A stretch of DNA of 25,004 nucleotides from Promethearchaeota archaeon (GCA_048938005.1 JBHLMQ010000027.1:16772-41775), one strand, 5' to 3'. Positions 1 to 25,004 are shown, numbered from the stretch's first letter. Numbers and translations: made by a program. The notes: generated by a model not told the origin, from the letters alone.

Positions 1-20
1 TTAAATAAGAACTTATAGTG

Positions 21-77
21 ATTCAAGTTAAATTATTATATAATAATAAATCAATCATATTATAATATAGGAAAATT
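21..77 (+). repeat. Imperfect direct repeat, copy A (partner at 776-832)
   Basis: ATTCAAGTTAAATTATTATATAATAATAAATCAATCATATTATAATATAGGAAAATT aligns without gaps to 776-832 with 47/57 identities by manual count. The AT-richness lowers the significance. Confidence 0.7.
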
Positions 78-225
78 CAAAACAAATTTCGAAGAAGCCT
101 TTATTAATAATACTATTATTCCTAAGAATAGAAAAAAAGACAGTAAACTAAATGCAGGAATGATATTTGGTATTCCTATTTTCCAACGGTCTAATCCTGC
201 TGAGAGTAGGGACTGTTAGGTGAAT

Positions 226-651
226 TCAACATTCATTTAATATAGAACTAATCAGTATCAATTTATCATCTATTAATTGGATATTTTCATCATCATTTCC
301 GAATTTTTTATGAAAAAACCAATAATAAGGTTCTTTTGAAAGTGTCTCATCATCAGGGACGGGGCCTTCCCAATCCGCACCTGAATCATAATACTTTATC
401 TCAGAAACTAAAATGTAGTAATCATCTATATAATCTTTGACATCTACGTCATAAAAACTCTTCCAAGTTTCAACGTTATAATTTTCGAGTGAAAACATTA
501 TTGCCTCATCATGATTGATACCAAGCTTCTCAAATAACATACCTAAATGTTTTCTTATAGATCTTTTTAAATCCAATTCATCATTAATTACATCATCGAT
601 TAATTCTTTCTTTAGCGCCAAAATAACTGTTGAAGAAGTCTCTACTGGCAT
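226..651 (-). CDS. Hypothetical acidic protein (141 aa)
   Basis: ATG-started ORF with D/E/Y-rich protein-like composition and no recognisable motif. It lies between the two repeat copies. Confidence 0.7.
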   Translation of the reverse strand: MPVETSSTVILALKKELIDDVINDELDLKRSIRKHLGMLFEKLGINHDEAIMFSLENYNVETWKSFYDVDVKDYIDDYYILVSEIKYYDSGADWEGPVPDDETLSKEPYYWFFHKKFGNDDENIQLIDDKLILISSILNEC

Positions 652-775
652 AATTATATATTTTTATTTTTGGTTTTTGTCTTAATTTATAGTGATTATA
701 AATATATATAAATTTTTTTGCACTAGTGTCATGCCCAACTCTAAAAAATATAGGTAGTTCTAAAACTTAGATAAG

Positions 776-832
776 AATCAAGTTAAATTATAATATAATA
801 TTATATCAATAATATTATAATAATTGAAAATT
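776..832 (+). repeat. Imperfect direct repeat, copy B; probable promoter region of the acyl-CoA ligase gene
   Basis: Matches 21-77, contains TATA-like TTATAATATATAA, and ends about 45 bp upstream of ATG 878. Confidence 0.65.
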
Positions 833-877
833 AATCTTCATTTTAGAAAAAATGTTATAAGTAGAAGTGATTTGAAT

Positions 878-2749
878 ATGCCGAGTTTAAGCGATCCAGA
901 ATTTTTAGTAGATGAAAATAAAGTATGGTTTATACCTCCTAAAGAGGGAGGTTATTGGCCTGAAGGAGTTCCAAAACAAGCAAAAGATGTTGAGGGTATG
1001 GCAATCTTATCTACTTGGAAAAGTTGGTTAAAAGCTGTAGATGATTATGGAATTTTAGATTATGACATTTGCATCTTTGTATACGGTTCATATATAGAAC
1101 GTGTAAAATTGCGAACTTTATTTGATTATGCAAAAAAGTTTGGAACATTTCTTTATAACAAGTTAGGAATTAGAAAAGGCGATGTGGTTGCAATTGATTT
1201 ACCAAATTCCATTAATTTTGTTGTTGCATTTATGGGTTGTCAATATATAGGCGCTATTGTACAAGGGATCAACCCTACATACAGACCTATGGAACTTCTT
1301 CACTGCTTAACAATGACTAAACCAAAAGTTTTTGTTATGATGGATATGTTATATATTGCAGGGCCTAAAGATATCCTCCCCCAAACAAGTGTAAAGTATG
1401 TAATACCTACAAATTTTGTCGACTTTTTTACTGCTGATGAACAAACAATAGAACAATTAGGAGTTCCAAATGCAAAGGATAAGATACCTGATGAAACAGA
1501 GGATTATAAAGTCTTTTGGATGAAAGAAATAATTGATAATACGGAACCAGAAGAATTTGAAGTCGATATTGAACCTTGGACTGATCCTGCTGTTTATTTA
1601 ATGACAGGAGGAACTACTGGACTACCAAAAGTAGCTATGCTTAGCCATGCTAACTTAGTTATTGATTTAAACATGGTTAAACCCTATGTAAATTTAAAGC
1701 CAGGAATGGTAACTATAGGAAGTATTCCGTTTTTCCATAGTTTTGGAATGACTTGTGTAATGATGGGCGCACTTAGTTTAGGAATGCAGATGCTTCTCTT
1801 TCCAAAACCACCCACCGATGATGTTCTCTGCGAAGCTATCAATAAAATTGATACACCTCAAGGAATATTATATCTTGGAGTGGAAATGTTATTTAAGAGA
1901 TTAACTGACTTTGTACATAGTCTTGGAGTAGAAGAATTTAAAAAGAAATATGATTTTTGGAAGAAATTAACTTATGCAAATTCAGCAGCAGGACCACTAC
2001 ATGATTACGTTCGCATACCGTTCGAAGAAATTTTTTGCCCAATCAGAGAAGGATATGGTTTGACAGAAACTTCGCCTATTCATAGTGTAGCTCCCTACTG
2101 GGGTCCATTTAAAACTGGAAAATTAGGATTACCTATTCCTGGAGCTGACTGGGCTATATTTGACTCAGAAAATTTTGAAGCAGGACCTATATGCGATGGG
2201 ACAAAAGAAAGAGGAAATTTTGGAGTTGAACATACAGGTGAAATTTGCATTGCTGGTCCACATGTAATGTTAGGTTATTTAGGAGTTCAAAAAGAACAAG
2301 AAGACAACTTAAAATATTGGGGAGGAAAACGGTGGTTACTAACCGGAGATATTGGATTTATGGATGAGCATGGTTTTGTAGAAATCCGAGACCGAAAAAA
2401 GTCATTAATAAAAGTCTCGGGTCATTCTGTATTTCCAAAAGAAGTTGAACAACTTATGGGCAATCACGAAATGGTTGATGAAGTAGCTGTAGCTGGGCTT
2501 CCAGACGAAATGACTGGAGAAGCCGTGAAAGCATGGGTTATACTTAAAAAGGGCTTTAAAGCTGATAGAGACATTACAAGTGACCAATTAAAAGAATGGT
2601 GCCTAAACAATATGGCTAAATGGAAATCACCCAAATATATTGAATTTGCGCGAAAACTACCAGTTAGTATGACGGGTAAAGTTCAGAGACGTGAACTTCA
2701 AGAAAAAGATCTGGCTAAACTCAAAGATGGAAAACCAATAAAAGGATAA
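878..2749 (+). CDS. fadD: Long-chain fatty acid--CoA ligase (AMP-binding/ANL superfamily)
   Basis: Motifs YLMTGGTTGLPK, GYGLTE, TGDIG, DRKK and C-terminal GKVQRREL. ATG 878 (MPSLSDPEF) is preferred over TTG 824, which lies inside the promoter-like repeat. Substrate is not proven. Confidence 0.88.
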   Translation: MPSLSDPEFLVDENKVWFIPPKEGGYWPEGVPKQAKDVEGMAILSTWKSWLKAVDDYGILDYDICIFVYGSYIERVKLRTLFDYAKKFGTFLYNKLGIRKGDVVAIDLPNSINFVVAFMGCQYIGAIVQGINPTYRPMELLHCLTMTKPKVFVMMDMLYIAGPKDILPQTSVKYVIPTNFVDFFTADEQTIEQLGVPNAKDKIPDETEDYKVFWMKEIIDNTEPEEFEVDIEPWTDPAVYLMTGGTTGLPKVAMLSHANLVIDLNMVKPYVNLKPGMVTIGSIPFFHSFGMTCVMMGALSLGMQMLLFPKPPTDDVLCEAINKIDTPQGILYLGVEMLFKRLTDFVHSLGVEEFKKKYDFWKKLTYANSAAGPLHDYVRIPFEEIFCPIREGYGLTETSPIHSVAPYWGPFKTGKLGLPIPGADWAIFDSENFEAGPICDGTKERGNFGVEHTGEICIAGPHVMLGYLGVQKEQEDNLKYWGGKRWLLTGDIGFMDEHGFVEIRDRKKSLIKVSGHSVFPKEVEQLMGNHEMVDEVAVAGLPDEMTGEAVKAWVILKKGFKADRDITSDQLKEWCLNNMAKWKSPKYIEFARKLPVSMTGKVQRRELQEKDLAKLKDGKPIKG

Positions 2750-2790
2750 ATAAATTTTATTTTTTTTTCTTATTTTTTATTTTTTTTATT
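2750..2790. terminator. Oligo-T tract between convergent genes
   Basis: Several runs of T directly after the ligase stop codon, typical of archaeal U-rich terminators. Confidence 0.5.
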
Positions 2791-4416
2791 TTAAGCATTT
2801 AAACGCTTATACGTCTTTCTCATAATTTTATAGATATTTAGATATTCTTCAAAGAGTCTATCATAAGTTTCTCTATTTGCTGGATTGGGTGTGAAAACGT
2901 TTGAAATCTCGCAGCACCTATGAATTTCATCCCATTTAAGGTATCCCAGTCCTACCGAAGCTATAAATGCAGCACCCCGAGCATTTGCCTGAATAGGATC
3001 TTTTACTTGTTTCACTGTTCTATTAAGAACATCGGCAAAAATCTGACACCATATATTGCTCTGAGCTCCGCCTCCAATCATATTTACTTCCGGAACAACA
3101 ACCTGATTTTTCATCCTCTCACCTCGTTCTTTTTTAACAAACTTCTTTATTAGATTCTCAACGCATGTAAAAACCCATTTAACATTATACGCTACACCTT
3201 CAAATATTGACCTTATTAAATGTTCTCGTGACATTTCTAACGATATATTATATAAACCCCCACGTATTGTATGATCATCAATAGGACATCTTTCCCCGAT
3301 TAACCATGGAGTAAAAATAAGATTATTTGAACCTGCTGGAACATTTTCTACAATTTTATCGAATATTTTATAAACATCAGGCATAGCTTCTTCTTTCAAA
3401 AGTTCATCTTTATGATACAAAATTCTATCTCTTAAAAAGGACAAAGTACCCCCAGCTATTTCTTGTTCATTAACTATCATATATCTTCCTGGAATCCCAG
3501 ATGCAACTGATCCAATATTATGAAACATATCTTCTTTTTTAAAAGGAATATGGCAAATTACCCAATCGGAGGTACCTATATAAATATGGGTTTCATAATC
3601 CCTAACAGCACCGGATCCTATTGCTGCCGCTGGTACATCCGCCGCTCCAGCAATCACTTTAGTGCTTTTGTCTAATCCTAAGGTATCAGCTACTTCATTG
3701 GTTATAGTACCTATTATATCTGTAGAATTTACTAATTCGGCTGGTAATTTATTCTTTTCAAGCTTTGCCATTCTAATTAATTTATTTGAATATTTAATAT
3801 TATTAATGTCCCTAATATCTGTTAGCCAATTAAGACCTATAGTTGTATAAGAAGAAGCAAACTTACCAGTTAATTTGAGATTTATATAATCTTGTGGTTC
3901 TAAGAAATTATAAGTTTTTTCATAGATATCTGGGTGTTCGTGTTTTATCCATAACATATGAGCGATTGGATCCTTTCCGCTCAAAGTTGGAGCTCCACCA
4001 GTTCTTTTTAACCATATAAGGGCTTTTCTTATATTGTAACCTGAAAATTTCAATAAGCCTTTATGAAGTTTTTTTACATAGGGAGCTCCTCGAGTATCCA
4101 TCCAAATAATAGCATTCATTAAATGATTTCCATCCTTATCAACGGCAACTGTGCCACTCCATTGGCTTGTATTACAAACACCTACAATATCGTCAACAGA
4201 TACTCGCCCGTTATCGATTACTCTCTTGGAAGTTTTAATTATTGCATTCCACCAATCATCAGGATCTTGTTCTACTCCCCCACCCTTGTAAACATGAAGA
4301 GGTACTTCTTCAAATGCCCAATCAACTACTTCCCCTTGTGTTGAGACAATTGCGCTTTTAGGACCTCCAGTCCCATGATCAATTGCTAAAATATATTTTT
4401 TTTGTGCATCTAACAT
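2791..4416 (-). CDS. FGGY-family carbohydrate kinase (xylulokinase-like)
   Basis: N-terminal AIDHGTGGPK, EQDPDDWW, IIWMDTRG, PWLIGERCP, EGVAYN, IGGGAQS and QIFADVL motifs. Confidence 0.9.
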   Translation of the reverse strand: MLDAQKKYILAIDHGTGGPKSAIVSTQGEVVDWAFEEVPLHVYKGGGVEQDPDDWWNAIIKTSKRVIDNGRVSVDDIVGVCNTSQWSGTVAVDKDGNHLMNAIIWMDTRGAPYVKKLHKGLLKFSGYNIRKALIWLKRTGGAPTLSGKDPIAHMLWIKHEHPDIYEKTYNFLEPQDYINLKLTGKFASSYTTIGLNWLTDIRDINNIKYSNKLIRMAKLEKNKLPAELVNSTDIIGTITNEVADTLGLDKSTKVIAGAADVPAAAIGSGAVRDYETHIYIGTSDWVICHIPFKKEDMFHNIGSVASGIPGRYMIVNEQEIAGGTLSFLRDRILYHKDELLKEEAMPDVYKIFDKIVENVPAGSNNLIFTPWLIGERCPIDDHTIRGGLYNISLEMSREHLIRSIFEGVAYNVKWVFTCVENLIKKFVKKERGERMKNQVVVPEVNMIGGGAQSNIWCQIFADVLNRTVKQVKDPIQANARGAAFIASVGLGYLKWDEIHRCCEISNVFTPNPANRETYDRLFEEYLNIYKIMRKTYKRLNA

Positions 4417-4565
4417 ATTTAATATAAATGTTGTTAATGTAAATAAAGATTCTCAGAGCGAAATCTCCAAAATTCTCTTTATTCATTAAATAAAAAAACT
4501 TAATTTTTGATGTTACAATTTATTAATTAATTTAGTTACCAAAACATTACTAATTTTGATTTAAT

Positions 4566-5975
4566 ATGAGCAGTATGAAATATGAAGAAATGAAAGCTAA
4601 GATTGAAAACATTGTTAGTCAGCCACTCAGAGAATTCAAACCCAAAGAATTAGAAGAAATTGTAAAAAGGTATGAAAAAAATCATGTAAAATCAAAGGAA
4701 GCATTTGAGAGAGCCCAAAAAATCATCCCAGGAGGAGTAGAACATAATCTGGCCTTTAATTATCCTTTTCCCCTAACCAGCAAGCGGGTATTTGATTGTT
4801 TTATGGAGACGCTTGATAATATCATCTTAACAGACTTTCTCATGGATGGGGGCCCCATAATTTTAGGACATAATTATCCAAAATTTACAGAAAAAGTAAT
4901 AAATGTCATAAAGGAATCAGCACCCTGTCATGGAATAACTAGCGAATATGAATATTTAGCTGCTGAAGAACTACAGAAATATTTTCCTTCCTGTGAACGA
5001 ATAAGGTGGCTTCAAAGTGGTACAGAAACAAATATGTTAGCTATACGAGTTGCCCGTGTATTTACAGGAAAAAAACATATTATAAAAGTGGGGGGGAGTT
5101 ATCATGGGTGGTCGGATCAGCTGGTTTATGATTTGCATATACCTGGAACGAAAAGAAATGAAGCACATGGGATTCCTAGGGAGATTTTTAAATATATAGA
5201 TGCAGTTCCTCCAAATGATATTGATGCTTTGAGACAAATATTTAAGGAAAAGAAAAAAGTTGCTGCTGTAATTTTGGAACCGATGGGAGGAGAGAGCGGA
5301 GCTATTCCAGTGCGCCCAGGATTCAATAAGGAAGTAGAAGAACTTTGTCATGAAACTGATACGATACTTATTTCCGATGAGGTTGTATGTGCTTTTAGAC
5401 TGCATATGGGTGGTGGCCAAGCTTATTTTGGTTATACTCCAGATCTTTCTGTATTTGGGAAAATTGTAGGTCATGGCTATCCTTCAGCGGCAGCATTAGG
5501 CGGAAGAGCGGATATCATGGCAACTGTCGCAGCTGGAGTAGGAGGAGGGGCAAAAAGAGCATATTGTGGGGGAACACTAGCAGCTAATCCTCTAACTTGT
5601 GCCGCAGCATATTGGGCTATTAAAATTGTTAAAGAGACTAATGCGACTGAAATTGCAGGAAAAGCAGCAACGAGACTCTCTAATGGATTGAATAATGTAT
5701 TCGAAAAATATAATTTACCATGGTTTTCCTACAATTTTGGTGGAACTGTCCATTTTCATACTTCATGTGTTTTTGGTATCGATATAACAAATCCACAACA
5801 AGCTCCTTACGTTAAAGAACGTAAAGAATTTATGGAGCAGATGGGTGCTGCTTTAGTAGATCAAGAGTTAATTTCTGTAGCAGGAAGTAGATTTTATACA
5901 TGTATCCTCCACACAGATAAAATAATTGATGAAACAATTCAAAAAATTGAAAAGATTTGCCAGAAAATTGAATAA
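4566..5975 (+). CDS. Class III PLP-dependent aminotransferase (GSA-aminomutase-like subfamily)
   Basis: IIPGGV, SGTE, GSYHGWSD, ILEP, DEVVCAFR, PDLSVFGKIVGHG (PLP lysine) and GGTLAANP. Confidence 0.9.
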   Translation: MSSMKYEEMKAKIENIVSQPLREFKPKELEEIVKRYEKNHVKSKEAFERAQKIIPGGVEHNLAFNYPFPLTSKRVFDCFMETLDNIILTDFLMDGGPIILGHNYPKFTEKVINVIKESAPCHGITSEYEYLAAEELQKYFPSCERIRWLQSGTETNMLAIRVARVFTGKKHIIKVGGSYHGWSDQLVYDLHIPGTKRNEAHGIPREIFKYIDAVPPNDIDALRQIFKEKKKVAAVILEPMGGESGAIPVRPGFNKEVEELCHETDTILISDEVVCAFRLHMGGGQAYFGYTPDLSVFGKIVGHGYPSAAALGGRADIMATVAAGVGGGAKRAYCGGTLAANPLTCAAAYWAIKIVKETNATEIAGKAATRLSNGLNNVFEKYNLPWFSYNFGGTVHFHTSCVFGIDITNPQQAPYVKERKEFMEQMGAALVDQELISVAGSRFYTCILHTDKIIDETIQKIEKICQKIE

Positions 5976-5978
5976 AGC

Positions 5979-7247
5979 TTAAACTTCGAAAGCCCATTCT
6001 CCATTTCTCATTATTGGCTCGGCTTTCTCTCCTTCAGTTATTCCATTAACATCCAAATTTTTTGAACCTATCATAAAATCGATGTGTATTTTACTGTAAT
6101 TTCCTCCCACTGCTGCGAATTCCTCATCAGTCATCATTAAACCGTTCTTTATTCCAAGTCTTAAACCTTTCCCAAAGGCTAAATGACAAGAAGCATTTTC
6201 ATCTATAAGAGTATTATAAAAAAGTATATTCATCTGAGATATTGGTGAGCTATGTGGAACTAAAGCTACTTCCCCTAATCGGGATGCTCCTTCATCAGTT
6301 TTGATGAAGTTGTGAAGAAATTCCTCACCCTTTTTTGACACTGCTTCTGTAATTTTCCCCTCTGTAAATGTCAATTTAAAATCCTCGATTAAACTTTCTG
6401 CATAATACAGAGGTTTTGTTGCGGTTACGAAACCCTCTGTTTTATCTTTATGTGGTGTAGTATAAACCTCTTCAGTTGGCACATTTATTGCATGTTCTAT
6501 GCCATTTTGTGTAGTCATATAAGCACTTGCCCACGAATGATCCTTGGGTAAACCAATTGTTAAATTTGTTCCTGGTGCGTTAAATTTCAAGGCTGAATAT
6601 TGCTTATGGGTGAGATAATTTTGTCTTGCTTTAAGCTGATTAACATGGTTTCTCCAGGCAGAAATCGGATCTTCTTGATCTACTCGACACATCTTAAAAA
6701 TCATATCCCATAATTTTTCTTTTCGTTTTTCTTGTGGAAAATCAGGAAAGATCTTATTTGCCCATCCTTCAACAGGACCAGCTATATAAGAAAAATTAGT
6801 TGGACGATTAATCATTAATTTAGATACTGGTTCAGATTCTTTAAAATAAGTGGCTTGGAACAGTTTTATCTTTTCAGGATCTTGTTCAGCAAGTAAATCA
6901 GGATTCCATGCTATAATTGATAGGACGGCATTACCTTCTTCTATGAAGTTATAAAGGAAATCATATTTCCATGTTGGAAATTCGGTGAAAGTATCCAAAG
7001 GAGCATGTTGAAAACGGTTCAACCGTATATTCTCGTCGTACCACCATATATCAACATGTCTAGCTCCATTCTTATAAGCTTTCTCCACAATTTCCCTTAC
7101 TAAAGGAGCTAATTCGATAGAAACGCCAAATGTAAAAGGACCATAAATGCATAATTTTTGTCCAGGTTGGAGATTGAGAGCTACTTTAACTATGACTTCA
7201 GCATATTTTTCTAAATTTTTGTCAAATTCTGAAGACATTGGATTCAC
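5979..7247 (-). CDS. Aminopeptidase II / M29 metallo-aminopeptidase (AmpS/AmpT-like)
   Basis: NVPTEEVYTTP, LGEVALV, YNTLIDENASCHLAFG and HIDFMIG metal-ligand motifs. The start may be ATG 7238 rather than GTG 7247. Confidence 0.92.
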   Translation of the reverse strand: MNPMSSEFDKNLEKYAEVIVKVALNLQPGQKLCIYGPFTFGVSIELAPLVREIVEKAYKNGARHVDIWWYDENIRLNRFQHAPLDTFTEFPTWKYDFLYNFIEEGNAVLSIIAWNPDLLAEQDPEKIKLFQATYFKESEPVSKLMINRPTNFSYIAGPVEGWANKIFPDFPQEKRKEKLWDMIFKMCRVDQEDPISAWRNHVNQLKARQNYLTHKQYSALKFNAPGTNLTIGLPKDHSWASAYMTTQNGIEHAINVPTEEVYTTPHKDKTEGFVTATKPLYYAESLIEDFKLTFTEGKITEAVSKKGEEFLHNFIKTDEGASRLGEVALVPHSSPISQMNILFYNTLIDENASCHLAFGKGLRLGIKNGLMMTDEEFAAVGGNYSKIHIDFMIGSKNLDVNGITEGEKAEPIMRNGEWAFEV

Positions 7248-7340
7248 ATTATAATTTTTTAACTTTTACCATATATTTTATTTTGCCCCAAATCTTTTTA
7301 AAGCTTATCAATTTCAAATAATTTTCATATTAGATTAAAA

Positions 7341-8366
7341 ATGGGAAAACAAAACGAAATTACTAAACCTTCAGATTTATTTAATAAAGATGGCTCTCTG
7401 GTTCAACGCGGTTGGGCAAGAAAACCAATGTTAAATTACAATAAAGAAAATATTGGAAAAGGATGGCTACGCATTAAAGAATGGGATCACTATTCTATAT
7501 TAAACAAACAATTTGGATTTCAACTTACGATAGGAGATATTGGTTATCTTACCCAAATGAGCTATGTATGGCTTGATTTTGAGAATAAGAAAAGAGATGG
7601 TAAGGGTATCTTTAAATTTTTTACAAAATCAAAGCTTTTACCATTAAGTTCATTAACAGATAGTATTATTAAATTTCCAACTAAAAAGTTTAAAGCAACT
7701 ATAACAAAAAGTAAGAATAAACGTATTCTCTCGATTGAAGATCCTAAATTTCAAGAAAGAGGATTAAAGGGGTCCATTACACTTGAAGACAATCCAAAAA
7801 TGGATAATACAGTGGTCGTGACCGGTTATAAAGAGGATCCGCGACTTTTCTATTATAATCATAAAATTAATTATATACCCGCAGAAGGATCACTTCAAAT
7901 TGGTGATACTTCATATACATTCGAACCTGAAACATCTTTTGGACTTATGGACTGGGGTCGTGGAATATGGCCTTACAAGACACATTGGTTATGGGGTTCG
8001 GCATGTGGAATTGTAAATGGTGTGCCAGTAGCCTTTAATATTGGATATGGTTTTGGAGATTTATCCACCCATACAGAAAATATCATATTTTATGATGGAA
8101 AAGCTCATAAGATTGATGAGGTAGTATTTCACCATCAGAATCGAGATCCTACGAAACCTTGGAAGTTTACCAGTAATGATGATAGATTTAATATGTTTTT
8201 AACACCTCTCATTCCCCATAGAGAGAAACTTAATTTTGGGATTATATCTTTAAATTCCTCATTGCTTCATGGTTTATATGCAGGTGATCTCGTTCTTGAT
8301 AATGGAGAGAAAATTCATATTGAAGATCTGTTAGGACATGCTGAAGATATAATTTGGCGATGGTGA
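7341..8366 (+). CDS. DUF2804-family protein
   Basis: GWAR-P, RIKEWDHY, FYYNHKIN, DWGRGIWPY, NIGYGFGD and TEN..GKAHK resemble DUF2804 members (recognised from memory). Confidence 0.75.
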   Translation: MGKQNEITKPSDLFNKDGSLVQRGWARKPMLNYNKENIGKGWLRIKEWDHYSILNKQFGFQLTIGDIGYLTQMSYVWLDFENKKRDGKGIFKFFTKSKLLPLSSLTDSIIKFPTKKFKATITKSKNKRILSIEDPKFQERGLKGSITLEDNPKMDNTVVVTGYKEDPRLFYYNHKINYIPAEGSLQIGDTSYTFEPETSFGLMDWGRGIWPYKTHWLWGSACGIVNGVPVAFNIGYGFGDLSTHTENIIFYDGKAHKIDEVVFHHQNRDPTKPWKFTSNDDRFNMFLTPLIPHREKLNFGIISLNSSLLHGLYAGDLVLDNGEKIHIEDLLGHAEDIIWRW

Positions 8367-8375
8367 TTTAAAGAC

Positions 8376-9020
8376 TCATCCAATTTCAGATTTAATTAAT
8401 GAAAGTGCATTTTGTGTTAATTTCTTGATCTCTTCAAATTGTCCTGAAGAAATTAAATCTTTTTTTACTATCCAACTACCCCCACATGCAAGAACATTTC
8501 CTAACTTTAAATAATCAATAAAAGAATCGTTATTTATGCCACCAGTAGGTACAAACCTCATTTCAGGATACGGTCCTGCCAAACTTTTGAGCATATTAAT
8601 TCCTCCAGAAAGATTAGCTGGAAAGAATTTCACGACTTTTAAACCTCTATCAAGTGCCCATTCCACCATGGTTGGAGTATTAACACCCGGAATAATTATT
8701 ATTTTGTTGTTTATGCAATAATTAACAACTTTTGGGTTGAAACCTGGTGTAACTATGAATTTTGCTCCCGCATTCATCGCCTTTTTTACTTGCTCGATTT
8801 TTAGTACAGTTCCCGCTCCAACAAGGAGATTTGGAAAATTTTTCGATAAGATAGATATTGACTCTTCAGCAACTTGTGTTCGGAAAGTTACTTCAATAAT
8901 AGGAAGTCCTACGTCAATTAGTGCTTGAGTTAGAGGGATAGCATCGGAAGGATTTTCTATTATAGCAACAGGAATTAATTTTAATTCTTCAATTTTTTTT
9001 ATAATATCTATATAGATCAC
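8376..9020 (-). CDS. eda: KDPG/KHG aldolase, bacterial Eda type
   Basis: IEVTFRT, VGAGTV, GAKFIVTPG, VKFFPA (Schiff-base Lys), PTGGI and GGSWI. GTG start. Confidence 0.93.
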   Translation of the reverse strand: MIYIDIIKKIEELKLIPVAIIENPSDAIPLTQALIDVGLPIIEVTFRTQVAEESISILSKNFPNLLVGAGTVLKIEQVKKAMNAGAKFIVTPGFNPKVVNYCINNKIIIIPGVNTPTMVEWALDRGLKVVKFFPANLSGGINMLKSLAGPYPEMRFVPTGGINNDSFIDYLKLGNVLACGGSWIVKKDLISSGQFEEIKKLTQNALSLIKSEIG

Positions 9021-9114
9021 TTAATTTATTTTTAAGAACTTATAAAAAATAATTTCTAAAAAGATTTATAATTTTTAATAAAATCAAATCCTATAAGATT
9101 TTAGAATTAATAAA

Positions 9115-9870
9115 ATGATTGATGAAGAAAAGCTATCCAAAGCAGCGCAGATAATTAAAAATTCGAATCATATCATAATATTCTCTGGTGCTGGTATATC
9201 TACAGAATCTGGTATCGATGATTTTAGAAGTCCAGGAGGATTATGGGAAAGATACGACCCAGGTATCTATGCGAGTTATCAATATTTCTTGAAAGATCCT
9301 TCTCTTTTCTGGAAAATGCATAAAGAGGTTGAAGATTTAGTTGGTACAGCAAATCCTAATCAAGCTCATCTAGCTATTGCCGAATTAGAAATCATGGGCA
9401 AAGTGAAAGCGATTATTACGCAAAACATTGATATGTTGCACCAAAAAGCGGGAAGTGGAAAATTTGGCGCTAAAATTTACCAATTACATGGTGAGTATGG
9501 GAAACTTCATTGTGTTCAATGTAATAAAGAATTTAATTATGATGAGATAGATACTAAAAATGTAGAATATCCTATATGTGAGTGTTCAGGTTATATCAAA
9601 CCCAAAGTTGTATTATTTGGAGAATCACTCCCTTATGGTGTTTTGGAAGGAGCTATGGATGAGTGTCGTGATGCGGATTGTTTAATTGTAGTAGGAAGTT
9701 CTTTATTAATATCACCAGCAAATTTCATGCCTTCAATTGCAAAGCAATACGGAGCCCAGCTTATTTTTATAAATCGAGAAAATACTATTATGGATGATCT
9801 TGCTGATGTTTTTTTAAAAGGCAGTGCTGGAGAGATATTCACTGAATTATTAAAAAGAGTAAAATCTTAG
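9115..9870 (+). CDS. cobB: NAD-dependent protein deacylase, Sir2 family
   Basis: GAGISTESGIDDFRS, TQNIDMLHQKAG, LHG, Zn ligands CVQC/CEC, KPKVVLFGE and VGSSL. Confidence 0.93.
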   Translation: MIDEEKLSKAAQIIKNSNHIIIFSGAGISTESGIDDFRSPGGLWERYDPGIYASYQYFLKDPSLFWKMHKEVEDLVGTANPNQAHLAIAELEIMGKVKAIITQNIDMLHQKAGSGKFGAKIYQLHGEYGKLHCVQCNKEFNYDEIDTKNVEYPICECSGYIKPKVVLFGESLPYGVLEGAMDECRDADCLIVVGSSLLISPANFMPSIAKQYGAQLIFINRENTIMDDLADVFLKGSAGEIFTELLKRVKS

Positions 9871-9905
9871 GAACATTGATTAAAATATAAAAACTTTATC
9901 CGAAT

Positions 9906-10061
9906 TCATTGAGATTTTTTTATATCTCTATACTCCTTAGTTATTAAAAATCTAATTATTTCGGTTATATTTTTTATTCCATGATAATCTTTGATAGATT
10001 CTAACTTATCAAATATTTCATTTTCTAGAGAAATATGAAATTCATGTTTTTCATTTTCCAT
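9906..10061 (-). CDS. Small ribbon-helix-helix (CopG/Arc/MetJ-like) DNA-binding protein, 51 aa (not in ORF track)
   Basis: Manual translation gives MENEKHEFHISLENEIFDKLESIKDYHGIKNITEIIRFLITKEYRDIKKSQ*. It shows an alternating beta-strand (EFHISL), helix A, a Gly turn and helix B (NITEIIRFLI). Confidence 0.75.
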   Translation of the reverse strand: MENEKHEFHISLENEIFDKLESIKDYHGIKNITEIIRFLITKEYRDIKKSQ

Positions 10062-10105
10062 TAATAATGATTTTAATAGTTTTATTTAATAATTTTACTA
10101 TATTT

Positions 10106-10142
10106 TGGATTTTTTGTGGATATTATTGGATGTAAAATGGAT
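10106..10142. promoter_or_regulatory. Four helically phased TGGAT direct repeats (putative RHH operator)
   Basis: TGGAT starts at 10106, 10117, 10127 and 10138 (spacing 11, 10, 11), 45-80 bp upstream of the RHH start. Confidence 0.55.
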
Positions 10143-10345
10143 AATTTTATATATGAGTTTGCCATTAGTAAAATTTGAGAAAAAAGTATTATAGGTTACT
10201 AGCATCTATAACAACAGATTTTCACCTCAATAACTTTCGATATTCCAGTACTGAGGACCTAAATTCTATCAACTCTCTTAATTCATATTGAATAGAAAAA
10301 AGGTATTTTGAAATAAATATAACTTTTAAATGAAATTTTAAAAAA

Positions 10346-11317
10346 ATGGTTGAAATAATATTAGCAGTATTAGGCTTAATCATTGGACTGACTCTTATTA
10401 TTTTTTCAAGTATACATGCAGTTAGACATTCCGCTATTCTTGCAGCTGCACTTGGGATTTCACCCTTAATAATTGGAGTAACTTTAGTCTCTATTGGTAC
10501 AGATATTTCTGAAATTTTTAATTCCATTGTATCATGTTCTTTAGGCCATGGAGATATAGATGTAGGTGATTCTGTGGGGTCAGATCTTACCCAACTTACT
10601 CTAATATTTGGTCTATTACCACTAATTACTGGGATAATTTATGTTCATAGGAAAGACATTATCATTTTAGGTGCATGTGAAATTTTATCACTAATATTGA
10701 TTTATACTGTTGTTGAAAAATGGTATATTACAAGATTAGACGCGATTCTTATGGTTGGAAGCTTAGGTATCTATATTTGGCTTATCTATAATACTAATAA
10801 GGAAAGTATTTTACAAAGAGTGGAAATGATTGAAAAAATAAAATCTCCAAAGAGTAAAAAATATCATTTGCTTATCGCTGTATTAGGATTTGGAGGTGTA
10901 ACAATAGCAGCTTATATAATTGTTAACTCTGTTATAGTTATTTCAAGGGCTTTAAATATTCACGAATATATCATAAGTTTCTTTATAGTTGCGGTGGGCA
11001 CCTCGCTACCTGAGTTGGCAGTTGATATTAATGCATTAAGATTGGGGCATCACCAAATCGCTATTGGAGATATTGTTGGTTCTTGTATTGTAGATTCAAC
11101 ACTTTCTATTGGTATAGGGCAAATAATTTTCCCACAAGACTGGTATGGGGGGGTAACAGCATCTCTAGCTGTCCCTACAGTCTTATATACTTTAATTGCT
11201 AGTTTCATAGTCTTTATAACAATTGCAGCAAGAAAGAAAATCGATAAAAAGGCAGGAATTCTATTTATATCAATTTATTTTATATCTTATATATTCCTAT
11301 TTTCTTTTTGGATATAG
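10346..11317 (+). CDS. Sodium/calcium exchanger family (CaCA, YrbG-like) antiporter
   Basis: About 10 TM segments, alpha-repeats SIGTDISE...GDSVGSD and AVGTSLPE...GDIVGS. Confidence 0.88.
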   Translation: MVEIILAVLGLIIGLTLIIFSSIHAVRHSAILAAALGISPLIIGVTLVSIGTDISEIFNSIVSCSLGHGDIDVGDSVGSDLTQLTLIFGLLPLITGIIYVHRKDIIILGACEILSLILIYTVVEKWYITRLDAILMVGSLGIYIWLIYNTNKESILQRVEMIEKIKSPKSKKYHLLIAVLGFGGVTIAAYIIVNSVIVISRALNIHEYIISFFIVAVGTSLPELAVDINALRLGHHQIAIGDIVGSCIVDSTLSIGIGQIIFPQDWYGGVTASLAVPTVLYTLIASFIVFITIAARKKIDKKAGILFISIYFISYIFLFSFWI

Positions 11318-11343
11318 ATGTATTTTTTTTCTTGAAAATAGCT

Positions 11344-11691
11344 CTAAATTGGCATATAAAATTTACATAAGATACATTGATTTGCCCTTAATCTCCGTTC
11401 CGGACCCAAAATAATAAGTCTTTCATTCATATCTCCCCCACATTTGGGGCAACTTTTAGCAAAATTTTCTCTAATTGAATTTAATACCTTTTGTATTCCT
11501 TTTTCTAAATTTATTAATTCTTTAGCGTTTTGAATTATTTTATTAGCAGAGATCATACCAATACCTTTAATCCATGCCAATTCTTCTGGTTTAGATTTGG
11601 TAATTTCTTCTATTGTTTTAACACCCGCATTTATTAACCTTTCCGCAGCTGTTGGACCAATTCCTCTTACTCTTATCAATTCTTCAATCAT
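11344..11691 (-). CDS. Helix-hairpin-helix + Zn-ribbon protein
   Basis: Tandem HhH motifs VRGIGPTAAERL and IKGIGMISANKI, followed by C-terminal CPKC...CILC. Confidence 0.8.
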   Translation of the reverse strand: MIEELIRVRGIGPTAAERLINAGVKTIEEITKSKPEELAWIKGIGMISANKIIQNAKELINLEKGIQKVLNSIRENFAKSCPKCGGDMNERLIILGPERRLRANQCILCKFYMPI

Positions 11692-11861
11692 GAATGATCC
11701 ACAAATTATAAATTTAGAAAGAATAATTAATGATATAAGTAAATTAAACCTAAAAGCTTATTCTGAATCTATTATTTCAACTTTTTATATAATATAATGT
11801 TAATTAGGTAAAATAAAATTTAAGTTGATAAAATTAAAATAAAAATAAAAAAATTAGGAAT

Positions 11862-12587
11862 TTATTTCTCTAATTGACGCCCAACACCGATATACATTAA
11901 ATATCCTCCAATAATTCCTAAGATTACACCGATTGCACCTACTACCGTCCTTACTATATCAATGTTTAATAAATTTGAAAAGAATATTGCATACATAAAT
12001 CCAATTAATGCACAAACGCCAAGTATAAAGAATTTCCATTTCTTTTTTAACTGTTCATCTTCAAATTTATTATAAATTCGAAATGAGAAATACATTAACG
12101 GTACAATTGTAAATATTGAAACACCTAAGATCACATAGAGAAAGAAAGGTAGGTGCCATACTGGTTGCCATTTTGGGTTAAGACTGACCCCCCATCCTGT
12201 TCCAGCTAACACAAAAAAGATCATGCAAAACATATAAATACCATATCCGATAAATATCAGCAGTTGTTTAGTTGTAGTGATTACTTTTTCTGATTTTAAT
12301 AAAATTAAATCAAAAACAACGAAAAATATTGGAGAATAAAAAACACCAAAATTAGTAAAGAAATTTAAGATTAGTACAACTTGCACGTCCGCAATCGGGC
12401 CATAAATAAAATTAAAAATGGTGCCTACTACAGTAGATAAATAAAATCCAGAGAATATTAAATTTAATCTCTTCCTATCTCGCTTTAGAACTCGATATGC
12501 TAAATAAGCAAACCATACACAAACTAGTCCTTGTGCACCATAAATCGTTACTAATCGTATAGGATCATCCAATGGGCCCTGAAACAT
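11862..12587 (-). CDS. Stand-alone seven-TM membrane protein (HisKA_7TM-like sensor architecture)
   Basis: Seven hydrophobic segments by eye, basic loops after TM1 (KRDRKR) and TM5 (KKKWK), no soluble output domain. Confidence 0.75.
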   Translation of the reverse strand: MFQGPLDDPIRLVTIYGAQGLVCVWFAYLAYRVLKRDRKRLNLIFSGFYLSTVVGTIFNFIYGPIADVQVVLILNFFTNFGVFYSPIFFVVFDLILLKSEKVITTTKQLLIFIGYGIYMFCMIFFVLAGTGWGVSLNPKWQPVWHLPFFLYVILGVSIFTIVPLMYFSFRIYNKFEDEQLKKKWKFFILGVCALIGFMYAIFFSNLLNIDIVRTVVGAIGVILGIIGGYLMYIGVGRQLEK

Positions 12588-12909
12588 AAAATTTCACGTC
12601 AAATCAGTTATTTAGTTTTATTATTAAAATTTGTTATAGTATTTATTTATCCTTTTATATTTATTATTGTTGCTATTTTCTTATAAAAAAAATCTACATC
12701 TCAGTCTATTAAAGACCTGATAAAGCAATATTTACTCGAGCTAACGTCCTGCACCATGATATATTAGATATAACGATATAAGTGTAGTTTTATACTTTAA
12801 AACTTAATGAATTAAGTCTATTTTTAGTATTATTAGAATGTATTATTGAAATTGGGTAGGATTATAATAAAAATTAAAAAAGAAAATAAGTTTTAAATCT
12901 AAGCATAAA

Positions 12910-13104
12910 TTATTTTTCACGCCACTCTTGACCACATCTTCCGCACCTATATTTACGACCGTATACCCTGGGGTAGTCGCTTATGATATTTGTTTTATCT
13001 GTTGATTCATGAATCATATTCTTATTTTCTTCCCCACAACTAGGACATTTCCTACGTCCTTCATTTCTCTCAATTGTTAGTATCTGGTCTGGCTCTTCTC
13101 CCAT
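12910..13104 (-). CDS. Small Zn-ribbon protein (64 aa)
   Basis: CPSCG...CGRCGQEW, with purine-rich GAAGGA upstream of the ATG. Confidence 0.78.
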   Translation of the reverse strand: MGEEPDQILTIERNEGRRKCPSCGEENKNMIHESTDKTNIISDYPRVYGRKYRCGRCGQEWREK

Positions 13105-13136
13105 TTTACATCCTTCAACTCATAATTTATTATTTT

Positions 13137-13161
13137 TTTTGGATAAAAAGATCATCCAAAA
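13137..13161. promoter_or_regulatory. Inverted repeat TTTTGGAT-N9-ATCCAAAA upstream of the Zn-ribbon gene
   Basis: Perfect 8-bp arms 33-57 bp upstream of the start codon. Confidence 0.4.
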
Positions 13162-13293
13162 TAGCATTTTTTCAGATTATATTTTAATTTGTATTATATA
13201 GTTTTTATAACTTTTCGATTTTGTTTCTTTTTCTATTGAAATTATTTATATCTCTTTTAAAAACAACTTAATTTCAATTTAATTTAGATAGTT

Positions 13294-13899
13294 TTATAAC
13301 TCCTCTAAAAGTTTTTTTCCATAATCTTTTGCCGTCTCGAATAATTCTGGACTCGAAAATTGAAATCTTAAAATGAAGTCGTTTAATATTGTATTATAAA
13401 TCTCGTTTATATCTCTGTTTTTATTAAATATTTCAAAGCAGTATATCAAATTCAAATCCTTTGTAGTTTTTTCTAATTGAAATCTACTCATTTTAAAATT
13501 TTTGGGAGGAGTACTACTGAATATTTGTACGATATCCATTCCAACCAAAACAGATATTCCTTGGAATGAGAAAGTTTCAATAAATTCTTGCATCAAATGC
13601 TTGTTAATAGTATTGATTGATTCTGGTTCATATAAATTTAAAGTGATAATTAAGGCATCGAGCTTATTTATCTGTTCGAAATTAGATATCAAATCATCAA
13701 GATTCTCTGCAAAGAATATTTTGATCTTAATCGGAATTTGTTTGAAGACTATTAAAAATTCATAATTATCATCAGAAAGTTCTGACATTACGGCAGATCT
13801 ACTTAATTTATCAACAAAAATTTCCCTTATAGACGCGTTATTACCAATGATTCCAATCCGCAAACTATAACTAATTTTCTTCAATAGATTTCTTTCCAA
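13294..13899 (-). CDS. Degenerate small GTPase-fold (Rab/Ras-like) protein
   Basis: Strand/helix order of small GTPases is kept (LRIGIIG, IKIKIF, DALIITLNL..PES, SVLVG, CFEI..INEIY), but G1, G3, G4 and G5 motifs are lost. TTG start. Confidence 0.7.
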   Translation of the reverse strand: MERNLLKKISYSLRIGIIGNNASIREIFVDKLSRSAVMSELSDDNYEFLIVFKQIPIKIKIFFAENLDDLISNFEQINKLDALIITLNLYEPESINTINKHLMQEFIETFSFQGISVLVGMDIVQIFSSTPPKNFKMSRFQLEKTTKDLNLIYCFEIFNKNRDINEIYNTILNDFILRFQFSSPELFETAKDYGKKLLEEL

Positions 13900-14010
13900 A
13901 AATAATTATTATTGTATTTAATTTTCTAGTATTAAATTATTTTAATAAATCATTTTAGTTGAATTTTTTTTTTAAAAAATGATTAAAGAATTGTCATTTT
14001 TTGATTTTAA

Positions 14011-14937
14011 ATGCTACGTAATTATTTAGAATTAATTTTTATGGTCATTATCTGGAGCTTTTCTTTTGTAATTGTGGATATCGCTGTAGAATTCATCCCA
14101 CCTTTATCAATCGCGCTATATCGATTTTTAATTGCCTCATGCACATTTCTGATAATTGATCTTTATATTAAATTAAATAAAAAAAAAAGAGTAATAGAGA
14201 AAAATGATGAGATCAAACCCAAGAAATTTTCACAAAATGATTGGCTTTTAATTGTACTCGCAAGTTTTACAGGAGTTTCATTATTTTTTCTTGCTCAATA
14301 TTCTGCAATTGAAATTATTGGTCCATCTCTTCCCGCTTTATTTGTATGCTTAATAACACCTGTTATTATAACGATTTTAGCTATACTATTTTTTAAGGAA
14401 AAATTAAATAAATTAAAAATAATTGGATTTATAATTGCTACCATAGGAGGATTTCTATTAGTTACAGGAGGTAACATTAGTACTCTTACACCTGAATCTG
14501 CTAACTTCTTAGGATACTTATTTGCTTTAATGACACCATTATTATGGGCAGTTTATTCAACAGCAACTAAACAAATATCTAAAAGTAGGTCAAGTATGAG
14601 CATAAATAAATATGTTGCTTATATTGGTACAGTTGAACTTTCTCTTTTTGTTTTAATTAATGGTGAGTTTGGAATCTTCATTGAAAACTTTATGAATGTT
14701 CCATTATTTCTCTGTGCCTTGTATTTAGGGTTTGGCTGTTATGTAGTAGGTTATTTTATTTGGCAAAATTCGCAAAAGGAGTTAAAGTCATCTAAGGTTG
14801 CCTCTTTTTTATATATTGAGCCGTTTCTTACACTTTTATTTTCATTATTACTTCAAAGAAGTGAAACTATAGTCTTATGGAATATAGTAGGAGGCATTAT
14901 AGTCTTAATTGCTGTTCTTGTTATAAATTATAAATAA
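14011..14937 (+). CDS. DMT/EamA family transporter
   Basis: 10 TM segments in two EamA repeats: IWSFSF, YRF, FFKEKL, WAVYS, YIEP. Confidence 0.9.
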   Translation: MLRNYLELIFMVIIWSFSFVIVDIAVEFIPPLSIALYRFLIASCTFLIIDLYIKLNKKKRVIEKNDEIKPKKFSQNDWLLIVLASFTGVSLFFLAQYSAIEIIGPSLPALFVCLITPVIITILAILFFKEKLNKLKIIGFIIATIGGFLLVTGGNISTLTPESANFLGYLFALMTPLLWAVYSTATKQISKSRSSMSINKYVAYIGTVELSLFVLINGEFGIFIENFMNVPLFLCALYLGFGCYVVGYFIWQNSQKELKSSKVASFLYIEPFLTLLFSLLLQRSETIVLWNIVGGIIVLIAVLVINYK

Positions 14938-14961
14938 AAAAAAGAAAATCTATTATCAATA

Positions 14962-15714
14962 TTATTCTAATCTGAGTATCTTTTTCATCCAATTAGGCAT
15001 AATGAAACCGATATAGTAAAATGTACTAGAGAGCATCAAAATAGTTCTAAAAATGACCAAAGTAAAAGGATTCAATGGTAAGAATCCATCTCCTATTCCT
15101 CCTATTGCAAATAAATTGAATGATAATATTAAGAATCTCCCCTTCCATTTTATCACAGGATTGTCTTTTACTTTAAGTGAAGCAATCGAAAAATCATTCC
15201 CTGTAATAGTACTAACAAGTAGAGAGAATGCTAGAAATCCTAATACAAATCCCTTATAATCAATATCAATTGCATTTCTTTTAATACCTATAAATATTGA
15301 GTTTGTTGGATCACCAAATGCAAAGAGAGATACAAATAGATATATATAGAATACTATTGAAATAACTATTGTAATTATAGTCACAAGATTTTTCTGATTT
15401 GGATGTAAAGCTGGCATATAAATCTGAAGCCAAGAATATAGAGCGATAGGGACTCCTATCGTTCCTAATAGAACATATGCGGGATACACAATTTCCTGAG
15501 ATGTAATCAACCAATAAATATATCCTAAACCGCTAGGATACCATGGAGACATTGTAAATATAACTGCTAGGAAGAAATAAAATAACATCTTTTCTTTCGT
15601 CTTAATATATTTATAGAGAACCATTCCACCATATAACCAAGCTATAGCAACACCTAAAAATCCAAAAATTCCAGATAAATGCAACTCAACGTCGATGATT
15701 GACATAATTTTCAC
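14962..15714 (-). CDS. Stand-alone seven-TM membrane protein
   Basis: Seven hydrophobic segments, KWKGRFL before TM6, C-terminal GFIMPNWMKK. Start is GTG 15714 or ATG 15705. Confidence 0.75.
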   Translation of the reverse strand: MKIMSIIDVELHLSGIFGFLGVAIAWLYGGMVLYKYIKTKEKMLFYFFLAVIFTMSPWYPSGLGYIYWLITSQEIVYPAYVLLGTIGVPIALYSWLQIYMPALHPNQKNLVTIITIVISIVFYIYLFVSLFAFGDPTNSIFIGIKRNAIDIDYKGFVLGFLAFSLLVSTITGNDFSIASLKVKDNPVIKWKGRFLILSFNLFAIGGIGDGFLPLNPFTLVIFRTILMLSSTFYYIGFIMPNWMKKILRLE

Positions 15715-15902
15715 ACTTTTTGAGATTTTAATTTTTCAATTAAAACATTCTTATGTTTTTTTATGAATAAATATAGTTAATAAAATGATTTTATTCTATT
15801 TACCAATATACTAATAACCATCTATTTAACAAAAAAACATATATAGATATTATTTATAAAAAAATTATTCAAATATTATCAAAATTTTAAGGTGAAAATA
15901 AA

Positions 15903-16391
15903 ATTCCTCGGCGTTATTATGCCAAATCGAAGAAAACTTATGCAAAAGATCAAACCTTTGAACAAGATCAAGTAGGAGAGGAAAAAGAACGCTATCTAAT
16001 CAGTATAGAATTGATGAGCTTAAAGACTTTAAAAGATTACGATATTTTTGGATGGCGTGGAGAATTTTACTTTAAGGTAGATGGACCTAAAATGTTCAAG
16101 GCCCGATGGCCAAATAAGGGTACCATCAAATTACAAAGGAATCAAGAATTCACAAGTAAGGCTGATATGTCACTATGGAGCCAATTTAAAACAATTCACG
16201 TAGATGATCCCAATGTACAAAAGATAAAAGTAATCCTAAGAGAAAGGGATCACATGAAAAAGGATCATACTGTTTGTGAACAAGAATTTGAAATAAAGCT
16301 ACCTTCAAAAACACAATATGTTATTTTACAGGATGAAAAAGAAAATACTAAGGCTAAACTTCGAATTCAGGCAACAAGAACCAGATATTAA
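15903..16391 (+). CDS. C2-domain-like protein, probably 162 aa from a non-canonical ATT start
   Basis: The frame is open from 15891. AAGGTGA (15889-15895) precedes ATT 15903, giving MPRRYYAKS... C2-like loops DYDIFGWRGEFYFKV and VILRERDHMKKDHTVC are present. The ORF-track start (TTG 16011) cuts the first predicted beta-strand. Confidence 0.6.
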   Translation: MPRRYYAKSKKTYAKDQTFEQDQVGEEKERYLISIELMSLKTLKDYDIFGWRGEFYFKVDGPKMFKARWPNKGTIKLQRNQEFTSKADMSLWSQFKTIHVDDPNVQKIKVILRERDHMKKDHTVCEQEFEIKLPSKTQYVILQDEKENTKAKLRIQATRTRY

Positions 16392-16485
16392 AATTTTATT
16401 AATACTTCTCTTTTTTTTATTTTTTACGATAAGATAAATTTCTCATATTCAGAACTACATGGATGATTATCAGTAACCCAAAATT
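16287..16485 (+). repeat. Left copy of the duplicated C2-tail/intergenic/C45-tail junction; 16435-16485 is identical to 18714-18764
   Basis: 16287-16391 vs 18571-18675 shows 19 differences in 105 nt. The 51-bp core TAAATTTCTCATATTCAGAACTACATGGATGATTATCAGTAACCCAAAATT is identical in both copies. Confidence 0.92.
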
Positions 16486-16706
16486 AAATCAACTCTTTCT
16501 CGAGATGTTGAGCATGTAAAGATCGCAGGAATAGCTCATACGATTTTATCTGCAGCAAAAAAAGTAATATCTTAGACTAAAAACGGTAATTTTAATCAGC
16601 TATCAATAAAAGGTTCTGAAGGTTGTCTTCTTGGTTATTCGTTGAGCCGAACAGGATTCTAATGGTTGTTTCCTATAAAGAAATAGCTCTTGATTCAACA
16701 TTTTGA
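16486..16706 (+). pseudogene. Roadblock/LC7 (MglB-like) pseudogene, 5'-truncated
   Basis: KSTLSRDVEHVKIAGIAHTILSAAKKVIS*TKNGNFNQLSIKGSEGCLL, then a frameshift near 16635, then LFVEPNRILMVVSYKEIALDSTF*. This follows the roadblock pattern S.L...vd..riAa....lls.a......G.f.ql.IkG..Gyll. Confidence 0.75.
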
Positions 16707-16845
16707 ATATTTTATGGATAACGCTTTAAATTCTTACCTGGAATTGTACCTAACTTTTACAATTTGCTTTTTAAAGCAATCCATATTAATTAGAAGTACT
16801 ATATTCTGAAATTTTTTATCAAAATATTATGATGTAATAAAAAAA

Positions 16846-18159
16846 TTATTGAAAATGTTTTTTCATTCCAAATAGTTGGATAATAATAATAGAAAATAGT
16901 ACTATTCCAAAACTAATTAACTCGAAACCAGAAATGGCTTCATTATCACGTGGAAGTTCTAATTCTAAATTTTTTATTATAAACGCATCATTCATAGTAA
17001 CTCCTGGTGTATATCCAACCATATATACATTTCCATTTTCATTAGCTATAACATCTTTTCCAACATTATTGCCTGAAATTGAGCCTTCCCATGTCCCAAA
17101 TCCTAGTAGAGTACCATTACAATCATAATTTATTAATAACGCAGAACTTTCGGGGTAGTCTCCTTCCTTGGATCCTGCAATATAAATATTTGTATTATCT
17201 TCCAACGTTATTCCTTGAGCTATTGAAGCCATATACTGAAAATTTTTACTCCACACTACAGAGCCGAAAGGATTATATTTTCTTACAAATAACAACCTAT
17301 TTGAAAACACTCCATAATAACCTGTTACGTAAATATTACCAAAGTCGTCTACGACAACATCACTGGCTTGTCCACCATAATATGAAGGAAAACTCCATGT
17401 TTTATTCCAAAGTTGTAAACTAGTAATTGCGTTAAGACTTAAAATTAAGGGTTCATTCTCCCCAGTTGCTTGGTTAAAAAATTGACCTACAATATAAATT
17501 AAATCTTCAAATGAGCTTATTCCAAAAACAATCTTCCTGACTGTATTTTTTTGGCCAAAGGTTACATTCCAAACTTCATTTCCATTTGCGTCAAGTTTTA
17601 GGAGAAAGTATTTATAATTAGATCCATAAGCCATCTCTCCAGTGACATAGAAATTCCCGCTTTGACTTAATACCATATCCTGCACATAACACCCAGTAGC
17701 ATCTTCTTTAAACCATGTTTTATTCCAGAGATAATTTCCTCCATTATCATATTTTATCAACATAAATTCAGATCTAAAAAGACTCGGATTATAATAATCA
17801 TTAGCCACATAAATTTCTGTTCCATTAACTGCAAGTGCCCTAAACCAATCTTGGCTACCACCGTTTAGAGTAGCATTCCAAAGTTGGTTTCCAAATTCGT
17901 CAAATTTTGTTATAAATAGGTCCATAGTTGTATTGCTGGAAATTCCTCCAAATATAATATTATCATTATCATCAATCCCAACATCTATAGCCATATCATC
18001 TCTGTCATCAAATCTACTCCATATTGAAACCCAATCATAACTTGAAGAGAGATTAATGATTTGATTTTGTGGTTCTTTCCCTAATAAAGTAGGTGTTATC
18101 AATAATATTCCAATTAAAGATAATAATAACGTTTTTAATAATATTTTTTCAATTTTCAT
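16846..18159 (-). CDS. Secreted beta-propeller (SBBP-like repeat) surface protein with Loki-CTERM/PGF-CTERM-like anchor
   Basis: N-terminal signal peptide, repeats such as DVVVDDFGNIYVTG, LFITKFDEFGNQLWN and FLLKLDANGNEVWN, many N-x-S/T sequons, and a C-terminal ISGF + TM helix + KK. Confidence 0.85.
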   Translation of the reverse strand: MKIEKILLKTLLLSLIGILLITPTLLGKEPQNQIINLSSSYDWVSIWSRFDDRDDMAIDVGIDDNDNIIFGGISSNTTMDLFITKFDEFGNQLWNATLNGGSQDWFRALAVNGTEIYVANDYYNPSLFRSEFMLIKYDNGGNYLWNKTWFKEDATGCYVQDMVLSQSGNFYVTGEMAYGSNYKYFLLKLDANGNEVWNVTFGQKNTVRKIVFGISSFEDLIYIVGQFFNQATGENEPLILSLNAITSLQLWNKTWSFPSYYGGQASDVVVDDFGNIYVTGYYGVFSNRLLFVRKYNPFGSVVWSKNFQYMASIAQGITLEDNTNIYIAGSKEGDYPESSALLINYDCNGTLLGFGTWEGSISGNNVGKDVIANENGNVYMVGYTPGVTMNDAFIIKNLELELPRDNEAISGFELISFGIVLFSIIIIQLFGMKKHFQ

Positions 18160-18209
18160 AATTAACTATTTGAAATTAAAACTATAAAAAGGATTACTTC
18201 TGAATTTTT

Positions 18210-18470
18210 TCAATAGATTTTAAATTTATAAAACAAACATGATTCCTCTACTTCTACTATCTCTAAATCAATGTTTAATCCATCCATTATTGAGAGAAAT
18301 TGTTTTGGTTGTATTGTTGTTGCTTTAAATCCATCTTTACAGATTATTGTTCCATTTTTTGATTTTTAATAATCCATTTCACCCAATAGTCCTGCTTCTG
18401 ACTGCAATTAAAACCACTTCAGGCGATAGTCCCAGAATTTATCTAAATATGTTGAAAATAAGATTTTTCC
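18210..18470 (-). pseudogene. 3' remnant of a probable class I SAM-dependent methyltransferase
   Basis: GKILFSTYLDKFWDYRLKWF*LQSEAGLLGEMDY*KSKNGTIICKDGFKATTIQPKQFLSIMDGLNIDLEIVEVEESCLFYKFKIY*, one frame with stops at 18408-18410 and 18366-18368. The family was recalled from the FW..RL.WF.lQ...GLlGE.D...CKDGFkATT pattern. Confidence 0.6.
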
Positions 18471-18471
18471 T

Positions 18472-18573
18472 CTTAAAATATTTTTAACTATTTCCATAGT
18501 AATTTGTCCAATGTGTTTTTTTAATAACTCAATTTCTCTCTGATAACGTCTTATTGGAGATTCAATAGGATTT
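18472..18573 (-). pseudogene. Internal fragment of the C45 hydrolase gene (diverged copy of ~18863-18964)
   Basis: NPIESPIRRYQREIELLKKHIGQITMEIVKNIL vs NPIESPIRRYQREIELLKVQNGHITMETVKKIL in the intact gene. Confidence 0.9.
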
Positions 18574-18675
18574 GAAATAAAATTGCCATCAAATACGCAA
18601 TATGTTGTTCTACAAGATAAAAAAGAGAACATAAAAGCCAAACTCCGAATTCAGGCAACTAGAACAAGATATTAA
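18571..18675 (+). pseudogene. 3' fragment of the C2-like gene (diverged copy of 16287-16391)
   Basis: FEIKLPSNTQYVVLQDKKENIKAKLRIQATRTRY* vs FEIKLPSKTQYVILQDEKENTKAKLRIQATRTRY*: 4 amino-acid changes, the other differences synonymous. Confidence 0.92.
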
Positions 18676-18705
18676 AATTTTTATTTCCTTTTTTTTTATT
18701 TTTAT

Positions 18706-19854
18706 TTATAATTTAAATTTCTCATATTCAGAACTACATGGATGATTATCAGTAACCCAAAATTCCCTTTTAGTTGGTAGGACAATTATTGATCCTAAGG
18801 TTCCCGCTGCAGTTCCATGTGTACAGACTGTGAAATCATCTGGTTCTCTCTTATCATGATCACTCAAAATTTTTTTGACTGTTTCCATAGTAATATGTCC
18901 ATTTTGTACTTTCAATAACTCGATTTCTCTCTGATAACGTCTTATTGGAGATTCAATAGGATTTATATCCATATCATCCATTTTAAATCGTACATAATCA
19001 GGTAAATTAGCGTCTTTAAGTTTTTCAGTTTGATAATGATTGGTATGAGCTAAAATCCCTGCTTCAGGTCGTCGAATGGCATGACGAGTGCTTGTAGTTT
19101 CAATAACACATACATCTTCAGAAGTATCCATTAGTCCATAATGACATCCATTTGCTCGGCCAATGAAGTTAGTAATAGAATCAACAGCTTCTTGGGTTTT
19201 AGCACAAGTTTCTAAAACTTCTTGTACAATAAAGGTGCCAGGAACACCTTTCAATCTAAAGTCAAGTGGCTCTTTTTTCCATGAGCGTCCGTAATTATAA
19301 CCAATAACTAATCCTTTCTCATTCATTCCCATATGACAACCAGTAAGAGGAAATTGTGTGAAGTTTATATTTTTATATCCATCGTCAGGTTCTTCTTCGC
19401 GAACTACCTGAAATGGTTGGAGAACATTAGGAAAATCATAGTTTCGTCCAAATATTAATATATTATCAGCAGTAGATTCAGGCAACGCAAAAATCATTGA
19501 ACATGCTTGGATTGGAGGATTTTTATAAATAGATTTTGGATCTCCTGACATAACTTCTATAAAATGAGTTCCATAAATAATTCTTTCTTTTATGTCAGCT
19601 GCTTTACTTATCGCTATCATTTTCTCATATTGATTAGGAAGAAGTTGGTGTAGAGATTTTTTTATGTTCTTTTTACCCATATAACCTAAAGCAAGTTTTA
19701 TAATCGACAGAGGTATTAATTTAGATGTTACTTCTGAAAACATTTTTGAGTGAAAAACAATATCAAACATATTCTGAATTTTATCTTTCAATTGTTTCCC
19801 CTGTTGTGAACCTCTTTCAGCAGGACTTCCCTTTAGTTTAATAAAATCAACCAT
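18706..19854 (-). CDS. C45-family autoproteolytic acyltransferase/hydrolase (Ntn fold)
   Basis: LKGSPAERGSQQG pro-region, A|CS nucleophile site followed by FGRNYDF, GMNEKGL and HTNHY. Confidence 0.88.
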   Translation of the reverse strand: MVDFIKLKGSPAERGSQQGKQLKDKIQNMFDIVFHSKMFSEVTSKLIPLSIIKLALGYMGKKNIKKSLHQLLPNQYEKMIAISKAADIKERIIYGTHFIEVMSGDPKSIYKNPPIQACSMIFALPESTADNILIFGRNYDFPNVLQPFQVVREEEPDDGYKNINFTQFPLTGCHMGMNEKGLVIGYNYGRSWKKEPLDFRLKGVPGTFIVQEVLETCAKTQEAVDSITNFIGRANGCHYGLMDTSEDVCVIETTSTRHAIRRPEAGILAHTNHYQTEKLKDANLPDYVRFKMDDMDINPIESPIRRYQREIELLKVQNGHITMETVKKILSDHDKREPDDFTVCTHGTAAGTLGSIIVLPTKREFWVTDNHPCSSEYEKFKL

Positions 19855-19920
19855 GATAATTCTTTACTTACATCTTATAATTTTTTCTTAAATTAGGAAA
19901 AAAAGGGATTTATTTATTCA

Positions 19921-21324
19921 TTACAATTTCTTCGCTTGCCATCTATATATGGCAAATGCGAAAATTACAACAAGAACAGCAACAATTATCTGAATAAGTC
20001 CAACAATCGGGGAAAATTCTTGTCCAATTAAATCACCTAATGCCAAGGAAATAACCAAAATGGCGATTTCGAAAACCGCAAGATAATTTAGAATTGCCAG
20101 AAATTTGTTTTCGATAGCTGAGGATTTAGTATTAAGTGTGTTTCTTTGTCTGTTAAGTGTCTTTCTAATCCTCGTAATAACATCATCTGTAGCATTTGAG
20201 AATGTAAATCCGTCTAATTTCTCGATTTGTTCATTAAACATACTTGTTTTAAATGTGCTTGTAAATAATAATCGAGTAATTTTTGATATAATTACATCTT
20301 TATTTAATTCAAGTATGATTCTATTGAGTTCAGTCTCCAATTGTTCCAATCTATCAATCTTTTCATTCAAAGTTAACCTTTCTTCCATTGCTCTGGTTTC
20401 TGAAATAATTCTATCAAACTTTTCTGCTACAACCAAAATGTTTTCCATGTGCATAAGAATTAAAAATCTTTGAACATTACCGACTTCTGGACCGAACAAA
20501 GTATCTATAAGAAAATTTTTCATCGTATAAGGATCTAAAAGACCTGGTCCGGGAATTACTACATTACCTGCATGTGTGATCATAACAAATTCATCTTTAT
20601 ATGGAGCAAGATTTTTAAGTTTAATTTGATCTCTATATGCTATAGGATCTAATTCTCTATATTTATCAGTGCGTAGTGTGAGTCCAATTGAGTAGTTAGC
20701 ATTTTTTCCAATTTCTTCTCCAATGAAACGGTAATCTGCCCTATTGAATTCTGGTTTAGCATCCCAAATTATCCATGTATGATGCCAAGGTTCTAAAACT
20801 GATTCCAATTTAGCTTTATCTGGATAATTTGCTTTCTTCAATAGAGAAATAACATTATCTCTTACTTCTATAAATTTTTCAGTTATAGGCTTACCAGTAC
20901 TCTGAAGAATCATATTAGTGGGTTGTGAAATCTCAATAAAATCTTCAATCTTATGGTAATTATCAAATATTAGTTCGCAATGAATAACTAATACAGAACC
21001 ATAGTGAATATGTCCTTCTAGCCTGATCTTTCCCACTATATGTTGAGCGGTGGCACAAGAAAATCTATCCGACTTCCCTATCTTGAAACATACTGGCGCA
21101 AAATTATCTGATTGGCTAGAAATCCATTTTAAAGGTTGAGATATTTTTGTACCATCAGCATTTTCAATTTTAAACCGATAATCTTTATACAATTTTAAAG
21201 ATCCTTCCTTTTCTAGATAATTCCGCATTTCTGGAAGCTCAAAATAAAGTCCTAATTCATAAAACTTCCAAAAGATAAGTGTTACTTTGAAGATATATTC
21301 TTCTTCTGATGGTGAATATGTCAT
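19921..21324 (-). CDS. Hypothetical protein with large soluble domain, coiled coil and two C-terminal TM helices (CorA-like topology)
   Basis: Heptad-like region EKIDRLEQLETELNRIILEL, TM segments FLAILNYLAVFEIAILVISLAL and IVGLIQIIVAVLVVIFAFAIY. No GMN motif. Confidence 0.7.
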   Translation of the reverse strand: MTYSPSEEEYIFKVTLIFWKFYELGLYFELPEMRNYLEKEGSLKLYKDYRFKIENADGTKISQPLKWISSQSDNFAPVCFKIGKSDRFSCATAQHIVGKIRLEGHIHYGSVLVIHCELIFDNYHKIEDFIEISQPTNMILQSTGKPITEKFIEVRDNVISLLKKANYPDKAKLESVLEPWHHTWIIWDAKPEFNRADYRFIGEEIGKNANYSIGLTLRTDKYRELDPIAYRDQIKLKNLAPYKDEFVMITHAGNVVIPGPGLLDPYTMKNFLIDTLFGPEVGNVQRFLILMHMENILVVAEKFDRIISETRAMEERLTLNEKIDRLEQLETELNRIILELNKDVIISKITRLLFTSTFKTSMFNEQIEKLDGFTFSNATDDVITRIRKTLNRQRNTLNTKSSAIENKFLAILNYLAVFEIAILVISLALGDLIGQEFSPIVGLIQIIVAVLVVIFAFAIYRWQAKKL

Positions 21325-21406
21325 AAATCTCTCGTAAAAAATTGTTAATATATACTATGTTTCTCAAAAATTTAAAATAATCTCATTTTATTAAAAACTT
21401 AAATCA

Positions 21407-21424
21407 TCACATTTTGTAATGTGA
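21407..21424. promoter_or_regulatory. Palindrome TCACATT-N4-AATGTGA (putative transcription-factor site)
   Basis: Perfect 7-bp arms 83-100 bp upstream of the 21324 start. Confidence 0.4.
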
Positions 21425-21491
21425 GTTAAAAACCAATATTAAGAATCAAGTAATTATATTAACTGGTTTAATAAATTAATTCTTTATCTAG

Positions 21492-21517
21492 CAAAAGAAG
21501 ATATCTATTTATCTTCT
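21492..21517 (-). terminator. Hairpin followed by a short U-tract
   Basis: AGAAGATA-N6-TATCTTCT (21496-21517) followed by a short T run on the minus strand, just after the stop at 21529. Confidence 0.4.
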
Positions 21518-21528
21518 CTCTTATGAAT

Positions 21529-22185
21529 TTATGTTAATTCTGTTATTTTATCTGCAATATTTTTTAGACGCAAATTTCCAATCCCAAAATTTACGGTTCT
21601 TGAAAATATCAGAACTATAATGAATTCTATTCTATTAATTTTAATATATTCTGCACAAACTTTCTGATGATTCCTTAATTCAAGGAACATTTTTGAAATG
21701 CTATGCATCTTTTTTTCATCCCTTACTTCGAATTCTCTGATTGTATCTAGTAAGGTGTCTTGGGAAATAGAGGTATATAAAACAGTACCTTTAACTGTAA
21801 ATATTGCACTACCCAATATTTCTTTATCATCGACAGCATTTCTTAAAAGATTAATTATGTCTTGAAAGAGTGGTAAAGAAGCTAAATTTCTAGTGTCTTC
21901 AGCATCGCCTACTCTTCTACTCTTATAATACTCTACTTTCGGAAATTCAAAGTCTACTACTTGATATCCTCTTACCGAAGCTTGCTGATCAACGAATGCT
22001 TGAAAGTGATGTTCGCAGATCATTCCTGTAGGAATGCTAATCGTTATTACGTTTTGACTCTGATCAATTATTTTTGAAGGAACTTTTAAATTCTTTTGTG
22101 TTTGACATTCAGGACATCTTAAAAGAATATTTTTGAATAATCTAGCTTGACTTATTTCCTCTTCATTTATTTTTGTGTCGCTCAA
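21529..22185 (-). CDS. Zn-ribbon + roadblock/longin-like fold protein
   Basis: N-terminal CPEC...CEHHFQAFVD. C-terminal ILGSAIFTVKGTVLYTS...NFGIGNLRLKNIADKI resembles the roadblock beta-hairpin and terminal helix. TTG start. Confidence 0.65.
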   Translation of the reverse strand: MSDTKINEEEISQARLFKNILLRCPECQTQKNLKVPSKIIDQSQNVITISIPTGMICEHHFQAFVDQQASVRGYQVVDFEFPKVEYYKSRRVGDAEDTRNLASLPLFQDIINLLRNAVDDKEILGSAIFTVKGTVLYTSISQDTLLDTIREFEVRDEKKMHSISKMFLELRNHQKVCAEYIKINRIEFIIVLIFSRTVNFGIGNLRLKNIADKITELT

Positions 22186-22372
22186 CTTACTGACATTATA
22201 AATATGTTTTATTTAAAAAAACAATATTATCTCATCAATTTATAATTTTGTTCACTTAAAAGAAAATATAAAAATGATACTTTTTATTAAGTCTATTTTA
22301 TTAAAATCTAATATCAATACTTAATAATAAGGAAAAATAAAACTAATTTTATTTATTGAGCAACAGAGATAG

Positions 22373-22993
22373 ATGAGCAAGAAATTAAATATTAATGTCA
22401 TAATTGCTAGTTTGGAAGATGCAGCAGGAATTCATAAAGTATTAAAGCAAAATTTAGTAGAAATAAGTGATATTGATCAAATTACAAAAAAAGAAAGAAA
22501 AATTTTTGAAGATCAAGGTTTTCTGCGCAAAGAAGTAGAAATAGAATACTATGAAAACTTAATTAAAGATATTGATACTAAAATTTATGTTGCTAAAGAA
22601 AATAGTGGAAATATTATTGGTTTTGCTACTATTCATAAAAAAAAATTTAATATAATAAAAGTTCGGGATGTTATTGGCAATCTTTCATTTGAAAATGATA
22701 GAACAAAAAAATTACTCCTTAATAAAAATACAGAATTCGCATACTTAGACCAAATAAGTATATTGCCTGAATTTAAACGTAAAGGAGTAGGTACAGCAAT
22801 ATTTAAAAAAGCTTTAAAAGAAATAGATACACCTATTGTTGCTTTTATTGTAGAAAAACCACTATTTAATAAAGCATCAATTTATTGGCATGAGTACAAT
22901 GGATTTGTATTCTCTGCTATAAGTGATGGCGAATACAAAGGAAAACTGTTTAAATTCCAGATCTTTATACATTGGAATAAAAAAGAATCATAA
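22373..22993 (+). CDS. GNAT-family N-acetyltransferase
   Basis: YLDQISILPEFKRKGVGTAIF (acetyl-CoA motif A) and NKASIYWHEYNGF (motif B). Confidence 0.88.
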   Translation: MSKKLNINVIIASLEDAAGIHKVLKQNLVEISDIDQITKKERKIFEDQGFLRKEVEIEYYENLIKDIDTKIYVAKENSGNIIGFATIHKKKFNIIKVRDVIGNLSFENDRTKKLLLNKNTEFAYLDQISILPEFKRKGVGTAIFKKALKEIDTPIVAFIVEKPLFNKASIYWHEYNGFVFSAISDGEYKGKLFKFQIFIHWNKKES

Positions 22994-22999
22994 TTCAAA

Positions 23000-23971
23000 A
23001 TGTTAGAGCTTTTTTTATGGATTTTGCTATTCCTTATTGGATATTTACTAATTTTTTTCGCTGCAGATGTCTTTTTAGATAATCTAAAAGATATATGTAT
23101 AATATACGGTTTATCTCCTTTCATTATTGGAGCATTAATCATAGGTATTGATCCAGAAGAATCAATTGCTTCGATTATTGCTGCAATAAGTGGATTACCT
23201 TATATCGCAGTTGGAAATGTCATAGGCAATTCAATCATAGCGTTGACAATAAGTTTCGCAATACCTGCTTTTTTCTATAAAATCAGTTTTAACTCCACAC
23301 CACAATTTTACTTTATATTATTATACAGTTGTATGAGTTTAATTCTTATTGGAATGTTAGTTAATTTTGGATTATTTATAGCTGGAATTATTGTTATTTT
23401 TGTATATTTTATTTATTTTTTTGTGAATATAAAAAATCTCTATAAAAAAAGTACTTTGGAAGGGATACCTAGGGAGAATTCAGGACAAAATGATATCCAG
23501 ATTCAGGAACTAAGAGAAAAATCAAAATTTAGAAAAATAATTTTTATAATTATTAGTTTTATTTTCATATTTTTAGGAGGGGAACTATTAATTTTCTCTA
23601 CAGAACAAATCATTATTCTAACAAATATCCCTGAAACATTCTTTGGGCTTGTAATTATTGCTTTTGTTACAAATGTTGAAGAATTAACTTTAGTTATAAA
23701 ATCCATAAAAAAAAAGAGTGTTGAAATAGGCTTAGGAGGGATGATTGGAAAAATATTCTGGAATCTAACACTTACATTCGGAATTAGTGCAATTATTATA
23801 GTGAATTTTACCCTTTCATTGATTATGTTTTGGAATTGGTTAATTCTATTAACTATAATTCTCTATTTTAATTGGATTTCAAAGAAAAAATCGATGAAAT
23901 GGAATGATGGAATAACTTTAACAGCAATACTTGCTATCTTTTTAATAGTAAACTTTACTATAGGTTTATAA
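23000..23971 (+). CDS. Divergent CaCA (Na+/Ca2+ exchanger-like) membrane protein
   Basis: About 10 TM segments, GLSPFIIG, AVGNVIGNS, and variant alpha-repeats GIDPEE and VTNVEE. Starts 6 bp after the GNAT stop, so probably an operon. Confidence 0.82.
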   Translation: MLELFLWILLFLIGYLLIFFAADVFLDNLKDICIIYGLSPFIIGALIIGIDPEESIASIIAAISGLPYIAVGNVIGNSIIALTISFAIPAFFYKISFNSTPQFYFILLYSCMSLILIGMLVNFGLFIAGIIVIFVYFIYFFVNIKNLYKKSTLEGIPRENSGQNDIQIQELREKSKFRKIIFIIISFIFIFLGGELLIFSTEQIIILTNIPETFFGLVIIAFVTNVEELTLVIKSIKKKSVEIGLGGMIGKIFWNLTLTFGISAIIIVNFTLSLIMFWNWLILLTIILYFNWISKKKSMKWNDGITLTAILAIFLIVNFTIGL

Positions 23972-24063
23972 TAACTTAAGTTGTAACTATAAAGGATTTC
24001 TAAACCTTTCAAAAAAATTTATAAAAAGAAGAATTTGTTAAATATTGGCTTAAAATAATCATA

Positions 24064-24774
24064 TTAATAATTATTGTCTTCTTCAGCTTCGGGTACTTCT
24101 TTAAGGGCTTCAATAATATTAATAATATCTTCAGCGAGTTCATAGCGTTCAGCTCGATATTTCTCTCGATTTAGTCTTTTCTCAACCTTCAAGGGTGTGC
24201 CAATCTTTACTTTTATACCGTCTCCAGTAAACATATTTAATATCTTTGTTTTTTCCGTATATATCGCAATCGGAATAATAGGCGCTTCTCCAACAACAGC
24301 AAACTTAATAATTGCTGCCATCGATTTTATTTGAACCTCTCTCTCATGCTTAGACTCAGGAGTCATCCCTACTAGATCTCCTTTCTCATTTAATATTTCA
24401 AAAACTTTATCGATAGGCTCCGTATCTTCTTTACTTTCTGTTCCGCGTATCATTCCAAGACTTTTCAACACTGGACCAGCTATCTGATGCTTCATTAATT
24501 TAGGATCAAGCATAAAATGTATTTTACGCCCTGTGACTTGACTTATTATTAACATATCACGGATAATATTCGGTGTGACTGTAGTTAAAATCGCTTTTCC
24601 TCTCAAAGGAATATTTTCTTGCCCTTCGATTTTTAAATCCATAAAAGCTTTGAAAAATAAGCCACTTAATCCTTTTACAGCACCATAAAGGAAATCAGTA
24701 GCTATTGCCATTGGATTTAACTTATCTCCTTCTTCTTTTATTTCTGGAGTTGAATCTTCATTTATTTCACTCAT
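24064..24774 (-). CDS. PlsC/LPLAT-fold acyltransferase-like protein with degenerate catalytic motif
   Basis: IEGQENIP..G.AIL, RKIHFM, GMTPE, APIIPIAI and VKIGTP are present. NHxSxxD is replaced by TVTPNIIRD. Upstream AGAGGT RBS. Confidence 0.78.
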   Translation of the reverse strand: MSEINEDSTPEIKEEGDKLNPMAIATDFLYGAVKGLSGLFFKAFMDLKIEGQENIPLRGKAILTTVTPNIIRDMLIISQVTGRKIHFMLDPKLMKHQIAGPVLKSLGMIRGTESKEDTEPIDKVFEILNEKGDLVGMTPESKHEREVQIKSMAAIIKFAVVGEAPIIPIAIYTEKTKILNMFTGDGIKVKIGTPLKVEKRLNREKYRAERYELAEDIINIIEALKEVPEAEEDNNY

Positions 24775-24791
24775 TTTTTAATTACCTCTTA

Positions 24792-24986
24792 TTATAATTT
24801 ATCTATAAAATCATTAACTTCTTCCATTCTTTTTTCATAATATTCTTTTAAATCTTTTTCTGAAACAAATGTGGGAATAACCTTTTCTGTATAAAGATCA
24901 AAAATGGTACTTAACTTAGTCTTGTGCCTAAGGGTTTCAAGGAACTCCTCACCCAATTCTTTTAACTGTTTTAAAAATTCTGTCAT
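24792..24986 (-). CDS. Small hypothetical helical protein (64 aa)
   Basis: ATG preceded by GGGAGG (24999-25004, minus strand). Co-oriented, 17 bp upstream of the PlsC-like gene. Confidence 0.65.
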   Translation of the reverse strand: MTEFLKQLKELGEEFLETLRHKTKLSTIFDLYTEKVIPTFVSEKDLKEYYEKRMEEVNDFIDKL

Positions 24987-25004
24987 ATCCTTAAAAAACC
25001 TCCC

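What the first reader, a model, noticed from the sequence alone, without database searches (positions are those of the whole stretch)
16287..18963. Recombinase-free gene-capture scar: foreign 2-kb segment nested in a duplicated, allelically diverged C2/C45 junction
Seen, in order: intact C2-like gene, intergenic a, 51-bp C45 3' core (16435-16485), insert 16486-18471, C45 internal fragment (18472-18573), ATTT microhomology (18570-18573), C2 tail copy, intergenic b, identical 51-bp core (18714-18764), intact C45 gene. The C2 tails differ at 19/105 nt but only 4/34 residues. Both were therefore under purifying selection as coding sequence, which points to a related lineage or allele rather than simple decay of a local duplicate. 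The two C45 ends encode different C-termini (EKFILS* vs EKFKL*). Inference: a small circle carrying homologous pieces of this locus plus cargo was closed at the microhomology and integrated by a single crossover in the 51-bp core, leaving both resident genes intact. No integrase or transposase is in the window. This may be a homology-guided cassette-acquisition route in Asgard archaea, and it could be excisable.
Basis: partly seen in the sequence, partly recalled or inferred. Interest (0 to 1): 0.72.

Follow-up and report, generated by a model that had tools for sequence, protein, structure and literature searches.

The report
Gene insertion scar with allelic repeats
A 2.3-kb piece of DNA carrying a surface-protein gene was added between two neighbouring genes of a Loki-type Asgard archaeon by ordinary recombination with DNA from a related lineage, and similar scars elsewhere suggest these archaea often gain genes this way without a dedicated integrase.

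Summary

- **Site.** It is empty in 26 of the 35 same-genus loci that hold both genes. Five unrelated inserts occupy it in different species.
- **Origin of the orphan gene-A tail.** It differs from the resident tail at 19 of 99 coding bases, 14 at third codon positions, with 4 residue changes. Random change gave 4 or fewer in 0 of 100,000 trials. With its spacer and core it is 92% identical to another species' allele and 83% to the local copy. It therefore came from a related lineage.
- **Recombinase.** No integrase or transposase family was found in the window, and the genome holds one tyrosine recombinase.
- **Mechanism.** The simplest model is a chromosomal fragment circularised at ATTT and integrated by one crossover in the 51-nt identical tract. 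This was produced experimentally in E. coli (PMC3240628). A linear one-anchor event, or a mis-resolved 51-nt repeat in the assembly, cannot be excluded.
- **New details.** The "cargo" also holds a dead methyltransferase fragment. Four other loci of this genome show the same layout with empty sites in relatives.

The scan noted similar scars before, in DPANN archaea.

The parts
16011..16391 (+). Gene A, intact, 126 aa, conserved in the genus. No Pfam family; 'C2-like' is unverified.
   Evidence: ORF. 82-97% identical orthologues in 20 of 24 same-genus genomes. No Pfam hit. AF2 pLDDT 42. Atlas rank-21 C2 cluster, score 0.91.
16290..16423 (+). Left repeat, resident part: gene-A tail (16290-16391) plus spacer a.
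   Evidence: Closest to G019/G060 alleles, tail 91-92%. Groups with G019+G060 at 89/81 in the tree that includes the core.
16424..16485 (-). Orphan copy of the C45 3' end (…EKFILS*). 16435-16485 is the 51-nt tract identical to 18714-18764.
   Evidence: The core is identical to the G022 allele, 50/50 to G041, and has 4 differences to G019.
16486..16845 (.). 360 nt of the insert with no recognised gene or RNA. Junction J1 lies at 16485|16486.
   Evidence: No match in 53 genus genomes. No Rfam or tRNA hit. Six-frame translation is full of stops.
16846..18159 (-). Cargo gene: 437-aa protein with an N-terminal signal-like segment, SBBP beta-propeller repeats and a C-terminal membrane anchor.
   Evidence: ORF. 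PF06739, E 1.2e-5. Nearest relatives outside its own cluster are 50-54% identical. Best in the family: G049 55% and G059 53%, both at other loci.
18219..18470 (-). Dead fragment: the last 84 codons of a methyltransferase-like gene with two in-frame stops, cut off at junction J2 (about 18471|18472).
   Evidence: tblastn with the 224-aa ORF of G041: 57% over 84 residues, E 1e-27, stops shown. No intact copy in G000.
18472..18573 (-). Orphan internal fragment of C45 (codons about 298-330). It ends in the ATTT microhomology at 18570-18573 (junction J3).
   Evidence: 89% to 18863-18964. 95% to G019 and 93% to G022. A contig of run X1 crosses J3 with 0 differences (record 3).
18574..18705 (+). Right repeat, incoming part: orphan gene-A tail (18574-18675, open frame of 33 codons plus stop) and spacer b.
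   Evidence: 19 differences to the left tail, 14 at third positions, 4 residue changes. With the 51-nt core, 92% identical to the G022 allele. Tail plus spacer form a clade with G022 at 94/85.
18706..19854 (-). Intact C45-family (PF03417) gene. 18714-18764 is the 51-nt tract, and the last codons (…EKFKL*) are of the G022 type.

Best explanation
This is a real scar of additive gene acquisition, made by the cell's general recombination and end-joining functions and not by a dedicated integrase.

A 2,279-bp segment was added at the 3' end of C45. Its order is core, 360 nt of unknown DNA, the surface-protein gene, a dead methyltransferase fragment, a C45 internal fragment, a gene-A tail and spacer b. 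The pieces of gene A and C45 inside it are alleles from a related lineage, so the incoming DNA was a piece of a relative's copy of this same locus that already carried the cargo.

The simplest route has two steps:
1. The fragment was closed into a circle at the 4-nt microhomology ATTT.
2. The circle entered by a single homologous crossover in the 51-nt tract that was identical in donor and recipient.

This duplicates the homologous segment (203 nt) on either side of the cargo and leaves gene A and C45 intact. C45 now ends with the donor's last codons.

- **Shown:** the anatomy, the empty site in relatives, the coding-type divergence of the orphan tail, and the absence of a recombinase gene nearby.
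- **Inferred:** the circle, the order of events, the donor, and the enzymes (RadA-type strand exchange, end joining).
For: 1. **Anatomy and identical tract**.
2. **Empty site.** Gene A and C45 lie 28-61 nt apart in 26 of 35 same-genus loci that hold both genes, including the nearest relatives G019 and G022.
3. **The orphan tail diverged under purifying selection.** 14 of 19 differences are at third positions and there are 4 residue changes. Simulated random change gave a mean of 11.95 changed codons, 4 or fewer in 0 of 100,000 trials, and a stop in 58% of trials.
4. **The mosaic fits a crossover at the core.**
   - Left tail and spacer are G019/G060-like.
   - Right tail and spacer are G022-like (94/85).
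   - Both cores are G022-type.
   - C45 beyond 18764 is again closer to G019. Over 18863-18964 it is 92% to G019 and 86% to G022; 18765-18862 was judged by eye on the alignment.
5. **No recombinase.** No integrase or transposase family is in the window, and there is one PF00589 gene in the genome, on another contig.
6. **The break points are not site-specific.** Independent insertions at this junction left 62 nt (G000), 114 nt (G012) and 48 nt (G056) of the C45 end, each with unrelated cargo.
7. **The same layout occurs at four other loci of this genome,** with empty sites in relatives: C4, C70 at 23.9 kb, C9 and C24.
8. **Experimental precedent** (PMC3240628, passages read). In E. coli, 56 of 60 analysed clones carried a duplication of the homologous segment, and the 14 sequenced measured 109-950 bp. 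The authors ascribe it to degradation, recircularisation and a single crossover. 4 of 60 were HFIR.
9. **Contigs of an independent k=31 assembly of run X1 cover each junction.** The flanks and the cargo have like depth, 11, 11 and 12.2.
Against: - The AU test does not reject the two copies being each other's closest relatives: p 0.124 without the core and 0.298 with it. The segments are only 145-194 columns long.
- The donor was not found. The best allele is 92% identical (G022), and the cargo gene has no relative between 55% and 99% identity.
- The core allele is identical or nearly so in several lineages (G022, G041, G067, G017, G045). Its identity in the two copies therefore need not mark a crossover.
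- The model needs an earlier event in the donor that put the cargo inside C45. That event made junctions J1 and J2 and lost 98 nt.
- No circle junction, empty-site read or spanning read was seen. All runs on offer were k=31 contigs, which break at the 51-nt repeat. X1 may also be the sample the genome came from.
- The C45 fragment is no closer to G022 (93%) than to G019 (95%).
Confidence: 0.42

Rival explanations
1. Linear, one-anchor recombination (homology-facilitated illegitimate recombination, HFIR) from the left. A linear fragment came from a donor in which the cargo sat inside C45: (…p250, gene A, spacer a, C45 end, cargo, C45 fragment). It recombined homologously somewhere to the left, and its right end was joined at ATTT inside the resident gene A. 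On this reading the whole left side is incoming. The orphan tail, spacer b and C45 are the resident DNA.
For: - It gives exactly the observed order with one event.
- HFIR is established in bacteria (PMC3240628, abstract and passages).
- The core allele is identical in lineages that have a G019-type gene A, e.g. G041 at 50/50, so no conversion is needed.
- The right flank 22293-25004 is 93% identical to G022, like the orphan tail plus spacer plus core at 92%.
- G012 has the same pattern: its left side is 95.8% identical to G057 and its C45 89.7%.
Against: - C45 itself is no closer to G022 (88%) than to G019 (89%), and past the core it is closer to G019.
- In the E. coli experiment HFIR was the rarer outcome, 4 of 60 against 56 of 60.
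- It needs the same unseen donor with a broken C45.
Confidence: 0.2
2. Assembly problem at the 51-nt repeat. Under this reading the chromosome has the empty site, and the 2,279-bp unit belongs to a co-occurring strain or is a free circle or tandem array. The contig switched paths at the two identical cores.
For: - In the k=31 contigs of X1 the graph is 2-in/2-out at the core. Records end at 16464 and start at 16456, and end at 18743 and start at 18735, so both pairings are possible.
- Related strains at 90-95% identity are present in the same run: 11 of 25 contigs laid.
- The mosaic boundaries coincide with the cores.
- A seeming duplication in G058 proved to be an N-gap scaffolding artefact.
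Against: - The window has no N run here.
- A 51-nt repeat is shorter than ordinary reads, so most assemblers resolve it (own knowledge).
- The flank and cargo contigs have like depth, 11, 11 and 12.2 (weak evidence).
- Junction J3 is crossed by a contig with 0 differences. The duplicated structure therefore exists in some DNA whichever pairing holds.
- G012 and G056, which are separate genomes, show the same kind of scar at this site.
Confidence: 0.13
3. Remnant of an integrase-driven integrative element that targets the 3' end of C45 and carries a surrogate gene end. Its integrase would have been lost or would act in trans.
For: - Identical 51-nt direct repeats at a gene's 3' end, with a replaced C-terminus, look like attL/attR.
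- The site is used repeatedly.
Against: - No integrase is in the insert or the window, and the genome has only one PF00589 gene.
- The repeat runs on for 150 nt through the spacer into gene A, which such an element has no need for.
- The insert holds an internal C45 fragment and a dead methyltransferase piece, that is, scraps of chromosome.
- The break points differ between events: 62, 114 and 48 nt.
- The other scars of this genome lie at unrelated sequences.
Confidence: 0.08
4. Old tandem duplication of the whole gene A-C45 pair. Both copies stayed functional for a long time. One copy of each was then destroyed by a deletion at ATTT and by the cargo insertion (hidden paralogy).
For: It would explain coding-type divergence without any transfer. 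The AU test does not reject a local sister relation.
Against: - None of the 41 relatives' loci examined holds two full copies of either gene.
- The orphan tail groups with one species' single-copy allele.
- The 51-nt tract is identical while the rest differs by 11-18%.
Confidence: 0.06

Closest known systems
Single-crossover integration of recircularised linear DNA, and HFIR, in bacteria (Amarir-Bouhram et al. 2011, PMC3240628; HFIR in Acinetobacter, Streptococcus pneumoniae and Pseudomonas stutzeri as recalled)
   Same: - One homologous segment guides foreign DNA into the chromosome without a site-specific recombinase.
- The homologous segment ends up duplicated on both sides of the foreign DNA: 109-950 bp in the sequenced E. 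coli clones, 203 nt here.
- One joint is illegitimate.
   Different: - Those are laboratory events with plasmid constructs. This is a natural scar in an uncultured Asgard archaeon.
- The two repeat copies here are alleles of different lineages.
- The incoming piece was itself a rearranged copy of the same locus.
- The archaeal enzymes and the route of DNA entry are unknown.
Integrative elements of archaea and bacteria that insert into the 3' end of a tRNA or protein gene and carry a surrogate gene end (tyrosine integrases of the SSV and pNOB8 types; recalled)
   Same: Direct repeats made of a gene's 3' end flank the insert. The gene stays intact with a new C-terminus. The site is used repeatedly.
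   Different: - There is no integrase.
- The repeat is long and imperfect, and it spans two gene ends and the spacer.
- The break points differ between events.
- The insert contains scraps of the same chromosomal locus.
Chromosomal hot spots of gene gain between conserved core genes (Oliveira et al. 2017; recalled, not read here)
   Same: A junction between conserved genes holds different accessory genes in different species: five unrelated contents here.
   Different: Hot-spot turnover is usually ascribed to double crossovers in the flanking core genes, which leave no scar. Here the scar shows an additive, one-sided event.
Duplicated gene ends flanking small inserts in DPANN archaea
   Same: A spare copy of a gene's end lies on the far side of an insert. 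The copies look like alleles. No recombinase is present.
   Different: Those are mostly 20-70-nt repeats around tiny hairpin elements or single small genes, in another phylum. I did not test them.

Membership tests
Homology-guided additive integration (single crossover of a circularised fragment, or HFIR) | The homologous segment is duplicated as direct repeats on both sides of the added DNA. | tested here: met
   203 nt at 83% flank the 2.3-kb addition. The site is single-copy and empty in 26 of 35 relatives' loci.
Homology-guided additive integration (single crossover of a circularised fragment, or HFIR) | An illegitimate joint at a few bases of microhomology. | tested here: met
   ATTT is shared by the C45 fragment end and the start of the gene-A tail. 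A contig of X1 crosses the joint with 0 differences.
Homology-guided additive integration (single crossover of a circularised fragment, or HFIR) | A tract of perfect identity long enough for strand exchange at the exchange point. | tested here: met
   51 nt identical; P 0.0005 under random placement of the mismatches. The same allele occurs in several lineages.
Homology-guided additive integration (single crossover of a circularised fragment, or HFIR) | The incoming copy comes from another genome (allelic, not decayed, divergence). | tested here: inconclusive
   Synonymous bias is very strong and the clade with G022 has support 94/85. The AU test of a local origin gives p 0.124, and no donor was found.
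Homology-guided additive integration (single crossover of a circularised fragment, or HFIR) | Dependence on the general recombinase (RecA/RadA) and existence of a circular intermediate. | not testable with these tools
   Only k=31 contigs were available, with no raw reads.
Integrase-driven integrative element | An integrase gene in or beside the element. | tested here: not met
   No recombinase family among 22 ORFs of the window. One PF00589 gene in the genome, on contig C11. Serine recombinases and other classes were not searched genome-wide.
Integrase-driven integrative element | The same crossover site in independent insertions. | tested here: not met
   The retained C45 end is 62 nt (G000), 114 nt (G012) and 48 nt (G056).
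Transposon or insertion sequence | A transposase, terminal inverted repeats and a short exact target duplication. | tested here: not met
   No transposase family. No inverted repeat with arms at the insert ends among 39 pairs found, of which the 25 longest were shown. The repeat is 203 nt and imperfect.
Local tandem duplication followed by decay | The spare copy accumulates random (mostly residue-changing, stop-creating) differences. | tested here: not met
   4 residue changes against a simulated mean of 11.95. 0 of 100,000 simulations gave 4 or fewer. The frame is still open.
Assembly or scaffolding artefact | An N gap, or junctions unsupported by other assemblies. | tested here: inconclusive
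   No N is present. All four junction types are found in X1 contigs, and the core-to-cargo junction also in runs of two other studies. Nothing links the two cores.

The most novel reading that the evidence does not exclude
Lokiarchaeia, and perhaps archaea at large, may routinely gain genes by a recombinase-free route.

- Scraps of a relative's chromosome are closed into small circles at microhomologies.
- They are then inserted by a single crossover at short identity tracts in gene ends or spacers.
- This leaves allelic direct repeats.
- It fills 'safe' junctions between genes with surface-protein and other accessory genes.
- It can in principle be reversed by recombination between the repeats.

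The scars would then be a readable record of who gave what to whom.
Probability: 0.3. Interest if true: 0.72.

Novelty: new variant of a known kind. Interest (0 to 1): 0.55.

Why it matters
Asgard archaea have large, fluid genomes rich in surface proteins, yet few integrases or transposons account for how genes arrive.

A scar that keeps both alleles of the recombining segment shows the mechanism directly: homologous exchange plus a microhomology joint with DNA of a related species. It also shows that the exchange leaves both resident genes working.

If the roughly dozen similar scars in this genome, and those at the same site in other species, have the same origin, then ordinary recombination is a main route of gene gain in these organisms. 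The repeats could then be mined across metagenomes to trace donors, rates and preferred sites.

The mechanism itself is known from bacterial genetics, so this extends it to nature and to archaea and is not a new principle.

Tried and rejected
- **Donor search.** DNA search of 18472-18764 in all 54 genus genomes gave G022 at 92% as the best match and no near-identical donor. DNA search of the insert in the genus found only 66-68% matches to the gene at other loci, plus the methyltransferase piece. A protein search of 5.8 billion sequences found nothing between 55% and 99% identity.
- **Metagenome contig scans.** The 51-nt core gave 0 matches. A 25-nt part gave 4 loci, 3 empty sites and one with the 2.2-kb G003-type insert. 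This added nothing on the cargo.
- **Reads.** Only k=31 contigs were on offer. They break at the core, so neither the empty site nor the circle junction could be tested.
  - The one joint listed (16485 to 18964, one X1 contig, side 36, 'between: not known') is most simply a diverged strain's C45 and I give it no weight.
  - The stretch 18580-18713 had no cover in X4. This is not evidence of absence.
- **RNA and repeats.** Rfam gave only a chance-level miRNA hit (E 0.73), and there is no tRNA in the window. No inverted repeats lie at the insert ends.
- **Gene A.** The AlphaFold model had pLDDT 42 and was unusable, so no fold search was run. The PDB sequence search gave only weak chance-level hits.
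- **Other scars in this genome.** I examined 10 of 12 picked loci.
  - C63, C74, C60 (46.6 kb), C60 (11.4 kb) and C70 (62.6 kb) lie in regions without conserved synteny in the five relatives queried, or are complex.
  - In C28 the scar is shared with G014.
  - C23 and C65 were not examined.
- **G058.** Its 'duplication' is an N-gap scaffolding artefact.
- **Base composition.** The insert is not set apart (GC 0.32-0.34 in the gene, as in neighbouring genes).

Full report
**What is there.**

The window is the last 25 kb of contig C44 of a 3.72-Mb, 101-contig genome. Earlier notes of this scan and source names of related proteins ('Promethearchaeota') place it in the Loki-type Asgard archaea.

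The order of elements on the + strand is as follows.

| Coordinates | Element |
|---|---|
| 16011-16391 | Intact 126-aa gene A |
| 16392-16423 | Spacer a, 32 nt |
| 16424-16485 | 62-nt orphan copy of the 3' end of the C45-family gene on the - strand, ending EKFILS* |
| 16486-18471 | 1,986-bp insert |
| 18472-18573 | 102-nt orphan internal piece of C45, 89% identical to 18863-18964 |
| 18570-18573 | ATTT shared by both partners of the next joint |
| 18574-18675 | Orphan gene-A tail, open frame of 33 codons plus stop |
| 18676-18705 | Spacer b |
| 18706-19854 | Intact C45 gene (PF03417, E 1e-28), ending EKFKL* |

- The last 51 nt of the left C45 piece are identical to 18714-18764.
- The whole repeat (tail, spacer, C45 end) is 203 nt at 83% identity (E 3e-56). 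It occurs nowhere else in the genome.
- A 51-nt perfect run among 33 mismatches in 198 columns arose in 0.05% of random placements.

**What the insert holds.**

- **Cargo gene.** A 437-aa protein (16846-18159, - strand) has a signal-like N-terminus, SBBP beta-propeller repeats (PF06739) and a C-terminal anchor. It belongs to a family with many members in this clade: 114 of 135 family genomes have a match. Its nearest relatives outside its own 99% cluster are only 50-54% identical.
18219-18470 (- strand) is the last 84 codons of a methyltransferase-like gene. It is 57% identical to a 224-aa ORF of G041, has two in-frame stops, and is cut off exactly where the C45 fragment begins. G000 has no intact copy.
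- **Unmatched DNA.** The 360 nt at 16486-16845 match nothing.
- **Composite structure.** The segment has three illegitimate junctions: 16485|16486, about 18471|18472, and 18573|18574.
- **Composition.** Its base composition does not differ from that of its surroundings.

**The site is empty in relatives and is a hot spot.**

I examined the locus in 41 of the 53 other genomes of the genus.

| State of the locus | Genomes |
|---|---|
| No C45 | 4 (G002, G013, G021, G023) |
| No gene A | 2 (G017, G024) |
| Both genes, convergent and 28-61 nt apart | 26, including the nearest relatives G019 and G022; in G067 gene A is reduced to its last 26 codons |
| Both genes, 171-nt gap | 1 (G048) |
| Both genes, run of N between two identical 77-nt stretches (scaffolding artefact) | 1 (G058) |
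| Both genes, insert of 0.8-2.3 kb | 7 |

- The inserts, with that of G000, are of five unrelated kinds. G003, G041, G049 and G061 share one. G012, G056, G015 and G000 each have their own.
- G012 and G056 also keep an orphan copy of the C45 end next to gene A, 114 and 48 nt long, around different cargo.
- The break points therefore differ between events.

**Where the orphan pieces come from.**

- **Coding-type divergence.** The two gene-A tails differ at 19 of 99 coding bases: 4 at first, 1 at second and 14 at third codon positions. There are 4 residue changes and no stop. Placing 19 changes at random, with the observed ratio of transitions, gave a mean of 11.95 changed codons. It gave 4 or fewer in 0 of 100,000 trials, and a stop in 58% of trials. 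The orphan tail therefore spent nearly all of its divergence inside a working gene.
- **Affinity to another species.** The orphan tail, spacer b and core are 92% identical to the allele of G022 and 83% to the window's own left copy. In a tree of tail plus spacer (145 columns, 40 rows) the right copy joins G022 with support 94/85. In the tree that includes the core, the left copy joins G019 and G060 with support 89/81.
- **Formal test.** The AU test does not formally reject the two copies as sisters: p 0.124 without the core and 0.298 with it.
- **Mosaic pattern.**
  - Spacer a and the EKFILS* end are of the G019 type.
  - Spacer b and EKFKL* are of the G022 type.
  - Both cores are of the G022 type (4 differences to G019).
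  - C45 beyond 18764 is again nearer to G019.
- **The C45 fragment.** It resembles G019 (95%) and G022 (93%) more than the window's own C45 (89%), which has several changes of its own there.

**How it most likely arose.**

All readings that fit need three things:
1. DNA of a related lineage.
2. A microhomology joint between a C45-internal point and the gene-A tail.
3. A homologous exchange.

No recombinase is at hand. Pfam found no integrase or transposase family in 22 ORFs of the window. The genome has one tyrosine recombinase, on another contig.

A fragment of a relative's locus already carried the cargo in place of 98 nt of C45. It was closed at ATTT and entered by one crossover in the 51-nt tract. 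This reproduces the mosaic without further events.

It has a direct laboratory precedent. In E. coli, 56 of 60 analysed clones carried a duplication of the homologous segment. The 14 that were sequenced measured 109-950 bp. The authors attribute this to partial degradation, recircularisation and a single crossover. Only 4 of 60 were HFIR (PMC3240628; abstract and passages read).

I cannot exclude a linear HFIR-type event anchored to the left. In that case gene A and everything left of it would be the incoming DNA. The core allele is identical in G022 and G041 and nearly so in G067, G017 and G045, so identical cores need not mark a crossover. G012 shows a left side 95.8% and a C45 89.7% identical to G057, which is the pattern a one-anchor replacement predicts.

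**Is the contig right?**

- Only Logan contigs (k=31) were available, and they necessarily break at a 51-nt repeat.
- In run X1, records cover 15900-16464, 16456-18561, 18544-18743 and 18735-18952. The third crosses the C45-fragment/gene-A-tail joint with 0 differences.
- The long flank and cargo records have depths 11, 11 and 12.2.
- The core-to-cargo junction also appears in runs of two other studies (X4, X5).
- Each junction therefore exists in real DNA. The pairing of the two entries and two exits of the core is not shown.
- The other pairing would mean an empty chromosome plus a 2,279-bp circle, or another strain. X1 may also be the source sample.
- I put this at about 13%.

**Is it general?**

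- A self-comparison of the genome gave 135 same-strand pairs 0.2-8 kb apart. From these I picked 12 short pairs (75-281 nt, 79-90% identical) besides this one.
- In most, a gene end or a spacer is repeated on either side of one to six genes. I ran no family search on these proteins. None looked like a recombinase when read by eye, and many look like surface-anchored proteins. The repeats have sharp edges.
- I examined 10 of the 12 in five relatives.
- Four show a single-copy, empty site:

| Locus | Relatives with the empty site |
|---|---|
| C4 | G014, G060 |
| C70 at 23.9 kb | G019, G022, G054, G014 |
| C9 | G014 |
| C24 | G060 |

- For C24, the repeat that flanks the cargo is a shorter copy, about 45 nt, of the neighbour gene's 3' end. 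It was inferred from overlapping hits and is not the 114-nt pair I had picked.
- Five were uninformative or complex.
- In one, C28, the scar is shared with G014. There a 553-nt stretch is 98% identical against 85% in the flank, which points to recent exchange between species.
- Two were not examined.

**Comparison with known systems, and verdict.**

- The product looks like attL/attR of an integrative element with a surrogate gene end. The defining features fail: there is no integrase, the break points vary, and the repeat runs through a spacer into a second gene.
- It is not a transposon: no transposase, no terminal inverted repeats, and no short exact duplication.
- It matches homology-guided additive integration as known from bacterial genetics.
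- I found no description of such scars in Asgard archaea in two full-text searches. Searches were listings only; the papers on Asgard mobile elements were not read.
- Earlier notes of this scan report similar 'duplicated gene ends' in DPANN archaea (unchecked).
- I rate it a new variant of a known kind, of moderate interest (0.55).

Noticed in passing
window 18219-18470 (- strand): A truncated methyltransferase-like pseudogene (last 84 codons, two in-frame stops) lies inside the insert and abuts the C45 fragment. G000 has no intact copy of this gene.
   Followed up: yes
L076 (G058:C25), about 4880-5080: An apparent duplication of the C45 3' end in G058 is two identical 77-nt stretches either side of a run of N. 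It is a scaffolding artefact, not biology.
   Followed up: yes
L034 (G012) 8594-10974; also L065 (G056), L078 (G043), L079 (G063): A second variable junction lies between gene A and the 250-aa membrane gene. These four genomes hold a 2.4-2.6-kb insert there. In G012 it holds a 557-aa and an 89-aa ORF that look like an FAD oxidoreductase and a small ferredoxin (read by eye, not tested).
   Followed up: no
window 19921-22185: The 467-aa and 218-aa genes right of C45 are also present or absent from species to species. For example, both are missing in G022, and the 467-aa gene is missing in G005, G008 and G045. The whole stretch is a variable region.
   Followed up: partly
G000:C28:5225-5777 (L094 1226-1778) against G014:C153 end: A 553-nt stretch is 98% identical between two species whose flanks here are 85% identical. 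It starts exactly at a repeat copy and runs into an esterase-like cargo gene, which points to recent exchange between species.
   Followed up: partly
G000:C24:123640-124682 (L095 1640-2682) against G014:C36: A 329-aa cargo gene is 93% identical to G014's while the flanks are 78-87% identical. G014 carries extra short copies of the neighbouring gene's 3' end around it.
   Followed up: partly
G000:C60:11627-14128 and G000:C74:6582-9077: Two paralogous surface-protein genes (833 and 831 aa), very alike when their printed sequences are compared by eye, each sit between imperfect direct repeats at different loci.
   Followed up: no
L074 (G067) 5046-5123; L039 (G017); L044 (G024): Gene A is reduced to its last 26 codons in G067 and is gone in G017 and G024 apart from its last 20-35 nt. 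Deletions therefore also end inside the gene-A tail in nature.
   Followed up: partly
run X13, loose ends at window 16435 and 16485: A contig of a fourth study carries the core flanked by a different spacer and a diverged C45. This suggests that this core allele is shared by diverged lineages living in sediments.
   Followed up: no
window 10346-11317 and 23000-23971: Two Na/Ca-exchanger family genes (PF01699) lie 12 kb apart in the window.
   Followed up: no
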